The position numbers were made by a program, and so were the translations under genes. The notes beneath the pieces are model-generated. The model made no database searches and was not told the origin of the DNA. It was given only the letters and a program-made list of their open reading frames with translations. This document shows, one piece after another, positions 1 to 64,000 of a stretch of 64,000 bases of DNA. Positions within the stretch are counted from its first letter, which is position 1, and each line of letters begins with the position of its first letter. The DNA is from Candidatus Micrarchaeota archaeon CG10_big_fil_rev_8_21_14_0_10_45_29 (lineage in GTDB: Archaea > Micrarchaeota > Micrarchaeia > Anstonellales > Anstonellaceae): assembly GCA_002778455.1 (NCBI GenBank), contig PFCD01000012.1, forward strand, positions 1,444-65,443, given 5' to 3'.

Positions 1-2793
1 AGGATTGGCGAGGATGAATATTCCGGATTTGCAACCCAAAAACTTGTTGACCAGCAGGCAAGCTCTGACTTTACCTACAGCGAGCAGCAGGGCTATTGGG
101 TGGGCTCATCAGCAGACCCCTCAACAGGCGTCTATTATGATAGTGGGGACGCTTACAGGCAAATAGTCGCAAAGCCAAACATAATCGCCTACAACATGAA
201 ATTCTTTGGCAACGATTGGGGAATTCCCATTTGCACAGCCGGATTGTCAAAAACAGGCGACTGGGCTTCATGCACCGCAAGCTATGACAGGACAGATGAC
301 CACCGCCTGAAAATATGGTTCCTTGGGGAAGAGTGGCTTATCACCAATATGAGCGAGCCCGCAATAAGGGATTTGTACAATTCTGTAGGGGCAAAACCGG
401 GCGGCTTAGTAAAGCTTGCAAAAGAAGCGAAGTATGACATCCTTAACATCAACGGTGTAATTGACGGGGGCGACTTCAAAGCCCGCCTTGTTAAAGTTTT
501 GCCTGGCGGGAACGCCTTCTTTGACATACTTGATGCAAACGGCAAGGTTCTGGCGCAAATAACGGTAAGTCCCGGGCAAACTTACACATTTATAGATTCC
601 TCAACCGGCAAATCAATAAAAATCCACCTTTACAGGGCATCTCCCGGATTTCAGGAAAACTGGACAGAAATCCGCGCGTATGGCCCCTGTCCGCCGGGGC
701 AGGAATATAACAATGAGACATGCAAATGCGAGTTTTACCCGACAAATTTCTCATGCAACGGCGAATGGAACAACTCAAGAAGCTTTAATTCCTCTTTTGA
801 CTTTTGCACAAACGACTGCGACACCGGCTATGAATGCAACGCCGCAACCTGCCTCTGCGAGCCAATCTTAGAGCCCCTCACATTCTCATGCAATCAAAAT
901 TTCACCCAAAACAGGAGCTATATAAAAGATTTTGACTTTTGCACAAACGACTGCCCAGAAAACAAAGATTGCAGCGCCAACTCCTGCAAATGCGAATGCA
1001 ACCAAACCCAAAGAAATGCCTGCCAGTACCCAAACATCTGGAACGAGAAAAACTGCTCATGCCAGATAGTTGAATACTGCGGCGCGGGGGATGACGCGGG
1101 CATCTGCGCTCTCCCATGCCAGAACAAGAACAAGCAATGCGTGCTTGAATCGCCAGATGCCTGCTCATGTATTTGCGAGGGGGAGCAGAGCTGCAAAGAC
1201 CCCAAAACATTTAACAACCAGACATGCTCCTGCCTCTGCCCGGCGCAGGACACAGTAAGAATTTCCCTAAACGACATAATAGACGGGGGAAATTATGATT
1301 TAAGAATTATGAAAATGGGAGAAAATAACGGCGCAAAATATGCAAACATAGAGATAAGGGGCAAGGACGGCAGCCACAAATGGTGGTACCCCCTAGGCGA
1401 GGGGGAGAGCCGCGCCTACTACAACAGCGAAGGGCAGAATGGCATCTCATTTAGCATAATAGAAATAAATGCAGATGAGAGCTGGGTTGAAATTATAATA
1501 CACTCCGACTGCCCCAAGCCCAAGAAATATTCCACCGACTCATGCGCATGCTATTGCCCGTCGGAATTAAAGGCAAATTGCACAAAGCCCCACATATGGA
1601 ATGAGAGCAACTGCACATGCGAATATGTTGATGCCCTCAACTTCTCATGCAACCAAAACTGGGCGCAAAACAGAAGCTATGCAAGCAATTTCGACTATTG
1701 CACTGATGATTGCCCGCAGGATTTTCTCTGCAATGAAAACTCATGCATTTGCGAGGAAAAGCCAAAAGATAGCTGCACCGGGGGAATTGAAAACAACGCG
1801 CCTTTCTGCACAGGAATATGTGTAAATGAAAATGAAGTGTGCGCCTTCAACCCGAAAATAAACCTGAGCAACTTAAGCGGGGCAAACCTAAGCGAGCTGT
1901 GCACATGCCAGAGAAGCTGCTACAAAAACCCAATAGACCAGGACAGGGCAGGGGATGAGGAAAAAGGCGCCATAAGACCGCCTGAGGAGCCAAGAGAGTG
2001 CGACCCGCTAATAAGGGAATTTGAGCTCTTTGGCCTGCAAATTCCCGACATTTATATTCTGGATGCCGGCTGCGGAGAGCTTGGGTGCAACTTTGAGACT
2101 GGCTTGTGCATTGTTGATGAATCCATAATCGCAGAGCCGCCCGGCTCTGCAAAAATTTGCATAGGCGCCTGCCCGCCCGGGCTTGAATGCTCTGTGCAAA
2201 ACTCGCAATGCGACTGCGTAGAGCCGCCCCAGCCCTGTGGTTTTGTGGGCAAGCCGTATTCTGAAGAATTGGGGGAGCCGTATTATAGCGCAAACGCATG
2301 CACTGGCTACTGCGAAGATAGCTCAAAGCAATGCTACATCGCCGGAATGAACGGTATTGCGGACAGCAAAAGGCATGCAACATTTCTTGATGCATATTGC
2401 ACTTGCGAGTGCGGCATTCCCACAACCTTGGTGCTTGGGGCGTCAAGCTCAAAAACAACCTGGAACGGCTTTGTGTCCATACGGCTTTTGAGCGTTGAGG
2501 GCTCAGGCGCAACCGTGAGGATGGCGGATGCAAAATCCCCTTACGGATACAAAGAGGAGCAGGTGGGGCAGGGAGGCACCGCCACATTCAAGCTTGAGCG
2601 AACGGGCGAGAACGTTTATTTCAAAATATCAAAAATTTCCTCATACGAGGGGCAGGATTATGTTGTAGTTATCATGAATTCCTGCCCTGCGGGGGAAACG
2701 TTTGATGCGCAAACATGTTCATGCATTAAAGGCGGAATTGCAACCGACAACCCAACCCCCGAGAGCAACGCATTTGTGCCATGGTATGAGTAA
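1..2793 (+). CDS. Cysteine-rich modular secreted/surface protein, 5'-truncated by the window edge
   Basis: Frame 1 is open from nt 1, so the GTG at 100 is probably internal. Stop TAA at 2791-2793. Three related beta-rich modules each end in CP-x(5-8)-C-x-C. They are separated by arrays of ~40-aa 6-Cys repeats (NFSCNxxWxxNRSxxxxFDxCTxDC..C.CE, three copies) and by C..P.IWNE.NC.C repeats. Many N-x-S/T sequons. Confidence 0.75.
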   Translation, partial: RIGEDEYSGFATQKLVDQQASSDFTYSEQQGYWVGSSADPSTGVYYDSGDAYRQIVAKPNIIAYNMKFFGNDWGIPICTAGLSKTGDWASCTASYDRTDDHRLKIWFLGEEWLITNMSEPAIRDLYNSVGAKPGGLVKLAKEAKYDILNINGVIDGGDFKARLVKVLPGGNAFFDILDANGKVLAQITVSPGQTYTFIDSSTGKSIKIHLYRASPGFQENWTEIRAYGPCPPGQEYNNETCKCEFYPTNFSCNGEWNNSRSFNSSFDFCTNDCDTGYECNAATCLCEPILEPLTFSCNQNFTQNRSYIKDFDFCTNDCPENKDCSANSCKCECNQTQRNACQYPNIWNEKNCSCQIVEYCGAGDDAGICALPCQNKNKQCVLESPDACSCICEGEQSCKDPKTFNNQTCSCLCPAQDTVRISLNDIIDGGNYDLRIMKMGENNGAKYANIEIRGKDGSHKWWYPLGEGESRAYYNSEGQNGISFSIIEINADESWVEIIIHSDCPKPKKYSTDSCACYCPSELKANCTKPHIWNESNCTCEYVDALNFSCNQNWAQNRSYASNFDYCTDDCPQDFLCNENSCICEEKPKDSCTGGIENNAPFCTGICVNENEVCAFNPKINLSNLSGANLSELCTCQRSCYKNPIDQDRAGDEEKGAIRPPEEPRECDPLIREFELFGLQIPDIYILDAGCGELGCNFETGLCIVDESIIAEPPGSAKICIGACPPGLECSVQNSQCDCVEPPQPCGFVGKPYSEELGEPYYSANACTGYCEDSSKQCYIAGMNGIADSKRHATFLDAYCTCECGIPTTLVLGASSSKTTWNGFVSIRLLSVEGSGATVRMADAKSPYGYKEEQVGQGGTATFKLERTGENVYFKISKISSYEGQDYVVVIMNSCPAGETFDAQTCSCIKGGIATDNPTPESNAFVPWYE

Positions 2794-3283
2794 CATTTTT
2801 ATACTCTATTTACCATATATTCTCATGGTAAGGAAAGTTGAGGCAATCTCCTCATACATGGAGGGGCATTCAAGCAATTTTCACTATCCCTTTCCCCTTA
2901 ATATGAAAAATGCGCCCTCGAAGTTTGATGATTTGCTGCAAAAGCAAATGCAAAATTTCAAAAAAAGAAATAAGGAAAAAAAGGATTCCCTTGATTTGAG
3001 CCATAACTGCAAAAAAATGCAAAAATTAGAAAAATTAGTTTGCGAATTCTGCGAAGGAGAAAGCTCTTTTTCACTAAAGGAGAAGAAGGAAATTTTGCAG
3101 AAAATAAAAGATTTGATTTCGCAGCTTCCCTCCTCAGGCAGCGAGGCAATAAAAGAGATGCTAAACTCACACAGCAATTTGGAGCTTTATTCAATATTTC
3201 TAAATTCCGCGCCGCCTGAAGCCAAGCCCCTCACTTATCCGCAGGAGATAGCAAAATTCGCATCAAGCTTTAGGCGCAACTGA
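2786..3283 (+). CDS. Hypothetical Lys-rich protein (start uncertain; alternative ATG at 2825)
   Basis: ORF 2702..3283. The ATG at 2786 overlaps the upstream stop (ATGAGTAA). Lys/Glu-rich, coiled-coil-like sequence with no recognisable motifs. Confidence 0.35.
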   Translation: MSNIFILYLPYILMVRKVEAISSYMEGHSSNFHYPFPLNMKNAPSKFDDLLQKQMQNFKKRNKEKKDSLDLSHNCKKMQKLEKLVCEFCEGESSFSLKEKKEILQKIKDLISQLPSSGSEAIKEMLNSHSNLELYSIFLNSAPPEAKPLTYPQEIAKFASSFRRN

Positions 3284-3330
3284 ACATCTTTTTCTCCCCT
3301 CCGCCACTTTACGGGGCAAATAGCAAGATA

Positions 3331-3343
3331 GGGTTATAAACCC
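3331..3343 (+). promoter_or_regulatory. Candidate TATA box (GGGTTATAAACCC) for the rpl3 operon
   Basis: An A/T-rich TTATAAA core flanked by GGG/CCC in the 328-bp non-coding gap upstream of rpl3. Position relative to the real transcription start is unknown. Confidence 0.3.
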
Positions 3344-3398
3344 TTGTATACATATTCTTCTTCACGTCTACTTTACAAATTCTTGTGAGGTTTGACAC

Positions 3399-3416
3399 TC
3401 CTAACAATTGTTAGGA
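3399..3416. promoter_or_regulatory. Perfect 18-bp palindrome TCCTAACAATTGTTAGGA
   Basis: Read directly from the sequence. It is self-complementary over all 18 nt and lies in the rpl3 upstream region. It could be a dimeric regulator site or an RNA hairpin. Confidence 0.6.
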
Positions 3417-3432
3417 ATCATCCCGGCAGATT

Positions 3433-3460
3433 GGCTAACATGCTAAATGAGCATGTTGCC
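3433..3460 (+). promoter_or_regulatory. Leader stem-loop (AACATGCT-AAATG-AGCATGTT, extended by GGC/GCC)
   Basis: An 8-bp perfect stem plus 3 further pairs across a 1-nt bulge, with a 5-nt loop. Followed by an A-rich tract. Confidence 0.5.
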
Positions 3461-3554
3461 AAATAAAAAGGGAAAATTTTTCCGCCCTGAAAAAGGGGTG
3501 CGCCAATGCCAAGGCAAGCGCATTCGGAAAAAAAGTTTCAAAAGTGATAAGAAT

Positions 3555-3580
3555 GGCAAAAAAGAAAATTGCTTTTTGCC
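3555..3580 (+). promoter_or_regulatory. Leader stem-loop GGCAAAAA(AG)...GCTTTTTGCC about 20 nt upstream of the rpl3 Shine-Dalgarno
   Basis: 8-9 bp of complementary arms. The SD AGGAGG at 3598-3603 and the ATG at 3612 follow. Confidence 0.5.
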
Positions 3581-3611
3581 AGAATTATCCGACTAACAGG
3601 AGGATAATCTG

Positions 3612-4553
3612 ATGGCAAAGCACAACAGACCCAGAAAAGGCTCGCTGGCATTTAATCCAAGAAAGCGGGCTAACAAGCAGACCCCCACTATTAACTTTTG
3701 GGCGGAAAGGGAAGAGCCCTCTCTATTGGGATTTGCAGGATACAAGGCAGGAATGACTACAATATCATATATTGATGATTCTAATTCTCCAAACAAAAAC
3801 ACTGAAGTCTTTATTGGCGCAACAATAGTGGAGGCGCCCTCATTAGTAATATATGGCATCCGCGCATTCAAAGACGGGCAAATAAAAACAGATAAAATAT
3901 GCACAGATGAGAAAATTCTCAAAGAGATGGGAATGAAATTAAAGAAAAAAAATGAAATAAAGGCAGAGGATGCCGACGATATTTTTGTTCTTGCATACAC
4001 CCGCCCCTCAAAATGCGGGTTTGGAAAAAAGCATATAGAAAAAATGATGATTGGGGTAGGGGGAAAAGACACAAAAGCAAAGCTTGATTATGCAAATTCT
4101 ATTTTAGGAAAAGAAGTAAAAGCATCCGAGGCAATAAAGCCCGGAGAATATGTTGACACCTTCGCAGTATCCATAGGGAGGGGCTGGCAGGGGCAGGTAA
4201 AGCGCTTTGGCACCTCTATACAGCGAAGAAAAGCAACAGGCAAAAGGCGACATATCGGAAACATGGGCGCGTTCGGGGCGCACGGGGTGCACCACACAGT
4301 CCCGATGGCGGGGCAAATGGGATACCACAACAGGCATGAGCTTAACAAAAGAGTGATGAAAATCGCAACACCTGAGGAAGTAAACCCGTCGGGGGGCTTT
4401 CCGCACTACGGAGTTGTGAAAAACGAGTGCCTTCTTATCCTTGGCTCAATAACAGGGCCGAAAAAAAGGCTTATTCGCATGAGAAAGGCGGTGCGAAAAG
4501 CCGAGATAAAGGCGCCTGACGTGAAGGAAATATTAAACACTCCTCAAAATTAG
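3612..4553 (+). CDS. rpl3: 50S ribosomal protein uL3
   Basis: MAKHNRPRKGSLAFNPRKRA N-terminus, with GFAGYKAGMT and GRGWQGQVKRFG motifs. First gene of the canonical archaeal L3-L4-L23-L2 order. Confidence 0.95.
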   Translation: MAKHNRPRKGSLAFNPRKRANKQTPTINFWAEREEPSLLGFAGYKAGMTTISYIDDSNSPNKNTEVFIGATIVEAPSLVIYGIRAFKDGQIKTDKICTDEKILKEMGMKLKKKNEIKAEDADDIFVLAYTRPSKCGFGKKHIEKMMIGVGGKDTKAKLDYANSILGKEVKASEAIKPGEYVDTFAVSIGRGWQGQVKRFGTSIQRRKATGKRRHIGNMGAFGAHGVHHTVPMAGQMGYHNRHELNKRVMKIATPEEVNPSGGFPHYGVVKNECLLILGSITGPKKRLIRMRKAVRKAEIKAPDVKEILNTPQN

Positions 4554-4560
4554 TGATTAA

Positions 4561-5352
4561 ATGGCAAAAGCAACATTATATTCAACAAGCGGAAAAGCAA
4601 GCGGCGAGGTAGAGCTTCCGGCAGCATTTGATGAGCCGATACGCCCCGGCCTTATAGCAAGGGCGGCAATAGCAGACCAGACTCAATTTTACCAGCCAAA
4701 GGGAAGCGACGTATGGGCAGGAATGAAAACCTCTGCAAGATATCAGGGAAGAAAAGACACTTACGGCGCATCAAAAAACCACGGAATGTCGATGCTTCCG
4801 AGGGAAATTCTTCCGGGCGGAAAATTCGGGCGAGCAAGGCGAATTCCCTCATCCGTGAAAGGAAGGCGCGCGCACCCTCCGAAAGTGGAAGAGAAATTAA
4901 TCGAGAAAATAAACAAAAAAGAATATGAAAAGGCGCTTCACTCCGCATTGGCGGCATCCGCCTCAATAAAATACGTGCTCTCACGCGGGCACAAAATAAG
5001 CGAAAAATTCTCACTCCCTATTATAATAGACGGCTCAGCCGCGCTTGCCAAAACAAAGGACGCGCAAAAAATGCTTGAGGCAATAGGGATAGGGGACGAC
5101 CTTGCAAGAGGCAAAAATTCAAAAAAGCGCTCGGGTGTCGGCTCAAGAAAGGGCGGCTTAAGGCGCCCAAAAACCATACTTATAGTGGTATCACAAAAAG
5201 AGGGCGCAATTAAGCGCGCGGCAAAAAACATCGCAGGAGTAGACGTTGTAAGCGCGGATAAATTAAGGGTGCTTGACCTTGCGCCCGGAGCAAAAGCCGG
5301 CAGGCTCGCGGCATATACAAAAGCCGCGCTTGAGGAAATCGCGAAAAGATGA
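4561..5352 (+). CDS. rpl4: 50S ribosomal protein uL4
   Basis: L4-like sequence (YQPKGSD..GRKDTYGASKNHGMSM..RRAHPPK) in the position after rpl3. Confidence 0.92.
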   Translation: MAKATLYSTSGKASGEVELPAAFDEPIRPGLIARAAIADQTQFYQPKGSDVWAGMKTSARYQGRKDTYGASKNHGMSMLPREILPGGKFGRARRIPSSVKGRRAHPPKVEEKLIEKINKKEYEKALHSALAASASIKYVLSRGHKISEKFSLPIIIDGSAALAKTKDAQKMLEAIGIGDDLARGKNSKKRSGVGSRKGGLRRPKTILIVVSQKEGAIKRAAKNIAGVDVVSADKLRVLDLAPGAKAGRLAAYTKAALEEIAKR

Positions 5353-5357
5353 TATTT

Positions 5358-5789
5358 ATGGCAAAAAAAACCAAAAGCCAAGAAGCATTCCAAGCAGGGC
5401 AGCAGGCAGAGGCAAAGATAGCAAAAGCAAATGCAAAACTCTCTGGCAAAGGGGCAAAAAAATATTTGCCAAAGGCAAAAGTTTATTCGGGAAAATACGG
5501 GGCGCAGGAAGATGGCAAGGAGGGCGCATACACCGCCAAAGGCACAATCCTTCTTTACCCAATAACAACAGAGAAGGCAATTGCCATGATTGAATTTTCA
5601 AACCAGCTCACATTTGTTGTAAGCGCAAATTCCACAAAGCCGCAGATAAAAAGGGAAGTTGAAGCCCTCTTCAAAGTAAAGGTGGGGAGAATCAACACAA
5701 AAATAACTCCCAAGGGAAAAAAGCACGCTTACATAAAGCTAAAGGAAGGAAAGGCGGATGACATCGCATCACAGCTAAAGATTGTATAA
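5358..5789 (+). CDS. rpl23: 50S ribosomal protein uL23 with ~60-aa Lys/Ala-rich N-terminal extension
   Basis: C-terminal core ILLYPITTEKAIAMIEFSNQLTFVVSANSTKPQIKREVEALFKVKV. An alternative start at 5349 overlaps the rpl4 stop. Confidence 0.88.
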   Translation: MAKKTKSQEAFQAGQQAEAKIAKANAKLSGKGAKKYLPKAKVYSGKYGAQEDGKEGAYTAKGTILLYPITTEKAIAMIEFSNQLTFVVSANSTKPQIKREVEALFKVKVGRINTKITPKGKKHAYIKLKEGKADDIASQLKIV

Positions 5790-5798
5790 GTGATATAA

Positions 5799-6533
5799 AT
5801 GGGAAAATTACTAAAGCAGCAAAGAAGAGGAAAGGGCTCCCCCGCATACATTGCCCAATCCCACAGGTATAAGGCAAAAATAGCATTTCGCAAAATCGAC
5901 TCTATAGAGAAAGAGGGCTCTCTTCGCGGGGCGGTAATGAAATTTGTGGACGACCCTGCGCACCAAGTGATACTTATGCATGTGCGTTTTGCAAACAACG
6001 ATGAGATTATGGTGCCTGCGCCTGAAGGAATCGCGGTAGGGGATGAAGTATACTCAGGGGCTCTTGCGCCGATAAAGCCCGGCTGCATCGTGCCTCTCTC
6101 AAAATTGCCTGAAGGAATGTTTATTTACAATGTTGAGAGAAACGTCGGGGACGGCGGCAAATTTGTGCGCGCGCCCGGAGCATACGCAACCCTTGTCTCA
6201 AAAGAGAAAGGGAAAGCATATGTAAAGCTTCCATCAAGAAAAGTAATAGAGCTTCAAGCCACCTGCAGGGCGCAAATAGGATTGCTTTGCGGAGGGGGAA
6301 AGCTTGAGATGCCTCTTCTAAAAGCAGGAGTAAACCACTACAAAAAGCATGCGCAAAACCGCAAGTGGCCTGTAAACAGGGGAGTAAAAATGAATGCTTA
6401 CACACACCCGTACGGAGGCAAGCAGCACCACAAGGGCCGCTCAAGCACCACCAGCAGAGGGGCGCCTCCGGGAAGAAAAGTCGGGCACATCGCCGCGAAA
6501 TCCACGGGGCGCAAGAAGAGCAAAAACGCATAA
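5799..6533 (+). CDS. rpl2: 50S ribosomal protein uL2
   Basis: GKGSPAYIAQSHRYK, GGGKLEMPLLKAG and HPYGGKQHHKG motifs, in the conserved operon position. Confidence 0.95.
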   Translation: MGKLLKQQRRGKGSPAYIAQSHRYKAKIAFRKIDSIEKEGSLRGAVMKFVDDPAHQVILMHVRFANNDEIMVPAPEGIAVGDEVYSGALAPIKPGCIVPLSKLPEGMFIYNVERNVGDGGKFVRAPGAYATLVSKEKGKAYVKLPSRKVIELQATCRAQIGLLCGGGKLEMPLLKAGVNHYKKHAQNRKWPVNRGVKMNAYTHPYGGKQHHKGRSSTTSRGAPPGRKVGHIAAKSTGRKKSKNA

Positions 6534-6542
6534 GGTGAATAA

Positions 6543-6947
6543 ATGGCACGCATAGAAACTTATAGGGGATTAACGCGCGAGAAGCTGGAGGCGCTCTCTC
6601 TAGAGGAATCGCTTCCTCTCATAACCAGCCGGGGCAGGCGTGCGGTAAAGCGCGCGCTTGAGGGAAAAAACACCAAATTGCGGCAGTTTATCAAAAAAGT
6701 TGATGAGATGCGAAAGAAAACCTCAAAAAAGCCGATTCGCACCCATATAAGAGACGCGGTTATACTTCCTTTCTGGATAGGATTGGAATTTGCGGTGCAC
6801 AATGGCAAAGAATTCAAGCCGCTTACAATAACAATAGATAAAATAGGATACCGCTTAGGAGAATTTGCGCACAGCACCGGAAGGGTTTTGCACTCTGGCC
6901 CGGGAATCGGCGCAACACGCGGCTCCAAATTTATCCCGCTAAAGTAG
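6543..6947 (+). CDS. rps19: 30S ribosomal protein uS19
   Basis: VHNGKEFKPLTI..IGYRLGEFAHST motif, in the conserved operon position. Confidence 0.93.
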   Translation: MARIETYRGLTREKLEALSLEESLPLITSRGRRAVKRALEGKNTKLRQFIKKVDEMRKKTSKKPIRTHIRDAVILPFWIGLEFAVHNGKEFKPLTITIDKIGYRLGEFAHSTGRVLHSGPGIGATRGSKFIPLK

Positions 6948-6957
6948 GTAGTCTAAT

Positions 6958-7806
6958 ATGGCAAATTACGCATACAACGAAAAAGAGAAGGGCATTGCGC
7001 TTGCGCGCGTCAACTCGGTTGACGCCAGCTACCGCGATTTGTGCAACGTATGCTCAAACATAAGGGGAAGGCGCGCGGACGCGGCGCTTATGTTTTTGAC
7101 AACCGCGCTTGAGGAAAAACGCCCGATTCGCTATCCCCGCCACAACAAGAGGCGAGGGCATGTGCGCTCTTTGGGGGGCAAAAAGGGAGGATGCCCTGTA
7201 AAATCCATAAAAATAGTGCTCAACGTTTTGCAAAACGCAGTTGCAAATGCAAACGCAAAAGGGCTTGGCGACTGCAAAATAATTCACATAGCGGCAAACA
7301 AGCAGGATGTTTTTGCAAGAATGTCTGCAAAGGGAAGGCGCATGCGCCAGGACTTTGAGAACGCGTTTGTTGAAATAGTGCTTCGCGAGCTAAAGAGCGA
7401 GGAGAACCTCCAGAAGCAAAAAGAGATAAAAAAGAAGAGAGAAGAGGCGAAGAAAGCTTTGGAGGCAAAGGCAAAAGAGCTGGAAGCAAAAAAGGCGGCT
7501 GATGCAAAAGCCGCACAAGAGAGAAAGGATGCAAAGCCGGCAGGAGGCGATGCAAAAAAAGAAACTAATGCGGATGCAAAAAAAGAAGATGAAAAGAAAG
7601 CAGCCGATGCCGCAAAAAAAGAAGATGAAAAGAAAGCAGCCGATGCCGCAAAAAAAGAAGATGAAAAGAAAGCAGCCGATGCCGCAAAAAAAGAAGAGAA
7701 AAAAGAAGCAAATGCCTCGCAGGCGCCAAGGCAGAAAATGTCTGATGTGCTCAAGCAGGCAAAAGAGAGGCCTCCTGTCAAAAAGAGCGGGAAAAATTTA
7801 AATTAA
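6958..7806 (+). CDS. rpl22: 50S ribosomal protein uL22 with ~125-aa Lys/Ala/Glu/Asp-rich C-terminal tail
   Basis: The N-terminal ~155 aa are L22-like (ARVNSVDASYRDLCNVCSNIRGR, RYPRHNKRRGH). The remainder is a low-complexity tail containing tandem KKEDEKKAADAA repeats. Confidence 0.9.
   Translation: MANYAYNEKEKGIALARVNSVDASYRDLCNVCSNIRGRRADAALMFLTTALEEKRPIRYPRHNKRRGHVRSLGGKKGGCPVKSIKIVLNVLQNAVANANAKGLGDCKIIHIAANKQDVFARMSAKGRRMRQDFENAFVEIVLRELKSEENLQKQKEIKKKREEAKKALEAKAKELEAKKAADAKAAQERKDAKPAGGDAKKETNADAKKEDEKKAADAAKKEDEKKAADAAKKEDEKKAADAAKKEEKKEANASQAPRQKMSDVLKQAKERPPVKKSGKNLN
7573..7692 (+). repeat. In-frame 36-nt tandem repeat (GATGCCGCAAAAAAAGAAGATGAAAAGAAAGCAGCC) in the rpl22 tail
   Basis: Two perfect 36-nt copies (7606-7641 and 7642-7677), a preceding 33-nt variant (7573-7605) and a partial following copy. 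Confidence 0.85.
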
Positions 7807-7817
7807 GGGTGTAATGC

Positions 7818-8531
7818 GTGGGAATTGAGAAAAAATTCATCGAAGAGGAAATAATCCGGCATCAGGTATCAAAATACCTTGAGACAGAGCTTGACCGCGC
7901 CGGCTTTACGCATGTGGATATTCAGCGCACGCCAATGGTTACGCGCATCAGCGTGGAGGTAACAAACCCGGGGCGCGTCATCGGCAAAAAAGGAAGGACA
8001 ATAAGAGAGCTCACAGACAATATTGCAAAGAATTTCAAAATAGAAAACCCGCAAATCTCGGTAACAGAGTCAAAGAACCCTGAATTGGAGCCGCGCCTTA
8101 TAGCAAAAAAGGTGTGCCGCTTTATAGAGATGGGCAAAAAGCCGCGCGCTATTTTGCACTCCTCATTGCGAGACATTATGAATGCAGGCGCGCTGGGGGG
8201 CGAAATAGTTGCGGCAGGAAAATTGGCTGCAAAAGGAGGGCGCTCAAAATCATTAAGAGTGGTTGCAGGCTATGTGCCAAAGGCAGGTGAGCCGGCGCGC
8301 CTTGTGCATGAGTCGCATGTCACGGCATACCCAAAAGCAGGCGCAATAGGGGTGCTTGTAAGAATAGTGATGCCAGGCACCGTGTTTCCCGACAAAGGAG
8401 TGCCGACCGTGGTGGAAGTGCCGAATTTAATTTCAAAATCCGAGGATGTTGCAACAGGCGGCAATTCTCCGGAAGCTCGGGAGAGAAAGCGAAGAGCCCC
8501 GCAGGGAAGAGGGCGTGAGAGGAAGAGATAG
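7818..8531 (+). CDS. rps3: 30S ribosomal protein uS3 (GTG start)
   Basis: KH-domain signature VEVTNPGRVIGKKGRTIRELTD, an Arg-rich C-terminus, and the conserved operon position. Confidence 0.93.
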   Translation: MGIEKKFIEEEIIRHQVSKYLETELDRAGFTHVDIQRTPMVTRISVEVTNPGRVIGKKGRTIRELTDNIAKNFKIENPQISVTESKNPELEPRLIAKKVCRFIEMGKKPRAILHSSLRDIMNAGALGGEIVAAGKLAAKGGRSKSLRVVAGYVPKAGEPARLVHESHVTAYPKAGAIGVLVRIVMPGTVFPDKGVPTVVEVPNLISKSEDVATGGNSPEARERKRRAPQGRGRERKR

Positions 8532-8540
8532 GTAATTTTT

Positions 8541-8813
8541 ATGGCAATCTTGCGAAAAAAAGAATTAAGGGAAATGGGCGCGCAGGCGCTTGAGGACAAG
8601 CTTTTTGAAATTAGAAAAGAGCTCAACTCCGAGCGCGGCATGGTGGCAACAGGAGGCCGCTCCCAGAACCCGGGGAGAATACGCGAGCTTCGCAGGACAG
8701 TAGTGAGAATACTCACATTCATGACACAGCAAAAAGAAGTTGCCACAGGCGGAAGCAAATCTTCTGCCGCTCACTTGCGCAAAATCGGCGAAAGGAGCAA
8801 AAACCAGAGGTGA
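8541..8813 (+). CDS. rpl29: 50S ribosomal protein uL29
   Basis: LREMGAQALEDKLFEIRKELNSER motif, with a short C-terminal extension. Confidence 0.9.
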   Translation: MAILRKKELREMGAQALEDKLFEIRKELNSERGMVATGGRSQNPGRIRELRRTVVRILTFMTQQKEVATGGSKSSAAHLRKIGERSKNQR

Positions 8814-8816
8814 AAA

Positions 8817-9134
8817 TTGGTGGGGAATATATTTCCAAAAGATGACCTGATGAGGGAAATCATTTCGGATGCAATCGAAAAAGAGGATGTAAGATTACGG
8901 GCATATGCAACAAAGAAAAGATTCAAAAAACTGGTAACAGTGATTGAGGGGCTCGACAAGGGAAAGCTTTCCCAGACCGCCAAGGAATTGAAAACAAAAT
9001 TCGCATGCGGCGGGACGGTAAAAGACGGCCTTGTAGTGCTGCAGGGAAACCACATCGCAAAAATAAAGCAGGTGTTAATTTCCCTGGGCTATGATGCCAA
9101 CTCAATAACGGTTGTTCCCGGTTTTGTAAGGTGA
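8817..9134 (+). CDS. Translation initiation factor aSUI1/eIF1 (TTG start)
   Basis: KKLVTVIEGLD...LKTKFACGGTVKDGLVVLQGNH is the SUI1 core. Usual archaeal position between rpl29 and the RNase P protein gene. Confidence 0.88.
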   Translation: MVGNIFPKDDLMREIISDAIEKEDVRLRAYATKKRFKKLVTVIEGLDKGKLSQTAKELKTKFACGGTVKDGLVVLQGNHIAKIKQVLISLGYDANSITVVPGFVR

Positions 9135-9144
9135 AATTTCAAAT

Positions 9145-9399
9145 ATGGCATTGGATGAGGAATGGATTGGAAAGAGGGCGAAAATCACCGCCTCACAAAA
9201 TCCGAACAATATCGGAATTTGCGGGGAGATAGTGGATGAGACGCTCAACACGATAACCTTTCTCACAAAAGAAAATGAAAGAAAAATCGTGCCGAAAAAA
9301 GGCGCGCGCATGCAGATGGAGGGTTCCAAAGAAATATTGGAGCTCTCAAACACGCTCGCGCGCCCGCACGAGAGGAGCAAAAAATGCTCCCAAGGGTAG
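9145..9399 (+). CDS. rnp1: RNase P protein component 1 (Rpp29/Pop4)
   Basis: WIGKRAKITASQNPNNIGICGEIVDETLNTITF matches the Rpp29 Sm-like core, in the conserved position before rps17. Confidence 0.85.
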   Translation: MALDEEWIGKRAKITASQNPNNIGICGEIVDETLNTITFLTKENERKIVPKKGARMQMEGSKEILELSNTLARPHERSKKCSQG

Positions 9400-9402
9400 A
9401 TT

Positions 9403-9918
9403 ATGATGGACAAAACGAAAAAAAACGCAGTATCCCGCCGAGGATTTTTGATGCAGGGGGTAGTGGTATCTGACAAAAGAAAGCGCACCGTCACGGTGCA
9501 GAGGGACCTTGTCACATATGTGCCAAAATACAAAAGGTATGCACGCAAAATTTCAAAGATAGCCGCGCATAACCCCGACGAAATAGGCGCTCACACCGGA
9601 GACGTTGTGGAAATAGCAGAATGCCGCAAAATATCCAAGACAAAGGCATGGATAGTCACAAAAATCATTGCAAAAGGAGCAGGGCATCTTGTGCCCGGGC
9701 AGGTAAAGGCGCATGACGAGGCGCAACGCTCGCATGAAGGAAAGGAAAAATACCGCTCAAACAAGGCGCAAGAAAAGGAAGGAAAGGAAAAGAAGCCTGA
9801 TGCAAAAGGAAAGCAACACGCGCAAAAGAAAAATATTGAAGAGGAAGAGGAGCAAACTCAAACTGTGCGCGAGGAAGAGGAGCTTGTGAGGGATGAGGAG
9901 GAAACCGCAAAAGAGTAG
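9403..9918 (+). CDS. rps17: 30S ribosomal protein uS17 with ~65-aa Lys/Glu-rich C-terminal tail
   Basis: GVVVSDKRKRTVTVQRDLVTYVPKYKRY..GDVVEIAECRKISKTK core, then a charged low-complexity tail. Confidence 0.92.
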   Translation: MMDKTKKNAVSRRGFLMQGVVVSDKRKRTVTVQRDLVTYVPKYKRYARKISKIAAHNPDEIGAHTGDVVEIAECRKISKTKAWIVTKIIAKGAGHLVPGQVKAHDEAQRSHEGKEKYRSNKAQEKEGKEKKPDAKGKQHAQKKNIEEEEEQTQTVREEEELVRDEEETAKE

Positions 9919-9930
9919 AGGCGTTTATTT

Positions 9931-10329
9931 ATGAAAGGATTAACCACTTCGGTAACACGGTGCCTGCAGGTCGGCTCCCGCATGGCATGCAACGACAACT
10001 CCGGCGCAAAAATAGTGCAGATAATAGGAATAAAGGGCGCAAAGGCAAAGCATGCGATGTATCCAAAAGCCGGCGTGGGGGATATTGTCACCGTGTCGGT
10101 GAAAAAGGGAAAAATTTCCATGAAAGGAAAAGTGCTAAAGGCGGTAATTATACGCCAGAAAAAAATGTTCAGGCGCCCAAACGGGATGCGCATATGCTTT
10201 GAGGACAACGCAGTGGTAATAATAGATGACAACGGCCTGCCGGTAGGCACCGAAATAAAGGGCGCCATAGCGCGCGAAGTATCGGACAGGTTTCCAAAGG
10301 TGGCGGCAATCGCCCCCGCGGTAGTATAG
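9931..10329 (+). CDS. rpl14: 50S ribosomal protein uL14
   Basis: LQVGSRMACNDNSGAKIVQIIGIKG motif, 132 aa, conserved operon position. Confidence 0.95.
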   Translation: MKGLTTSVTRCLQVGSRMACNDNSGAKIVQIIGIKGAKAKHAMYPKAGVGDIVTVSVKKGKISMKGKVLKAVIIRQKKMFRRPNGMRICFEDNAVVIIDDNGLPVGTEIKGAIAREVSDRFPKVAAIAPAVV

Positions 10330-10337
10330 GTGTAATC

Positions 10338-10730
10338 ATGGCAACAAAGACAAAACAGCCGAGAAAGCAGCGCAAGATGCGCGCAAACGCGCCGATGCAT
10401 GTGCGCAAAAAGCTTATGCATGTGCATGTTTCAAAGGCTCTTCGCCAAAAAAACGGCTCCAAAAGAAGCGTGCTTGTGAAAAAGGGCGACAAAATAAAAG
10501 TCCTCTGCGGCTCCAACAAAGGAAAAACCGGTATAGTAATGGAAGCCGATTACAAGGACCTTATGGTTTATGTGGAAGGCATTGTGAGGAGAAACTCAAA
10601 GGCGGCGGAGAAGCTTGTGCCAATCCGCCCGTCTATCATAGAGATAATAGACGGAGATTTTTCATCCCCCTCGCGCAAGAGAGGCGGCGCATCAGGCGCA
10701 AAGGAAGCGCAAAAAGAGCAGAGCAAATAA
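10338..10730 (+). CDS. rpl24: 50S ribosomal protein uL24
   Basis: KOW motif KKGDKIKVLCGSNKGKTGIV, in the conserved operon position. Confidence 0.92.
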   Translation: MATKTKQPRKQRKMRANAPMHVRKKLMHVHVSKALRQKNGSKRSVLVKKGDKIKVLCGSNKGKTGIVMEADYKDLMVYVEGIVRRNSKAAEKLVPIRPSIIEIIDGDFSSPSRKRGGASGAKEAQKEQSK

Positions 10731-10743
10731 TTGAGATGATAAT

Positions 10744-11442
10744 ATGAGCAAAAAAGGAAACTCACCGCACACAAAAAGGATTTCGCTTCCAAAAACCCTG
10801 CCTGTGGCAGGAAGAAAGGAGCATGTGTGGATAGCCTCGGTAAGCCCCGGAACTCATGCAAGAAGCGGGGGCATAAACCTTCTGATGCTGCTTCGAGACG
10901 AGCTTTCAGTATGCGCGAACCTCTCTGAAACAAAGCGCCTCCTAAATTCCGGAGGGGTGCTTGTGGACGGGCAGGCGCGAAAAGACGCGCGCTTCCCCGT
11001 GGGGATAATGGATATTATTTCCATATTGCCTGCAAAAAAGGCATATCGGATGCAAATCACGGGGGGGAAGCTAAAGCCCGCGGAAGTGGATGCGAAAAAA
11101 GCGTCCATAAAATACTGCAAGGTGGTCGGAAAGCGCACCCTCAAAAAGAAAAAAATCGCAATCACACTGCACGATGGCAGAAGCCTTTTGGCGGACGACA
11201 ACGTGAAAGTCGGCTCAACCCTGAAAATGGAACTGCCGAAATTCAAGATGCACGGGAGCATATCAATGGCTCCGGGCGCAAAATGCGTTGTGATAAAAGG
11301 AAAGCACGCGGGAAAGATTGCAAAACTTGAAAACATCTCAAAGCGAACCGGATCCATCCCGGCGCGCGCACAGCTCAAGGCAAGTGAGGGGGACTTTAGC
11401 ACCCTGGCAAACTACCTTGTGGCAGTTGACGAGGATTTCTAA
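10744..11442 (+). CDS. rps4e: 30S ribosomal protein eS4
   Basis: KKGNSPHTKRISLPK N-terminus and GGVLVDGQARKDARFPVGIMDIISI. Confidence 0.93.
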   Translation: MSKKGNSPHTKRISLPKTLPVAGRKEHVWIASVSPGTHARSGGINLLMLLRDELSVCANLSETKRLLNSGGVLVDGQARKDARFPVGIMDIISILPAKKAYRMQITGGKLKPAEVDAKKASIKYCKVVGKRTLKKKKIAITLHDGRSLLADDNVKVGSTLKMELPKFKMHGSISMAPGAKCVVIKGKHAGKIAKLENISKRTGSIPARAQLKASEGDFSTLANYLVAVDEDF

Positions 11443-11460
11443 AATTGAACGGTAATTAAT

Positions 11461-11994
11461 ATGGCAGAGGACAAAAAAAGCAAAAACGTGATGTTGGAAG
11501 TGGCGATTGAGAAGGTCACCTTAAACATCGGAGTAGGGCAGGCAGGCGCCGAGCTTGAGAATGCAAAAACGCTTCTTGAGCGCCTTAGCGGATGCAAATC
11601 CGTGGAAACGCTTGCAAAAGTGCGCAACCCCGTATTTCACATAAAGAAGGGCGACCCCATCGGAGCAAAGACAACTTTGCGCGGGCAGGCCGCGTTGGAA
11701 TTTGTGAAAAAGGCGCTAAAGCCAAAGGATTTCACATTAAGCAAAAGGAATTTTGATTCCCTTGGAAATTTCAGCTTCGGGGTTCCGGAGTATATCGAGT
11801 TTCCGGGCGCAAAATATGACCCGAAAATCGGAATCATCGGCTTTGACGTATGCGTAAGCCTCAAAAGAAAGGGCGGCTGGAGAATCGCAAGAAAGAGAAT
11901 AAGGAAAGCAAAAATCCCCAACTCGCACAGGATAAGCCGCGATGAGGGAATCGCCTTTGCGCAAAATGCGTTAGGCGTGAAAATATCAGAATAA
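11461..11994 (+). CDS. rpl5: 50S ribosomal protein uL5
   Basis: IEKVTLNIGVGQAG and GNFSFGVPEYIEFPG motifs. Confidence 0.94.
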   Translation: MAEDKKSKNVMLEVAIEKVTLNIGVGQAGAELENAKTLLERLSGCKSVETLAKVRNPVFHIKKGDPIGAKTTLRGQAALEFVKKALKPKDFTLSKRNFDSLGNFSFGVPEYIEFPGAKYDPKIGIIGFDVCVSLKRKGGWRIARKRIRKAKIPNSHRISRDEGIAFAQNALGVKISE

Positions 11995-12005
11995 ATGGTG
12001 GTACT

Positions 12006-12179
12006 TTGGCGAAACGAGAAAAAAACCCCCTTCCCTTCGAATACAAGAAGAGAGGAAAAGGCAAACGAAAATGCAGAATTACCGGAAACGCAAAAGGGAT
12101 AATACGCTCATACGGGCTGCAGCTCTCCCGAAGGGTGTTTCGGGAAATTGCCGAAAACATAGGGTTTAGGAAATATTGA
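12006..12179 (+). CDS. rps14: 30S ribosomal protein uS14 (short form, TTG start), absent from the ORF track
   Basis: Manual translation: (M)AKREKNPLPFEYKKRGKGKRKCRITGNAKGIIRSYGLQLSRRVFREIAENIGFRKY, stop TGA at 12177-12179. The C-terminal ..R..FRE.A...GF.KY is the S14 signature, and the gene sits between rpl5 and rps8. Only one Cys is present. Confidence 0.8.
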   Translation: MAKREKNPLPFEYKKRGKGKRKCRITGNAKGIIRSYGLQLSRRVFREIAENIGFRKY

Positions 12180-12193
12180 ATGGTGTGATGATT

Positions 12194-12580
12194 ATGTCAA
12201 ACGATTTACTTGCTGATGCGCTTAACGCGATAAAAACGCACGAGATGGCGGGCAAAGGCATTTGCGAGGTAAAGCCCAGCAAAATAGTGCGCGAGACGCT
12301 CAAGATATTGCAGGAGAAGCACTACATCGGAGACTTTGAATATGTGGATGAGGGCTACACCGGGCATTTCAAGGTAAAGCTTTTGGGAAAAATAAACAAA
12401 TGCGGCTCAATAAAGCCCCGCTTCCCGATAAGAAAAAGCGAATGGGTGGAATGGGAGCAGAAATATATTCCCGGAGTCGGCTTTGGCTTGCTAATAGTGA
12501 GCACCCCGCAGGGGCTTATGACAAATGAGGACGCAAAGAAAAACAACACAGGGGGAAGGCTCATCGCATATGTATATTAA
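12194..12580 (+). CDS. rps8: 30S ribosomal protein uS8
   Basis: DLLADALNAIKTHEMAGK N-terminus and GGRLIAYVY C-terminus. Alternative starts at 12176 and 12188. Confidence 0.93.
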   Translation: MSNDLLADALNAIKTHEMAGKGICEVKPSKIVRETLKILQEKHYIGDFEYVDEGYTGHFKVKLLGKINKCGSIKPRFPIRKSEWVEWEQKYIPGVGFGLLIVSTPQGLMTNEDAKKNNTGGRLIAYVY

Positions 12581-12589
12581 GTGGTATTT

Positions 12590-13105
12590 ATGGCATCAAA
12601 AATAAAGGAAACCGTTACCATCCAAATTCCACAGGGAATCAGCGCCAGCTTGAGTGGCAGCATGGTGTCAGTTTCCGGCCCAAAGGGAAAAGCCTCAAAA
12701 AACCTCGCGCTGCGCGGCTTAACAATAAAAATCGAGGGAAGCACGGTAACCCTAACAGGCCCGCTTCGCGAAGTAATGACAGCCAACGGGCATATCAAAA
12801 ACATGCTGCAAGGGTGCAAGGACGGATATTCGCAAAACATGAAGATAATATTCGCCCACTTTCCAATGTCGCTTGAAGTGAAAGGAAAGGCACTTACCAT
12901 AAAAAATTTCAAGGGAGAGAGAAAGCCCAGGGTAGCAAACATAGTGGGCGACACCAAGGTTGAAATAAAGGGGCAGAGCATAGTAGTAAGCGGCCCCAGC
13001 AAAGACGACGTCGGGCAAACCGTTGCAAACATGAGAATTGCAACAAAGATAGTGGGTATGGATTCGCGCATTTTCCAGGACGGAATCTACCCTGTAAAGG
13101 AGTAA
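12590..13105 (+). CDS. rpl6: 50S ribosomal protein uL6
   Basis: VSVSGPKGKASKNL and FAHFPMSLEVKGKALTIKNFKGERKPR motifs. Alternative GTG start at 12581. Confidence 0.93.
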   Translation: MASKIKETVTIQIPQGISASLSGSMVSVSGPKGKASKNLALRGLTIKIEGSTVTLTGPLREVMTANGHIKNMLQGCKDGYSQNMKIIFAHFPMSLEVKGKALTIKNFKGERKPRVANIVGDTKVEIKGQSIVVSGPSKDDVGQTVANMRIATKIVGMDSRIFQDGIYPVKE

Positions 13106-13635
13106 TGATGTTTATGCCTACAAAGAAAAAAATACCCAAATTCCTAAGGCCCAACTACGGGCGCTCATCCCGAAAGCGCATAAAGGGAAACTGGAGGCGC
13201 CAGAGGGGCATAGACAACAAGAAAAGGGTAAAAATGAAGCATATGGGCAAATCGCCCTCAATCGGATACGGGCAGGACAAGAAAATTCACGGAATGCATC
13301 CTGCGGGAAAAAGGGAATTGCTTGTCTCAAGCATGAAGCAAATTGCAAGCGCGGACGGCACTCTCCTCATAAGAATTGCGGGAGGGGTTGGCAAGAAGCT
13401 TAAGCAAAAACTGCTTGAAGAGGCAAAGAAAAAGAGCCTTGTGGTTCTAAACCCCGGAAACAGGGAAAAAATAGTAAAAAAGGAAGCAAAGAAGAAAGCT
13501 CCGGCAAAAAAATCCGCGGCAGCCGTCGCAAAAAAAGAAGCAAAGGCGCGAGATGTTAAAAAAACAGGGGCAAAAAAGGAAAATCCAAAAAATGAAATTA
13601 ATGCGGATGCAAAAAAAGAAGAGGCAAAAAAATAG
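13105..13635 (+). CDS. rpl32e: 50S ribosomal protein eL32 with Lys-rich C-terminal tail
   Basis: FLRPNYGRSSRKRIKGNWRRQRGIDNKKR core, then a ~55-aa KKEAKKKAPAKK-type tail. Confidence 0.9.
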   Translation: MMFMPTKKKIPKFLRPNYGRSSRKRIKGNWRRQRGIDNKKRVKMKHMGKSPSIGYGQDKKIHGMHPAGKRELLVSSMKQIASADGTLLIRIAGGVGKKLKQKLLEEAKKKSLVVLNPGNREKIVKKEAKKKAPAKKSAAAVAKKEAKARDVKKTGAKKENPKNEINADAKKEEAKK

Positions 13636-13639
13636 GTAG

Positions 13640-14107
13640 ATGTTTATGATTAGCACAATAAAACGGCTCGCATCGTCCATTCTCGGCATAGGGGAGTCAA
13701 AAGTATGGCTTGACCCGAATGCAGGCGAGAAGATAAGCGAGGCTCTAACGCGCGATGACGTGCGCAGGCTAATAGAGGAGGGGGCAATCCGCCCGATTCT
13801 GCGAAGGGGGGTCAGCCGCCACCGCGCAAGAAAAAAGGCGATAGGAAAAAGAAAAGGAAGGCGCGACGGAATAGGAAGCCGAAAAGGAACCTACAAGGCG
13901 CGCAACAACCCCAAGCAGATATGGATGGCAAAAGTGCGCGCCCAGAGAAAGCTTCTCTCAACCCTTGCGGGCGAGGGAAGGCTGGATAAGGAAAATGTCC
14001 GCGACATTTACCTGAAAATAAAAGGAAATTCCTTCAGGGGAAGGCAGAATATGCTAAACTACCTCAAGGATAATGGAATGCTCAAAGAGCCTTTAAGCAA
14101 AAAATAA
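13640..14107 (+). CDS. rpl19e: 50S ribosomal protein eL19
   Basis: KRLASSILGIGESKVWLDPN N-terminus and an Arg/Lys-rich body. Confidence 0.92.
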   Translation: MFMISTIKRLASSILGIGESKVWLDPNAGEKISEALTRDDVRRLIEEGAIRPILRRGVSRHRARKKAIGKRKGRRDGIGSRKGTYKARNNPKQIWMAKVRAQRKLLSTLAGEGRLDKENVRDIYLKIKGNSFRGRQNMLNYLKDNGMLKEPLSKK

Positions 14108-14120
14108 ATAGTTGATAGAT

Positions 14121-14705
14121 ATGGGAAAAGCAACCGGACCAACATACAAAGTCGCTTACAGGAGGCGAAGAAAGAACGCCACCAATTACACAAAGCGCCT
14201 CGCACTTATAAAATCGGAATCAAGCCGCCTTGTGGTGCGCGCAAGCAACAAGGGAGTGCTTGTGCAGGTAATTTCATTTGACCCTGCAGGAGACAAAACC
14301 CTTGCATGCGCAAAATCATCAGAGGTTGAAAAATTCGGATGGCTTTCACAGGCAAACACGCCAACAGCATACCTTACCGGGGCGCTGGCGGCAAAAAAGG
14401 CTTTGGCTGCAGGGGCAAAATCCTGCAACCTTGACATCGGCATGAGCACCCCTAGCGCGGGAAGAATACTTTTCGCAGCCGCGATGGGCGCAAAAGATGC
14501 CGGGCTCGCCCTTTCTTTGGGCGAGGGGCTTGTTGACATGAAAAGAATAGACGGCTCGCACATCAGCGAGTATGCAAAAAAGCTTGAAGAGGAAAATAAG
14601 GAAAAATTCTCAAAGCAGTTTTCACGCTATATAAAGAAAAATGTTGATGTGAAAAATCTGCCAAGTGTTTTTGCCAAGGCAAAGGGCAAAATATTAAGCG
14701 GGTGA
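14121..14705 (+). CDS. rpl18: 50S ribosomal protein uL18
   Basis: GPTYKVAYRRRRKNATNYTKRLALIKS motif. Alternative TTG start at 14112. Confidence 0.92.
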   Translation: MGKATGPTYKVAYRRRRKNATNYTKRLALIKSESSRLVVRASNKGVLVQVISFDPAGDKTLACAKSSEVEKFGWLSQANTPTAYLTGALAAKKALAAGAKSCNLDIGMSTPSAGRILFAAAMGAKDAGLALSLGEGLVDMKRIDGSHISEYAKKLEEENKEKFSKQFSRYIKKNVDVKNLPSVFAKAKGKILSG

Positions 14706-14711
14706 AAATGA

Positions 14712-15464
14712 ATGGCACGAGGATACAGAAAAGATCGCAAAAGGGACAACAAGCAAGAGTTTAATCCCGACAGCTGGACTCCAAAAACCCAAATAGGGAA
14801 AATGGTCAAAGAGCAGAAGATAACCTCAATCGAGGAAATATATGCTCTTGGAAAGCCTGTGCTTGAAGCCGAGATTGTGGACTTTTTGCTTCCCGGCCTC
14901 GAATCAGAAACCCTTGAAATTAAAAACACCCAGCGAATGACCGACTGCGGGCGCAAAATGCAGTTTCGCGCGGTCGTATTATTGGGGGACAAAAACGGGC
15001 ACTTTGGAATAGGCGTCGGAAAAAGCGAGGAAGTCCGCCCCGCTATAGAGACCGCATCCAAAAACGCAAGGCGCAACATAATTTGCGTTCCGCGTGGAAA
15101 CGGCTCATGGGAGGACAACATCAAGGCGCCGCACAGCATACCAATCAAAGTTACCGGAAAAAACGGCTCAGTGGAAGTGGTGATAAAGCCGGCGCCGCGA
15201 GGGGTAGGGATAGCCGCAAACCATGTGTTGAAAAAAGTGCTTATCTACGCAGGAGTAAAAAACGCCTGGTCATTCTCGCGGGGGCACACAAGAAGCATTT
15301 ACAACATGGCAATGGCGGCCGCAAAAGCGCTGAATTCTCTTAATGGGATGAAATATCACGGAGACTGGAGCGAAATGGGCGCAAGAGGCGAAGAAATCGC
15401 AAAAATGCAGGGCGCTTTCAAGGGAGTAAAAAGCGCGGATGAAAAATTAAAGGAAGTGGCGTAA
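14712..15464 (+). CDS. rps5: 30S ribosomal protein uS5
   Basis: GHFGIGVGKSEEVRPAIETA and VTGKNGSVEVVIKPAPRGVGI motifs. Confidence 0.94.
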   Translation: MARGYRKDRKRDNKQEFNPDSWTPKTQIGKMVKEQKITSIEEIYALGKPVLEAEIVDFLLPGLESETLEIKNTQRMTDCGRKMQFRAVVLLGDKNGHFGIGVGKSEEVRPAIETASKNARRNIICVPRGNGSWEDNIKAPHSIPIKVTGKNGSVEVVIKPAPRGVGIAANHVLKKVLIYAGVKNAWSFSRGHTRSIYNMAMAAAKALNSLNGMKYHGDWSEMGARGEEIAKMQGAFKGVKSADEKLKEVA

Positions 15465-15489
15465 TTTTGAAATTTGAATTGTGATAAAT

Positions 15490-16017
15490 ATGGCAGACAA
15501 GAAAAAAGATGCATCAGGGGTTGCCAAAAAACCCTCTACAAAAAAGGCCGAAACAGCGGCAGGGGCAACAGATGCACCCGCGCTTGATGGCAAGCAAATA
15601 TTCGCGGTATTGAGGGTGAGGGGGCTTAGCGGAGTTTCTCCAAAGCAGAAACATACAATGCTTATGCTCAACCTTAAGCGCTCAAACCAGGCAACAATTG
15701 TAAAGCACAATATCTCGTATGACGGCATGCTAAAAATCTGCAAAGATTATATCACATGGGGCCCGATAAGCCGTGAAGTGCTTGTAAAAATGATTGCAAA
15801 AAGGGGAAGAACCGGCTCTGCAAAAATAAGCGCGGACGAGGCGGGGAAAATGGCGGATGCGTTATTGGAAGGCAAAACGCTCACAGAGATAAATCTAAAC
15901 AAAAATTTCAGGCTCTCACCCCCCTCCGGCGGATGGAAACAGAAGAAAAGGCGCTATCCGCAAGGGGATTTGGGCCCGCGCGAATCCATGGATGAGATTT
16001 TGAGAAGAATGATATAA
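15490..16017 (+). CDS. rpl30: 50S ribosomal protein uL30 with ~40-aa Lys/Ala N-terminal extension
   Basis: FAVLRVRGLSGVSPKQKHTMLMLNLKRSN core. Alternative GTG start at 15481. Confidence 0.9.
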   Translation: MADKKKDASGVAKKPSTKKAETAAGATDAPALDGKQIFAVLRVRGLSGVSPKQKHTMLMLNLKRSNQATIVKHNISYDGMLKICKDYITWGPISREVLVKMIAKRGRTGSAKISADEAGKMADALLEGKTLTEINLNKNFRLSPPSGGWKQKKRRYPQGDLGPRESMDEILRRMI

Positions 16018-16019
16018 GG

Positions 16020-16481
16020 TTGATGCTAATGGCACAAAAAAGAAAGAAAAAAAGAATCGGAAAATTCCGCGGAACCCGCAGCTGCGGCACCGGAAACACG
16101 AAAAACAAAAGAGGCAAGGGCTGCAAAGGAGGCTGGGGCAGGGCAGGAATGCACAAGCACCGCTTCTCATACGCAACCGCCTACGAGCGCGAATGGATGA
16201 AACACGGCGGAAGGCACGGTTTTTCCAACCCGACAGCCAAAGAGCAGCCGGCAATTAATTTGTATGAAATTGACGCGCTTGCAAAAAAGGGCAAAATAAA
16301 AGGCAAGTTTGAATTTGAGGGCAAGATTCTTGGCACCGGCTCGCTTTCAGTTCCTCTTGAGATAAGCGCATATCTGGCAACAGAGCGCGCTCTCGAGAGA
16401 ATAAAAAAAGCAGGCGGAAAATTCATTCAGCTCGCGCAAAAAACGCAAAGCAAAGAAGCTCCGGAAAAAGCAGGCGAATAA
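16020..16481 (+). CDS. rpl15: 50S ribosomal protein uL15
   Basis: RGTRSCGTGNTKNKRGKGCKGGWGRAGMHKH motif. Start is one of 16020, 16023 or 16029. Confidence 0.92.
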   Translation: MMLMAQKRKKKRIGKFRGTRSCGTGNTKNKRGKGCKGGWGRAGMHKHRFSYATAYEREWMKHGGRHGFSNPTAKEQPAINLYEIDALAKKGKIKGKFEFEGKILGTGSLSVPLEISAYLATERALERIKKAGGKFIQLAQKTQSKEAPEKAGE

Positions 16482-16498
16482 TTTTTAGCAAAAATTCA

Positions 16499-16572
16499 TG
16501 CGCGCAAGGGAAAAAGCATTTGCAGCAAGAAATTGCAAAAGTGCGCGCAAGGGAAAAAGCATTTGCAGCAAG
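16499..16572 (+). repeat. Two perfect 31-nt direct repeats (TGCGCGCAAGGGAAAAAGCATTTGCAGCAAG) spaced 43 bp apart
   Basis: Copies at 16499-16529 and 16542-16572, in the rpl15-secY spacer. Confidence 0.85.
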
Positions 16573-16620
16573 CCGGCGCAAAGGTTATGCGCATAGCCAC
16601 ATCCGGCTTGCAAAAAAGGC

Positions 16621-16647
16621 GCGCTTTAAAAAAGGGTTTTTTAGCGC
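16621..16647 (+). terminator. Imperfect hairpin GCGCT-TTAAAAAAGGGTTTTTT-AGCGC with a T6 run
   Basis: 5-bp GC clamp with internal A6/T6. A possible termination or processing signal after the r-protein operon. Confidence 0.3.
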
Positions 16648-16652
16648 CATCC

Positions 16653-16664
16653 TTTAAAATTTAT
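16653..16664 (+). promoter_or_regulatory. Candidate TATA box (TTTAAAATTTAT) about 20-30 nt upstream of the secY ATG
   Basis: The spacing fits a leaderless or very short-leader secY transcript. Inferred from sequence only. Confidence 0.35.
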
Positions 16665-16682
16665 CATCCATAGGTTATAGTT

Positions 16683-18242
16683 ATGGCAACACCGCTCGCA
16701 ATTTTAAGGCCTATTCTCTCCGTTTTGCCGGAAGTAAAGTCACCTGAATTGCCGCCATCATTTTTTGAGCGAATTATGTGGACATCGCTTGCGCTTTTTC
16801 TCTTTTTTGCAATGTATAACACTCTGGCTCTGGGTGTGGACCCTTCAGTCGGCGCAAACTCTGACTTTTTGCAGATAGTCACCGCATCAAACCGCGGCTC
16901 GCTTCTTACAACAGGAATAGGCCCCATAGTGCTGGCATCCATCTTTTTGCAGCTTTTTGTTGGCGCGAAACTGCTTGAGGTAAACATGAAAGATCCGGAG
17001 GAGAAAAAGCTTTTTCACGGCACACAAAAGCTTCTTGCAATCCTTTTGTGTTTTTTCGAAGCTGCCATTTTCGTATTTATGGCAGGCATGCCAATGCAGG
17101 CGGATGCTGCCGGAAACATGCTTTTTGGCGGGCAAATTGATGTTGCAACAGGGAAAGTGCTCTCCTTTGGCTTTACCCATTTTTTCGTCCTTTTGCAAAT
17201 AGCGCTTGCATCCATCGGGCTGCTTTATCTTGATGAAATAGTTTCAAAATACGGGCTGGGAAGCGGAATATCCCTCTTTATCGCCGCGGGAGTTTCATTT
17301 GCAATAGCCGGGGGCTCTCTTGCCATCTTATTTGGCAGCGACGGGCTTACAGCCGCCCTCTCATCCGGAGGCGCGCAGGTGATAGCAAAAGCCCTGCTTA
17401 CAATAATGCCCATAATATTCACAATACTCGTATTTTTGGTAATAGTGTATATAGAGGGAATAAAAGTGGAAATACCTCTTGCATTTGAGAGGGCGCGGGG
17501 AATAGGCACAGGCTTTCCCATAAAATTCATGTATGTTAGCAACATTCCCGTCATACTAGCGTTTGCGCTTCTTGCAAACTTTCAATTTCTTGCAATGATT
17601 TTCTCAGGCATCGGGCCTGTATGCATAATAGGCGAGGCAAATAACCAGGTGTTAACCCCATCCCTTGCATGCGGCCCCGGAGGCTTTAACGCACTCTCTG
17701 TAATCGGAGTAACCGAAGGCGGGGGAACCGCCGGCGCACCCCCGAAATTCACTGACGGAATAATGTATCTCATCTCTCCTGTCTATAATTATTTCGGGCA
17801 TGATTACGGGGCGCAAATACAATATTATACCGAGAAAACAACCCCTGTATTCGGAATTCCGGAATGGCTTCATATAATAATTTACATAATTTTCCTGATG
17901 GTGCTCTGCGTTATTTTCGGGCAATTCTGGGTGGACACAACCGGAATGGGGCCAAAAGACGTTGCAGAACAGCTCAATTCCGCCGGACTGCAAATACCGG
18001 GCTACAGGCGCGACCCGCGCATAGTTACCGCAATGCTGGAAAAATACATCCCGCCAATCGTGGTGATGGGCTCGGCGTTTGTGGGGCTTTTGGCAGGGCT
18101 TGCGGATTTGACAGGGGCTTTGGGAACAGGCACAGGAATTTTGCTCACAGTCGGAATAGTTTATCGCATGTATCAGGACATCGAGAAACAGAATGTGATA
18201 AGCCAAAACTTTTTGATGTCCTCATTGCTTGGCAAAAAATAA
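16683..18242 (+). CDS. secY: Preprotein translocase subunit SecY (long form)
   Basis: Ten-TM-like hydrophobic pattern with SecY motifs (GIGPIVLASIFLQL, GLGSGISLFI, GILLTVGIVY), in the conserved position after rpl15. Confidence 0.93.
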   Translation: MATPLAILRPILSVLPEVKSPELPPSFFERIMWTSLALFLFFAMYNTLALGVDPSVGANSDFLQIVTASNRGSLLTTGIGPIVLASIFLQLFVGAKLLEVNMKDPEEKKLFHGTQKLLAILLCFFEAAIFVFMAGMPMQADAAGNMLFGGQIDVATGKVLSFGFTHFFVLLQIALASIGLLYLDEIVSKYGLGSGISLFIAAGVSFAIAGGSLAILFGSDGLTAALSSGGAQVIAKALLTIMPIIFTILVFLVIVYIEGIKVEIPLAFERARGIGTGFPIKFMYVSNIPVILAFALLANFQFLAMIFSGIGPVCIIGEANNQVLTPSLACGPGGFNALSVIGVTEGGGTAGAPPKFTDGIMYLISPVYNYFGHDYGAQIQYYTEKTTPVFGIPEWLHIIIYIIFLMVLCVIFGQFWVDTTGMGPKDVAEQLNSAGLQIPGYRRDPRIVTAMLEKYIPPIVVMGSAFVGLLAGLADLTGALGTGTGILLTVGIVYRMYQDIEKQNVISQNFLMSSLLGKK

Positions 18243-18258
18243 TTTAGGGGGTAGTTGA

Positions 18259-18804
18259 ATGATAATCGTAATGGGATTGCCCGGAAGCGGAAAAAGCACG
18301 GTTCTCTCGGTAGCGCAGGAGAAGGGCTGGAAAGTGCTCAACTACGGCACCCTAATGATGGACATCGCCTCAACAGAGTTCGGGGTAAAAGATAGGGACT
18401 CATTGCGCACTCTTCCTGCAGACAAGCAAAAGCGGGTGCAGGCAAAAGTGGGGCACATGCTCTCAAACGAGCGCGAGCGCAAAGTAATCCTTGACACTCA
18501 TTGCTCAATTAACACCCCTAAGGGGTATTTGCCGGGCCTGCCCTTCTCATTTTTGGGCGCCCTTTATGTGGAAAGACTCGTGCTTCTCACCGCCCCCGCA
18601 GAAGACATACTAAAAAGAAGAAAAACCGACAAGACGCGCGTGCGCGATGCGCAAAGCAAAGCATCCATTATAGAGCATGATGAAATGAACCGAATTTACC
18701 TTGGGGCATACTCGGTGATTACCGGCGCGCCTTCAATAATAATAACAAACCCGAATGGAAAAATAGATGAGGTAAGGCAAAAATTTGCCTCGCTTTTGGA
18801 GTAG
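18259..18804 (+). CDS. adkA: Archaeal-type adenylate kinase
   Basis: P-loop IVMGLPGSGKSTV, ~180 aa, in the conserved position after secY. Confidence 0.88.
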   Translation: MIIVMGLPGSGKSTVLSVAQEKGWKVLNYGTLMMDIASTEFGVKDRDSLRTLPADKQKRVQAKVGHMLSNERERKVILDTHCSINTPKGYLPGLPFSFLGALYVERLVLLTAPAEDILKRRKTDKTRVRDAQSKASIIEHDEMNRIYLGAYSVITGAPSIIITNPNGKIDEVRQKFASLLE

Positions 18805-18810
18805 TTTTTT

Positions 18811-19563
18811 ATGCCGTTAGAAGCAGGCGCGTTAGCATTCTTAACCCAAATAGAGCCGATATATATAATAGCCGCAGTCGGAGTAGTTTATTCTGTTTCT
18901 GTAAATTTTATCATGAATAAAATAGTTGACAGAAAAAAAATGAAGGAAATACAGGAAGAGTCAAAGCGGCTGCAAAAAGAGCTTAGCGACGCCTCAAAGT
19001 CGGGAGACGCAAAAAGAATAGAGGAAATAAACAAAAAATACGAGGCGTTTATGCCAAAAATGATGGAAATGTCATTTTCCCAGATGAAGCCGCTTATTCT
19101 CATTATTCCTGCGCTTGCGGTGCTTACTCCCCTTCTTCGGGATTCTTATCCTGATTTTGTGATAACCCTTCCATTCTCCCTGCCGGTGTTTGTCCAGCAG
19201 TTTGGGATGATTCTTGACCTTTCATTTTTATCTGACTTTAACAAATTTCTCAACTGGCGCGACACTTTCGGCTCTGTGGGCTGGTTTTGGGTGTGCGTGC
19301 TCTTTTTCAACCTTGGCAAATCCTTATTAATGGCAATTTACAATAAAATAAAACCTTCCTTAGGGTTTTTGCCCTCAAAAAATGCAATTTCAACAGAAAA
19401 CACTAGCGCGCTTTCGGCAGAAAATCAAAAAAGCCCGCCAAAGCCGGGCGTGAGTGCGGAAAAATCAAAAAACTCTTCCCTGCAAAATTTGCTTGGGGGA
19501 AGGGAAGAAAAAAAGGATAATGGCTCAAAGCCGCAAGAAGGCTGGGAAAAAGAAAAAAATTAA
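18811..19563 (+). CDS. DUF106/EMC3-Oxa1-like membrane protein with low-complexity C-terminal tail
   Basis: TM helix, then the coiled segment KKMKEIQEESKRLQKEL..MPKMMEMSFSQMKP, then further TM helices. Conserved archaeal neighbour of adk. Confidence 0.75.
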   Translation: MPLEAGALAFLTQIEPIYIIAAVGVVYSVSVNFIMNKIVDRKKMKEIQEESKRLQKELSDASKSGDAKRIEEINKKYEAFMPKMMEMSFSQMKPLILIIPALAVLTPLLRDSYPDFVITLPFSLPVFVQQFGMILDLSFLSDFNKFLNWRDTFGSVGWFWVCVLFFNLGKSLLMAIYNKIKPSLGFLPSKNAISTENTSALSAENQKSPPKPGVSAEKSKNSSLQNLLGGREEKKDNGSKPQEGWEKEKN

Positions 19564-19680
19564 ATGCAGCAAAAAAATAAAAAAAGCAATGAAAAATCAA
19601 GAATAAAAAATAAAATTAATGCTTTCACATCAGGAATGGCTGATGAAAAGGCAAATAAAAAAATATTTGAGGTGTAATTT

Positions 19681-20007
19681 ATGCCGCTTCCAAAAAACCG
19701 ATCCAATTCAGTAAGAAAAATAAAATACCGCGCCCCGGACGGGACGAGCCGCGTGCGATACCGCAGGCGCAAAAAGGGAAAAACGCACAGGTGCGCAATC
19801 TCCGGCGAGAAATTGACCGGCGTGCACTCAACCCAGTCGGTTGCAAAAACAAAAAGGCGCCCGACCCGCCCATTCGGCGGAAGGCTTTCTCCTTCAGTTT
19901 CGCGCAAGGTGCTTAAATTGCGCTCCCGCCTCGCAGAGGGAGAAATTACGATGGATGAAGTGCCTATTGAGTTTTTGCCTTACATGAAGGGAAAAGAGAA
20001 AAAATAG
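19681..20007 (+). CDS. rpl34e: 50S ribosomal protein eL34
   Basis: KIKYRAPDGTSRVRYRRRKKGKTHRCAISGEKLTGV motif. Confidence 0.9.
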   Translation: MPLPKNRSNSVRKIKYRAPDGTSRVRYRRRKKGKTHRCAISGEKLTGVHSTQSVAKTKRRPTRPFGGRLSPSVSRKVLKLRSRLAEGEITMDEVPIEFLPYMKGKEKK

Positions 20008-20185
20008 GCTTTTATTTTTCTAATTAATTTTACCTTCCATTTAGCGCAAGCTTTCGGCAACGCCACTCTTTCTTCACTTATTTTCAAAAGAAAAGCGCAT
20101 AGTGCGCAAATAGGTTCCTTTTTTTATCTTTAGTTCTCTAATTATTTTTATGGAATCTTCAAAACCGCGATTTCCGGGCTCAAAA

Positions 20186-20719
20186 ATGGAAGGAAGCGAT
20201 GAGGCAATCGCAATTTCAGGGCTGTCCGGCTCCGGAAAAAATACTGTGGGAAGAATAGTCGCCAAAATGCTAAACTGGGGCGTGGTAGAGCCCACCTTCA
20301 AGGATTTGGCAAAAAGCGAAGGCATCTCTTTGCAGGAATTCCAGAAAAAGGCGATGCAGGATTTTGAAATAGACCTCAAATTCGACGATGAATTAAGAGC
20401 GCAGTGCAAAGAGGGAAAAGTGGTGGTAACCACATGGCTGGGCCCATGGATGGTGCAGGGAAATCCTTTCAGGGTATGGCTTGATGTTTCCCTCGACGTG
20501 CGCGCAAAGCGCGTAGCAGGAAGGGAAAAGCAGGGGGCAGGGGAGGCGCTAACATCCATCTCAAGGCGGGATAGCGAGAACAAGGAAAGGTATTTGAAGG
20601 TTTATGGCATAAATATACTTGAGCATGAAGGCTTTGACCTTATTCTGGACGCTAACTTGGATAGCGCGCAGGAGCTGGCAAAAAAAATAGCCGAAGCTTA
20701 CAAAAAAAGAAAACTATAG
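20186..20719 (+). CDS. cmk: Archaeal cytidylate kinase
   Basis: P-loop IAISGLSGSGKNTVGR and VWLDVSLDVRAKRVAGRE motifs. Alternative start at 20150. Confidence 0.85.
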   Translation: MEGSDEAIAISGLSGSGKNTVGRIVAKMLNWGVVEPTFKDLAKSEGISLQEFQKKAMQDFEIDLKFDDELRAQCKEGKVVVTTWLGPWMVQGNPFRVWLDVSLDVRAKRVAGREKQGAGEALTSISRRDSENKERYLKVYGINILEHEGFDLILDANLDSAQELAKKIAEAYKKRKL

Positions 20720-20730
20720 AGGTAATTTTT

Positions 20731-20913
20731 ATGAGCGCGATAAAACAGGGAAGAGTATGCCTGAAAATAGCAGGGCGCGACGCTGGAGAGAAGGTAGTTA
20801 TCACAAAAGTGGTTGATGAGAATTTCGTGATGGTAAAAAGCCCGAAAAGAAAGAAAGAGAGGCGCTGCTCCATCCGCCACCTTGAGCCGACAGACGTTGT
20901 GGTAAGCTCTTAA
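20731..20913 (+). CDS. rpl14e: 50S ribosomal protein eL14 (short form)
   Basis: KOW-like GRVCLKIAGRDAGEKVVITKVVDENFVMV, in the conserved position after cmk. Confidence 0.85.
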   Translation: MSAIKQGRVCLKIAGRDAGEKVVITKVVDENFVMVKSPKRKKERRCSIRHLEPTDVVVSS

Positions 20914-20936
20914 TTTTATTTTTTATATTCTGCCTT

Positions 20937-22115
20937 TTATTTCCCTTTTACAATAAACCCTATGTTCTTTCTTTCCTTTCCCGTCACTTCCTGCATAAGG
21001 TATTGGCGCAAATATTCTCGGGTACGGTGCGCTTTTGCAAGAGTGTCCTCTTTTTCAAGAATAAGCCCATATCTTCTCTTTTTTTCGGGATTTTTCTCAA
21101 TCCTTATAGCTTTTTGCATAACTTCTGCGAATTTCCCATTGTCCCGCATCCCAAGGTGCGCCATTGCAAGATAATAAAGAGTCTCTGGCTCATAATTTAT
21201 TCCTGCGGATTTTTTAAGAAGTTTTGCTGACTCTTCATAAAGCTCTGCGTAAAAAAGCACAATTCCCATATTTTTGTAAGGAAAAGGGCTTTTTGGAATA
21301 AGCTGCGCCGCCCTCTCAAAATCCGATAGGGCCTCATGGAAGTTCTCTTTGTAAAGGTATGCCCTTCCCCTCTCATTGTAGAAAAACCCATTGTTCGGTT
21401 TTAAGGATATGGCTATGCTATAATACTTTATCGCATTGTCATACTGCCCTGCATCCAGGAAAGCGGCCGCAAGAAAACTTGACGTTTCGGCGGTTTGCCG
21501 CGGGCTTATGCTATTCTCAATATTGTAATGCATAATTGCAAAATTCTCTTTCGAGCAATATGCATACGCTCTCATAAGAAAATTATGCGGAGAAATATTT
21601 GAGAGCCCAAGCTCAAGCGATTTTAGGAAATAATAAATAGAACTCTCGTAATTTTCAAGCCGGAATTCGCACGTTCCAAGGCGCAAATAAGCCAGCGCAT
21701 GTTTCGGGTGTTTTGCAACAACTTTTTTGGCAATCTCTCGCGCCTCTAAATACCGCCTATTGATTATTTTCAGGTGCACAAGCTCAAGGTATCCCAAGGA
21801 AGAGGAAGAGCTTGATTTTATCGCATTCTCAAACGCTTCTTGCGCCAGCTCATCTTTTCCAAGCTTTGCATATGCTTTTCCCATAAACACATATGCAGGC
21901 GCAAAAGAGGGGGTTTCTTTTAGAGTTTTGTTGGCGTATTCTATTGCCTTTGAATATTGCCTGCCCCTGAAAAATTCTTTTGTTTCCTTATACCACGGTT
22001 TTATTCCGTTGGCAGGCTCAAGCAATCCCCTCGCCCCGTTAAAGCCCTGCGGAAAAACTTTCGGCTTTCCGCCCGCTTTGCTCGAATAAGGCATTATTCC
22101 CCTATACATATACAT
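20937..22115 (-). CDS. TPR-repeat protein
   Basis: Multiple ~34-aa repeats with the A..Y...G.Y..A...F..A pattern (e.g. YVFMGKAYAKLGKDELAQEAFENAIK). Confidence 0.75.
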   Translation of the reverse strand: MYMYRGIMPYSSKAGGKPKVFPQGFNGARGLLEPANGIKPWYKETKEFFRGRQYSKAIEYANKTLKETPSFAPAYVFMGKAYAKLGKDELAQEAFENAIKSSSSSSLGYLELVHLKIINRRYLEAREIAKKVVAKHPKHALAYLRLGTCEFRLENYESSIYYFLKSLELGLSNISPHNFLMRAYAYCSKENFAIMHYNIENSISPRQTAETSSFLAAAFLDAGQYDNAIKYYSIAISLKPNNGFFYNERGRAYLYKENFHEALSDFERAAQLIPKSPFPYKNMGIVLFYAELYEESAKLLKKSAGINYEPETLYYLAMAHLGMRDNGKFAEVMQKAIRIEKNPEKKRRYGLILEKEDTLAKAHRTREYLRQYLMQEVTGKERKNIGFIVKGK

Positions 22116-22164
22116 ACATTATGTCTCACATTAATATATAAATGCCACCCTTCCTTCTTATACA

Positions 22165-23025
22165 ATGGATTCTTTTCCTATTTTAAAAAACGGCTTTATT
22201 ATCCTTGACAAGCCGCGCGGGCCATCATCGCACGAGATAACCGCTTATCTGAAAAAATTAATGAAATTAAAAAGATGCGGCAATGCAGGCACTTTGGACC
22301 CGCAGGTATCCGGCGTCATGATAATCGGCATCAATAAGGCAACACGGCTTTTGCAATACGTGGTGGGAAAAGAGAAAACTTATGTCGGCGTGATGAAAAC
22401 AAAAAACTTTCCCAACAATTTGCAGGAAGTGCAAAAAGAATTTGACAAGTTTGTGGGGCTGATTTCCCAAACCCCCCCAAAACAATCGGCAGTTGCAAAA
22501 AGAAAAAGAAAAAGGCAAATATTTTATTTCAACGCCCTGGAGCTTGAGGGCAGGCACATCTTATTTGAGGCAAAAGTTGAAGCAGGCACTTACATCAGAA
22601 ATTTATGCATCGATGCAGGCAAGGCGTTTGGCGGCGGGCGAATGGTTGAATTAAGGCGCACCGCAGTGGGAAAATTCGGGGAGGAACAGTGCGTGCGCCT
22701 GCCTCGGCTGGCGGATGCGGTATGGGAATGCAAAAACAACGGCTCCTCGAGAAGCGCAGATAGCTTAATAAAGCCCTGTGAGGATATATTGATGCTTACT
22801 CGCGTTTATATAAAAAATTCTGCCGAAGAAAAGGTTTGCCGCGGCGCGCCTCTGGCGTTTCCGGGTGTGGCATCCTTCGAGGCAAATTTTAAGAAAGGCG
22901 AGAATTTGGCATTGTTTGGCAGCGAGGGTGAATTAATAGGAGTTGCCTCCGCAGCGCTGGACTCAAGCGAATCAGGTGATAATAAAATAATCGCTCGCCC
23001 GAGGACAATGATAAAAAGCATTTGA
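22165..23025 (+). CDS. cbf5: tRNA/rRNA pseudouridine synthase Cbf5 (TruB family with PUA domain)
   Basis: LDKPRGPSSHEI and GTLDPQVSGV catalytic-Asp motif, with a C-terminal PUA-like region. Confidence 0.9.
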   Translation: MDSFPILKNGFIILDKPRGPSSHEITAYLKKLMKLKRCGNAGTLDPQVSGVMIIGINKATRLLQYVVGKEKTYVGVMKTKNFPNNLQEVQKEFDKFVGLISQTPPKQSAVAKRKRKRQIFYFNALELEGRHILFEAKVEAGTYIRNLCIDAGKAFGGGRMVELRRTAVGKFGEEQCVRLPRLADAVWECKNNGSSRSADSLIKPCEDILMLTRVYIKNSAEEKVCRGAPLAFPGVASFEANFKKGENLALFGSEGELIGVASAALDSSESGDNKIIARPRTMIKSI

Positions 23026-23075
23026 AATCATTTGCATGGAAGCGAAAATTGATTTGAATCCGAAATTACATTTAT

Positions 23076-23215
23076 GCCGGGATCGCATAACCTGGTAGTG
23101 CGCACGCCTGGAAGAGCTTTTCTTTTCTTTAGAAGAAAAGAAAACCTCGGAAAAGAAAAGAATCCTGGGAGCGTGTTCCCGCAAGGGTTTGTGGGTTCAA
23201 ATCCCACTTCCGGCG
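23076..23215 (+). tRNA. tRNA-Ser (anticodon GGA) with a 56-nt intron at the canonical 37/38 position
   Basis: Hand-folded. Acceptor GCCGGGA/TTCCGGC (one G-U pair). D arm GCAT..GTGC. Anticodon stem CACGC/GCGTG. Loop CTGGAA then intron then A. Long variable arm CCC-GCAA-GGG. T arm GTGGG-TTCAAAT-CCCAC. Discriminator G. No encoded CCA. Confidence 0.8.
23114..23169 (+). other. tRNA-Ser intron
   Basis: Needed to join the anticodon-stem halves. Contains a perfect 12-bp A/T/C hairpin TTTTCTTTTCTT-TAG-AAGAAAAGAAAA. The bulge-helix-bulge geometry was not verified, so boundaries are good to within a few nt. Confidence 0.6.
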
Positions 23216-23369
23216 TACAAACGCCTTCAGTGGTTTTGCGCTTTGCGCAAAATCTCTCCAGCCCTTCGGGCTGAAGATCCCACTTCCGGCGTACAAACGC
23301 CTTCAGTGGTTTTTTGCCGATGCAAAAAATCGCCCCAAACCTAGCGGTTTGAGGCTCCCACTTCCGGCG
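23201..23369 (+). repeat. Tandem re-occurrence of the tRNA-Ser 3' end plus trailer
   Basis: The 37-mer ATCCCACTTCCGGCGTACAAACGCCTTCAGTGGTTTT occurs at 23201-23237 (overlapping the tRNA 3' end) and at 23277-23313. The 14-nt core TCCCACTTCCGGCG occurs again at 23356-23369. Confidence 0.85.
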
Positions 23370-23375
23370 CCCATG

Positions 23376-23386
23376 TTTATAAAAAA
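23376..23386 (+). promoter_or_regulatory. Candidate TATA box (TTTATAAAAAA) for the rps13 operon
   Basis: A/T box 40-50 nt upstream of the rps13 start. Inferred from sequence only. Confidence 0.35.
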
Positions 23387-23425
23387 TGTTTGTAAAAAAA
23401 TTGGAAAAAAATTTATGGTGATAGG

Positions 23426-24037
23426 ATGGGAATGGCAAAAAAAGCAGAAAAAAAACCTAAAGGAAAACGCCCGCAGGAGCAGGAAATGCGCGTTCCGACC
23501 TCTGTTGACGGAAAAGAATTGAGGGGAATCGTGCGCATAGCCGGAAGAGACCTCAAGGGGCACTGGAAGCTCACGCGCGCATTGCAGACGATAAAAGGGC
23601 TTGGCCCCTCAATAGGCAAAGTTCTCTCAAAGGCGGTAATAACCCAGCTCTCATTAACCAACAAGACGCTTGTAGGGGAGTTGAGCGAGAAACAGGTGGA
23701 GCAAATAGAGCAAATAATCTCAAATCCCTCAAAATGCGGAGTTGCAGACTTTATGCTAAACAGGCAAAGGGATTATGTCGGAGGAAAGCCGCATCATCTC
23801 ATCTCAACCGATCTGGCTTATGCAATAAAGCAGGATATTGACCATGAAAAAGATTCACAGACATGGAAAGGTTACAGGCATTCATACGGGCAGCCGGTGC
23901 GGGGGCAGAGAACCCGCACAACCGGAAGAAAAGGCATGTCTGTCGGTGTCATGAAGAAGGCCGCAAAGGCGGGAGCCGCCGCGGCATCAGCCGCAACCGG
24001 AGCCGACAAAGGCAAGGAAAAGGCGGAGAAGAAGTAG
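23426..24037 (+). CDS. rps13: 30S ribosomal protein uS13
   Basis: IVRIAGRDLKGHWKLTRALQTIKGLG core with Lys/Ala-rich N- and C-terminal extensions. Alternative starts at 23432 and at an internal MRVPTS. Confidence 0.9.
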   Translation: MGMAKKAEKKPKGKRPQEQEMRVPTSVDGKELRGIVRIAGRDLKGHWKLTRALQTIKGLGPSIGKVLSKAVITQLSLTNKTLVGELSEKQVEQIEQIISNPSKCGVADFMLNRQRDYVGGKPHHLISTDLAYAIKQDIDHEKDSQTWKGYRHSYGQPVRGQRTRTTGRKGMSVGVMKKAAKAGAAAASAATGADKGKEKAEKK

Positions 24038-24046
24038 GTGATATGA

Positions 24047-24631
24047 ATGGGTGACCCAAAAAGACGACGTCCAAAAGCACAGGCTCCGCGAAAGGTTTGG
24101 GATTCTGACAGGATTAAGGAAGAATCAACTCTAAGGCGGGAATACGGGCTTAGAAGGACTCGCGAACTCTGGACAACTATGGCAGGATTAAAATCTTTAA
24201 GAAATGCGGCAAGGCAGCTTCTCTCCTTGGGAGATGAGGGTGAGCGAAGAGGCAGAACACTTGTTGATAAGCTAAAGCGCATCGGCATTGCCAAAAAGGA
24301 CATGACATTGGACGACATTCTTGCCCTTTCCGTGCGCGACTTTCTTGAGAGGCGGCTGCAGACGCTTGTGCTAAAGCGCGGGCTTGCAAGAACCCCTGCG
24401 CAGGCAAGGCAGCTTATTGTGCACGGCTTTATTTCCGTTGGCGGCAGGAGGGTAAATATTCCCTCATATGTTGTGAATGCAAAAGAGGAGAGCACAATCT
24501 CATACTTTAAGGCAATAGACATCAGCATTCCCGAGGAGGAAAAGCAGGAGAAGCCCTCGCGCGCAAAGGCGGAAGAGGCTCCTGCAAAAGAGGGTGCGCC
24601 CGCCCTTGAAGCAAAAGCGGAGGGCAATTAG
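24047..24631 (+). CDS. rps4: 30S ribosomal protein uS4
   Basis: [16 protein letters not shown]-terminus and S4 domain [40 protein letters not shown]. Confidence 0.93.
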
Positions 24632-24640
24632 GTGATACTT

Positions 24641-25288
24641 ATGGCAGAGACACAAAATGAAAAGCCGGCGGAAACAGGGCAAAAATCAGCAAAAAACGAT
24701 GCTGCAAAACCAATCGCAGAGCCAAAGGGCTCTTCGGCAGAAAAGGCAGCCTCTTTGGAAAAAACCGGGGTGAAGCCAGATACGCCGCCGCAAAAGCCGG
24801 CAGAAGCTGAGCGCAGAACGCCTTCGTTTTCAGGCTCCAGGCGCGATGAAGGGCGCCCGCGCTTTGGCAGGGGAAGAATGCCTATCCGAAACTATGCGCA
24901 AGGCCCGATAAAATGGGCGGTTTGCAATGTATTCTCCTCAAAAAACAACACAATAATCACAATAACCGACCTCTCCGGCGCCGAAACTCTCTCAAAAGGG
25001 ACTGGAGGCATGATAGTTAAAGCCGACAGGGAGGAGGGAAAGCCATACGCGGCAATGCAGGCGACAATACGCGCAGTAGCCGAGGCAAAAACAAGAGGGA
25101 TAACCGGATTGCATATAAGGATTCGCGCCCCAGGGGGGCATGGCACAAAGACGCCCGGCGCAGGAGCGCAGGCAGTTGTGCGAACCGTTGCGCGCCAGGG
25201 AGTGCGGGTTGGAAAAATCGAGGACGTAACTCCTGTTCCGACAGACACTACAAAAAGGCCGGGCGGAAGAAGAGGAAGGCGAGTATAA
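24641..25288 (+). CDS. rps11: 30S ribosomal protein uS11 with ~85-aa Pro/Ala/Lys/Glu N-terminal extension
   Basis: Core [28 protein letters not shown]...[19 protein letters not shown]. The frame is open from the rps4 stop. An internal ATG at 24878 would give a conventional-length protein. Confidence 0.88.
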
Positions 25289-25301
25289 AGGGGGTTTTGT
25301 T

Positions 25302-25898
25302 ATGAAATTAAGCATAAAAAACGAGGACAAAACAAAGATGGACTTTTTGCTCAAGTCAACATCTGTCTCCTTTGCAAACCTTCTAAGGCGCTTTGTAATG
25401 AGCAGGGTGCCTGTGTTTGCAATAGACTCTGTAACATTTTATGAGAATTCAAGCCCTCTCTTTGACGAGTATATTGCGCACCGCATAGGAATGGTTCCCC
25501 TTAAATTGGGCACCGGAGTGCGCGATGAGGAGGAAGTGCTTTTCTCGCTTGACGCATCAGGCCCGGGAACTGTCCATTCATCGGCGCTCAAAAGCAGAAT
25601 GGATAAAATAAAAGTTGCAACAGAGAAAATACCTCTTCTCAAGCTTCTTGAGGGGCAGAATTTGCGCCTTGAGGCAAAGGCAATAAGCGGAATCGGCAGG
25701 GACCACGCCAAATACCAGGCAGGGCTTGCCTCATATAATATACTTGAGGGCGGAAACGACTTTGAGTTTGAAATTGAGAGTTTTATGCAGATTTCTCCGC
25801 GCGACATGGCGTTAAAATCCGCGGATGCAATATCGCAAAGGTGCACAGAGCTTGCAAAAGGGCTCAATGAGATAAAAAAGGAGGCAAAGAAGAAATAA
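25302..25898 (+). CDS. rpoD: DNA-directed RNA polymerase subunit D (Rpo3), short form
   Basis: FANLLRRFVMSRVPVFAIDSVTFYENSSPLFDEYIAHRIGMVPL is the Rpo3/RpoA-like dimerisation domain. Conserved position after rps11. No Cys cluster, so no Fe-S domain. Confidence 0.88.
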   Translation: MKLSIKNEDKTKMDFLLKSTSVSFANLLRRFVMSRVPVFAIDSVTFYENSSPLFDEYIAHRIGMVPLKLGTGVRDEEEVLFSLDASGPGTVHSSALKSRMDKIKVATEKIPLLKLLEGQNLRLEAKAISGIGRDHAKYQAGLASYNILEGGNDFEFEIESFMQISPRDMALKSADAISQRCTELAKGLNEIKKEAKKK

Positions 25899-25907
25899 TA
25901 TTTGCAT

Positions 25908-25992
25908 GCAGGGGTAGCAAAGCCTGGTCAAACGCGCTAGCTTGAGGGGCTAGTCACTTAGGTGTTCGTGGGTTCAAATCCCTCCCCCTGCA
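25908..25992 (+). tRNA. tRNA-Leu (anticodon GAG)
   Basis: Hand-folded. Acceptor GCAGGGG/CCCCTGC. Anticodon arm CTAGC-TTGAGGG-GCTAG. Long variable arm. T arm GTGGG-TTCAAAT-CCCTC with one U-U mismatch. Discriminator A. Followed by a T6 run. Confidence 0.8.
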
Positions 25993-25995
25993 AGC

Positions 25996-26018
25996 TTTTT
26001 TCTGCGGAGCAGAAAAAA
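25996..26018 (+). terminator. Stem-loop TTTTTTCTGC-GGA-GCAGAAAAAA directly after tRNA-Leu
   Basis: 10-bp perfect stem whose 5' arm is the oligo-T run. Plausibly an archaeal termination signal. Confidence 0.45.
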
Positions 26019-26163
26019 CCTTGGAAAATCGGCAAACGTCGGCAATGCCAGCTTAAAACAAGTGGATGGAAAAACTGGAAAACATTGGCAATGCCCGCGC
26101 AACACAAATGCAGAAAAAAGAAAATTGCAAGAAAAAGAAAAAATAATTTTAAAGAAATTATAG

Positions 26164-26484
26164 GTGAAAAATATGAAAAGAGCGAACAACAAAACAAGTG
26201 CAGGCTTTTGGAAAAGGGCAGATGACGCCCTCTCAAAGCCGGTGCGAGCTCGCAAGGCAATGAACCTCAGCAGGCTTTCAAGGATAACCAAGAAAGACGA
26301 AATGGTATTAATTGCGGGCAAAGTGCTCGGAGACGGGGAGCTTTCCCACCCCCTCACAATCGCAGCGCTGGGCTTTAGCAAAAGCGCATTGGATGCGATA
26401 AAAAGGGCGGGCGGAAAAATAGCCACAGTGGCGCAGTTGCGGGAAAAAAACCCCAAAGGAGAGGGGCTGAGGATTCTTATCTAG
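26164..26484 (+). CDS. rpl18e: 50S ribosomal protein eL18
   Basis: RADDALSKPVRARKAMNLSRLSRITKKDEMVLIAGKVLGDG motif. GTG start, with an alternative ATG at 26173. Confidence 0.9.
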   Translation: MKNMKRANNKTSAGFWKRADDALSKPVRARKAMNLSRLSRITKKDEMVLIAGKVLGDGELSHPLTIAALGFSKSALDAIKRAGGKIATVAQLREKNPKGEGLRILI

Positions 26485-26919
26485 GTGAGCATTATGAAAA
26501 TTTATGACGGAAACTCCCTCATCGCAGGAAGGCTTGCGGCAAAAGTCGCAAAAGACCTTATACACGGCGAAGAGGTTGCGGTAATAAACGCAAACGGGAT
26601 AGTGTTTAGCGGAAACCCGGCTGCTTATGTGGACCGCCTGCAAAGAAAGCGCAGGCTGACCGACAAGCGGGACCCTGAAAAGGCGGAAAAATTCCCGCGC
26701 GTTCCATATATGCTATTCAAAAAAACTGTGCGCGGAATGCTTCCAAAAAAAAGCCAGAGGGGAAGGGACGCGCTCAAGAAGCTAAAAGTTTACAATGGCG
26801 CTCCGGCGGAAATTGACGCCTCAAATGCTTTGCGCCCGCAGGATGCGCAGAAAACCGGGCTTCTCAAAAGCATAACGCTCGGAAACCTTTGCAAGGCATT
26901 CGGATACAAGAGCAGGTGA
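26485..26919 (+). CDS. rpl13: 50S ribosomal protein uL13
   Basis: IYDGNSLIAGRLAAKVAKDL and MLPKKSQRGRDALKKLKVY motifs. GTG start, with an alternative ATG at 26494. Confidence 0.92.
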   Translation: MSIMKIYDGNSLIAGRLAAKVAKDLIHGEEVAVINANGIVFSGNPAAYVDRLQRKRRLTDKRDPEKAEKFPRVPYMLFKKTVRGMLPKKSQRGRDALKKLKVYNGAPAEIDASNALRPQDAQKTGLLKSITLGNLCKAFGYKSR

Positions 26920-27359
26920 TGGTTATGGCAGCAAAAAAGAAAAAAACAAAATCAAAAAAGAAGGCGGGGATAGTTGCCCGAGGCAAGAGGAAAGAGAGCC
27001 TTGCGCGCGCCTCCATTTGCGAAGGCAAGGGAGTTGTTCGCATAAACTCGCACAACCTCAATGCAATCTCAAACCGCTACATAAAGGTGCTTATCAGCGA
27101 GCCGCTCTCAATAGCATCCGAACTCTCGCCCAAGGTTGACATTTCAGTCAATGTGCGCGGAGGCGGCGCGATGGGGCAGGCGCAGGCGGTAAGGCTTGCG
27201 GTCGCCCGCGCGCTTGTAGCATTTTCAAACGACCCCTCGCTCAAGGAGAGGATGCTTGAGCGCGACAAATTTTTGGTCGCGGAAGATTCAAGGCGTATTG
27301 AGCCCAAAAAATATATGGGGCCAAAAGCGCGTGCAAGAAAGCAAAAATCATACAGATAG
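26919..27359 (+). CDS. rps9: 30S ribosomal protein uS9
   Basis: ARGKRKESLARASI and GGGAMGQAQAVRLAVARAL motifs, with C-terminal KQKSYR. The ATG overlaps the rpl13 TGA by 1 nt. Confidence 0.92.
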   Translation: MVMAAKKKKTKSKKKAGIVARGKRKESLARASICEGKGVVRINSHNLNAISNRYIKVLISEPLSIASELSPKVDISVNVRGGGAMGQAQAVRLAVARALVAFSNDPSLKERMLERDKFLVAEDSRRIEPKKYMGPKARARKQKSYR

Positions 27360-27367
27360 GTGGATAT

Positions 27368-27565
27368 ATGTATTTTCCAATAAGATGTTTTACATGCGGC
27401 GCGCCGATTGCGCAGCATTGGGAGGAATACAACTCCCGCACAAAATCCGGAGACGAGCCTGCCAAGGTGCTCGATGACCTTGGCGTAAAGCGGGTTTGCT
27501 GCAGGCGCATGTTCATTTCGCATGTAGAAGTGATGGACAAGGTGGCGAAATACGACCGCCTATGA
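27368..27565 (+). CDS. rpoN: DNA-directed RNA polymerase subunit N (Rpo10)
   Basis: PIRCFTCGAPIA...KRVCCRRM zinc-bundle motif, 65 aa. Confidence 0.92.
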   Translation: MYFPIRCFTCGAPIAQHWEEYNSRTKSGDEPAKVLDDLGVKRVCCRRMFISHVEVMDKVAKYDRL

Positions 27566-27638
27566 GTTGATAAAAAAATTAATTTGGGGCCCGCTTGCCC
27601 TTTTTGGGCAAGGATCCCACAAAATACATTTGCATTTT

Positions 27639-27711
27639 GGGGCTGTGAGGTAATCTGGTATCCTGCCGGCATGGGGTGCCGGCTATCCGAGTTCAAATCT
27701 TGGCGGCCCCA
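27639..27711 (+). tRNA. tRNA-Pro (anticodon GGG)
   Basis: Hand-folded. Acceptor GGGGCTG/CGGCCCC (one G-U pair). Anticodon arm CCGGC-ATGGGGT-GCCGG. T arm CCGAG-TTCAAAT-CTTGG. Discriminator A. No encoded CCA. Confidence 0.82.
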
Positions 27712-27818
27712 AGTTGTTATAAGAAAATATGCGGGACCGCCATTTCGCTTTCGGCGAAATCCGCCCAACGCTTGCGCGTTGAGCGTCTTGGCGGCCCCAA
27801 GTTATTATAAGAAAATAT
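27698..27818 (+). repeat. Duplication of the tRNA-Pro 3' end plus trailer
   Basis: The 33-mer TCTTGGCGGCCCCAAGTTGTTATAAGAAAATAT at 27698-27730 (overlapping the tRNA 3' end) recurs at 27786-27818 with one G-to-A change. The 55-nt spacer is built of two hairpins. Confidence 0.85.
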
Positions 27819-27920
27819 TCGCAAGTGTTTTTCCGAGAGTAGCCCCGAACCGCTAAGGAGGGCACATCCCCCCGAAACAGTTTGAGAGTGTTTGCGGAAC
27901 TCTTGCAAAGGTGATTTAAA

Positions 27921-28871
27921 ATGGCAGACGGAATGTTGATAAAGCAGGAAAAATACCTGGAAACAGGAATACACATAGGCACAAAGCTGCGCACCATCGA
28001 TATGGCGCGATTTATTTACCGCACAAGAAACGACGGATTATATGTGCTTGACCTCAGGCAGGTTGATGAAAAGATACGCCTTGCAGGCAAAGTTATCTGC
28101 AAATTCGAGCCGGCAGAAATAGTGGTTGTGGCAAGCAGAACCTACTCTTCAATGGCGGCAAAGGCGTTTGCACAAATTTCAGGGTGCAAAGTAATCGGCG
28201 GAAGGTTTGTTCCCGGCGCATTTACCAATGTGGCAAGGTCGGATTTTGTTGAGCCAAAGCTTGTAATAATTTGCGACCCAAAGGGCGAGAGGCAGGCCGT
28301 AGTGGAGTGCGGCAAGATGGGAATTCCCACAATAGGGCTGTGCGACACAGACAATTTCACAATGTTCATAGACTGGGCAATACCATGCAATAACAAGGGA
28401 AGGCGCTCGCTCTCCTTAATATTCTGGCTTCTTGCAAGAGAAATGGCAATGGGCTCAGGCAAAGTGTCTTCATATGATGACTTTACTCCGACATTTGAGG
28501 AGTTTGAAACAATTGCAGGCGCAATAGCGGACGAGGAGATGGCTCAAAAGCACGGCAAAAAGCCGGGTCCCGGGCCTGCAGTTCCCTCCGCGGGCGGGGA
28601 TGATTCCTCCGGCGGGGAAAAAGAGGAAGATGCGCCAGAGCCTTCGGAAGAAAAAGAGGATGCAACAAAAAATTCCGAAGACGAGGGCAAAAAGCCCAAA
28701 AAAGCAAAGGCAAAAAAGGCAGTAAAAAAGGCAGAAGAGAAAAAGCCTGAGCCAAAAAAAGAAGACGAGAAAAAGCCCGCCAAGCAGGATGAAAAAAAGC
28801 CTGAGACAAAAAAAGCGGCGGAAAAGCCTGTTAAGGAAGAGGGCACCGATGCAACTAAAGAGGAGAAATAA
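27921..28871 (+). CDS. rps2: 30S ribosomal protein uS2 with ~105-aa Lys/Glu/Pro/Asp-rich C-terminal tail
   Basis: YLETGIHIGTKLRT and VIICDPKGERQAVVECGKMGIPTIGLCDTDN core, then a KKPKKAKAKKAVKKAEEKKPEPKKEDEKKP-type tail. Confidence 0.92.
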   Translation: MADGMLIKQEKYLETGIHIGTKLRTIDMARFIYRTRNDGLYVLDLRQVDEKIRLAGKVICKFEPAEIVVVASRTYSSMAAKAFAQISGCKVIGGRFVPGAFTNVARSDFVEPKLVIICDPKGERQAVVECGKMGIPTIGLCDTDNFTMFIDWAIPCNNKGRRSLSLIFWLLAREMAMGSGKVSSYDDFTPTFEEFETIAGAIADEEMAQKHGKKPGPGPAVPSAGGDDSSGGEKEEDAPEPSEEKEDATKNSEDEGKKPKKAKAKKAVKKAEEKKPEPKKEDEKKPAKQDEKKPETKKAAEKPVKEEGTDATKEEK

Positions 28872-28909
28872 GAGTGTTTCTCCACTTTTTTCTTATTTAG
28901 GATGCTGCC

Positions 28910-30220
28910 ATGTTTATTAAGCTTCCAAACTCTAGCTTTTTCATGCGGGCTCTGCGAATTTTAGCGCTTATATTGGCATTTTTGGCAGTGTTTTTGCTTT
29001 TTTTCAACCTCGACAAATTCGGGCAGTTTATTTTCCTTCTTTCCTCATTCTTGTTCAGCGCATTTCTTTTCTCATTTTATATTCTTCACCATGGCATGGA
29101 CGAGGAGCTCCCAGCAACAAAGGAAAGGCCCAAAGTATCTGTGCTTATTCCCTGCCACAACGGCTCAAAAACCCTTGCAAGATGCCTCTCCCACATAAAA
29201 AACCTCAAATATTCCGGCGAGATGGAAATTATAGTAATTGATGATGCCAGCAGTGACAACAGCGCCCAAATAGCTCATGATAACGGTGCAATAGTGTTAA
29301 GGCAGGAAAAAAACAAGGGAAAGGCGGCGGCGCTAAATGTTGCTCTTGCAAAATGCTCTGGCAAAATAGTGCTTTGCGTTGATGATGATACCTATCCCCC
29401 TTCGGATTTGCTTGAAAAATCCGTCCCTCTCATACTTGAGGAAAAAAACGGGGCAATAACTTATTTCATAAATGCAGACAACCCCAAAACATTCTGGCAA
29501 AAAATACAGGATGTGGAATATTTTGTGGCATTCGGGCTTTTGCAGTCATTGCTAAACAATTTCAACGGAATAGTGGTCGCACAGGGCGCGATTTCCCTCT
29601 TCAGGCGCGACGTGCTTTTAAAAATCGGCGGGTATGACGAGACAAACATTACCGAGGATTTTGAGATAGGCCTGCGCCTCATAGACAACGGTTACCGCAT
29701 AAAATACCTTCCAATAAAAGTGCTTACAGAAGTGCCTGCAACTTTTGAGGGGCTGATGCGCCAGCGCACCCGATGGCACCGGGGGGGAATGATGAACCTT
29801 TACAATTACCGCCGGCTCATAAGCGATTCGCGCCTGGGGGATATGGGCATGTTTGCCCTTCCAATGCTTGCATTGGGAATATTTTTCATAATAGCAACAT
29901 TTTTTTTCATTGCCTCTCGCTTCGCAGTAGTTATTTACGGATTTTTGGCAGAAAGCTATTATTCCTCAATTTACGGGGAGTGGGGCTCCCTGCGCGCGGA
30001 TGTGTTTGCAATGCGCGCGGATTTGATGATAATAGTGCTTCCAATCACCGCCATTTTCATATTTTTCTTTGCAACAAGCATGCGCATGGCTAATGCAAAA
30101 TTTTCCATCTCAAAGCTGTTCGGGCTCATATCCACCCTGTTTTTATATCCTCTTATAGTATCATTCTTTTATGCATCCAGCCTCTTTAGAGAGCTGGCTC
30201 AGGGGAAGAGAAAATGGTAA
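28910..30220 (+). CDS. Integral-membrane family-2 glycosyltransferase, processive (cellulose/chitin/hyaluronan-synthase-like)
   Basis: VSVLIPCHNG..IIVIDDASSDN..LCVDDD (DxD), ITEDFEIGLRL (TED) and QRTRWHRGG (QxxRW), flanked by N- and C-terminal TM segments. Confidence 0.85.
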   Translation: MFIKLPNSSFFMRALRILALILAFLAVFLLFFNLDKFGQFIFLLSSFLFSAFLFSFYILHHGMDEELPATKERPKVSVLIPCHNGSKTLARCLSHIKNLKYSGEMEIIVIDDASSDNSAQIAHDNGAIVLRQEKNKGKAAALNVALAKCSGKIVLCVDDDTYPPSDLLEKSVPLILEEKNGAITYFINADNPKTFWQKIQDVEYFVAFGLLQSLLNNFNGIVVAQGAISLFRRDVLLKIGGYDETNITEDFEIGLRLIDNGYRIKYLPIKVLTEVPATFEGLMRQRTRWHRGGMMNLYNYRRLISDSRLGDMGMFALPMLALGIFFIIATFFFIASRFAVVIYGFLAESYYSSIYGEWGSLRADVFAMRADLMIIVLPITAIFIFFFATSMRMANAKFSISKLFGLISTLFLYPLIVSFFYASSLFRELAQGKRKW

Positions 30221-30858
30221 AATTAAGCAAATACATACTGGCGGCAATTATCGCGCTCAACATCGCAATAATCGTATTCTCAACAGTTTCCTATTTTGAC
30301 AGCCAGCGCCTGATTCATTTTAACAACGAAATAATGCTTTTTATGATAGATGCGCAGGATATGCAAAATTCTTTTCTTGAATTAGGGCCAGAGCCGGATG
30401 CAAAATTTTGCTCTCTTATAGATGTGGCATATGGGCAGAAAATACAGAGAAACGACGAGCTTGCGGGAAAGATGGTGGAATATGAGCAGGCAAACCTTGT
30501 GCAGGAATTCAATGTGCTAAAAAGGCAATTTCTTCTCTCAAATTTGCAGCTTTACCGCATCTCCGCGCTCCAAAAGCAGTATTGCAGCTCATCCCACACC
30601 GACGTGCTTTTTGTATATTCCTCAAGCCCTGACTGCTATGAGTGCCAGGTTGCAGGAAATATTTTAACAGATGCAAGAAAAGGGTGCAACGCGCGCGTCT
30701 TTGTAACAGACATAGAGGAAAAGGAAAACCTTGTCTCTATCGCAAACATTCTTGATTCCAAAAACATAACTTCCGCCCCCTCTTTTATAATAGGGGATGA
30801 GGTTATTGGGGGAATAATAAAAAAGGATAAACTGCGCGAAATGCTAAACTGCGAATAA
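30214..30858 (+). CDS. Membrane-anchored glutaredoxin/thioredoxin-fold protein with a CYEC active-site-like motif
   Basis: N-terminal TM (ILAAIIALNIAIIVF) preceded by Lys residues. C-terminal VLFVYSSSPDCYECQ (CxxC at 30634-30645) and APSFIIGDEVIGG (Grx-like). The ATG overlaps the GT2 stop by 7 nt. Confidence 0.65.
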   Translation: MVKLSKYILAAIIALNIAIIVFSTVSYFDSQRLIHFNNEIMLFMIDAQDMQNSFLELGPEPDAKFCSLIDVAYGQKIQRNDELAGKMVEYEQANLVQEFNVLKRQFLLSNLQLYRISALQKQYCSSSHTDVLFVYSSSPDCYECQVAGNILTDARKGCNARVFVTDIEEKENLVSIANILDSKNITSAPSFIIGDEVIGGIIKKDKLREMLNCE

Positions 30859-30914
30859 ATTTATTTTAAAAAAATCAAGCGTTTTGCTTTTTTTGCAGGC
30901 TTAAAAATATTTTT

Positions 30915-32180
30915 CTAATATCTTACAAGCGCCTTCTCTCCCAAAAACTTTGCTTTTTCTCCAAGATTTTCCTCTATTGCAAGAAGCCTGTTGTATTTGG
31001 CAGTGCGCTCTCCCCTGCAGGGCGCCCCTGTTTTTATCTGCCCGCAATTTAATCCCACTGCCAAATCGGCAATTGTGCTATCCTCAGTCTCCCCTGAGCG
31101 GTGCGACACCATCACTCCCATTTTGTGGCTTAGGCAATACTGCGCCGCCTCCACAGCCTCGCTTATGGTTCCAACTTGGTTTACTTTTAGCAAAAGAGAA
31201 TTTATTGCCCTGTCTTTTTTTGCCTTTTTTACAAGCTTTAAGCTGCTCACAGTCAAATCATCCCCCACTATTTGCACCCTTTTCCCTATCCTTTCCCTTA
31301 TTTTTGCAAAATGGTGCCAGTCGCCCTCCTCAAACGGGTCCTCAAGGCTGATTATCGGGTATTCTTTTGTAATATCATCCCAATATTCAATAAGCTCCCC
31401 TGCCTCAAGCTCTTGCCCGTCAATTTTGTATTTGCCGCTTCTTTCATCATAAAATTCGCTTGCAGCAGCATCGGAGGCAAGCTTTACTTTTTTTGCATAT
31501 CCTGCCTCGGCAATCGCGTCTTCGAGAATTTGCAAGGCATCTGCTGTGCTTGCCACCATCGGCGCAAACCCTCCCTCATCTCCGACATTTATGCCGGAGG
31601 GGCCGTACTGCTTTTTTATTATGGTTTTTAATATATGATAAACTTCCACGCCTGCGCGCAAAGCAGATGAAAAATCATCAAAGCCTACCGGCGCAAGCAT
31701 AAATTCCTGCACAGCCAACCCGCTTCCGGCATGCTTTCCCCCGTTTATTACATTCATAAACGGCACGGGAAGGGTGTTTCCTTTCATCACTTCATAAATT
31801 TCTTTTCCGCGCGCCTTTGCCCCGGCATGAGCGCATGCCATAGATACGGCAGTGGTTGCATTTGCGCCCAGTTTTGCCTTATTTGCAGTTCCGTCAAGCC
31901 CGCACATTTTTGCATCTATTTCCTCCTGCCCCCTCACATCCATTCCCTCAAGCGTGCGCGAGATGAGGGTATTTGCGTTTTTTACCGCCCTGTTTACCCC
32001 TTTCCCCCCGTATTCCGCTCCTCCGTCGCGAAGCTCAATAGCCTCAAGCCTTCCAGTGGATGCTCCGCTTGGGGCGCAAGCCCATGCGCTTTTTCCATTT
32101 TGCAAATGCACATCTGCCCTTACTGTGGGGTTCCCTCTGCTGTCCAATACAGCTCTTGCAATTATTTTTTTTATTTTCAT
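30915..32180 (-). CDS. eno: Enolase
   Basis: SRGNPTV, SHRSGETED and GAPCRGERTAKYN motifs, 421 aa. Confidence 0.95.
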   Translation of the reverse strand: MKIKKIIARAVLDSRGNPTVRADVHLQNGKSAWACAPSGASTGRLEAIELRDGGAEYGGKGVNRAVKNANTLISRTLEGMDVRGQEEIDAKMCGLDGTANKAKLGANATTAVSMACAHAGAKARGKEIYEVMKGNTLPVPFMNVINGGKHAGSGLAVQEFMLAPVGFDDFSSALRAGVEVYHILKTIIKKQYGPSGINVGDEGGFAPMVASTADALQILEDAIAEAGYAKKVKLASDAAASEFYDERSGKYKIDGQELEAGELIEYWDDITKEYPIISLEDPFEEGDWHHFAKIRERIGKRVQIVGDDLTVSSLKLVKKAKKDRAINSLLLKVNQVGTISEAVEAAQYCLSHKMGVMVSHRSGETEDSTIADLAVGLNCGQIKTGAPCRGERTAKYNRLLAIEENLGEKAKFLGEKALVRY

Positions 32181-32184
32181 AAAA

Positions 32185-32790
32185 TTACCTTACGCCTGCT
32201 ATTCTTTTTGCAACCTGCCCCATTATCGGCACCATTACTCTCTTTCCATGCGAGGCTTCAAAGCCCAGGAATGAGTTTAGCAAAAGGTGCAAAATAACCG
32301 ATATTAGCAAAATATCAAGTATTATTCCCAAATATGTTCCTTCAAAAAGGTAAAGGTTTGCAAACGTGGATGCTATTATTATCGCATAAAGTATTGTAAA
32401 TTTCCAACCTACTATGGTGGATTGCACCGCATGAAACCTTACAAAATCATCATTTATCAAATGAAAAGGGGTGCCGTGCATCACAAGGTTTATTTGCGAG
32501 GGAAGGCTGTAAATCTTTGCGCTTTGCTTGTAAAATTCCTTTCCATGAAAAATTGCCGGAATTTGCGCATGTGCGGCAGGCGAATTCTTTATAAGAAGCT
32601 TTTTTGGTATTCCATTTTTCAACTTTCTCTTTCTTGCCATTATATTTTTTCCCGCGCCTTTTTGCTTTTTTTTAGCAGGCTTTTTTATTTTTTTTGCGCT
32701 TTTCATTGTTTTTCTTCCAGCGCTTTTTTGCCTTTTCTTGCCTGTTTTTTTCCGGCGCCTTTTTGCATTCGCTGTTTTTGCTTTTGCCAT
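32185..32790 (-). CDS. Hypothetical membrane protein with ~75-aa extremely basic N-terminal region
   Basis: The N-terminus is ~45% Lys/Arg (AKRRRKKTGKKRQKSAGRKTMKSAKKIKKPAKKKQK). The C-terminus has 2-3 TM helices. The gene ends 4 nt upstream of the eno start on the same strand. Confidence 0.6.
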   Translation of the reverse strand: MAKAKTANAKRRRKKTGKKRQKSAGRKTMKSAKKIKKPAKKKQKGAGKNIMARKRKLKNGIPKKLLIKNSPAAHAQIPAIFHGKEFYKQSAKIYSLPSQINLVMHGTPFHLINDDFVRFHAVQSTIVGWKFTILYAIIIASTFANLYLFEGTYLGIILDILLISVILHLLLNSFLGFEASHGKRVMVPIMGQVAKRIAGVR

Positions 32791-32857
32791 ATATGGGCAA
32801 GCTATACAATGTTTAAATAGATTTGTTTGCCAGCGCCGCCCCGGCTTTTAAGAGCCA

Positions 32858-33304
32858 TTATCCCACCGCCATCCCTTCTTCTTTTATGGTGTTAAGAATA
32901 AGCTTTGTCTCTGTCCGCTCTACAAACTCCCAGCTTTGCAAAGTTTTTAGGAATTTATCCATGCTGCTTCTGCTTCTGAATTTGGCAATTGCTGTAACAT
33001 CAAATGCGCCGGTATTGTCATATACTGCAAACACATTTGGGTGGCTTGCTATTTTTTTCTCAAGCTGAAAAAGCTTTCCCTTGGATATGCGTATGTCAAC
33101 TATTACAGATACCTCATAGCCCAATTTCTCATAATCCACAAGAGCCCCGTATTTTTTTATTATTTTCTCTTTTTCCATTTTATGAATATGCTTCATCACC
33201 GTCACCGCGGATGCTTTTGCCTTTTTGGCAACCTGCCTGTATGAGAGGGTGGAGTCATCCTGCAAAATATTTAATATCCTGATATCCAGCGGCGAGAGTT
33301 CCAT
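32858..33304 (-). CDS. Lrp/AsnC-family transcriptional regulator
   Basis: HTH region LDIRILNILQDDSTLSYRQVAKKAKASAVTVMKHIHKMEKEKII plus an RAM-like C-terminal domain. Divergent from glnA. Confidence 0.88.
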   Translation of the reverse strand: MELSPLDIRILNILQDDSTLSYRQVAKKAKASAVTVMKHIHKMEKEKIIKKYGALVDYEKLGYEVSVIVDIRISKGKLFQLEKKIASHPNVFAVYDNTGAFDVTAIAKFRSRSSMDKFLKTLQSWEFVERTETKLILNTIKEEGMAVG

Positions 33305-33459
33305 GCAAAAATAATGCATCAAATGTTTATATTGCTTGGCTTTTTCATGTTATTTTGCTAACATTTGCTTATTTTTTATATGTTTTCTATTCATTTGTTA
33401 TCCATTTTTTGGATTATTTATAAATACAAGTTAACCGCAAATACTGCTGTGGGAAGGTG

Positions 33460-33732
33460 ATGGTTTTGGGCAACGGAAATTCAAGGCAAATTCTTATTGA
33501 TAAGGCGGTAGGCGGCAAAAACGGGGGCGAAAACGGAAAGCTTAACTTTTCAACCTGCTCTGCAAAAAAGACGGCATTTCTAAAAATGGCGGACGGGGAG
33601 CTAAAATACGCATGCATCAACCCCCAAGAATGTGAATACAAAAGGAACGCAGTCCTCTCAAAAGATGTGCTTTGCGGATATGGGGACGAGTATGCAAATT
33701 CAAAATCAATAATAAGCAAAGGGCTTTTATAG
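33460..33732 (+). CDS. Hypothetical 90-aa protein, possibly the first cistron of the glnA transcript
   Basis: SD-like GGAAGGTGA precedes the ATG at 33460, and a TATA-like ATTTATAAAT lies at 33416-33425. The stop TAG at 33730-33732 sits inside the glnA SD. No recognisable motif. Four Cys. Confidence 0.35.
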   Translation: MVLGNGNSRQILIDKAVGGKNGGENGKLNFSTCSAKKTAFLKMADGELKYACINPQECEYKRNAVLSKDVLCGYGDEYANSKSIISKGLL

Positions 33733-33741
33733 GTGGGTTTA

Positions 33742-35085
33742 ATGGCAGATGAAATTATCTCAAAGATGAAGCTGGATAATATAAAATTCGTGAATTTGCA
33801 GTTTTCAGACATGATGGGCACTGTGAAAAGCATCACTATTCCCACCTCCAAATTTGCAGATGCGCTGGAAACAGGGCTTTGGTTTGACGGCTCCTCAATT
33901 GAGGGATTTGCCCGCATCTTTGAGAGCGACATGATGCTTCGCCCTGATTTATCCACTTATTCGCAAATTCCATGGATGAATGGAGACGGAAATGTGGCGC
34001 GCGTCATCTGCGACGTTTATACTCCAGACGGAAAGCCCTATGAGAGCGATCCGCGCTATGTGCTAAAAAAAGTATTGGAGGAAGCAAAGCAAATGGGCTA
34101 TGTGTTTAACACCGGCCCCGAGCTTGAATTTTTCCTTTTCAAAAGAGGCGAGGACGGCCAGATAAAAACATCGGCGGATAGGCAAATTTTGCCGCATGAC
34201 AGGGGGCAGTATTTTGATTTGGTGCTGGACGCTGGCTTTGAGGCAAGGCGGGAGATGATGGCAACAGCACTTGCTATGGGCATAGACGTTGAGGCAAGCC
34301 ACCACGAGGTTGCGCCGGGGCAGCATGAGCTTGATTTTAAGTATTCGGACGCGCTCTCAAGCGCTGATAAGGTAATGACTCTCAAATACATAATACGCGC
34401 AATAGCGCAAAGAAAGGGGCTTCATGCCTCTTTTATGCCAAAGCCGATTGCAGGCATAAACGGAAGCGGAATGCATGTGCACCAGTCGCTTTTCAGGGGG
34501 GGAAAAAACGCCTTCTTTGACGCTGATGACAAATACAAATTATCCCCCCCCGCATACCAATTTCTTGCAGGGCAGATGAAGCATGTAAAAGCAATGAGTG
34601 CAATCCTCAACCCAATAGTAAATTCTTACAAGCGCCTTGTGCCCGGCTATGAGGCGGCAACCTATATCTGCTGGGCGCAAAAAAACCGCTCAGCGCTTAT
34701 TCGCGTTCCCAAATATTCGCAAGGAAAAGAGCAGGCAACCCGGCTTGAAATACGCAATCCCGACCCTTCCGCAAACCCTTATTTGGCATTCGCGGTATTG
34801 CTAAAGGCAGGGCTTGAGGGGATAAAGCAAAAGCTTGAGCCCCCCTCCCCTGTTGAGGAAAACGTGTTTGAATTTGACGAGGCAGGGCTTGAGAGCAGGC
34901 ACATAGAGACGTTGCCCTATTCTTTGATGGATTCAATAAAAGCATTGCATAAAGACGCCCTTATCTCATCTGTATTGGGGGACGAGCTTTTGCGAAAATA
35001 CACTCGGGCCAAAACAAAAGAGTGGGACGAATTCAGGCTAAGCGTGAGCGACTGGGAGATAAGGCATTATTTGGAGGATGTCTGA
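33742..35085 (+). CDS. glnA: Glutamine synthetase type I
   Basis: FSDMMGTVKSITIP, GSGMHVHQSLF and NRSALIRVP motifs. Alternative GTG start at 33733. Confidence 0.95.
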   Translation: MADEIISKMKLDNIKFVNLQFSDMMGTVKSITIPTSKFADALETGLWFDGSSIEGFARIFESDMMLRPDLSTYSQIPWMNGDGNVARVICDVYTPDGKPYESDPRYVLKKVLEEAKQMGYVFNTGPELEFFLFKRGEDGQIKTSADRQILPHDRGQYFDLVLDAGFEARREMMATALAMGIDVEASHHEVAPGQHELDFKYSDALSSADKVMTLKYIIRAIAQRKGLHASFMPKPIAGINGSGMHVHQSLFRGGKNAFFDADDKYKLSPPAYQFLAGQMKHVKAMSAILNPIVNSYKRLVPGYEAATYICWAQKNRSALIRVPKYSQGKEQATRLEIRNPDPSANPYLAFAVLLKAGLEGIKQKLEPPSPVEENVFEFDEAGLESRHIETLPYSLMDSIKALHKDALISSVLGDELLRKYTRAKTKEWDEFRLSVSDWEIRHYLEDV

Positions 35086-35110
35086 TTTTTAAGCATTTAA
35101 TCTCAAATTA

Positions 35111-36697
35111 ATGCATATGAGCGAAACCCTCAAAGTGCTTGACCAGCGATGGCGCTCAACATGCAAATCAATACTTGGGCAGGAAGTTGGCGGGCTGCAG
35201 GAGTTTGAAGGATGGCTTAACGAGCGCCTTGAGCCGGGCAGCGTGCACAACTCTATTCTTTCCTCAAAAGATATAACAAGTTCCCCCACTGACTATTGCA
35301 AGGGCGCAAAATGGATTTCATATGATGAAATTGACTTTGCCAAAAAATTCTCTCCTCTTAACATAAATGAAATAAAAGACATTGATTCCATTCTCTCTGC
35401 AATCCAGGAAAGAATTTATTATACAGGCAACCTGTTTTTCGGCAATTGCGGCAATATTGAGAAAAGCTCTAATTTGAACGACAGCTTCTACATATACAAC
35501 GTGCGCCGAAACGGAAATTCCAAATATTTGGCATATGACACAATAGGGCGCCTCTCCGAGGACTGCTTTGGCTGCAATGTGATAGGCGAGTGCCAGGCAA
35601 GCATAAAGTCAAACGTGCACAAAAACAAAAGATGCCTTGAAGTGTGGATGTGCCACGGAAGCGAGCAGTGCTACTACTCTTTCGGGCTTGAGAATTGTGT
35701 TGATTGTATCTTTTGCTTTAACTTAAAATCGCGCAGGCAAAATATAGGCAATTTGCCCCTTGAAAAATCCAAATATTTGCAAATAAAGCAAAAGCTAGTT
35801 AGCGAGATGGCTCAAAAGCTAAAGAAAGAAAAACGGCTTCCCTCTCTTATAGAGCTTATGCAATTTGAGAAGCACAATCCTGCGAAAATTTCTGTGAGCG
35901 CAAAATCTCCAAACGAGCCCATGGATAAAAACGAAATAGAAAAGGCATTTTTGCAAACAACAAAAATGGTCTTCACAAAGCCGCTTGAAGGCGGAATTGA
36001 CTCTTATGCAAAATGGCTGCAAAAGCACACTCACACCGTTGGAAAATGCGTTTCCGCCGCATCCGGAAAAGAGCTTGTGCTTCCGCCCCATGCAAACCAC
36101 CAGTATCTTCCTAAAAACCGCCTTCTCTCCCTTAGAGAAGCGCTGGAGTTCGGGGAGAAAAATTCCATATCCGAAGGGCAGGCACAAAATCTTTCCCTTG
36201 AAAACGCGCACGAAATAATCTCGCCCCTCGCATTTTTTTCTGTGGAAGTATTGCGCGGAATAAACAAAAACAACATAAATAGCACTTATCTTTTTGATTC
36301 CACAAACTCTTATGCCTCCTCTGTAGTGGTATATTCAAAATATATTGGCTACTCTTTCTGGCCAAGAAGCTGCGAATATTTATTCGGAGTGGATTCACCT
36401 TTTGATTCACGCTTCTCGCTAAACATTTACTCATGCACCAACATAACCCGCAGCTTTGAGATTGACTGCTGTGGCTTTTGCTCTGACTCCTACTTTTGCC
36501 ACAACTGCGAGAATCTGGCAGAGGCAATGTTTTGCTTTAACGTGAAAAACATGCGCTATGCCATAGGGAACGCCCAGCTTCCTCCCCCTGATTACAAAAA
36601 AATAAAGGAAATGCTTCTTGAGCAGATGCACGATGAGCTTTCAAAAAAGAAAGAGCTGAAATATGACATTTACAATATTGGATGTATCGGAAAATAA
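35111..36697 (+). CDS. Hypothetical cysteine-rich protein with internal duplication
   Basis: Two related Cys-rich segments, each ending in (I/M)FCFN(L/V)K..R..IGN..LP and followed by a Lys-rich helix. No family recognised. Confidence 0.6.
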   Translation: MHMSETLKVLDQRWRSTCKSILGQEVGGLQEFEGWLNERLEPGSVHNSILSSKDITSSPTDYCKGAKWISYDEIDFAKKFSPLNINEIKDIDSILSAIQERIYYTGNLFFGNCGNIEKSSNLNDSFYIYNVRRNGNSKYLAYDTIGRLSEDCFGCNVIGECQASIKSNVHKNKRCLEVWMCHGSEQCYYSFGLENCVDCIFCFNLKSRRQNIGNLPLEKSKYLQIKQKLVSEMAQKLKKEKRLPSLIELMQFEKHNPAKISVSAKSPNEPMDKNEIEKAFLQTTKMVFTKPLEGGIDSYAKWLQKHTHTVGKCVSAASGKELVLPPHANHQYLPKNRLLSLREALEFGEKNSISEGQAQNLSLENAHEIISPLAFFSVEVLRGINKNNINSTYLFDSTNSYASSVVVYSKYIGYSFWPRSCEYLFGVDSPFDSRFSLNIYSCTNITRSFEIDCCGFCSDSYFCHNCENLAEAMFCFNVKNMRYAIGNAQLPPPDYKKIKEMLLEQMHDELSKKKELKYDIYNIGCIGK

Positions 36698-36703
36698 TCT
36701 GCC

Positions 36704-37174
36704 TCAAATACTCTTTTCATAAAGAATGCAATAAAACCCTTCTGATTCTCCCCTTCCATATTCTTTATAACCGTTTTTATCATACATTTTCTGCGCAGCC
36801 AAATGCCCTATGGCTGTATCCAAAATTATTTTTTTGCATCCAATCTCCGCTGCTTTTTTCTCAAGCCTCAGAAGCATTTCCTGCCCTATGCTTTTTCTTC
36901 TAAAATCAGGATGGACCCTTATTTTTGCTATTTCCGCCGCCTCCCCCTGCCGCCTCATTGCCCCTATGGCAATTATTTTGCCGCCTTTTGAGGCAACCAA
37001 AAATTCCCCGTTTGCAAGAAAATCTCCCTCTATATCTTTCAAAGGATTTTTTGGCTGGGCTGCCCGAATTTCTACCTCTTCGGGCTTCATGCACTCATTT
37101 TCCAGCCTGAGCACGGCTAAAGAATCATTTTTCTCATAGCGCCTTATTTTTATGCCCTCAAGCATTGCCATCAA
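36704..37174 (-). CDS. GNAT-family N-acetyltransferase
   Basis: Acetyl-CoA-binding motif A-like IRVHPDFRRKSIGQEML, 156 aa. Confidence 0.85.
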   Translation of the reverse strand: MMAMLEGIKIRRYEKNDSLAVLRLENECMKPEEVEIRAAQPKNPLKDIEGDFLANGEFLVASKGGKIIAIGAMRRQGEAAEIAKIRVHPDFRRKSIGQEMLLRLEKKAAEIGCKKIILDTAIGHLAAQKMYDKNGYKEYGRGESEGFYCILYEKSI

Positions 37175-37249
37175 AAACCCTTATTTTTGGCGCAAAACAT
37201 GCCTAGCCCATCAAAGCCTTATTTTTCCGCTTGCCAACCGCAGTTTTTT

Positions 37250-37996
37250 CTAATCGCTCTCTATCCTTGGCGCCAAATAATAAACAAGCTTTGCCCCCTC
37301 AACATCATACTCTACTTTTACCGGCGCGTTTGTTTTCAAATTCAGCGCCAGGGGGGAGGCGTCAGGGCACGCTTTTGTAATGTCATCCAAATATTGCAAA
37401 GGAAATGTTGCCTTTGATTCTGCCTTCACAGTCATCTCAATTATCTCCTCAGAATCCTTCTCCTGCTCAGAAACCAAATCAGTGGAATCTCCTTTCACAT
37501 CTATTTTGAAGCCATCCTCTGTCGCATTTAAGCTCACATGGGTTGAGACAAGCGCAGCATCCTTTAGCTGATTTTTAAAATTCGCCCCAAGCATCTTTAT
37601 CACAACATCTGGCTCAACTTTGGGCTCGCGCGAGATGCTTGCAGGCATCTCCAATACCGGCAATTTAAAGGCGCGCCTTTTCTTGCCTGATGAGAATTTT
37701 ACCATTACTTTATTCTCTTCCCTGTAAATTTCAAGCTTTTCATCGCTTCTTGCGCGCGCAAGTATTTTGGATAAATTCTCAAAATTAAGCCCGACTCTCT
37801 CCGGATTTGCCACCTCATACTCCACAAAGGCGCTTTTGGGCATTGAGAAGCATACCATTGATATTTGGGAAGGGTCCATTGCCTTAAGTGTTATTCCTTC
37901 AGCGTCCATTTCCATTGTGCCCTCATCAATCAGGTTAACTATGGCATCAATGGCATGCTTGAATTTTCTTGCGTCCTCAATAACAAAACGAAACAT
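37250..37996 (-). CDS. pcn: DNA polymerase sliding clamp (PCNA)
   Basis: FKHAIDAIVNLIDEGTMEMDAEGITLKAMDPSQISMV N-terminus and typical length (248 aa). Confidence 0.92.
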   Translation of the reverse strand: MFRFVIEDARKFKHAIDAIVNLIDEGTMEMDAEGITLKAMDPSQISMVCFSMPKSAFVEYEVANPERVGLNFENLSKILARARSDEKLEIYREENKVMVKFSSGKKRRAFKLPVLEMPASISREPKVEPDVVIKMLGANFKNQLKDAALVSTHVSLNATEDGFKIDVKGDSTDLVSEQEKDSEEIIEMTVKAESKATFPLQYLDDITKACPDASPLALNLKTNAPVKVEYDVEGAKLVYYLAPRIESD

Positions 37997-38103
37997 AATA
38001 GCTCACCTTTTTCCCACACATAACACTCGTTTATAATTTTTAAGCCTTCTTAAAATATAATTTCCAATAACATATTCTCAGTCAATGTTTTTATGTTAGG
38101 GGG

Positions 38104-38895
38104 GTGGCATATGTGGATACTCAATTGTTGTTCTTAGAGGATAGTTATGCACAAGAGGCGCAAGCCAAAATAATTGAAATCCTTCCCGAAGGCGCTGTAT
38201 TTGACAAAACAATATTTTTTTACACCTCCGGCGGCCAGCCCTGCGATACTGGCACAATAATAAAAAAAGCGGGCGGGGAAAAAGGCAGCATAATAAAAGA
38301 AAATGCGGGGGATGAAAAAAATAATGCAGGCGCAGGGGGAAAAGAATATTTTGTAAAAGAAGTTAGAAAAAAAGACGGGAAAATAATCCATTTTATAGAA
38401 GGCGCGCACGATTTGCAGGAAGGCGATGAAATTTTTGAGAAAATCGACTGGGAAAAAAGATACAAATTAATGAGAATGCACACCGCGGCGCATGTTTTGG
38501 CATCAATAATGTTTAAGCAGGGCAAAATAATGATTACAGGCAACCAGCTGGGGGAGGAGAAAACCCGCTTTGACTTCAACATGCAAAACTATGATACTCA
38601 ATTCATGCAAAAATGCATAGGTGATGCAAACGAGGCATTGTCGCAGGGGCATAAGGTTAAAACATATTCCTTGCCCCGAGAGGAGGCAATGAAAATAGAG
38701 GGGGTTGTAAAATTGGCGGGCGCCCTTCCCCCCTCACTCACCCGCCTAAGAATAGTTGAAATAGGGGAAATAGACGTGCAGGCAGACGGGGGGACGCACG
38801 TTAAAAACACGCGCGAGGTTGGCAAAATAATATTTGAGAAAGGGGAAAACAAGGGAAAAGAGAACAGAAGAATTTACTTTAAGCTAGAAAAATAA
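38104..38895 (+). CDS. alaX: Alanyl-tRNA editing protein AlaX (AlaX-M type), GTG start
   Basis: Zinc-binding editing-domain motifs MHTAAHVL and GGTHV. Contains a Gly/Lys-rich insertion (KKAGGEKGSIIKENAGDEKNNAGAGGKE). Confidence 0.85.
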   Translation: MAYVDTQLLFLEDSYAQEAQAKIIEILPEGAVFDKTIFFYTSGGQPCDTGTIIKKAGGEKGSIIKENAGDEKNNAGAGGKEYFVKEVRKKDGKIIHFIEGAHDLQEGDEIFEKIDWEKRYKLMRMHTAAHVLASIMFKQGKIMITGNQLGEEKTRFDFNMQNYDTQFMQKCIGDANEALSQGHKVKTYSLPREEAMKIEGVVKLAGALPPSLTRLRIVEIGEIDVQADGGTHVKNTREVGKIIFEKGENKGKENRRIYFKLEK

Positions 38896-38904
38896 GCGCA
38901 AAGC

Positions 38905-39543
38905 TTATTCTATCGGCGCAGAATTTATTGATTTTGCACCGGAATTTTCCGCTTCGCCCCTTATCCAAACCCTTATTTTCTTAGGAAGCTTTTCCCAATA
39001 TCCTGCTACAAACAAAAGAGCGCTTGCGAACATAGCCGCGATTCCAGTAGCTGCTCCGGAAAAGCAAATTCCCTCATACATTGCGGCATCACTTGCACCC
39101 TCAACATTTTCCCTGTTTTTCTCATAATTCTTTTCAATATCTCCCTCAATTTCTTTTTTTCTTTTTGCAATGCCTTTTTTTTGCACCTCAATCTCTTTCT
39201 CACCTATCATCGGCTTGTGCCCCATGCTTTCCATTTCCTTTGAAAATTCAGCTGTTGCATGCAGGTTTTTTTGCAAAGAATCAAGTTTTGCAAGCTGGTT
39301 CTCATAGCTCATATTCTTTTTAAAAAACAGGTTTTTCTCAAGCTTATTCTCATAATCCTCTCTCTTGTCATTGTATTTCTTTGTATAGTATCCTCCAACG
39401 CCAATTAGAAGGATGCTGGTTGCCAAAACAGCCGCCCCCGCGCGCCTGCAAAACCTCTGCATGTTGATCACGTTTTTCTTATGCTCTGCCTCAGTTATTT
39501 TTCCCGGATTATTAGATATTGCATTAGAATTAGCATATTTCAT
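38905..39543 (-). CDS. Hypothetical membrane-anchored coiled-coil protein
   Basis: TM (AAVLATSILLIGVGGYY), a long charged coiled region, then a C-terminal TM. The longer start at 39642 would overlap the upstream gene by 25 nt. Confidence 0.5.
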   Translation of the reverse strand: MKYANSNAISNNPGKITEAEHKKNVINMQRFCRRAGAAVLATSILLIGVGGYYTKKYNDKREDYENKLEKNLFFKKNMSYENQLAKLDSLQKNLHATAEFSKEMESMGHKPMIGEKEIEVQKKGIAKRKKEIEGDIEKNYEKNRENVEGASDAAMYEGICFSGAATGIAAMFASALLFVAGYWEKLPKKIRVWIRGEAENSGAKSINSAPIE

Positions 39544-39617
39544 AAAATCACATCTAACAACTATTTGCAATCTTAAATCTTTTAAACGTGCTCTCTGGAA
39601 AAAAGAAGGGCTTTCCC

Positions 39618-40694
39618 TTATTTTACAAAATAAGCGTTGCACCCTGTGCTCTCATCAGGCAACACAAGCACCTGCGGCGCGATAAACAATTTGAAATTTC
39701 CGATAAAGGGCATGCGCAATACGCTTTTTCCAAGCAACTGCCCTTCCCTCACAGGCAAATTGCCCTTCCCATGGGCTTGGCTATAAAACTGAAAATCATA
39801 AACCGCGTTATTGTCCCCTTTCATAAAATACGCCTGCCCGTCGCCTGCCTCAACCGCAAACCTTGCGCGATGCACAATATCTCCCGTAAGGGCATAAATA
39901 TCATTCTCGCCGGGGCGATACACCAGCAAATCCGCATTCTCATCAAATAGAATTTCCTCCCCTTCAAAAATTGTTTTTGTAATGCAGGGGCGAAGCTCAA
40001 TCCTGTTTTCCTTATAATAATATTTTTTGCACAAAGAATACTCAAACTCAAGAGGCCCGTGCGACTCTTTAAATTCCTGCGGGCTTATCCAAAAATTGTT
40101 GCATCTCTCATCCCTGTTTTGCATGCAATAAGAATAAATAGAGCCCTGCACCTCAAAAGTTGAATTTTGGTATGCTATTTGCGCCGTTTGCGCTATGTCT
40201 GCCAATTTTCCCGAATACTGCAAATACTGCGTATTCACATCCGCCCCCTGCAAAATAATCATATCTCCCCTCTCATATGCGGGCAGCATTGAACAGGAAA
40301 CAATCGCGTTTATCGGAGTGGGCGTATTTAGCAAATATCCTGAGCCAAACCACACCACAACCCCTATGAAAATTGCAATAAAAACATCCTTTAGCTCATA
40401 AAAAACCGCCTTTGCAAGCAAGTCGGCATCTATCTCTTTTTTTTCATGGGAATTTTGCCTGTAATTTGAAATTATGCTTGAGCCGGATTCCCAAAGCACG
40501 ATAAATAATATTGTAATTCCTGCCAAAAGCCCGACAGCCGCATTCTTTGTAATTAAAAAAAGGATAAAAAGCGAGAATAAAAGCAAATAATATGCGCGAA
40601 TTTCCCCTGCTAAGGGAATTTTAATGCGGGCGGTAAGAAGCCCGAGGTGCGGCTCATAAGAATTTGCATTTTTTTCATGCGTTTCATGCACCAA
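39618..40694 (-). CDS. Signal peptidase I (S26, Sec11/archaeal type) with extra TM segments and a large insertion
   Basis: Box B SCSMLP (Ser nucleophile), box C RGDMIILQG, box D GDIVHRA (His), box E FMKGDNNAVYD. Confidence 0.8.
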   Translation of the reverse strand: MVHETHEKNANSYEPHLGLLTARIKIPLAGEIRAYYLLLFSLFILFLITKNAAVGLLAGITILFIVLWESGSSIISNYRQNSHEKKEIDADLLAKAVFYELKDVFIAIFIGVVVWFGSGYLLNTPTPINAIVSCSMLPAYERGDMIILQGADVNTQYLQYSGKLADIAQTAQIAYQNSTFEVQGSIYSYCMQNRDERCNNFWISPQEFKESHGPLEFEYSLCKKYYYKENRIELRPCITKTIFEGEEILFDENADLLVYRPGENDIYALTGDIVHRARFAVEAGDGQAYFMKGDNNAVYDFQFYSQAHGKGNLPVREGQLLGKSVLRMPFIGNFKLFIAPQVLVLPDESTGCNAYFVK

Positions 40695-40780
40695 TCAAAA
40701 CACTTCCAAAATATTCTCTGTTTTTCAAAAGCAGGCGGGGCTTTTAAGCCCTTCCCCAAAAAGGGAGAAATAAAAAAATT

Positions 40781-41062
40781 TTATTTTGATTTTTTAGAAG
40801 CCTTTAGCGCGTCCTTGAAATCCTCTGCCTCTTTTCCCACTTTTTCCACGGCGTCAATTAGCATCTCAAGCGCATTCTTTGTTTTTGTGCGCAGCATTAT
40901 TACGGGGTGCCCTATCTGCGGGTGGTCCATCTGCGCGGCGCAAAATTCCACATCCTTGTATTCAAGCAGTATATCTTTGATAGCTCCGGCAAGCCCGATG
41001 TCCTCTCCCTCAATCTGTATCTCAACATAATTTGGCTCTATTTTTATTGGATTTATTTTCAT
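40781..41062 (-). CDS. rpoL: DNA-directed RNA polymerase subunit L (Rpo11)
   Basis: VEIQIEGEDIGLAGAIKDILLEYKDVEFCAAQMDHPQIGHPVIMLRTK is the Rpo11 fold signature. Alternative TTG start at 41080. Confidence 0.88.
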   Translation of the reverse strand: MKINPIKIEPNYVEIQIEGEDIGLAGAIKDILLEYKDVEFCAAQMDHPQIGHPVIMLRTKTKNALEMLIDAVEKVGKEAEDFKDALKASKKSK

Positions 41063-41076
41063 ATGTATACACCTGT

Positions 41077-41643
41077 TCAAGCATTTTGCACCGAAATATA
41101 ATCCGAGGCAATTTTTCTGTTTTCCTTCTTATCATCATTCTCGCATTTGAGCCCTGTGGGCGTCTTGTGAAGCGCGCACCTTTTTCTCGATGATGAATAT
41201 GCCTTCAGGCATCCCAAATCATCCTCATCAGTTGCAAGCTGGCATTCCCCGTTTTTTATTTCCACAATTTTTGCGCGTATAATGTCGCCTATGCTGTATT
41301 CATCGCGAATTTTTCGGGTGTAGCCTTTTTTTATGTTGCTTGCGCGAAGCACAAAATTTACCCCTGTAATCGGAAACCTCGCACTCTCGCCCTCCATTTC
41401 ATGTATGCTCACAATTGCAATCGGGTCTATGATATTTTCAATCCGCCCGATCACCTTCACTCCCAAGCCCGGCTGGCTCACCCGATTCGGGCGGGATACG
41501 CTAAGAGTCCTTCCTTCATCGCTTATTTCTCCCTCCAGTGCGGAGTGGATTGCAGAGCCCTCCACATAAGTGCCTGCGCCTGCAACAAATTCCTCTTCGG
41601 TGCCTATTTCCTCTCCGGGAGAGGCCTTTCTTTTCTTATCCAT
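41077..41643 (-). CDS. csl4: Exosome complex RNA-binding protein Csl4
   Basis: N-terminal domain, S1-like core (GDIIRAKIVEI) and a C-terminal Cys-containing ribbon remnant. Conserved csl4-rpoL linkage. Confidence 0.8.
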   Translation of the reverse strand: MDKKRKASPGEEIGTEEEFVAGAGTYVEGSAIHSALEGEISDEGRTLSVSRPNRVSQPGLGVKVIGRIENIIDPIAIVSIHEMEGESARFPITGVNFVLRASNIKKGYTRKIRDEYSIGDIIRAKIVEIKNGECQLATDEDDLGCLKAYSSSRKRCALHKTPTGLKCENDDKKENRKIASDYISVQNA

Positions 41644-41732
41644 TTTAATCCTCTTAAATTAGAAAATTTGATTTATGCTATAATATATGAGGCGCGCTTG
41701 GGTATTTAAAGGCATATGCCATATTTTTATTT

Positions 41733-42974
41733 ATGATGAAAAAGCCAAAGCTTGTGCTTTGCATAGACAGGGACAACGACCTTTATGAGAAGGCAGGCAT
41801 CTCCGGCCCAATCATAGGAAGGGAGGCAAACCTTAACGCGGCAATCAAGCTTGGCACATCCGACCCTGCAGAAGTTGACACTAACGCAATATTCAAGGCA
41901 ATATCAATATTTGACAGGCTCTCCTCCGCCGAGCACAATGTGCAGGTTGCAACACTGACCGGCTCAAGCGAGCTTGGCTATGCCGCAGATGAGGCGATAA
42001 GCGAGCAGCTTGACAGAATTTTATCAGAGTTTCCCTGCGACTCCTGCATATTTGTCTCGGACGGCGCATCGGACGAGTCCATTTTGCCCATAATTCAATC
42101 CCGCCTGAAAATAGATTCTGTTGAAGTGCTTGTGATGCGCCAGGCGCAGGAGCTTGAAAAAACATATTTTGTTTTGCTTGAAAAGCTAAAAGAGCCCTAT
42201 TATGCGCGCATGCTTTTCGGAGTGCCCGCGGTGCTTCTAATACTGATAGTGCTCTCATCAGTGCTTAACTGGGGCTGGCAGGTGCCAACCGCAATAGTGG
42301 CGGTGTATTTGCTTCTAAAGGCATTTGGAATAGAGGAGATGGCAATAAAGCTTCTCTCATCCTTTAAATTCAGCGTAGAGAAAATTTCACTTGTGCTTTA
42401 TTTGCCAGCATTTTTCCTTATGGCAGTTTCCTTCTGGTCAGGCTACCAGTCATTTATTGTGGCATCCTCAATTCCTTCGCTTAACGGCGCGAAAATAGTC
42501 GCAATGGCATTGCGAAGCTTTCTTTTGCTTTTTCCCTCATCCGTGCTTTTGCTAATTGCGGGAAAAGTAATTGATTTGCTAAATGAGAAAAAAAGCATTG
42601 AGATAATAAAATTCGGGCTGTATGCGGTGTTTACGGTGCTTTTCTGGCTTGTATTCACCTCGGGCGCAAACTGGGTGGTAAATGACTCTGCGCCTTATGT
42701 CTCTTTTGCGGATTTGGTGCTTATACTAATTTCATCCGCAGTAATCGGATTCGCCTCAATTAACATTTTGCAGGAGATAAGGCGCAAGGTGGTTATGCGC
42801 ATGAAGCTCTCCGGAAAAGAAGTATTAAGCTCAGGCGGAAATTATTTGGGCAAGATACTGGGCGTTGACACAAAAAGATGGGCTTTGGCGGTAAAATCCC
42901 CGCTCGGGCAAAAATTCATGGTTGCAATAGACTCGATAGAGAAAGTAGGGGACAAAGTAATAGTAAGCCATTAG
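41733..42974 (+). CDS. DUF373-family archaeal membrane protein
   Basis: Soluble N-terminal domain LVLCIDRDNDLYEKAGISGPIIGREANLNAAIKLGTSDPAEVDTNAIF, followed by ~6 TM helices. Confidence 0.75.
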   Translation: MMKKPKLVLCIDRDNDLYEKAGISGPIIGREANLNAAIKLGTSDPAEVDTNAIFKAISIFDRLSSAEHNVQVATLTGSSELGYAADEAISEQLDRILSEFPCDSCIFVSDGASDESILPIIQSRLKIDSVEVLVMRQAQELEKTYFVLLEKLKEPYYARMLFGVPAVLLILIVLSSVLNWGWQVPTAIVAVYLLLKAFGIEEMAIKLLSSFKFSVEKISLVLYLPAFFLMAVSFWSGYQSFIVASSIPSLNGAKIVAMALRSFLLLFPSSVLLLIAGKVIDLLNEKKSIEIIKFGLYAVFTVLFWLVFTSGANWVVNDSAPYVSFADLVLILISSAVIGFASINILQEIRRKVVMRMKLSGKEVLSSGGNYLGKILGVDTKRWALAVKSPLGQKFMVAIDSIEKVGDKVIVSH

Positions 42975-43066
42975 GAATTTCGGGTTTCTTTTTTGGTTTT
43001 TATTTTTTGAAATGGCCGTATTGTTTTCAGATATGTTTTTATTCATATCAAACCATAGTATAACAC

Positions 43067-44095
43067 ATGTTTAACCAAATTAAAGTCTGCAATACGGTGC
43101 CAACTTCCAAAAAATTCAGGCAATTCAAGGGGTTCGGGCAAGGGCAGAGAACAGCCGTTTGCAAGAAAGACTTGAACAAGTTTGCAGACAAATGCATAAA
43201 TGAATTCAAACTTCTTTTTCCCAAAATGAAAAAGAAAAGATGGCAAAAAAACCATTATTCTTCCCTCTCAAAGTTGGAGGCTGAAATTAAAAAAACAGAA
43301 AATGAGCTGAAACAATTAATCATCCACAGGCATGATTTAGACCTCATATATGGCTCGGCTGTTCCTGCAGTTGAGATAAAAATTGTTGATTTGAGCGAAA
43401 AACTCAACAGGTTTAAAAGCGAACACAACCAGAAGTTTGACCAAATATACACGAAGCTAAAGAAAAAAGAAAAGGCAAAAAAGAGGAAAAAAGAGCTTAA
43501 AACTCCCCCTCCAGATCGGCTTTCCGTGGCGCTAGCGAACATCGGCGTACCTGGTGTTTACCATAGCCTTGTCCTGCAGTTTTGCAGAGAACAGCTGGAA
43601 AAAGACGCACGGTTTTCATCTCTTCCATTTGAGGTAAAAGTAAAAACCATTGAGATCGCATACTTTGAAGCCAAGCCGCTGCTTGCTTATTATGAAACCG
43701 AAAACAGTGCAAACTCCCTCCAGATGCAACTGCAGAAAATTTCCTTAGGGAATTACAATAAGTATTTTGGCCCTCTTAAGAAGCAGATTTCAGATTTCAA
43801 GGAAAAGGTATCGGGCAAGGGGCTTCCTGTTTCAATGGCCCAGCAACTCAGCTCTGTTTTAAATCTGGATTATTTGTTTGCACAATACATGAAAATGTAT
43901 CCAAACAAGTGGGTTTCATCTTCCGAAAAAGGGGAAAAAACTACAAACAAACTGGAATACGATATCATGGTGGAGCCAATACGAAAAATTCTGGTCGCCA
44001 GCAATATAAAAGAAGTTGCATCCCAACTGCTTGGGGAACAGAGGGCGAACGAACTTTCTGGTGCTGGCTTTCTGGATTCTGAAAAAACCTCTTAG
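43067..44095 (+). CDS. Hypothetical protein (Lys-rich, coiled-coil N-terminal half)
   Basis: Long ORF with no recognised motifs. Visibly more A/T-rich than its neighbours. Confidence 0.5.
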   Translation: MFNQIKVCNTVPTSKKFRQFKGFGQGQRTAVCKKDLNKFADKCINEFKLLFPKMKKKRWQKNHYSSLSKLEAEIKKTENELKQLIIHRHDLDLIYGSAVPAVEIKIVDLSEKLNRFKSEHNQKFDQIYTKLKKKEKAKKRKKELKTPPPDRLSVALANIGVPGVYHSLVLQFCREQLEKDARFSSLPFEVKVKTIEIAYFEAKPLLAYYETENSANSLQMQLQKISLGNYNKYFGPLKKQISDFKEKVSGKGLPVSMAQQLSSVLNLDYLFAQYMKMYPNKWVSSSEKGEKTTNKLEYDIMVEPIRKILVASNIKEVASQLLGEQRANELSGAGFLDSEKTS

Positions 44096-44124
44096 AAAAC
44101 AGGTTTATTTTTTGCGGCAAAAAT

Positions 44125-46146
44125 TTATTTTATCATCTTCTTTATTTTGCTTATTATTTTCTTTTTTTGCGTGCAATCCTTTAGCGCTATTTGCATAACA
44201 TCCACAAGGTTATCCACAGGCAGTATTTTTATTTTTCCTCTCATTTTAGGCGCCAAATAAATGTCTTGCGCGTTTTTGCGCGGCACTATTATCTCTTTCA
44301 TTCCCGCCTCAATAGCCGCCTCTGTTTTTGCCGTCGCACCGCCAATAGGCAAAACATCCCCTCTTACTGAGAGCGAGCCTGTCATTGCCACATCCTGGCG
44401 TATGGGAATTTCCTCCATTGCAGAGAGCATTGCAAGCGCAATGGAAACCGATGCAGAATCCCCCTCAACTCCCTCGTAAGTTTGCAAAAATTGCACATGC
44501 ACATCATATGAGGAAACGTTTTTTCCAAGATGCTTTTTTATTATGGCGGAGACATTTTCCACCGCCTCGCGCGCAATAGAGCCTAATTTTCCTGTCGCGA
44601 TTAATTTCCCCTCATTCTTGCTTCCTGCAGGGGTAACTTCGGCAACAATAGGCATCACAAGCCCGGAAGTTCCGTCTCCCATTACCGCAAGCCCGTTTAC
44701 TTTGCCAACATTATACCCTTTGGTGGAAAATACCTCATACTCTTTTTTTACCTCAATATATTTGCTGCTCATCTGCTGCTCCATTGTAAGCGCAATAGAG
44801 CGCGCCCTCTCAATATACCCAACTTCCACGAGGGAGGCATTCTCATCAACAGCAACATCCCCGGCAGCCCTTACAAGCCCGCCAAGCTCGCGCAAATTCA
44901 ATGTAAACCTTTTTTTTCTCCCCGCCTTTCTTCTTGCCTCTGAAATTATTTCCCCCACAGCATCGCGCGAGAAATGCGGTATTTTGCCGTCTTTGTCTAT
45001 TTCCTGAGCAACAAACTGCACAATCAAATTCTCATTCTCCTCAGTATCTTCCATTGTGTCTTCCATATATACTTCATACCCTGAGCCGCGAATCCTGCTT
45101 CTCATCGCAGGATGCATATGCTTCATGTCAATCAAGTTTCCTGCAGCAACAAGCACAAAGTCGCACGGCACCGCCTCAGTTTTCACAATGGCGCCCGAGC
45201 TCATTTCCGACTGCCCTGTAATTGAATATTTTTTCTCCTGCATCGCGGTGAGAATTTCCTGCTGCCATCTCATTTTTAATGAGGAAATTTCGTCAATAAA
45301 AAGCACTCCCTTGTTTGCCTTGTGAATTGCGCCGGATTCCACGCGCAAATGCGCCGGGGTGCCAAGCCCGCCTGACTGCAGCGGGTCATGCTTCACATCT
45401 CCCAAAAGCGCGCCCGCCTTGTTTCCGGTTCCGTCCATAAAAGGCGCGGTGTGCAATCCAGTATTATCCACAATTAACTTTGGCTCGTTGTGGTCGCCTC
45501 CCATGGCGCCCATTTTCTTTCCCAAAGTGTTTGTAAACCTCCACAAAAGAAACAAAAGCCCGAAAGCGCCCAGCGCCGCCAAAATAAACCATTTATTCTC
45601 ATCATTTAGCGTGCCTGTCGCATACAAAATAATAAGCACAAACATAAAGCCTAGCAAAAACAATATTCCTGCAGATGGCCCCTGCCCGCCTGTGGGGAGC
45701 ATATTTTTGCTTCTTGCCCCCTGTATAATCATTCTCCCTGCCCCGACATTTTGCTTTGGGACGCTTATTTGCATTTTTTTGCCCATATGCTCAAATTGCA
45801 TGCGAGCCGCATTTGCCTGCATATATAGCTTTGCAAGCTGCGCGTCCTGGCGCAAAAGCTCGGGCGAGGGATAAGTAGGAATAACTCTTACAAGCGGCTT
45901 ATTCTCATCATTGGGGTTTTGGTATACAAGCACATCCTGCAACGCCGTAACAGGCATCAATTCAGCCATCGCCTGCGCAAGCATGGATTTTCCTGTGCCC
46001 GGAGAGCCAATCATCAGCACATGCCTTCTCTGCTTTGCCGCCTTTTTCACAATTTTTACTGCCCTATCCTGCCCTATCACCTGGTCAACAAGTTTTTTTG
46101 GGATTTTAATTTCAGCAGTTGTTTTAAACTCAAGCATATATAGCAC
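44125..46146 (-). CDS. lon: Archaeal membrane-bound Lon protease (LonB)
   Basis: Walker [14 protein letters not shown], a TM insertion within the AAA+ domain ([16 protein letters not shown]..), and a C-terminal protease domain [15 protein letters not shown]. Confidence 0.93.
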
Positions 46147-46214
46147 CGTTTTGCAAGGAATGTATTATGTTGCTTAGGATATAAAAAGACAAACCTCTGC
46201 CCAAACAATTAATT

Positions 46215-46225
46215 GGGGGGGGGGG
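46215..46225. repeat. Homopolymeric G11 tract (C11 on the lon strand)
   Basis: Counted directly. Lies ~70 nt upstream of the lon start and ~55 nt upstream of the candidate ncRNA. Confidence 0.9.
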
Positions 46226-46279
46226 CTTAAGAAAATTTTTTGCGTGTAAAAATAAGAATCAAATTAAAATGTGGGAAGC

Positions 46280-46447
46280 GCGGCAAAATAAGAATTTCCT
46301 GGGAGGAAGTAGTTATCCTATTCTAAGGGGTGAATGGACAAATGGGGTGGTTCTCAACATAAGAGTTGAGGGGTTTGTTTGGCTTGAAGCAAATGTTTGG
46401 GGGTTTGCCTCAAACCTCTACTATCCCAGGAAGAACCATTTTGCCGC
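46280..46447 (+). ncRNA. Candidate structured non-coding RNA, class unassigned
   Basis: The 5' GCGGCAAAAT and 3' ATTTTGCCGC ends form a perfect 10-bp closing helix. A second helix pairs TTTCCTGGGA with TCCCAGGAAG. Internal hairpins include CTCAAC-ATAAGA-GTTGAG. G-U pairs favour the + strand. An A/T box lies ~30 nt upstream and a T-run downstream. The overlapping 90-aa ORF is not protein-like. Confidence 0.4.
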
Positions 46448-46478
46448 TAAAAACATAAAAACCCATCTATTTTTGTTG

Positions 46479-46667
46479 TTAAATTTCTGCCAATATGGGT
46501 TCTGCCACCTCCGAATACCTCTCTTTATCCACAGTGTATAAGTATGCGCCCTCACCCATTTTTGTAAGGTATGCATCCACTCTCGCCGAGCTTAGCGCCC
46601 TCGTTATTTTGCTCACTTCTTCCAGCGTCATATTCGCGATATCAATATACATATTTCTCACCAGCAA
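46479..46667 (-). CDS. Hypothetical small protein (62 aa)
   Basis: ORF only. Balanced composition, no recognised motif. Convergent with the candidate ncRNA. Confidence 0.3.
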   Translation of the reverse strand: MLVRNMYIDIANMTLEEVSKITRALSSARVDAYLTKMGEGAYLYTVDKERYSEVAEPILAEI

Positions 46668-46764
46668 TTCTTTGCGCGTTTTGCTTATATATAAATAAGG
46701 AAAGGGTGATTTTCCGCGTTTTTTGTTGCATTAAATATATTTTCAGGCGTTTTACGAGAATATG

Positions 46765-46774
46765 TTTATAAATA
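46765..46774 (+). promoter_or_regulatory. Candidate TATA box (TTTATAAATA) for the rpoH operon
   Basis: A/T box ~60 nt upstream of the rpoH TTG start. Inferred from sequence only. Confidence 0.35.
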
Positions 46775-46832
46775 TTTGTATTCCTAATAATCTGCACGCA
46801 CGAACCCCCACACTAGGTACTATGGTGTTATA

Positions 46833-47087
46833 TTGGCCAAAAAATCTTCTAAAAAACAAAAAGAAAAACTAGAGCATAATTTGGTTCCTCAGCACATTCT
46901 TCTAACAGAGGAGGAAAAACAAAAAGTATTTGCAAAGTTTAGTGCAACTGCTCTCAATTTTCCAAAAATTAACGCCGCAGATCCTGCGCTTATCGGCATG
47001 GATGCAAAGCAGGGGGACCTCGTACTTATAAAAAGAAAAGATTCGACAAGCACCCACGACTATTACCGTCTGGTTGCAAAGGGATAG
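46833..47087 (+). CDS. rpoH: DNA-directed RNA polymerase subunit H (Rpo5), TTG start
   Basis: HILLTEEEKQKVFAKF..PKINAADPAL..GDLVLIKRKDSTS motif, first gene of the RNAP operon. Confidence 0.9.
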   Translation: MAKKSSKKQKEKLEHNLVPQHILLTEEEKQKVFAKFSATALNFPKINAADPALIGMDAKQGDLVLIKRKDSTSTHDYYRLVAKG

Positions 47088-47197
47088 CGCCCAAAAGGCT
47101 TGCGGCAAAAGTGCCGCAAACGCCGAAGGAAAGGTTAAGTTGATGCAAGGGTTTGTAAAAAAGCGCAAGGCATTCATGCCTGTTTTAAGGTGAGCTA

Positions 47198-48667
47198 ATG
47201 AGCAAGGAACTGCTTAATGCATATTTTAAGGAAAATTCGCTGGTAAAACAGCATCTTGATTCCTACAACAAATTCGTAGAGGGCGGAATGCAGGAAATAA
47301 TCGACCGCATCGGCGTAATAAAGCCGACTATCGAGGGATTTGAGCTTCAGCTTGGGCGCATCCGCCTTGACAAGCCAAAAGTAATAGAGGCGGACGGCTC
47401 ACAGCGCGCAGTGCTTCCCTCCGAAGCAAGGTCGCGAAACCTTACTTATTCTGCACCTATTTTTCTTGAAATAATCCCGGTATACAACGGCGTGGAGAAA
47501 AAAATGTTTTCCGAAGTTTTCATAGGCGAGCTGCCTGTCATGGTAAAAAGCAAATTATGCCACCTTGACAATATGGCGGAAGACGAGCTTGCAGCATCGC
47601 GCGAGGACCCAAACGACCCCGGCGGCTACTTTATAATCAACGGCTCGGAGCGGGTGCTAACCTCGATTGAGGATTTGGCGCCAAACAGAATTATGACCAC
47701 ATTTGAAAAAGACAAAAAGCTTGTTACTTCAAAAGTATTTTCAACAAGGCACGGATTTCGTGCAAGAAGCGCGGTTGAGCGCACACTTGAGGGAATGCTT
47801 TACTGCGTTTTCCCCGCATCTCCCAAGGATTTGGGCTTTGTCCCGGTGCTTCGCGCGCTTGGCATAGAAAAAAACGCATCCATCTTCTCAGAATTTATAA
47901 ACGACGAGCAGATAAGAAACGACCTTCTTTTAAACATGGAGCCTGACGAGACAAAAACATCTGATACTGCACTTGATTATGTGGGCAAAAAGGCGGCTCC
48001 GGGGCAAACCGAGGAATACCGCAAAAAGCGCGCAGAAGTTTTGCTTGACACATATTTGCTTCCCCACATCGGCACAGACCCTGCCGACCGCCCGGCAAAA
48101 GCAAAATATTTGTGCAAAATGTGCGAGCGCGCAATTCTTGTGGCAACAAAAAGAATTCCTGCAGATGATAAAGACCATTATGCAAACAAGCGCATTAAGC
48201 TTACCGGCGATTTGATGGAAGAGCTTTTCCGCTATGCATTCCAATTTTTGGTAAAAGACGTCTCATACCAGGCAGGGCGCGCGGATGCGCGAGGGCGCCG
48301 CCTGGCGGTGCAAACCCTTGTGCGCCCGGACGCACTATCTGATAGAATCCGCTATTCAATGGCAACAGGCAACTGGATTGCGGGGCAAACCGGAATTTCC
48401 CAGCTGCTTGACCGCACATCTTTCCTCTCTTCGATGTCTCACTTGAGGCGTGTTGTCTCTCCGCTTTCGCGAAAGCACCCTCACTTCAAGGCGCGCGACC
48501 TTCACGGGACACATTGGGGAAAAATCTGCCCCAACGAATCTCCCGAAGGCCCCTCATGCGCCCTTGTGAAAAACATGTCGCTTTTCTGCGAAATTTCAAC
48601 AGGCGAGAAAGAGGAGGATGTGGAGCAGGCGCTCTACAAATTCGGCGTGCTGCAAAACTCCCAATAA
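47198..48667 (+). CDS. rpoB2: DNA-directed RNA polymerase subunit B'' (N-terminal part of split Rpo2)
   Basis: LPVMVKSKLCHL and GGYFIINGSERVL motifs, 489 aa. Confidence 0.95.
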   Translation: MSKELLNAYFKENSLVKQHLDSYNKFVEGGMQEIIDRIGVIKPTIEGFELQLGRIRLDKPKVIEADGSQRAVLPSEARSRNLTYSAPIFLEIIPVYNGVEKKMFSEVFIGELPVMVKSKLCHLDNMAEDELAASREDPNDPGGYFIINGSERVLTSIEDLAPNRIMTTFEKDKKLVTSKVFSTRHGFRARSAVERTLEGMLYCVFPASPKDLGFVPVLRALGIEKNASIFSEFINDEQIRNDLLLNMEPDETKTSDTALDYVGKKAAPGQTEEYRKKRAEVLLDTYLLPHIGTDPADRPAKAKYLCKMCERAILVATKRIPADDKDHYANKRIKLTGDLMEELFRYAFQFLVKDVSYQAGRADARGRRLAVQTLVRPDALSDRIRYSMATGNWIAGQTGISQLLDRTSFLSSMSHLRRVVSPLSRKHPHFKARDLHGTHWGKICPNESPEGPSCALVKNMSLFCEISTGEKEEDVEQALYKFGVLQNSQ

Positions 48668-48686
48668 TTTTTACAAGGTGCAACTC

Positions 48687-50546
48687 ATGGCAAAAAAAAT
48701 AAGAAAAAGAAAAAAACTGGCGCATTTGCAGGGAAGAAAAACCGCCGTGCTTCTTAACGGAAGGCTTATCGGCGAGGTTGAGAATCCAAACGACCTTCTC
48801 TCAAAGCTCTCAGAGTCAAGGCGCTCAGGCTCTATGGCAGCAGGCGTTAATTTTTACTACAATTCTCGCACCGACGAATTTATGGTAAATTCCGACTCAG
48901 GGCGCGCAAGGCGCCCCTACATAATAGTTGAGGGCGGCAAAAGCAAATTAACCTCAGAGCTTGACTCACAGCTAAAGGCCGGGCAAATGAGCTGGGGAAA
49001 GCTTGTTTCCATGGGCGTAATCGAATACCTTGATGCAGAAGAGGAGGAAGGCGCAAGAATCGCACTTCACGAGGCAGACATAACAGATGAGCACACCCAC
49101 CTTGAAATCGACCCTGTCACAATTACAGGAGTAACAGTATCAACCCTTCCATACCCAGAATACAATTCCTCCCCGCGTGTCACAATGGCATGCTCTATGT
49201 CTAAGCAGTCGCTCGGCACTTACTTGCTTAATTTTAACCAAAGAAACGATTCGCGCGGGCATATCTTATATTATCCGCAGCAGCCTCTTGTGCAAAGCCG
49301 CCCCTATAAAATATTGGGCTTTGGAGAGCATGCCGCAGGGCAGAATTTTGTAGTGGCAGTAGTTTGCCACGAGGGATACAACACAAGCGACGCATTGGTT
49401 GTAAACCGCTCCGCAATTGACCGCGGTTTGGGCCGCTCGGTATTTTTCAAGACGCATGAAACAGAGGAGAGGCGCTACCCCGGCGGGCAAAAAGACAAAT
49501 TTGAATTGCCTCCGGTAACCGCGCAAGGATACCGCGATGAGCGCGCATACCGCCACCTCTCCGACGACGGGATAATTTTGCCAGAATCCAAGCTTGAGCC
49601 AAAAGACGTGCTTGTGGGAAAAACCTCCCCTCCCCGCTTTTTGGAAGAAGTATCGGTATTTGGCATGGTAGAGGAGAAGAAAAGAGACAATTCCCTCTCT
49701 GTAAAAGCCGGAGACCACGGCGCAGTGGATTCTGTCCTTATAACCGATTCATTGGCAGGCAACAGGCTTGTAAAAGTAAGGGTCCGCTCAATAAAAGTTC
49801 CTGAGCAGGGAGACAAATTCGCCTCCCGCCACGGGCAGAAAGGAGTTATCGGCATGAAGCTCTCGCAGGAGGATATGCCGTTTACCTCGGAAGGAATAGT
49901 CCCTGATTTGATGATTAACCCGCACGCAATTCCCTCGCGAATGACTGCAGGGCATTTGCTTGAAATGCTTGGAGGAAAAGCGGTTTGCCACAGCGGCAAA
50001 TTCGGAGACGCGACGGCATTTGCCGGGGACGGTGAGGAGAAATTCCGCAACGAGCTAAAAACACTGGGCTTTGACGAGTATGGCGTGGAAACTCTCTATG
50101 ACGGCTACACAGGCAAGCCGATAAAAGCAAAAATTTACATCGGAGTAATATATTACCAAAAATTGCATCACTTAGTATCCAACAAAATGCATGTTCGCGC
50201 GCGCGGGCCCGTGCAGCTGCTCACCCGCCAGCCGACAGAGGGAAGGGCACGCGAAGGTGGCTTGCGTTTCGGGGAAATGGAGCGCGACTGCCTTATCGGC
50301 TACGGCGCATCCATGCTTATTCGCGAGAGGCTTTTGGAGGAATCAGACCGCTCATACCAGCTTGTATGCGCAAAAACCGGTTCCATCGGCTACAAGGATT
50401 ACATACGCAACAGGCTTGTCTCTCCATTGGATGAGAACAGCAGCGAGCTTTATTATGTTGAAATGTCGCATGCGTTCAAGCTTTTGCTTGATGAGATAAA
50501 GTCTATGGGAATATTCCCAAGGCTTTTGATGAGGGACAAGGCATAG
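48687..50546 (+). CDS. rpoB1: DNA-directed RNA polymerase subunit B' (C-terminal part of split Rpo2)
   Basis: GDKFASRHGQKGV and EGGLRFGEMERD motifs. The ATG at 48687 follows the rpoB2 stop at 48667. Confidence 0.95.
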   Translation: MAKKIRKRKKLAHLQGRKTAVLLNGRLIGEVENPNDLLSKLSESRRSGSMAAGVNFYYNSRTDEFMVNSDSGRARRPYIIVEGGKSKLTSELDSQLKAGQMSWGKLVSMGVIEYLDAEEEEGARIALHEADITDEHTHLEIDPVTITGVTVSTLPYPEYNSSPRVTMACSMSKQSLGTYLLNFNQRNDSRGHILYYPQQPLVQSRPYKILGFGEHAAGQNFVVAVVCHEGYNTSDALVVNRSAIDRGLGRSVFFKTHETEERRYPGGQKDKFELPPVTAQGYRDERAYRHLSDDGIILPESKLEPKDVLVGKTSPPRFLEEVSVFGMVEEKKRDNSLSVKAGDHGAVDSVLITDSLAGNRLVKVRVRSIKVPEQGDKFASRHGQKGVIGMKLSQEDMPFTSEGIVPDLMINPHAIPSRMTAGHLLEMLGGKAVCHSGKFGDATAFAGDGEEKFRNELKTLGFDEYGVETLYDGYTGKPIKAKIYIGVIYYQKLHHLVSNKMHVRARGPVQLLTRQPTEGRAREGGLRFGEMERDCLIGYGASMLIRERLLEESDRSYQLVCAKTGSIGYKDYIRNRLVSPLDENSSELYYVEMSHAFKLLLDEIKSMGIFPRLLMRDKA

Positions 50547-50557
50547 GGGTGAAAATT

Positions 50558-51025
50558 ATGGGAAAAACAGTGCAAAAAGAATCAAAAATCACCGTGGAAA
50601 AAGGCAAAAAAGGCAATTACTTTACGCGCAACTCCCTTATCCTCTTAAGTGCAGAGCAAGGAGAGCGCGCGGCATTCAAAGCCCTTGATGATTTGAACGA
50701 CTTTAAAACAAAAGTAAAACTGCAAAATGCAATAAAACTTGGCAAGAGCGAGAAAAATAACCTTAAAAACGCAAAAAAATATATCGCCAAAAAAGAGTTT
50801 TCCGAATTAAATATTTTGCCTCCCACCGGTTTTGCAACAGCCGCGCAAATAGCAGAAGCATTGGGCTTTTACGAGCTTAGCAAAAAATATTCAAAAAAAC
50901 AAGAAGAAAATTCCAAAAAGCACAATGCCGCCCACCTGCTCTCATATGACGGATTGGTGGAAGCTGTAACCGGGCACAGCCGCCTTGGAAAAACGCAGGC
51001 AGATGAGCTTATGAATAAGCTATAA
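50558..51025 (+). CDS. Hypothetical Lys-rich protein inserted between rpoB' and rpoA'
   Basis: SD-like AGGGGTGA lies 7 nt upstream of the ATG (alternative GTG at 50549, 3 nt after the rpoB1 stop). No recognised motif. Confidence 0.55.
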   Translation: MGKTVQKESKITVEKGKKGNYFTRNSLILLSAEQGERAAFKALDDLNDFKTKVKLQNAIKLGKSEKNNLKNAKKYIAKKEFSELNILPPTGFATAAQIAEALGFYELSKKYSKKQEENSKKHNAAHLLSYDGLVEAVTGHSRLGKTQADELMNKL

Positions 51026-51061
51026 AATGAAAAATAATTTTATTATGAAATTTCAGGGGTT

Positions 51062-54593
<3,532 letters not shown>

Positions 54594-54603
54594 GGTTTTA
54601 TTT

Positions 54604-55158
54604 ATGCAAAAGCAAATTCCTCTTCTTGGAAAAGACGGCAATGTAAGCATAACCAAGTTGAAAAGGCGGTTGCTTGTTCTCAACAACCTAAAGCTAAAGC
54701 AGATGCCAGATATGCTGCCAAGAGAGCGCCATTTTATATTCTATGATCTGGGCATAAGCGGGGGATATTACAGATTTGCAAAACAAAGCCTTGAGCGCGC
54801 ACTCGGAGATTCGGAAAAAGACGCAAAAAAGGCGCTGAAAAATAAAGATTATGCCGAAGCACTGCATATACTCTTAGGCGGGCTTGAATATATGCAAAGG
54901 TACCAGGGAATAAGGTACACTGACAATGCCCTCAAATTTTATTTTGCTGCCAAAGAGTTTCTTGAGATTCGTGACTCAACGGATGCAAAACTCAAAGAGG
55001 CGGGAGAAAAATACCCTAATGAGTGGAACAAGCTCTCGATTCTTTGGCATGACATAAAGGTAGATTATGAGGTCAATGCGGCATTCGGCCCGCAACCAGC
55101 ATTCAGCGAGCTTGCGGCTCAGGCGGGCTACGGCAACATATTAAAGAGGGCAGTATGA
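54604..55158 (+). CDS. Hypothetical protein inserted between rpoA'' and rpl30e
   Basis: ORF starts 10 nt after the rpoA2 stop. Helical, TPR-like feel (YAEALHILLGGLEYMQRYQG). No recognised family. Confidence 0.55.
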   Translation: MQKQIPLLGKDGNVSITKLKRRLLVLNNLKLKQMPDMLPRERHFIFYDLGISGGYYRFAKQSLERALGDSEKDAKKALKNKDYAEALHILLGGLEYMQRYQGIRYTDNALKFYFAAKEFLEIRDSTDAKLKEAGEKYPNEWNKLSILWHDIKVDYEVNAAFGPQPAFSELAAQAGYGNILKRAV

Positions 55159-55218
55159 GATAAATTATGCGTATTAGGGATGAAAACTTTTTAAAAAAGT
55201 TTTTCGGAGGTAATACAT

Positions 55219-55548
55219 ATGGCAAAGAAAAAAACTGAAAGTGAGGAAACGACTGATTTGGGAAAGGCAATTCGCATGTGCGCGGATTCGGGAAAAGTGG
55301 AATTTGGCACAAAAATATCCCTAAAGCGCGCGATGCACGGGCAGGGAAAGCTTATTGTTTCATCTTCAAACGCCCCAAAAGAGGAGAGCGAGGACATGGC
55401 AAAATTCTGCAAAATGTCAAAGCTTCCGATAATAAAATTCAACGGCACCTCACGCGAGCTTGGAGCAATTTGCGGCAAAGCTTTTCCGGTGACATTTTTG
55501 TGGGTTTCTGCAGTGGGCGACTCGCCGATAATGGATTTTGCAAAATAG
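55219..55548 (+). CDS. rpl30e: 50S ribosomal protein eL30
   Basis: L7Ae/L30e-fold sequence GKAIRMCADSGKVEFGTKISLKRAMHGQGKLIVSSSN, in the conserved position. Confidence 0.9.
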   Translation: MAKKKTESEETTDLGKAIRMCADSGKVEFGTKISLKRAMHGQGKLIVSSSNAPKEESEDMAKFCKMSKLPIIKFNGTSRELGAICGKAFPVTFLWVSAVGDSPIMDFAK

Positions 55549-55557
55549 AGGGTATTG

Positions 55558-55983
55558 ATGGTAGAGCTCACAAACGATGATTTGAAAGCACTCACAATTT
55601 TTGAGAAGCTTACAGGCGCATCTGCAACCGATTTGCTCATAGGGGAGAAGTCGGTGGTTTTCCTCGTGGCAAAAGGGGATATGGGGCGCGCCATAGGGCC
55701 CAAGGGCGCGCATATCACGCGCGTGAGAAACGCGTTTTCGCGCCAGGTGCTGGTGTTTGAGGAAAGCTCGGATATGGAGGAGTTTTTAAGGGCAATCTTC
55801 TCGCCCATAGCCATAAAGAATATAAACATCCATGAGAAGAATAATGATAAGACTGTTTATGTCAGTGTCGATGACAAGGACAGGGGCGCAGCAATCGGGC
55901 GCAACGGCGACCGAATAAAGCTGCACAGGGAGCTAATATTGCGAAAGTTCAGGTGCAACCTGCGCCTTGCAAACACAAGATAA
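55558..55983 (+). CDS. nusA: Archaeal NusA-like transcription termination factor (two KH domains)
   Basis: GDMGRAIGPKGAHITRV and DRGAAIGRNGDRIKL GxxG KH motifs. Confidence 0.9.
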   Translation: MVELTNDDLKALTIFEKLTGASATDLLIGEKSVVFLVAKGDMGRAIGPKGAHITRVRNAFSRQVLVFEESSDMEEFLRAIFSPIAIKNINIHEKNNDKTVYVSVDDKDRGAAIGRNGDRIKLHRELILRKFRCNLRLANTR

Positions 55984-55998
55984 TATGGTGATTCTAAA

Positions 55999-56427
55999 AT
56001 GGGAAAAGGAGAATTTTCAGGCCGTGATTTGAAGCGAAGGAGAAAAAAGCAGAGATGGCTCAAAAAGCCATGGAAGCGAAAGAAGCTTAGGCTAAAGGAG
56101 AAATTCGACCCGCTGCAGGGCAAGTCCCAGGCAAAGGGAATTGTGGTTGAGAAAAAGCAGCTTGAGCAAAAACAGCCCCACTCAGGGCTTATCAAATGCG
56201 TAAAAATTCAGCTTATCAAAAACGGCAAACTGGTAACATGCCACGCGCCGCGAAACCTTGCAATCAATTACATAGACGAGCATGATGAGGTAATGGTTGA
56301 GGGGCTCGGGGGTTCGCAAAGAGGGCAGATGGGCTCGATTCCCGGTGTCCGATACAAGGTGATAAAGGTCAACGGTGTTGACTTGCAGCAGCTTGTAAGA
56401 AAAAAGAAAGAGAAACCCAAGAGGTAA
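55999..56427 (+). CDS. rps12: 30S ribosomal protein uS12
   Basis: [27 protein letters not shown] motif and length. Confidence 0.94.
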
Positions 56428-56433
56428 GTTTAT

Positions 56434-57039
56434 ATGGAAAAATTATTTGGAAAATTTGAGCTTGATTCTGTGCATGTCTCAGACCCCTCACTTGCAGGCT
56501 ACATAAACCTCTCGCCTGTAAATTTGCCGCATTCGCACGGAAGGCAGGCAAAGCACCAATTTAGAAAAGGCCGCGTAAACATCGTAGAGCGCCTTATCAA
56601 CAAGCTTATGCGAGGGGGCACGGGCAGAAAAACTTCTGGAAAAGTAATTCGCACCCACGGCTCAATGCAGGGCAAAAAATCCAAGGCAATGAATGTGGTG
56701 GAAAAAGCATTTGACATCGTCGCAAAGCGCACCAGCAAAAACCCTGTGCAGGTATTAATTGATGCGCTTGAGAATTCGGCTCCTCGCGAGGACTTTACAC
56801 GAGTTTCTTTCGGAGGAGTATCCTATCAGGTGGCAGTGGATGTTTCAGCTTCCCGCCGCCTTGACATGGCATTGCGCAACATCACTTTGGCGGCCATTAT
56901 GGGCGCATTTGCAAACAAGAAAACGCTTGCAGAAGCGCTTGCAAACGAGCTTGAATTGGCTGCAAACGGAGATACGCAAAACAGCTATGCCATAAAAAAG
57001 CGGGATGAAACCGAGCGAATGGCCCGCAGCGCAAGATAA
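56434..57039 (+). CDS. rps7: 30S ribosomal protein uS7
   Basis: NKLMRGGTGRKTSGK and ENSAPREDFTRVSFGGVSYQVAVDVS motifs. Confidence 0.93.
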   Translation: MEKLFGKFELDSVHVSDPSLAGYINLSPVNLPHSHGRQAKHQFRKGRVNIVERLINKLMRGGTGRKTSGKVIRTHGSMQGKKSKAMNVVEKAFDIVAKRTSKNPVQVLIDALENSAPREDFTRVSFGGVSYQVAVDVSASRRLDMALRNITLAAIMGAFANKKTLAEALANELELAANGDTQNSYAIKKRDETERMARSAR

Positions 57040-57117
57040 ATTATTTTTTCTTTTTTATTTTATTTTTCTTATTCTCAGGTATTTTTTCTAAAATCCCTCT
57101 TCCCCGTTAAAAGCAAC

Positions 57118-57558
57118 ATGTTTTTAAACTTAAATACACTAAATAATATTATGAATAATCAAATAGTATCAGAAAAAAACAACGGGCGCCCCAACCTTAA
57201 TTTCTTTGACGGATTTCGCCTAAAGCTTCTTTTGAAAAAGCACCAGTCATTTAAAAACCTCTCAGACAGGGCATTAGAGCTTGATGAATTCATAGCAGCA
57301 AGATGCAGGATGCTTGTAATAAAAGAGGCAAAATCCCGAAATATAGCCATAACCCAGAGCGAGCTTGAGCAAATCTCACGGCAAATATCTATAATGGCAA
57401 AAACAATCTTTTCCTCAAGCACAAAGCTGGGCTCCTCCGATTTTGCAAGCGCTCTCTCAAGATTAATTGCAAAAAAGCTTCCCTCAAACGGCGTAAACCT
57501 TGATAAAAAAATTGTGCAAGCAAGCGCCTTTTCCAGCCAACCTGCCAATCTTGGGTAA
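57118..57558 (+). CDS. Hypothetical protein
   Basis: ORF only, preceded by a T-rich terminator-like stretch after rps7. No recognised motif. Confidence 0.45.
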   Translation: MFLNLNTLNNIMNNQIVSEKNNGRPNLNFFDGFRLKLLLKKHQSFKNLSDRALELDEFIAARCRMLVIKEAKSRNIAITQSELEQISRQISIMAKTIFSSSTKLGSSDFASALSRLIAKKLPSNGVNLDKKIVQASAFSSQPANLG

Positions 57559-57608
57559 TTTTTTCCTTTTTGCACACTCTTTATTAACCTCTTTGCTTTG
57601 CATTAAGC

Positions 57609-58145
57609 ATGAAGGCGCAACTCTCTGCAGATTATTTGGTAATTCTGGCAGTTTTAATGCTATTAGCCCTGCTCTCACTCGGCATTTTGGGGTATTTTCC
57701 TGACATAGGGAAAAATTTGCAGGCAAAGGCAAGCTATGATTTCTGGCAAAACCAGGCGCGCCCAATAGCCGTAATGGACGCAATATACCGCCAAGACGAG
57801 AATAGGATATATTTTGCCTTAAAATCCCATTCGCAGGAGCAAATATCAATAAAAAAGCTATTTGTAAATTCCACCCAGCTTGCCCTTTTCAGGAATGACG
57901 CCACAGGCGAGCAGCTCTGTGATGAGATAACGTGCAAAGTATCCCCCTGCGACTGCGACTTTGAAATTTCCCCATTCGGCAACGCCTCGGCTTTTAGCGA
58001 GCTGTATGCAGAAGATGCCTCCCCCTGCGGCGAGAATGACAATTATTTTTTGGAGGATTTCTCCCTATTTTACACAAACGCAAGGGATTCCTCTGACACT
58101 TTGCAGGAAAAAGGCTATTACCTGCTCGCAATAACCTGCGGATAG
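57609..58145 (+). CDS. Archaeal type IV pilin-like protein (class III signal peptide), Cys-rich
   Basis: N-terminus MKAQLSADYLVILAVLMLLALLSLGILG fits the prepilin-peptidase site (K-A/G then Q-x-S-x-EY/DY-L) plus a hydrophobic helix. Seven Cys in the mature part. Confidence 0.7.
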   Translation: MKAQLSADYLVILAVLMLLALLSLGILGYFPDIGKNLQAKASYDFWQNQARPIAVMDAIYRQDENRIYFALKSHSQEQISIKKLFVNSTQLALFRNDATGEQLCDEITCKVSPCDCDFEISPFGNASAFSELYAEDASPCGENDNYFLEDFSLFYTNARDSSDTLQEKGYYLLAITCG

Positions 58146-58183
58146 CATATATATTTAATAAATAACCAACCATTAGGGTTTGT

Positions 58184-58771
58184 ATGAATATTTTCAAGGG
58201 GCAAATTTCAGCCGAATATTTGATGATTTTGGGAGTAGTGATGCTGGTCGCGCTTGTGGCAATAGGGCTGACCATTTTTTTCACGCAAGGCGCCTGGGAC
58301 ATCTCCCAGAGCGAAATAAGCTCATACTGGGCAACACAGGCTCACCCGATACGCGTAACAGAAATGGAAGGATATTATTACGGCACCTCTCTTAACGGGG
58401 AAATAGCCCTTGTGCTTGAAAACGTGGATACAAAAGTAATTACAATAAAAAATTTCATAATAGAGCCGTATGGCGTTACAGAGACTTTCGGGGTTTATGA
58501 CGCCCACCATTCAACAGGCGCCGGAGTCACCGGAAACTCGCTTGGCACCGCCGGAGTTTCCCAGACGCTTAGCACAACAATAGTGCTTGCTCCAGGCGAG
58601 AAAGAGGAGGTTTATCTGCGCCCCACAATGGCATGCTCGGACAGCGGCGAGGGCAGGGCTGATACTGAAAAATTTTACAATGAACTTACTATAGTGTATG
58701 ATACTCCTTACTTTGAGGACATCTCTTTCAAGGGCGCAAAGCCGATCGGCGGAAGATGCAACCCTGTATAA
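58184..58771 (+). CDS. Archaeal type IV pilin-like protein (class III signal peptide)
   Basis: N-terminus MNIFKGQISAEYLMILGVVMLVALVAIGL carries the KG/QISAEYL motif typical of archaeal pilins (DUF361-like). Confidence 0.72.
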   Translation: MNIFKGQISAEYLMILGVVMLVALVAIGLTIFFTQGAWDISQSEISSYWATQAHPIRVTEMEGYYYGTSLNGEIALVLENVDTKVITIKNFIIEPYGVTETFGVYDAHHSTGAGVTGNSLGTAGVSQTLSTTIVLAPGEKEEVYLRPTMACSDSGEGRADTEKFYNELTIVYDTPYFEDISFKGAKPIGGRCNPV

Positions 58772-58828
58772 TTTTTTAAAAAGCCGTTTGAAGGCGCAAT
58801 CAGCATATTTTATCTAAAAAGCCCCTTC

Positions 58829-59350
58829 CTATTGCCCGGCAGAAATTATTTTTTTTGCCTCTGCAAGAAGGTGTGCAAGCTCTCCCTTTTTGCGCGCTAT
58901 CTGCAAATTCAGCATGCTTTGCATTGTGCCGTCCGCAACTTTTCTTCCCACAAGAAGCTCCTGCCGCCTCTCAAGCTTTATTATTTGCTCCCGCTTCTCG
59001 CTTATGTCTGCAAGAAGCCCCCCAATATCCTGCTTGCAGTATCTTTTCAGGGTTTTTCTTCCGGCGCGCAAAGGCGAAGTTCCGGCTCTTTTCCGGCTTA
59101 TTTGCACCTTTTCAGAATCAACAGTTGCCGAAGAATTTGCCCAATACACCTGCTCATCCGACATGGAATAAGCTACCTTCACCATTCCCATATCCTCAAG
59201 CACGCTTATCCATTTTTTTAAAAATAAGGGGCGCAACCCCGTAAGAAGGCTAAGCTTTTGCAGCGCAAACTTTTTGTCCGGGTTGGAGCGAAGAAGATTT
59301 ATTATCCCGTCAACCTCTGAGCTTAATTCGGGCTGCTGCATGTCCCTCAC
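58829..59350 (-). CDS. Hypothetical winged-helix-like protein with coiled-coil C-terminus
   Basis: INLLRSNPDKKFALQKLSLLTGLRPLFLKKWISVLEDMGMVKV resembles a wHTH. The start overlaps the rpl10e stop by 4 nt. Confidence 0.5.
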   Translation of the reverse strand: MRDMQQPELSSEVDGIINLLRSNPDKKFALQKLSLLTGLRPLFLKKWISVLEDMGMVKVAYSMSDEQVYWANSSATVDSEKVQISRKRAGTSPLRAGRKTLKRYCKQDIGGLLADISEKREQIIKLERRQELLVGRKVADGTMQSMLNLQIARKKGELAHLLAEAKKIISAGQ

Positions 59351-59877
59351 GCGGCTATTGCCTTCTCCTTAAGCATCCATTTTCCGGATATTTTTGCCCT
59401 TGTCCTTCTTATTGCCTCAATTATGTGGGGGCGGTTTGCCTTTTTTGTCTTTATTGTGAACATTACCTGATTCTTCTTTATCCTTGCCGCCCTGTCGGTA
59501 GGCCTGCCAAATGCGCCGCGCATCCCTTTTTGCAAACGGTCCGCCCCTGCGCCGGCAATCATTTTGTTTTCGCGTATAACATTGTGAGGATATACTTTCA
59601 AATGAAAATAATACTGCCCCGGAATTGTTTTCTCAAGATATTTGTTTGCCGCCTGCCTTGCGCTCTCAAGCGCGTTGTCGCGAAGCTGCACGTCGTATTT
59701 GGCGCAAAAGTCAAACTCAAGGTCATATCCTTCGCCGCCCTTGTTTCCCATATGGTAATTTAGAAGGTTTGTATGCGGCCTTGAGCGCACATAATTCTTT
59801 TTTGGCTTTCTTTTTGAAAACCTGCTCCATGCCACTTTTTTTAGCGTCCTGCAGGTTTTTGCCGGCCTTAATCCCAT
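59347..59877 (-). CDS. rpl10e: 50S ribosomal protein uL16 (L10e)
   Basis: RPAKTCRTLKKVAWSRFS and MIAGAGADRLQKGMRGAFGRP motifs. Confidence 0.92.
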   Translation of the reverse strand: MGLRPAKTCRTLKKVAWSRFSKRKPKKNYVRSRPHTNLLNYHMGNKGGEGYDLEFDFCAKYDVQLRDNALESARQAANKYLEKTIPGQYYFHLKVYPHNVIRENKMIAGAGADRLQKGMRGAFGRPTDRAARIKKNQVMFTIKTKKANRPHIIEAIRRTRAKISGKWMLKEKAIAA

Positions 59878-60220
59878 AAGTTAACACCCTGATTAAACAT
59901 TTAAATTTTTCAAATTTTTCCCCCCTTTTTAGGGAAAAAAGTTTTGCTGCCCTCTTAGCTGGGCTTTTTATCTTAATAAACGTTTCGACGGGCAAAAGCA
60001 CGCCTATTTTTGCGCCTTTTTTGGCGCCAAGAAGGGCTTTTTTACGGGCAGTTTTTTGCACTTCCTCCATTTTCGCGCGCAATTTTTACGGCGTAAAATT
60101 TCTTTCTTTCGCAGCCTGCAGATGCTTTATAACCTTTCACATTCATATATTTATTGCCTGAATTATCGTCGGTAAATGCATGGAAAAACTGGGGCAAAAA
60201 ACAATCCGGGGCAAGAATAA

Positions 60221-62176
60221 ATGAACAATGATACTAATCAAATTCAGGGAAAAAACGGCACATCCTCTCAACCGGGCGCAGGGGAAAAACCCCCCTCATA
60301 CGGCGCAAACGACATTCAGGTTCTCGAAGGGCTTGAAGCCGTAAGGCGCAGGCCTGCAATGTATATAGGCGACACCGGAGCCAAAGGACTGCATCATCTT
60401 GTTTACGAAGTCGTTGACAACTCAATTGACGAGGCATTGGCAGGGCATTGCAAAAATATTGAAGTAACAATCCACAAAGATAATTCCCTCACTGTAAAAG
60501 ACGACGGCCGCGGAATCCCTGTGGAAAAGCATGAGGGCACAGGCAAGTCCGCGCTCGAAGTTGTCATGACCGTGCTTCATGCAGGGGGAAAATTCGACAA
60601 CAAATCCTACAAAGTATCCGGCGGGCTTCACGGGGTGGGCGTGTCCTGCGTAAACGCGCTCTCCGAATTTCTTGAGGCAAAAATAAGGCGCAACAACAAG
60701 CTTTATGTTCAAAAATACTGCCGCGGCGCGCCGCAGGGGGGAGTAAAAGAGGCGGGAAGCGCGCAGGGAAGCGGAACCGAAATAACATTTAAGCCGGACC
60801 CAACCGTATTTGAGACAACCGTGTTTGCCTTTGAAACCCTCTCAAACCGCCTGCGCGAGCTTGCATACCTAAATAAGGGGATAAAAATAATTTTGCAGGA
60901 TGAGAGAGAGCAAAAAAAAGAGGAGTTTCTTTTCAACGGCGGAATAAGCGAATTTGTAACCCATCTTAACAAAAACAAAAACGCGCTTCACCCCGTAATC
61001 TATTTTGAGAAATCCTCCGGAGGAGTGGAAGCCGAAGCCGCATTGCAGTATAATGACGCATATTCTGAAAATATTTTCAGCTTTGTAAACAGCATCCACA
61101 CTATGGAGGGGGGCACGCATTTGGCGGGCTTTAAGGGTGCGCTCACACGCGCGGTAAATGATTATGCCAAAAATTCAAAAATGCTAAAAGAGGGCGCGGT
61201 TTCCGGAGATGACTTGCGCGAGGGGATAGCGGCCGTAATTTCCGTGCGCATTTCAAACCCGCAATTTGAGGGGCAGACAAAAACAAAGCTTGGAAACACA
61301 AACGTAAAAGGATTGGTTGAGTCCATAGTTGGCGAGTCGCTGCGCACCTATTTTGAGGAGCATCCGCAGGACGCGCGCGCAATCGCAAGCAAGGCTTTGC
61401 ATTCCATGCAGGCGCGCCTTGCGGCGCAAAAAGCAAAGGATTTGATACGCAGAAAAGGCGTGCTCGAATCATCCGTATTGCCGGGAAAACTGGCGGACTG
61501 CTCGGAAAAAGACGCCTCAAAATGCGAGCTTTATATTGTTGAGGGGGATTCTGCCGGAGGCAGTGCAAAGCAGGGGCGCGACAGAAAAACACAGGCAATA
61601 CTTCCATTGCGGGGCAAAATATTAAACGTTGAGAAGGCATCAATTGCCAAGCTTCTTGCAAGCGCGGAAATACGCAATTTGATAATGGCAATAGGCACCA
61701 ACTTTGGCGCAGATTTTGACATCTCAAAATTAAGGTACCACAAAATAGTGATAATGACAGATGCCGATGTTGACGGTGCGCACATCCGCACCCTGCTTCT
61801 CACCCTTTTTTACCGGTATTTGCGCCCTCTTGTGGATGCCGGGCACATATTTATCGCCCAGCCGCCCCTTTACAAATTAAAATCAGGCGCAAAAGAGGCA
61901 TATGCATATGATGATGCTCAGCTTTCCAAATTATTGCTGGAATGGGATTCGCCTAAAAATTACCATACACAGCGCTACAAGGGATTGGGTGAGATGAATC
62001 CGTCCCAGCTTTGGGAAACCACAATGGACCCTGCCTCGCGCAAAATGCTAAAAGTAAATGTGGAGGACGCCATGCGCGCAGACGAGCTTTTCACAATCCT
62101 TATGGGGGATGCGGTGGAGCCGCGCCGCCAGTTTATAGAGGCGCATGCAAAAGAGGCGCAAAACATAGACATTTAA
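60221..62176 (+). CDS. gyrB: DNA gyrase subunit B
   Basis: [39 protein letters not shown] and [10 protein letters not shown] motifs. Confidence 0.96.
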
Positions 62177-62189
62177 TTCCGGTGTATTG

Positions 62190-64000
62190 ATGGCTGATGA
62201 AAAAAAAGCATCCGAGGAAATTCCTGAGAAAGGAATCTTCCCGCAGTCCATAGAGCGCGAGCTTCGCTCCTCTTACCTTGATTATGCGATGTCCGTAATT
62301 GTGGGGCGCGCCCTCCCCGATGTGCGTGACGGCTTTAAGCCCGTGCACAGGCGCGTTCTTTTTGGGATGCACGAGCTTTCCAACACTCACGAGAAGCCGT
62401 ATAAAAAATCCGCAAGAATAGTGGGCGAAGTGCTTGGAAAATTCCATCCCCATGGCGACTCATCAATTTATTCCACCCTTGTGCGCATGGCGCAGGATTT
62501 CTCATTGCGCTACCCGCTTGTTGACGGGCAAGGCAATTTTGGATCAATTGACGGGGATAATGCGGCTGCTATGAGATATACGGAGGTGCGCATGCAAAAG
62601 CTTGCATCCCAGATGCTTGCCGACATTGAGAAAAAAACAGTTGATTTTTCCCCAAACTTTGACGGCACTTTGCAGGAGCCTGATGTGCTTCCAGCCAAAT
62701 TCCCGAATTTGCTTGTAAACGGCTCCTCAGGAATTGCGGTGGGGATGGCAACAAACATGCCCCCTCATAATCTGGGGGAAGTGTGCGACGCAGTAAGTGC
62801 GCTTATTGAAAACTGGGAGCTTGACTCGTTGCAGCTTGCCCAAATCGTGCAGGGGCCGGACTTTCCCACGGCAGGGCTTATTTTGGGGCGCGCAGGAATT
62901 TTGCAGGCATACAAAACCGGGCGCGGCTCAATCAGGATGCGCGGAGTTGCAAACATCATCTCTCACAAAAAAGACAAAAGCCGCCAAATAATTCAAATAA
63001 CTCAGATTCCTTACATGACAAACAAGGCAAGCATGGTAACTCAGATTGCCGAGCTTGTGCGCGACAAGAAACTGGAGGGAATAGCAGACATCACAGACTT
63101 ATCTGACAAGGGGGGAATAGAGGTAAACATAGACCTCAAAAGAGGCGCAAACGCCGAAGTTGTGCTAAACCATCTTTACACAAAAACCCAGCTTGAGAGT
63201 TCTTTTGGCATAATTAATTTGGCGCTTGTAGGAAAGCAGCCGAAAATACTTTCTTTGCGCGACCTTTTGCTTGAATTCATCCAGCACAGGCGCATAGTGA
63301 TACGCAGGCGCTGCAAGCATGATTTGGGCGTCGCAAAAGAGAGGGTGCATCTGCTTGAGGGCCTCAAAATTGCGCTTGCAAACATAGATGCTATAGTTGC
63401 AGCAATAAAGGCGGCGGCAGATATCGCATCCGCCCGCGCCGCCCTCATGTCAAAATACTCTTTAACCGAAAAGCAGGCAAGCGCCATCTTGGAAATGAAG
63501 CTCTCGCGCCTTACCTCTCTTGAGAGGGGAAAAATAGAGGAAGAGCACTCATCCCTTCTCAAATTAATCTCCTCTCTTGAGAAAATACTCTCAGATGAGA
63601 AATTAGTGGACTCTATTATAAAAGAGGAAACAGCGCAAATAAAAGAGCAGTATGCGGATGAGAGGCGCACAAAAATAATAGAATGGGACGGCGGGGACAT
63701 AGATGACATTGATTTGGTGCCTGATGAGCCTGTTGCAATAATATTGACTGAAAATGATTATATTAAAAGAATCTCTTTGAGCGAATACCGCAGCCAGCGA
63801 AGGGGCGGAAAAGGGGTAATAGGCACAGAAACCCGCGAGGAGGACAGAATAAAAGATTTGCTTATTGCAAGCACGCACGACACGCTTCTCTTCTTTACTA
63901 ATAAGGGGATGGTTCACTGGCTATCTGCGCACAAAATTCCAGAATCCGGAAGATATGCAAAAGGGAAAGCAATAGTGAATTTGCTTGAAATGGGGGCAGA
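62190..64000 (+). CDS. gyrA: DNA gyrase subunit A, 3'-truncated by the window edge
   Basis: Manual translation from the ATG at 62190 gives MADEKKASEEIPEKGIFPQSIERELRSSYLDYAMSVIVGRALPDVRDGFKPVHRRVLFGMHE, with AAMRYTE (active-site Tyr region) downstream. The frame is open to the window end, so it is absent from the ORF track. Confidence 0.93.
   Translation, partial: MADEKKASEEIPEKGIFPQSIERELRSSYLDYAMSVIVGRALPDVRDGFKPVHRRVLFGMHELSNTHEKPYKKSARIVGEVLGKFHPHGDSSIYSTLVRMAQDFSLRYPLVDGQGNFGSIDGDNAAAMRYTEVRMQKLASQMLADIEKKTVDFSPNFDGTLQEPDVLPAKFPNLLVNGSSGIAVGMATNMPPHNLGEVCDAVSALIENWELDSLQLAQIVQGPDFPTAGLILGRAGILQAYKTGRGSIRMRGVANIISHKKDKSRQIIQITQIPYMTNKASMVTQIAELVRDKKLEGIADITDLSDKGGIEVNIDLKRGANAEVVLNHLYTKTQLESSFGIINLALVGKQPKILSLRDLLLEFIQHRRIVIRRRCKHDLGVAKERVHLLEGLKIALANIDAIVAAIKAAADIASARAALMSKYSLTEKQASAILEMKLSRLTSLERGKIEEEHSSLLKLISSLEKILSDEKLVDSIIKEETAQIKEQYADERRTKIIEWDGGDIDDIDLVPDEPVAIILTENDYIKRISLSEYRSQRRGGKGVIGTETREEDRIKDLLIASTHDTLLFFTNKGMVHWLSAHKIPESGRYAKGKAIVNLLEMGA

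Follow-up and report, generated by a model that had tools for sequence, protein, structure and literature searches.

Structured 3'-trailer modules with spare tRNA 3' ends behind tRNA-Ser(GGA) and tRNA-Pro(GGG) in Micrarchaeota

The att repeats of tRNA-targeting integrases (archaeal SSV-type and pNOB8-type; T-loop class) match the tRNA from the T-loop past its 3' end, can form tandem copies by accretion and are patchy among relatives. The repeats described here share these features; however, they lie 76 to 88 nt and not kilobases apart, and they enclose a folded module of 39 to 52 nt that pairs with the repeat. A second close comparison is offered by the introns at position 59/60 of the tRNAs of Micrarchaeota and Crenarchaeota, which have relaxed bulge-helix-bulge (hBH/BHL) motifs; ARMAN-2 provides the documented cases, and there the epsilon2 endonuclease cleaves such a motif in vitro (PMC3239211). 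The modules agree with these introns in phylum and in position, as well as in the potential to form a T-stem, a 3-nt bulge and a 4-bp helix to nt 54-57, and their removal at the 59/60 boundary would leave an intact, standard tRNA. They differ in that only half of the bulge-helix-bulge is recognizable, splicing being putative here, and in that the putative intron begins with a complete functional 3' exon and trailer, so that a module-bearing gene should also work unspliced.

Transposed tRNA introns in Thermoproteales (Fujishima 2010, as cited in PMC4090602) are related insertions that recur at one position across different tRNAs of a genome, as the modules do, and tRNA disruption by integration in Caldiarchaeum links tRNA fragment duplication to intron gain (Sugahara 2012, PMC3293823). 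Unlike in either case, the insert here carries tRNA-specific strands, namely an anti-acceptor strand (P1') and a spare 3' end, and a recombinase-bearing element was not seen among the open reading frames (ORFs) tested. Intrinsic or bidirectional terminators also show a hairpin followed by a U-run on both strands, and each array occupies the gap separating a tRNA gene from the promoter that follows it; in the modules, however, the U-run and the A-run pair with each other (P2), and the last spare copy has no terminator. Finally, the split and tri-split tRNAs of Nanoarchaeum and Caldivirga have extra or shared tRNA 3' segments joined through bulge-helix-bulge motifs and in this resemble the spare copies, but the spare pieces here comprise only nt 60-73 and lie in cis behind a complete gene, and orphan 5' fragments are not known. 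The repeats belong to a lineage-specific family of structured 3'-trailer modules at tRNA-Ser(GGA) and tRNA-Pro(GGG) in a clade of Micrarchaeota (DPANN), the present sequence coming from a tiny groundwater archaeon.

Architecture of the arrays

In the window, that is, the whole stretch of 64,000 nucleotides analyzed here, a 37-mer (ATCCCACTTCCGGCGTACAAACGCCTTCAGTGGTTTT) occurs exactly at positions 23201-23237 and 23277-23313 behind tRNA-Ser, and a 14-mer (TCCCACTTCCGGCG) is found exactly at 23202 and 23278 and for a third time at 23356. The tandem repeat of tRNA 3' ends is therefore as the original prediction had it, and so is its composition: the copies consist of the T-stem 3' strand, the acceptor 3' strand and the discriminator plus trailer, which in the genuine tRNA 3' end (A1) read CCCAC, preceded by U60, then UUCCGGC and G. 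That the repeats arose by mis-assembly or by chance, or represent a degenerate CRISPR-like array, seems to us next to impossible. The array is not a mis-assembly, a concern raised together with the prediction, since the identical sequence is present in at least five independent assemblies (JGI and ENA, different samples; L014 and L029-L032) and the unitigs are evenly covered: in Logan unitigs, the depth is 44.4 over the unique spacer piece 23208-23306 and 43.1 and 41.2 over its flanks, and no joint skipping 76 nt was present. Shuffled sequences gave an expected 0.25 matches to the 14-mer with up to two mismatches, and four matches were reached in 0 of 100 shuffles, which argues against chance. 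The sizes do recall a CRISPR array (repeat of 37 nt, spacers of 39 and 42 nt, last repeat truncated), but the "spacers" are structured and conserved between species, there are only two full repeats, the first of which is the tRNA 3' end, and the ORFs tested included no cas genes. Direct repeats that match perfectly over 37 nt at a distance of 76 nt would be expected to be lost easily by deletion, yet the array is fixed in all assemblies and common to two species.

The claim that there is essentially no cargo between the copies did not hold. The spacers of 39 to 52 nt are conserved structured modules, each closing a three-way junction with the next copy, in which P1', a hairpin formed by a U-run and an A-run (P2) and a GC hairpin (P3) are followed by tRNA nt 60-73 (Table 1). 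A module is about 75 bases long and ends in an exact spare copy of the last 14 tRNA bases; for n anti-acceptor strands, an array contains the tRNA 3' end n+1 times. P1' is complementary to nt 62-73, in line with the predicted ability of the trailer to pair with the tRNA 3' strand, and P1'(1) has two alternative partners: with A1 it forms a local hairpin followed by U4, and with A2 it forms the junction stem P1. The hairpins noticed earlier in the spacers and in the repeat unit, the latter with its T-run, were likewise recovered (41-nt hairpin, -14.2 kcal/mol, z -3.2). The three-way junction is the minimum-free-energy fold of every unit with an intact spare copy (z -3.8 to -6.2), and the P3 signature NNN-C-CA..UG-A-NNN occurs exactly three times in the 64-kb window, always at modules (0.42 expected); on the minus strand, its conserved C.A mismatch would turn into a U.G pair, which counts against the reading adopted below. 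A generic three-way-junction descriptor proved unspecific (5 to 11 matches in shuffles), missed the Ser units through their internal loop and was dropped, and a generic search for X..rc(X)..X triples was noisy and recovered the units of relatives L028 and L039.

Table 1. Positions of the tRNA genes, module elements and neighboring promoter region in the window
Feature	Position	Strand	Remarks
tRNA-Ser(GGA), archaeal type	23076..23215	+	Rfam tRNA 39.2 bits; ARAGORN -i; direct reading
tRNA-Ser exon 1	23076-23113		
tRNA-Ser anticodon-loop (37/38) intron	23114-23169		56 nt
tRNA-Ser exon 2	23170-23215		
A1, tRNA-Ser nt 60-73	23202..23215	+	genuine tRNA 3' end
Linker and P1'(1)	23216..23233	+	UACAAA, then CGCCUUCAGUGG
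P2a hairpin	23234..23252	+	UUUUGCGC-UUU-GCGCAAAA; U-run/A-run pairing around GC clamp
P3a hairpin	23255..23277	+	UCU-C-CAGCCC-UUC-GGGCUG-A-AGA; conserved C.A mismatch
A2, spare tRNA nt 60-73	23278..23291	+	14/14 versus A1; 100% conserved in species B
Linker and P1'(2)	23292..23309	+	UACAAA, then CGCCUUCAGUGG
P2b hairpin	23310..23329	+	UUUUUUGC-CGAU-GCAAAAAA
P3b hairpin	23332..23355	+	GCC-C-CAAACC-UAGC-GGUUUG-A-GGC
A3, second spare tRNA nt 60-73	23356..23369	+	14/14; without trailer copy; closes junction 2
S13 operon promoter region (function inferred)	23373..23425	+	TATA-like TTTATAAA / TTTGTAAA; Shine-Dalgarno GGTGAT
tRNA-Pro(GGG)	27639..27711	+	nt 60-73 at 27698-27711
tRNA-Pro module	27712..27785	+	trailer B 27712-27730; P1' GGGACCGCC 27733-27741
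tRNA-Pro P2	27742-27760	+	AUUUCGC-UUUCG-GCGAAAU
tRNA-Pro P3	27762-27785	+	CGC-C-CAACGC-UUGC-GCGUUG-A-GCG
tRNA-Pro spare nt 60-73	27786-27799	+	preceded by UGAG-CG
tRNA-Pro trailer copy	27800-27821	+	

The same architecture had been proposed for tRNA-Pro, and indeed 36 nt at 27698-27733 recur at 27786-27821 with 94% identity. The spare copies are not additional tRNA genes, again as predicted: an extra tRNA gene or pseudogene was rejected because neither ARAGORN, with or without introns, nor Rfam at E<=10 called one on them. Among the curated families of Rfam 15, tRNA alone gave a covariance-model match, and for the modules no match rose above noise. Several other candidates were rejected by eye, namely, a hammerhead or other ribozyme core, a K-turn, a trans-spliced shared 3' exon, a C/D or H/ACA sRNA (in species A the stem is followed by ACA, which is missing after A3, and a pocket is lacking), a retroelement primer-binding site (no CCA complement), an ORB-like origin box (similarity limited to CCAGTGG) and a Xer/dif-type site (the geometry fits Ser and fails Pro).

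Conservation among relatives and the position-60 boundary

All 103 base-pair cells (103/103) of the four Ser units from species A and B are paired and six pairs have changed on both sides, whereas controls in which the 3' partners were slid by 1 to 3 columns gave 37 to 50% pairing and no compensatory changes. Replication template switching could, however, make apparent compensatory changes in one step (PMC8794818). The spare copies A2 and A3 are identical between the two species at 28/28 nt, compared with identities of 68% for the upstream intergenic region, 69% for the tRNA intron and 38% for the post-array spacer; at 68% identity, the chance of 28/28 is about 2e-5. Judged by these sequence comparisons, the spare copies are under strong purifying constraint. 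Since P1' differs between the species and the A copies never do, the latter seem to be held identical to the tRNA 3' end and not merely complementary to P1'. The two species also differ by a swap of P2. The tRNA-Ser array ends about 20 nt upstream of the S13 operon promoter region, the last 30 nt of which are 97% identical in species B.

Beyond these two species, the same architecture was found at tRNA-Pro in L028 (S13 67% identical) and at tRNA-Ser in L039-L041 (S13 58% identical), and the spare copies match nt 60-73 at 14/14 positions in species A, species B and L028. The distribution is patchy, with 0, 1 or 2 modules among close relatives and decayed or partial modules in L069, L003 and L018. 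In L069, the spare copy A2 has decayed to 10/14 and P1' still pairs with A1; in L036, P2 and P3 are kept after tRNA-Pro and the spare copy is absent. The decayed copy in L069, together with loss of the module in the close relatives L001, L036 and L072, indicates that the modules are dispensable.

Two features were overlooked in the earlier description of the locus, namely, that the duplication always starts from nt 60, at the 59/60 intron site, and that a sequence able to pair with the T-loop stands before the copies. In every unit, identity to the tRNA begins at U60 and extends at most 1 nt further 5'. Every copy in this genome is preceded by UGAR-NN (UGAA-GA, the 3' part of P3a, directly 5' of U60 of A2, and UGAG-GC, the 3' part of P3b, before U60 of A3), which can pair with the T-loop in the manner of a relaxed splice motif. 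Two nucleotides 5' of U60, a stretch of 4 nt pairs with UUCA at 4/4 positions in all three units of the window, at 2/4 in L028 and at 3/4 in each of L039 and L069, with P about 6e-6, or 3e-4 when only the four lineages are counted, for a motif that was recognized post hoc. What can be discerned is the relaxed half of a splice motif, with the T-stem, a 3-nt bulge (NN and U60) and a 4-bp helix; an inner helix is not convincingly present. Since P3 itself uses the UG of UGAR, the junction fold and the splice fold exclude each other. In constrained folds, the tRNA closed on A1, A2 or A3 has a predicted energy of -103.3, -100.3 or -105.3 kcal/mol, respectively, values that differ little.

Possible roles and origins of the modules

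It is conceivable that the trailer modules are co-transcribed with the tRNA and act as alternative 3' exons or proto-introns, a reading that we adopt tentatively and regard as possible, though short of probable. The tRNA body could then close on any of the copies. If it closed on the first, each P1' would pair with the next spare copy, and the resulting three-way junctions would be inert and would be cut off with the trailer. Closure on a later copy might occur in read-through or misfolded transcripts; the T-stem would pair with the spare copy and T-loop nt 54-57 (UUCA) with UGAR, leaving NN and U60 bulged, a geometry that would equal the relaxed bulge-helix-bulge (HBh'/BHL) of a 59/60 intron. 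The tRNA splicing endonuclease, whose gene is not in the window and whose presence can be deduced from the 37/38 intron of tRNA-Ser and from T-loop introns in the same tRNA-Ser of relatives, could excise 76 or 154 nt with the same mature tRNA as the result. We infer that transcription continues across the array, that the endonuclease cleaves the product and that the cell may benefit. That the product of splicing is the same tRNA as is obtained without it counts against the splicing reading, and splicing does not explain the identity of the trailer between copies, which points to a process at the DNA level, such as recombination or gene conversion. The first origin in DNA may have been site-specific recombination at the T-loop or template switching.

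Alternatively, the modules could be domesticated relics of site-specific integration, which we consider somewhat unlikely. An integrase crossing over at the T-loop/T-stem boundary would have inserted small elements bearing a tRNA 3' end and trailer (attP), leaving attL/attR-type repeats around a tiny retained element end (P1'-P2-P3), with tandem units built by accretion; the hairpins would be only terminators or structural, and the spare copies would have no role in tRNA maturation. Direct repeats from the T-loop past the tRNA 3' end are indeed the classical att footprint, as in Pyrococcus, where 44-bp repeats flank a 21-kb island (PMC9897764), and a published model, the only concrete one, invokes integrating elements and ties integration to the duplication of tRNA fragments and to intron gain (PMC3293823). 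Furthermore, the identity between copies takes in non-tRNA trailer (22 nt for Ser, 19 nt for Pro and 12 nt for L028), the trailer is the same within a genome and different between genomes, as if the sites recombine, and the patchy distribution with decayed or partial modules would fit as well. At tRNA-Ser, an A copy, 6 nt and P1' form a 12-6-12 imperfect palindrome resembling a tyrosine-recombinase core site, but this geometry fails at tRNA-Pro, where 21 to 23 nt separate A from P1'. Of 20 large ORFs of the window scanned with Pfam, none was an integrase or other recombinase; those with matches were all housekeeping genes, and five had no match. Nor did viral contigs, in which DPANN mobile elements are poorly sampled, contain the attP candidate: the 22-nt A-plus-trailer pattern had no match, and two 16-mer scans gave 15 and 12 matches, none of them extending beyond the 16-mer, as expected by chance. 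A 25-nt match in L052 was rejected as an attP because it lies inside a 526-aa ORF. There is no presence/absence polymorphism in the assemblies, although contigs can hide rare variants. Against this reading, too, the 39- to 52-nt "cargo" has retained one and the same architecture behind both tRNAs and across several lineages, with base-pair covariation, and A3 has no adjacent trailer or half-site and is nonetheless conserved at 14/14. The nested att scars of the original prediction, in their plain form, are not supported: the spare copies are constrained at 28/28, and an integrase, an attP and an excision variant were not found in the material searched.

Two alternatives from the original prediction, processing sites and a termination module, may still apply. 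A reading as tandem terminator or insulator modules without any splicing is, in our view, unlikely. Back-to-back terminators would protect the tRNA gene, and with it the S13/S2 promoters, against antisense transcription and read-through; on the plus strand the tRNA 3' strand/P1' hairpin would precede a U-run, and on the minus strand the P3 reverse complement would precede the A-run, read as a U-run; the spare copies would be stems rebuilt from tRNA 3' sequence, and the units would have been multiplied by slippage and template switching. The 37-mer hairpin is followed by UUUU/UUUUUU, and in tRNA-Pro, A plus AG gives CUUGG-CGGCC-CCAAG and then a U-rich tail at both copies. The strongest terminator-like site in a 5-kb scan (22900-28000), by pattern match only, is the P3b hairpin on the minus strand followed by GAUUUUUU (P3b reverse complement, then GATTTTTT), and it resembles the Spot42 terminator. 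A promoter follows closely behind both arrays; the repeat-free tRNA-Leu carries a P2-like U6/A6 trailer hairpin at 25991-26023, and both the P2-P3 of L036 without its spare copy and the P1'/A1 pairing that survives A2 decay in L069 would suit a terminator. On the other hand, archaeal RNA polymerase terminates at oligo-T and does not need a hairpin, the 3' strand of a folded tRNA is not free for a terminator stem, and the minus-strand terminator has little to stop, since almost all neighboring genes are on the plus strand. Neither the U60 boundary nor the UGAR-NN motif is predicted by this reading, and A3 is perfectly conserved though no P1' or U-run follows it. Very unlikely, in comparison, are tRNA-like small RNAs, in which the junctions would mimic the acceptor/T-arm "top half" and be released by RNase P and RNase Z, perhaps with CCA addition, as stable RNAs of about 70 nt or as transcript punctuation. 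In the Pro units, P1 resembles an acceptor stem of 9 to 10 bp whose discriminator is free, each module folds stably on its own, and a protein subunit of RNase P (Pop4/p29) is encoded close by; however, the Ser units would be poor RNase P/RNase Z substrates because their G73 discriminator is base-paired and a 3x3 internal loop interrupts P1, no Rfam family matched the modules, and the required identity to the 3' strand of the neighboring tRNA would be left unexplained.

To return to modules as alternative 3' exons or proto-introns, inserts that start at 59/60 and bring along an anti-acceptor strand as well as a spare 3' exon would make the question of intron gain directly testable. A further step, which we regard as unlikely, would be to see in these loci snapshots of the birth of archaeal tRNA introns. 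Site-specific duplication would place nt 60-73, the 3' exon, a second time downstream of a small structured insert, closure on either copy and the 59/60 bulge-helix-bulge mimic would make the upstream copy and the insert spliceable, and the redundant upstream copy would then decay to leave an ordinary 59/60 intron. If true, this would provide the DNA-level mechanism that is missing for the gain and "transposition" of tRNA introns and would account for the hot spot at 59/60. Even without splicing, the modules constitute an undescribed structured RNA/DNA element of DPANN archaea, and they suggest that short "att-like" tRNA repeats can be functional and not scars.

Gene calling around the arrays

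The modules are also a trap for tRNA annotation, in that default tools missed tRNA-Ser and its gene has no unambiguous 3' end. Extending the 64-kb window by about 6 to 10 kb on both sides brought to light no further tRNA. Default ARAGORN did not report the tRNA-Ser gene, and intron-aware tools are needed; the Rfam tRNA match spans the gene with an insertion, and ARAGORN -i places the intron after position 37 but mislabels the isotype as Pro(ggg), whereas the anticodon, read directly from the sequence, is GGA.

The tRNA-Ser array and its setting

The window belongs to the core chromosome of an archaeon of the Micrarchaeota (DPANN) sampled in groundwater/aquifer metagenomes; its S13 relatives are all Micrarchaeota MAGs, and the runs containing the sequence are groundwater metagenomes. 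The array is hosted by a conserved archaeal cluster, cbf5 - tRNA-Ser - S13 - S4 - S11 - rpoD - tRNA-Leu - L18e - L13 - S9 - rpoN - tRNA-Pro - S2. ARAGORN missed the tRNA-Ser gene at default settings. Its anticodon intron forms a long A/U-rich hairpin (arms of 16 nt, 94% complementary) made up of CTTTTCTTTTC/GAAAAGAAAAG repeats. As originally predicted, a 37-mer of tRNA-Ser 3' end and trailer occurs twice and folds into a hairpin followed by a T-run, and its 14-nt core (nt 60-73) occurs three times, in copies referred to as A1 (within the gene), A2 and A3; 0 of 100 shuffles gave as many copies. tRNA-Pro is indeed organized alike, with a 36-nt repeat of 3' end and trailer 88 nt downstream, and the tRNA-Leu in the window has no 3'-end repeat. 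Separate samples yielded the same array sequence in at least five assemblies (JGI and ENA), its unique spacer piece has a depth of 44.4 in Logan unitigs (flanks, 43.1 and 41.2), and no unit-skipping joint was found in these unitigs. The array is therefore not an assembly artefact, which disposes of the tandem mis-assembly that the original prediction had allowed for.

Features of the window and of homologous loci (L numbers)
Feature	Locus	Position	Remark
L22 gene	window	6958-7806	
L22 tandem repeat	window	7576-7710	36 nt, 3.8 copies
tRNA-Ser(GGA), intron-containing	window	23076-23215	Rfam tRNA, 39.2 bits; ARAGORN -i, 56-nt intron
tRNA-Ser anticodon intron	window	23114-23169	read directly from sequence
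37-mer	window	23201-23237; 23277-23313	exact
A1; A2; A3	window	23202-23215; 23278-23291; 23356-23369	exact
13-nt tandem duplication	window	23373-23399	2.1 copies
S13 gene	window	23426-24037	203 aa
GC-rich hairpin element	window	27586-27622	
tRNA-Pro(GGG)	window	27639-27711	
Two copies of the GC-rich hairpin element	L036	9960-10060	
tRNA-Leu 3' repeat	L018	7840-7905	
tRNA-Ser acceptor repeat	L003	2875-2910	
tRNA-Pro 5'-end repeats	L024; L023	6030-6200; 4330-4420	
T-arm intron	L028	10230-10270	
Toxin-antitoxin pair and 1521-aa ORF	L075	3271-9182	

A three-way-junction module

Measured from copy end to next copy end, the two Ser units (76 and 78 nt) share a three-way junction fold (z of -5.2 and -4.3). 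Stem P1 pairs an anti-acceptor strand in the trailer, P1' (CGCC-uuc-AGUGG), with the next copy (CCACU-ucc-GGCG); P2 is a hairpin of a U-run with an A-run, and P3 has 3 bp, a C.A mismatch and 6 bp. Hairpin sequence varies from unit to unit with pairing maintained, and in species B (L015, L034 and L035; 95% S13 identity to species A, the organism of the window) both units are present with every pair preserved despite changes. Across these four units, 103 of 103 base-pair cells are paired and 6 pairs show two-sided changes, compared with 37-50% pairing and zero compensatory changes in slide controls with the 3' partners moved by 1-3 columns. The tRNA-Pro module is built alike and also carries the P3 signature NNN-C-CA..UG-A-NNN. 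The 64-kb window contains exactly three occurrences of this signature, all of them at modules (0.42 expected).

The same architecture is found 3' of tRNA-Pro in L028 (S13 identity, 67%) and 3' of tRNA-Ser in L039-L041 (58%), and in decayed form in L069; the tRNA-Pro of L036 retains P2-P3 without P1' or spare copy. Since other relatives (L001, L002, L036 tRNA-Ser, L070 and L072) lack the module, the family is one of gain and loss and is not universal. The modules matched no Rfam family and no description was found in the literature searched; the family thus appears undescribed, and it is relevant to the question of how archaeal tRNA introns originate (PMC4090602).

Several other repeats accompany these tRNAs. 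Two other loci repeat part of a tRNA 3' end without having a junction module: in L018 a 19-nt stretch of tRNA-Leu that starts at about nt 58 is found again, with 1 mismatch, 49 nt downstream, and in L003 a 12-nt piece of the tRNA-Ser acceptor strand reappears 5 nt further on. As a mirror of the 3' arrays, the tRNA-Pro 5' end CGGGGTCAT with its upstream ATATTAA motif is repeated two to three times upstream of the gene in L024 and L023 (other Micrarchaeota), about 70 nt apart, each copy being followed by its own complement to give mini acceptor-stem hairpins. The GC-rich element upstream of tRNA-Pro reads GGGGCCCG-CTTGCCC-TTTTT-GGGCAAG-GATCCCAC, and the spare copy of tRNA-Ser begins with the same sequence as the element's 3' end, GATCCCAC.

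Constraint on the spare copies and the 59/60 geometry

Between species A and B, the tRNA exons are 100% identical and A2 plus A3 match at 28 of 28 positions (P about 2e-5 given 68% background identity), with 82% identity for the array as a whole, 68% for upstream intergenic DNA, 69% for the tRNA intron and 38% for the post-array spacer. P1' differs between the species by a U-to-C change in a loop and a C-to-U change that creates a G.U pair. The A copies show no change at all and are thus held to the tRNA's own sequence, beyond mere complementarity to P1'. In species A but not in species B, the TATA-like region 5' of S13 has undergone a 13-nt tandem duplication (ATGTTTATAAAAA); the S13 protein has N- and C-terminal extensions rich in lysine/alanine, and homologues in relatives are about 170 to 335 aa long.

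In all units scored (Ser units 1 and 2 in both species, Pro in species A and L028, Ser in L039 and L069), tRNA identity starts at U60, with at most one base further, as chance allows. For ARMAN-2 (Micrarchaeum), a non-canonical intron site at 59/60 has been documented, where the epsilon2 splicing endonuclease cleaves a relaxed hBH/BHL motif in vitro (PMC3239211). Such an intron is the geometric counterpart of the canonical anticodon-arm 37/38 intron: the outer helix is the T-stem, four intron bases pair with T-loop nt 54-57 (UUCA), and the final two intron bases and nt 60 form a 3-nt bulge. The window's three spare copies match this geometry exactly (UGAA-GA/U, UGAG-GC/U and UGAG-CG/U). Over six units, 4, 4, 4, 2, 3 and 3 of the four positions pair with UUCA (post hoc P about 6e-6, or 3e-4 for four lineages only). 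Only the T-stem/bulge/four-base half of the splice motif is clear, with no convincing inner helix; the UG of UGAR also lies in P3, so that the junction and splice folds are alternatives. T-arm introns of 30-45 nt (53/54, 56-58) occur in the same tRNAs of many Micrarchaeota relatives (tRNA-Ser, tRNA-Leu and tRNA-Pro of L004-L013 and L037; L028), often with two helices separated by a 3x3 or 4x4 internal loop, and several of these tRNAs were missed or mislabelled by ARAGORN.

Explanations of the array

With n anti-acceptor strands and n+1 3'-end copies, the array offers every strand a partner no matter which copy is used by the tRNA body; constrained folds of the transcript with its anticodon intron removed gave -103.3, -100.3 and -105.3 kcal/mol with the tRNA closed on A1, A2 and A3, respectively. 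This strand balance would explain the bare third copy at the array end, which neither attachment-site (att) nor terminator models explain. We tentatively favour, at somewhat short of an even chance, an array co-transcribed with the tRNA as trailer modules, whose spare 3' ends could serve as alternative 3' exons and be removable as 59/60 introns.

The original prediction correctly took the extra copies to be genuine and distinct from tRNA genes, but its reading of them as scars without cargo is not upheld, given the conserved junctions in the spacers and the constraint on the spare copies. This constraint argues against inert scars. Perfect direct repeats of 37 nt spaced only 76 nt apart should be readily lost by deletion, so their survival is a second argument against such scars. 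Domesticated relics of integration are rather doubtful: classical att repeats border kilobase islands (PMC9897764), no integrase was found among the 20 large ORFs of the window tested with Pfam, no attP in viral contigs and no excision variant in Logan unitigs. An integrative origin with later domestication is nevertheless compatible with alternative 3' exons, since a published model ties integration to the duplication of tRNA fragments and the gain of introns (PMC3293823). Terminator or insulator modules as the explanation in their own right are unlikely. A plus P1' before a U-run on the plus strand, and the reverse complement of P3b (P3 of Ser unit 2) before GAUUUUUU on the minus strand, resemble intrinsic terminators, and the trailer of tRNA-Leu contains a hairpin resembling P2; these features support termination or insulation as a rival or an added function, but A3, the U60 boundary and UGAR-NN (the 6 nt directly 5' of U60) are left unaccounted for. 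That the modules represent tRNA-like small RNAs is improbable.

The repeated block also takes in non-tRNA trailer (Ser, 22 nt; Pro, 19 nt; L028, 12 nt) that is identical inside one genome and different across genomes, which means homogenisation or recent re-creation. When species A is compared with B, units 1 and 2 seem to have exchanged their P2 hairpins, or else each hairpin has undergone two compensatory pair changes. The RNA model leaves both observations unexplained; they fit recombination between copies or replication template switching, a process capable of generating inverted copies as well as "compensatory" changes in a single step (PMC8794818).

Elsewhere, just upstream of the window in L075, the ribosomal protein cluster has as neighbours a toxin-antitoxin pair, VapB/VapC (PIN), and an ORF of 1521 aa lacking any Pfam domain. 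The L22 repeat encodes 12 K/E/A-rich aa, and the product has 282 aa in the window, 294 in L075 and 258 in L076, so repeat copy number varies among assemblies of one species.

Follow-up and report, generated by a model that had tools for sequence, protein, structure and literature searches.

The locus lies in a 64,000-nt stretch of the genome of Candidatus Micrarchaeota archaeon CG10_big_fil_rev_8_21_14_0_10_45_29, referred to here as the window, which forms part of contig C14 of a 1.15-Mb assembly (genome G000; 20 contigs, about 85% complete). An intact tRNA-Pro(GGG) gene without encoded CCA occupies positions 27639–27711 (Rfam RF00005, 49 bits; 27638–27712 by ARAGORN) and is the single Pro-GGG gene that ARAGORN finds in this genome. 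It was missed by a first Rfam pass at the gathering threshold because of the speed filters, not because the gene is odd; tRNA is the sole significant Rfam family between 22900 and 28000. All parts of this locus described below are on the + strand.

As the initial annotation had reported, the 33 nt at 27698–27730 are present again at 27786–27818 with one G-to-A change. The pair stretches to 36 nt (27698–27733 and 27786–27821; 34 of 36 positions identical) at a spacing of 88 nt. The 33-mer comprises the segment A1 (27698–27711), which corresponds to tRNA nt 60–73 (the last T-loop base T60, the 3′ strands of the T-stem and acceptor stem, and the discriminator), and 19 nt of trailer. This trailer (copy 1, 27712–27733) is AT-rich and TATA-like, and shares 20 of its 22 bases with trailer copy 2 (27800–27821), the probable promoter region of rps2. 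Downstream are a conserved leader and the rps2 start codon, an ATG at 27921. The leader (27819–27920) is conserved across genera, with the motifs CGCAAGTG ... CCGAAAGTAGCC ... ATTTGCGG ... CTCTTGCAAAGGTGA before the ATG, and may be a ribosomal-protein leader or regulatory RNA.

Between the trailer copies is a folded module. The segment A′ (27731–27742), antisense to A, reads GGGACCGCCA, the reverse complement of tRNA nt 62–71 with one mismatch; it is identified from folding and covariation. Covariation likewise defines the hairpins H1 (27743–27759), in which a GC core is flanked by a T-run in the 5′ arm and an A-run in the 3′ arm, and H2 (27766–27781, CAACGC-TTGC-GCGTTG). The module ends in A2 (27786–27799), an exact second copy of tRNA nt 60–73, which in minimum-free-energy folds pairs with A′ and closes a three-way junction (−36.9 kcal/mol, z = −3.7 for the module). 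Both hairpins described earlier for the spacer are present, as covarying helices of a conserved family rather than incidental GC hairpins. A third hairpin proposed in the initial annotation, CTTGG-CGGCC-CCAAG, does not form in the predicted folds and is missing at the orthologous loci of the related genomes G001 and G089.

The tail repeat is the mark of a family of gene-less structured cassettes that immediately follow tRNA genes within a single order of Micrarchaeota, and the 55-nt spacer with the second copy at tRNA-Pro is one member of this family. ARAGORN identifies 42 tRNAs in G000, many with introns, of which ten repeat their last 13–15 nt at 60–217 nt downstream, some of them two or three times. 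At three further repeat loci the tRNA was overlooked by ARAGORN or has a masked 5′ part, so that at least 13 tRNAs have tail repeats; for each tRNA, the probability that a given 13-mer recurs by chance within 250 nt is about 4e-6. In every case nt 61–73 are repeated, usually together with T60. The tRNA-Leu at 25908, described as an exception at the outset, has no downstream repeat of its tail.

Most of these loci share one layout, consisting of a linker, A′, H1, H2, 3–5 nt, and T60 with A2, over about 65–90 nt. The linker is often close to CTCGCTnnGCTCGYG, A′ spans 7–12 nt complementary to A (antisense to tRNA nt 61–73), and H2 often reads CCAAC...GTTG. The tRNA-Pro cassette has all the usual parts and differs in its linker alone, the AT-rich trailer copy 1 standing where most cassettes have a GC-rich linker. 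The recurrence of this organization recognized in the initial annotation therefore holds, but its anatomy, a 3′-end hairpin with an A/T tail, does not: the real unit is the 14-nt tail, A′ and two hairpins. Likewise the 33-nt repeat is real, but only 14 nt of it are the recurring tail, the other 19–22 nt being a locus-specific extension from the region upstream of rps2.

A covariance model, R1, was trained on 11 cassettes from three genomes. Across the three helices of the training alignment, pairing extends to 84% of cells (66% in shuffles), and changes on both sides are seen at 18 of the 24 pairs. In G000 the model has 12 matches, all directly behind tRNA 3′ ends and five of them outside the training set; the match at tRNA-Pro covers 27719–27799 (64 bits). 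In a sample of 151 genomes of the order, 39 contain R1 matches; these represent 16 of the 45 genera and 9 of the 12 families, and a single genome can have as many as 16 copies. Matches in a phylum-wide sample are confined to the families that it shares with the order sample, none occurring in roughly 100 genomes of families found only there. The distribution is patchy even within one genus. Together with the loci in G000, at least 13 in number, these 39 genomes argue strongly against chance and for a mechanism that recurs at tRNA 3′ ends, as had been suggested from two loci.

Outside G000 there are 112 R1 matches, and in 90 of them the same 13-mer is found directly upstream (0–1 mismatch, rarely two), mostly ending 0–2 nt before the match. 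The two 13-mers agree perfectly in 71 matches, T60 is retained in 83, and the remaining matches mostly have more decayed copies. In an alignment of 34 cassettes drawn from 28 further genomes, the paired fraction of cells is 89%, compared with 63% in shuffles and 35–50% in slid controls, a value somewhat inflated by the fitting of the alignment to R1. Pairing reaches 95.6% of cells in H1 (both sides changed at five of eight pairs) and 97.9% in H2 (six of six); in the A′–A helix the value is 79% and each of the ten pairs shows compensatory change, giving 21 of 24 such pairs overall. The discriminator is paired with A′ in 27 of 31 cassettes, and UUCG-type loops are common. The architecture is present at more than 15 tRNA species, with linker and hairpins homologous across them, and A′ has the appearance of a plain reverse complement of A, which hints at a templated origin at the DNA level rather than at selection on the RNA.

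A decayed tandem tRNA copy was rejected as the source of the cassette, since at G–U positions A′ is the Watson–Crick complement of A and not a match to the tRNA 5′ strands, and since on inspection H1 and H2 are homologous across unrelated tRNAs. A 25-mer from the T-arm and acceptor of tRNA-Pro retrieved two unrelated contigs from metagenomes and no strain-level alleles.

Which of the two copies the tRNA uses can be judged where they differ. Compared with 15 imperfect downstream copies, A1 fits the 5′ acceptor and T-stem strands of the tRNA better in 11 cases, equally well in four and never worse, which points to A1 as the working end and to A2 as a spare that can decay; A2 often lacks C61 or acceptor bases. 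In tRNA-Leu(TAG) of G000, A1 has changed jointly with its T-stem partner and A2 retains the form seen in G003. On this comparison of sequences, A1 is most probably the working 3′ strand of tRNA-Pro also. The minimum-free-energy fold of tRNA plus cassette combines a cloverleaf built on A1 with the three-way junction closed by A′ and A2 (z = −3.3). The centroid structure for tRNA-Val is the mirror conformer, in which A1 is paired with A′ and the acceptor 5′ strand with A2. The combined RNA is accordingly predicted to be thermodynamically bistable; ‘masking’ by A′ is thus symmetrical and by itself lends no support to A1. The order of transcription would favour the conformer with the cloverleaf on A1.

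The tRNA-Pro/rps2 junction has different states among relatives. It is empty in G010, G012, G006 and G016, in which the AT-rich box adjoins the tRNA end and is followed by the conserved rps2 leader. It is filled, with the native AT-rich trailer as linker, in G000 and G001, of the same genus, and in G089, of another genus. Cassettes with the usual GC-rich linker are found in G004 (two identical cassettes in tandem) and G002 (degenerate), and G003 has another type of element. The tRNA-Pro(GGG) gene itself is polymorphic for a T-arm intron at 53/54, present in G012, G089, G001, G006 and G016 and absent from G000, G002, G003 and G004, a presence/absence difference found within a genus.

The tRNA-Pro cassettes of G000 and G089 are clearly orthologous. 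Within each genome the two copies of A plus trailer match over 26–40 nt, and between genomes they differ; A′ follows the A of its own lineage, with CCGCC in G000 and CCACC in G089 and G001. Likeness within and difference between genomes indicates gene conversion. From these sequences we read the pattern as concerted evolution, in which gene conversion or unequal exchange would begin in the shared A and proceed rightward. Such a direction would also account for tandem cassettes elsewhere that have identical 5′ ends and divergent H2 hairpins, as behind tRNA-Ser(GGA) in the window and tRNA-Ser(GCT) on C20.

Integration by tyrosine integrases classically leaves a tRNA 3′ end repeated in direct orientation, and such repeats flank the insert here. 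Two tyrosine integrase genes of G000 also adjoin tRNAs near contig ends, at C12:2636–3434 (tRNA-Ser(GCT)) and C3:43490–44453 (tRNA-Phe). The cassettes could on these grounds be integration scars, attL and attR sites from between which the cargo has been deleted, an origin that we consider very improbable. The interior is a conserved structured family rather than a set of random remnants, its 55 nt at tRNA-Pro hold neither an integrase fragment nor an ORF, and more than 15 tRNA species have the same architecture. A real integrase-bearing element does stand at tRNA-Ser(GCT), but apart from the cassettes; it splits the tRNA (C12) from an older cassette array, which it displaced to another contig (C20). 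The tail copies there (C20:35550–35720), with two cassettes, fit an integrated element that broke the assembly.

Viral contigs likewise gave nothing that matched. The initial annotation had proposed to seek the 33-mer in mobile-element contigs; a 26-mer of the repeat has no match in the viral ones, and the 160 loci found with a 15-nt linker consensus and a linker-plus-T-run pattern are chance matches, none fitting R1. Attachment sites of the SSV and pNOB8 types in archaea and of the P4 type in bacteria share with the cassettes direct repeats of tRNA 3′ ends that start in or near the T-loop, but the cassettes enclose 50–100 nt of conserved folded sequence instead of kilobases of cargo, have no integrase inside, contain an antisense segment and stand at many tRNA species. 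Other loci and other genomes do show the pattern, and no remnant of an integrated element explains the cases.

A more general form of mobility, a non-autonomous element that recognises the universal T-loop and whose staggered cut duplicates nt 60–73, would fit a 14-nt duplication with its left edge fixed at T60 in many different tRNAs. It would also fit the homology of linker and hairpins across tRNA species and the presence of cassettes at different tRNAs in species of one genus. The enzyme could be casposase-like (casposases duplicate 14–15 bp of target at tRNA 3′ ends; Hickman et al. 2020, PMC6977970) or an unknown integrase. We regard such an element as improbable. The copies share no terminal inverted repeats and their ends are tRNA-specific, and A′ is specific to the target although it lies inside the element. 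The length of the repeat varies (14 nt at most loci; 18, 26, 33–36 and about 40 nt at others), and copies within a genome are diverged, none being near-identical at different tRNAs. Cassettes at Ser-TGA, Ser-GCT, Leu-TAG and Pro-GGG are, moreover, shared between species or genera, which fits vertical descent with differential loss. The enzymatic repertoire of G000, 85% complete, also speaks against it: the sole Cas1 belongs to a type V CRISPR locus, and neither a reverse transcriptase (no RVT_1 match) nor a Y1 transposase was found.

Individual element classes were rejected on similar grounds. PATEs, derived from IS200/IS605 elements, have subterminal hairpins, insert without target duplication and depend on a Y1 transposase in the lineage; the cassettes have hairpins, but here the target is duplicated, and the 85%-complete G000 assembly has no Y1 transposase. 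A retro-element is likewise rejected, there being no RVT_1 match in that assembly. Casposons resemble the cassettes in duplicating 14–15 bp at the extreme 3′ terminus of tRNA genes (PMC6977970), but the cassettes have no casposase, polB or shared terminal inverted repeats, and whereas all 14 duplicated nt of a cassette are tRNA sequence, the tRNA contributes just 4 bp to the duplication in M. mazei (PMC6977970). The single Cas1 belongs to the type V CRISPR locus (C15:18700–23000), which encodes a 518-aa Cas12f/TnpB-like protein, Cas4, Cas2 and Cas1 next to an array of repeats of about 37 nt with a 71-nt period.

Because the left boundary of the duplication, between nt 59 and 60, is a known intron site in this phylum, the family bears on the origin of non-canonical tRNA introns and of fragmented tRNA genes. 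The Micrarchaeota member ARMAN-2 has 59/60 introns, one of them in tRNA-Pro(GGG), and its ε2 endonuclease can cleave, in vitro, a relaxed helix–bulge–helix (hBH) motif located there (Fujishima et al. 2011, PMC3239211). With these introns the cassettes have in common the lineage, the 59/60 boundary and a tRNA-Pro(GGG) carrier, and the sequence at the tRNA-Pro junction would allow the central helix of a relaxed hBH motif. The cassette could by extension be a newborn intron with an alternative 3′ exon: a broad-specificity splicing endonuclease would remove the stretch from A1 to just before A2 by splicing at 59/60, the tRNA would end in A2, and deletion of A1 would then yield a true T-loop intron.

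Several features are compatible with this reading, among them the start of the duplication exactly at nt 60, the ARMAN-2 precedent in introns and enzyme (PMC3239211), and a 408-aa endonuclease gene in G000 (C17:15653–15904 region). At tRNA-Pro the TGAG-CG-T before A2 fits a 4-bp helix with T-loop nt 54–57, without an adjoining inner helix; five of 12 cassettes in G000 fit the junction motif, true T-loop introns of relatives carry TGAA-AA-T at the same place, and the alternative conformer is predicted to be thermodynamically accessible. In other genomes, however, the motif is found in three of 34 and one of 78 cassettes, which is about chance level, and it is missing from the orthologous cassette of G001. 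A2 never fits the tRNA better than A1 and often lacks C61 or acceptor bases, and none of the 112 R1 matches outside G000 is a type-1 cassette in intron position, that is, without A1. Unlike the tRNAs with 59/60 introns, the cassette-bearing tRNA is complete without splicing, the downstream copy decays and the motif is not conserved; the mature sequence of tRNA-Pro is uninterrupted when A1 is used, so that removal of an intron is not required. We therefore hold the alternative-exon reading to be quite unlikely: splicing at the tRNA-Pro locus is possible, yet it is not what the cassette family is built for.

One tRNA of G104 combines two type-1 cassettes with a long intron on the anticodon side and another intron in the T-loop. 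The latter holds a degenerate hairpin of tail-like and antisense sequence and an H2-like hairpin, and may be a cassette turned intron.

Other element families also stand beside tRNAs. A second family of about 60 nt (CCCATATGGGGAACAC ... GGGTTTCACCCCC) starts 2 nt past the 3′ ends of several tRNAs in G000 (the C11:12562 region, C15:27721, C6:31521, C6:155382, C8:47176, and C11:18698 and 18784); one copy is found behind a TATA-like box with no tRNA, and in G072, G092 and G036 comparable sequence makes up a 59/60 intron within the T-loop. The third family begins with a T-loop-like GGTTCAAATGGTCAAA, continues with two hairpins and ends in ...GGCTGCR before a copy of the tRNA tail; it occurs in G000 at C6:123284, C1:11927 and 11848, C7:15559 and C17:58402. 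Its copy at tRNA-Leu(TAG) has an ortholog in G003, and both hairpins show compensatory changes between the two. A polypyrimidine/polypurine hairpin element forms the 37/38 intron of tRNA-Ser(GGA) in the window (23114–23169). As the same hairpin element is also found as a 3′ trailer after other tRNAs in G001 and G003, a single family can be both intron and trailer.

The released three-way junction might also act as a free-standing small RNA, either regulatory or mimicking tRNA, its tail serving as a 3′-processing signal; at tRNA-Pro this RNA would come from the duplicated promoter, and the duplicated AT-rich box (27712–27730) lies about 20–25 nt before A′. Helices are kept by compensatory change over genus-to-order distances, UUCG-type loops are common, A2 is mostly perfect (71 of 112 copies), and the RNAs of three E. 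coli tRNA-linked repeats bind Hfq and CsrA (PMC8144298). We think an independent RNA of this kind unlikely nonetheless: occurrence is uneven even among members of one genus, A2 copies decay and entire cassettes have been cleanly lost, the discriminator is base-paired as it is not in a tRNA-type substrate, no conserved single-stranded motif stands out and there is no match to an Rfam family.

The closest likeness is to the tRNA-linked repeats of E. coli, attributed to Egan and Landy 1978 by Stenum et al. 2021 (PMC8144298). [quoted passage not shown] The cassettes too are gene-less, lie immediately downstream of a tRNA on the same strand, end in an exact copy of the upstream 3′ end (14 of 14 nt at tRNA-Pro) and stand singly or in tandem. 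By analogy they can be taken as the archaeal counterpart of these repeats. They differ in lineage, in a copy of 14 nt (nt 60–73, no encoded CCA) rather than 18–19 bp, and in having an internal antisense segment that closes a three-way junction and two covarying hairpins; the Rfam search of 22900–28000 revealed no sequence or family relation to them. Plant mitochondrial t-elements possibly follow the same principle, a tRNA-like helix as an end-processing signal (Forner et al. 2007, PMC1920247). The cassettes differ from them in belonging to an unrelated lineage and in having a paired discriminator.

The explanation that we favour, with about even confidence, is a co-transcribed 3′-trailer cassette of the tRNA-linked-repeat kind whose spare tail is held by an internal antisense segment. 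The cassette would belong to the 3′ trailer of the tRNA transcript, as suggested by the promoter-free nature of the usual linkers and by a T-run terminator after the last copy of A. The tRNA uses A1, as the comparison of differing copies shows, and A′ would pair with the spare copy and close the three-way junction, as folding and covariation suggest, with sequestration of the duplicate tail as the likely role. Ordinary 3′ processing past the discriminator would then free the tRNA, and an RNase Z-like gene is present (C8:84194–85081). The direct repeats of A would promote amplification in tandem as well as clean loss and gene conversion. In the case of tRNA-Pro(GGG), a conversion or duplication event that began in A probably ran 19–22 nt rightward into the AT-rich region upstream of rps2, replacing the usual linker and giving rise to the 33–36-nt repeat. 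The patchy distribution and the decaying A2 copies argue against an essential function.

That a tRNA-specific A′ and A2 surround homologous hairpins at more than 15 tRNA species lies outside the trailer-cassette explanation. On a speculative reading that we think unlikely, one general, undescribed process at the junction of the universal T-loop and the 3′ strand of tRNA genes would, upon insertion, copy the 3′ strand of its target in both orientations (A′ and A2), making a class of structure-targeted gene-less elements; these would be the birth stage of non-canonical T-loop introns, and the process would underlie the tRNA-linked repeats of E. coli.

In annotation the cassettes mimic att sites and tRNA fragments and mislead programs that detect islands or annotate tRNAs; with R1, the archaeal family can be searched for. 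The local effect at tRNA-Pro is the duplication of the probable rps2 promoter. More broadly, the family offers testable substrates for the origin of non-canonical tRNA introns and would provide a structurally well-defined archaeal counterpart to an E. coli puzzle that dates from 1978.

Follow-up and report, generated by a model that had tools for sequence, protein, structure and literature searches.

A highly structured, probably functional RNA element beside a small orphan gene at the lon locus of an uncultivated groundwater Micrarchaeota archaeon

The window analyzed here is a stretch of 64,000 nucleotides from an uncultivated groundwater archaeon of the Micrarchaeota, whose DNA is present in groundwater metagenome runs and whose exact LonB protein is found on public groundwater contigs from JGI and ENA. 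Among genomes that bear a name, those nearest to it are 'Candidatus Micrarchaeota' and 'Anstonellaceae' MAGs. In these 64 kb the sequence GGTGAT (family D2) precedes many start codons, and the cumulative GC skew has its minimum near 46-52 kb, the same place at which the genes switch strand. The spacer between the divergent genes lonB and rpoH contains a small orphan open reading frame (ORF) and, behind it, a 168-nt element with an elaborate predicted fold. While the original prediction recognized this element, it also held that no convincing protein gene lies between lon and rpoH, a statement contradicted by a conserved 57-aa ORF on the minus strand (46479-46652), 31 nt from the element. The features of the locus are as follows.

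44125..46137, minus strand: archaeal lonB (assigned by Pfam), the downstream neighbour of the element
46143-46148, minus strand: SD-like CGGTGC of lonB, by motif position
46177-46188, minus strand: lonB's own TATA-like box CTTTTTATATCC, by motif position
46246..46279, minus strand: 3' flank of the element, GCUUCCCAC and then the T-runs CAUUUUAAUUUG and UUAUUUUUAC, a candidate oligo-T terminator
46280..46447, most likely minus strand: structured RNA element of 168 nt, folded as a four-way junction in which P0, P1 and P2 enclose the hairpins Ha, Hb and Hc
46446..46461, minus strand: two T-rich TATA-like boxes, TTTTTATG and TTTTTAGC, which follow immediately on the small ORF's stop codon and are perfectly conserved in the closest relative, L013
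46479..46652, minus strand: orphan small ORF of 57 aa, ending 31 nt from the element and called as a gene on public contigs
46833-47087, plus strand: rpoH, followed by the split rpoB genes

A 90-aa ORF that overlaps the element on the plus strand (46269-46541) had been considered unlike a protein, and we agree: it gave no Pfam hit and is shifted by a 5-nt deletion in L013 into a stop codon, and is therefore not coding.

All helices listed in the original prediction were found where it had placed them. The sequence GCGGCAAAAT (46280-46289) pairs perfectly over 10 bp with ATTTTGCCGC (46438-46447), TTTCCTGGGA (46295-46304) pairs with TCCCAGGAAG (46424-46433), and the inner hairpin is present at 46353-46370. 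Taken alone, the 10-bp terminal inverted repeat is at chance level, the window containing 31 perfect 10-bp inverted repeats that span 200 nt or less, against 23.1±6.4 expected from Markov simulations; the complete nested architecture is more than chance gives. The minimum free energy (MFE) is -67.7 kcal/mol on the minus strand (z = -10.2) and -65.6 kcal/mol on the plus strand (z = -4.72), and on neither strand did any of 200 shuffles fold as well. When its exact boundaries are used, the element falls ~4.3 sd under the regression of MFE on GC for all native 168-nt stretches in the 64 kb, and its GC-corrected rank is among the top 2-3 such stretches, comparable to tRNA regions. Elsewhere in the window, a second hairpin-rich intergenic region is found at 3330-3560 (z = -7.2), and spacers of this kind may simply be typical of the genome. 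Read in the 5' to 3' direction of the minus strand, the parts of the fold are these.

46436..46447, minus strand: 5' arm of P0, GCGGCAAAAUGG, pairing with 46280-46291 through 10 perfect and 2 G-U pairs
46424..46432, minus strand: 5' arm of P1, UUCCUGGGA, corresponding to (C/U)UCUUGGGA in relatives
46381..46416, minus strand: hairpin Ha, 13 bp with 2 interior G-U pairs, loop CCCCCAAACA
46372-46383, minus strand: motif GCCAAACAAACC, with one extra unpaired C at 46371
46371-46380, minus strand: unpaired linker AAACAAACCC
46353..46370, minus strand: hairpin Hb, 6 bp, loop UCUUAU
46342-46352, minus strand: unpaired segment AACCACCCCAU, preceding Hc
46313..46341, minus strand: hairpin Hc, 10 bp with one bulged A, loop ACCCCUUA
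46295..46306, minus strand: 3' arm of P1 with its flank, CCUCCCAGGAAA, identical at 11 of 12 positions to CCUCCCAAGAAA of the relatives L019 and L023
46280..46291, minus strand: 3' arm of P0, UUAUUUUGCCGC

The single position at which the 3' arm of P1 differs from L019 and L023 is compensated in the 5' arm, and an 11-mer of the 3' arm of P0, TCTTATTTTGC, also occurs in the 3' tail region of another relative, L016. In the minus-strand fold all 28 G are paired, and the 58 unpaired positions comprise 25 C, 20 A, 13 U and no G, giving the C/A-rich unpaired segments CCCCCAAACA, AAACAAACCC, AACCACCCCAU and ACCCCUUA.

Comparison with L013, a second strain or species from the same JGI sample whose small ORF is 88% identical in protein, reveals strong constraint on the element. 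Nucleotide identity between the two loci is 84% in rpoH, 84% in the spacer between rpoH and the small ORF, 87% in the small ORF and 96% in the element, and drops to 41% (effectively unalignable) from 14 nt past it. The element differs by 2 substitutions (one in an internal loop and one at the bulged A of Hc, the sole change in that hairpin) and 3 loop events when changes adjacent to indels are counted together with the indel. One loop event is the loss of 5 nt from the Hb loop together with an adjacent base change; the other two, a base change and the loss of 3 nt, are in the internal loop between P0 and P1. All five differences, two indels among them, fall at unpaired positions (p about 0.005 under random placement); 9 bp of P0 are kept in L013, as are 5 bp of the Hb stem beneath the shortened loop. 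Since identity is 96% as compared with 84-87% and the differences are unpaired, no other stretch of the locus is as conserved as the element, whose changes are compatible with the structure. The sequencing runs listed as containing the region include none of RNA. In the metagenome DNA runs, most contigs are identical over the element; one partial third variant (run X6) has 2 base changes in the Hb loop, a G-U to A-U change in Hc, and one broken C-G pair in Hc. Covariation in related loci, which the original prediction had proposed as a check, is present in the relatives' consensus described below (8 of 36 pairs compensatory) and lacking in the window-type fold itself, for which only L013 and the one partial variant exist.

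The original prediction placed the RNA on the plus strand. As most helices consist of Watson-Crick pairs, either strand can fold, but the evidence taken from the sequences points to the minus strand as the most likely one. In each of the 12 segments compared, which come from 11 loci, the lon strand has the more negative fold z-score, an asymmetry that is partly compositional, and the conserved TATA-like box and the T-runs of the relatives also lie on the lon strand. The G-U pairs of Ha become C-A mismatches on the plus strand, and the hairpin inserted in the relatives L015-L017 has 8 pairs when read on the lon strand and 4 when read on the other. The energies that RNAalifold gives for the relatives (-37.1 on the lon strand vs -39.1 on the opposite strand) are too close to decide, so that we infer the strand from these features taken together. 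On the minus strand, the boxes TTTTTATG and TTTTTAGC correspond to TTTATAGG, TTTATATGG or TTTTTAGG in the relatives and are candidates for the RNA's promoter or the small ORF's terminator; if transcription started ~25 nt past the TTTTTATG box, the 5' arm of P0 would lie outside the RNA. Downstream of the element, GCYTCCCRCATTTT is kept in L013 and is followed there by T6 and T7 runs. As for the plus-strand signals of the original prediction, its A/T box and its T-run both exist; the sequence of the A/T box is not conserved in L013, and 2 of the 3 substitutions that separate the two loci in the spacer between small ORF and element hit the plus-strand T-run.

The organism's RNase P and SRP RNAs had been suggested as identities for the element, and neither finds support. 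A search of 46100-46850 (751 nt, both strands) with 4227 Rfam models, RNase P (type T included) and SRP among them, gave no acceptable family for the element at E <= 10. The whole window yielded no RNase P or SRP hit and no family for the element at gathering score, and ten related loci gave no RNase P, SRP or other family at E <= 1. RAGATH-30 reached 19.9 bits against a cut-off of 59.5 on the plus strand, mostly upstream of the element, and was rejected as a chance match. Box C/D and H/ACA RNAs were likewise dismissed: SNORD19 (E 4.7) and sR36 (E 1.7) scored at chance level, the element has no large internal loop and no ACA box after P1, and the UGAUGA of the relatives' first hairpin, which might be read as a C box, shows the covariation of a stem and is missing from L023. 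Archaeal RNase P RNA, type T included, resembles the element in being a structured archaeal RNA of roughly 170-200 nt, and the element's plus-strand word GGGAGGAAGU loosely recalls the CR-I region. The P4 helix of RNase P RNA is formed by the CR-I (GGAAAGUCC-like) and CR-V regions with an AAGUCC core, and reading both strands of the window and relatives revealed no CR-I/CR-V consensus with such a core. The RNA of the relatives is, moreover, only about 100 nt long, and RNase P RNA is an essential ribozyme, whereas the element's sequence turns over rapidly between close genera. In archaeal SRP (7S) RNA, as in the element, the two ends pair in a long terminal helix; the element, at 100-168 nt, is about half the size of a 7S RNA, shows no helix-8, helix-6 or GNAR-tetraloop motif, and has its conservation confined to a narrow clade. 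To the extent that models can show it, the searches exclude RNase P and SRP RNA; size and rapid turnover exclude them too.

The small ORF beside the element has homologues of 51-62 aa in 39 protein clusters, 11 of which are close; every cluster with a named source is from Micrarchaeota. An AlphaFold model built from 11 sequences has the order beta-alpha-beta-beta-alpha (pLDDT 73). Searches of Pfam and NCBIfam with the small protein found nothing significant, a profile search of the PDB gave E >= 0.06, and Foldseek against the PDB returned only generic ACT-like alpha/beta matches (E > 0.1). An exhaustive profile search added further small orphans and two spurious repeat proteins, and no larger relatives. 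LAGLIDADG_2 appeared repeatedly at 13-14 bits, among members that are mutually similar, against a cut-off of 25, and was not accepted. The order beta-alpha-beta-beta-alpha is also that of SRP19; this likeness was dropped in view of the missing Pfam or fold hit and the missing basic RNA-binding loop. Constant adjacency to the RNA, as read from the sequences, is the only functional hint for the small protein.

Using the small ORF as an anchor, we collected loci from ten further contigs, and an RNA element follows the small ORF at the same position in 10 loci, with a size of 100-165 nt among the relatives. In five of them (L015, L016, L017, L019 and L023) a well-conserved RNA-like element occupies the spacer between small ORF and lon on the lon strand. 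A TATA-like box, TTTATAGG or TTTATATGG, stands just past the stop codon and ~24 nt before the 5' end of the RNA, and is followed by GUCCCCC, a hairpin, the stem CUCUUGGGA/UCCCAAGA, AAACCCC and T-runs. The stem encloses either one hairpin or three, and the loop of the last enclosed hairpin, UCUCACCRAACCCACC, is invariant in all five. RNAalifold predicts 36 consensus pairs, of which 8 carry compensatory changes. A covariance model built from these five sequences (R1) detects L014 with 27.2 bits (E 1e-5); against L004 it gives a sub-threshold 8.4 bits (E 0.23), and the RNA of L004 appears as a diverged copy with the loop CGCCAAACAAACCAC. The gene arrangement of L014 is informative: an opposite-strand gene of 870 aa (2.6 kb) separates the RNA from lon, and the RNA still adjoins the small ORF. 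It follows that the small ORF is the gene this RNA accompanies, and that the RNA is more than a leader of lon, since such a leader would be expected always to be contiguous with lon. In L018 a 19-bp hairpin with 4 G-U pairs forms on the lon strand only.

The distribution of this RNA is limited. At the more distant locus L030, whose small ORF shows 56% identity, a single hairpin and a C-rich stretch are all that is present (z about 0), so not every member of the small-ORF family is accompanied by the RNA. Three more distant Anstonellaceae loci (L005, L009 and L010) carry a shorter small-ORF relative or none, and contain no structured element. When the metagenome collection was scanned with the relatives' loop motif, one already known contig and five chance matches inside coding genes were recovered. 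The RNA family is a small one of a narrow Micrarchaeota clade.

Whether the element of the window is the same RNA has to be judged from several partial similarities. It lies directly after the 57-aa ORF and before lon, in the order small ORF, TATA-like box, RNA, T-runs and lon that characterizes the relatives from which R1 was built. Its P1 (UUCCUGGGA/UCCCAGGAA) is near-identical to the corresponding stem of the relatives (CUCUUGGGA/UCCCAAGAA), with a C-G to U-A change that is compensated. The closing stem YUCYUGGGA/UCCCARGAA is present, as are G-free, C/A-rich unpaired segments with the motif CCAAAC, and one stem encloses three hairpins, as in L015-L017. The relative-derived pattern CCTCCCARGAAA occurs once in the 64 kb, in the 3' arm of P1 on the minus strand, against 0.03 matches expected, although this pattern was written after both sequences had been viewed and the test therefore leans towards a match. 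A 12-mer, GCCAAACAAACC, is common to the window's linker and to the core of the apical loop of L004 (1.2% of shuffles reach it), and resembles CACCAAACCCACC of other relatives. There are clear differences as well: the relatives have the 5' leader GUCCCCC and a first hairpin where the window has the outer helix P0, the three inner hairpins of the window are unrelated in sequence to theirs, and their conserved loop UCUCACCAAACCCACC is absent as such from the window. With filters off, R1 gives the window element 2.2 bits (E 0.72) and does not detect it, so that the case for homology is made by position, short motifs and a single stem. On this reading of the sequences, the window element would be a remodelled lineage variant of the relatives' RNA. 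The view of the original prediction that the element is structured, conserved, non-coding and of no known class is borne out by its 96% identity to L013 with changes at unpaired positions, and by covariation in the RNA of the relatives.

Three other explanations were weighed against an RNA on the minus strand. One, which we regard as unlikely, is that the structure is a cis-acting part of an mRNA, serving either as a 5' leader or attenuator of lonB or as a generic 3'-end stabilizer, terminator or insulator of the small-ORF transcript. Its location, always between the small ORF and lon and on their strand, would suit this role, as would the T-runs that come after the structure, the rapid turnover of hairpins among relatives, the other hairpin-rich spacer at 3330-3560, and the SD-like GGTG that lies too near the proximal TATA-like box in several lon genes; in L018, moreover, no TATA-like box stands between stop codon and hairpin. 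A lon leader is difficult to reconcile with L014, where the RNA is conserved although separated from lon by the 2.6-kb opposite-strand gene, and with the TATA-like box that lon has for itself in every locus. A generic stabilizer would not need its loops base for base, yet UCUCACCRAACCCACC is invariant in the five relatives, and the loops of the window and L013 are identical apart from the loop events given above. It is quite improbable, in our view, that the element is instead an independent RNA of the plus strand, starting at G46280 downstream of the A/T box TAAAAATAAG and ending at CTATTTTTGTTGTT. In its favour, the fold of the plus strand is good too (z = -4.7), the centre of the A/T box precedes 46280 by ~27 nt, a suitable spacing between TATA and start in archaea, two G-U pairs lengthen Hb on this strand, and the RNAalifold energy of the relatives is slightly lower there. 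Nevertheless, z is weaker in all 12 segments; the unpaired segments would be G/U-rich (25 G and no C), which is unusual in a stable fold; the A/T box is unconserved in L013, and the relatives have no conserved TATA at a fixed distance on this strand; and C-A mismatches would replace the G-U pairs inside Ha, inside the hairpin inserted in the relatives and inside that of L018.

The least probable of these explanations is an element acting at the level of DNA and having no RNA function, such as a MITE or palindromic repeat, or protein-binding or origin-like repeats at the lon-rpoH divergence. Like a MITE, the element is 168 bp long and non-coding, has perfect terminal inverted repeats of 10 bp, folds strongly on both strands, and looks inserted by comparison with L004. 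Without 46280-46447, the window reads TTTTTA joined to GCTTCCCAC, a close match to the uninterrupted TTTTTTGCCTCCCAC of L004; removal of the 168 nt recreates the TTTTTT-GCCTCCCAC junction of L004 and therefore resembles the reversal of a precise insertion. Near this position L004 also carries a hairpin block of another kind, built of CCCAGG repeats, and the cumulative GC-skew minimum lies near 46-52 kb. Against a mobile element, this one is single-copy, with no second copy in the 64 kb and with all matching contigs of the deepest run, X1, collinear with the locus; its flanks, TTTTTA and GCTTCC, show no target-site duplication; its constraint is stronger than that of the neighbouring coding genes, with changes confined to unpaired positions; and interior G-U pairs are meaningless in double-stranded DNA. 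A replication origin was rejected as well: the interior, at 45% GC, shows no AT-richness, the genes called on L001 right next to the locus do not include orc1/cdc6, and the genes change strand where the skew reaches its minimum.

We consider it somewhat more probable than its opposite that the element is a functional, highly structured non-coding RNA of the minus strand, a lineage-expanded version of the RNA that this clade carries behind the small ORF. Such an RNA would be made from a TATA-like promoter of its own, which starts ~18 nt past the small ORF's stop codon, or it might alternatively be the 3' end of the small-ORF transcript; in either case the transcript may end at the T-runs 10-30 nt beyond the structure. 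The predicted four-way junction, in which P0, P1 and P2 are arranged around three hairpins, would provide a rigid scaffold displaying G-free, C-rich single strands. These strands could pair with G-rich targets, for example the GGUGAU Shine-Dalgarno sequences of this organism. Base-pairing small RNAs such as RsaE/RoxS of the Firmicutes have stable hairpins that display unpaired C-rich motifs, and by analogy the element's UCACC, which is in or near loops, could pair with G-rich Shine-Dalgarno sequences; RsaE/RoxS belong to another domain of life, are unrelated to the element in sequence or in Rfam, and are smaller and less branched than it is. Alternatively, the C-rich strands may bind a protein, for which the co-conserved 57-aa protein would be the obvious candidate. 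That the RNA represents a new archaeal class and forms, together with the 57-aa protein, a Micrarchaeota-specific small RNP with the C-rich loops as binding surface is a bolder version of this proposal, and a distinctly doubtful one.

A literature search found no non-coding RNA beyond the universal ones reported for Micrarchaeota or DPANN archaea. In genomes as tiny as these, 168 nt that are kept more strictly than an RNA polymerase subunit gene likely do something. The element is real and probably a functional structured RNA of a new and very narrow family, linked to the small ORF; at the same time a false lead is removed, in that it is not the genome's missing RNase P or SRP RNA. The related loci indicate that the architecture of the RNA has been remodelled quickly while its closing stem and C-rich display were kept, and the locus offers a testable RNA together with a partner, a small orphan protein.

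The original prediction had seen no convincing protein gene between lon and rpoH; it overlooked a conserved small ORF beside the element, the candidate structured RNA. This ORF, and a homopolymer in the spacer on the other side of the element, are as follows.

46479-46652, minus strand: conserved orphan ORF of 57 aa (MYIDIANMTLEEV...)
46215-46225: G homopolymer, 11 nt long (C on the lon strand), between the TATA-like box of lon and the element

Homologues of the 57-aa ORF form 39 clusters, those with a named source all being from Micrarchaeota, and lonB nearly always lies directly downstream of them. The product is predicted to adopt a beta-alpha-beta-beta-alpha fold, and no known family was found for it. 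The homopolymer comprises 12 residues in an otherwise identical ENA contig (L002) vs. 11 in the window, so that its length is either polymorphic or an assembly error.

Additional features were observed at the loci of two relatives. At L004, a separate block of 128 nt (2715-2842), flanked by the small ORF and the local copy of the clade RNA (the structured RNA found behind this ORF in related Micrarchaeota), is composed of four CCCAGG/CCTGGG arms, which can form mutually exclusive helices, namely either a pair of local hairpins or a long-range helix of 12 bp (GAAACUCCCAGG/CCUGGGAGUUUC). At L014, a gene of 870 aa whose product contains a Por_Secre_tail domain (3349-5961, opposite strand) is inserted between lonB and the clade RNA.

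Within the window, the top structured stretch is 23076-23369 (plus strand). It begins with a tRNA (23076-23215) that carries a 58-nt insert according to Rfam and was missed by ARAGORN, followed by two tandem units of ~77 nt, each repeating GTACAAACGCCTTCAGTGGTTTT... and ending in the 3'-terminal sequence of the tRNA.

23263-23291 and 23345-23369, plus strand: copies of CCCACTTCCGGCG, the tRNA 3'-terminal sequence, ending the tandem units

Stretches 27553-27888, which takes in tRNA-Pro (27638-27712) and the ~170 nt that follow it, and 10949-11116 also fold far better than GC content predicts.

A motif, (A/G)GGTGAT-N5-7-ATGGCAAAAAA, recurs at gene starts in the window (family D2, eight sites listed), and many proteins of the organism begin with MAKK at the N-terminus.

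5346-5370 and 48675-48699: example sites of the family D2 motif

GGUGAU serves the organism as a Shine-Dalgarno sequence.

A second hairpin-rich intergenic region (3330-3560, plus strand), bounded by an ORF that ends at 3283 and by the next gene, contains several perfect hairpins (z = -7.2, plus; -5.0, minus) and has no match in Rfam at E <= 1. It may represent another unannotated structured RNA, or may indicate that the spacers of this genome commonly contain hairpin clusters.
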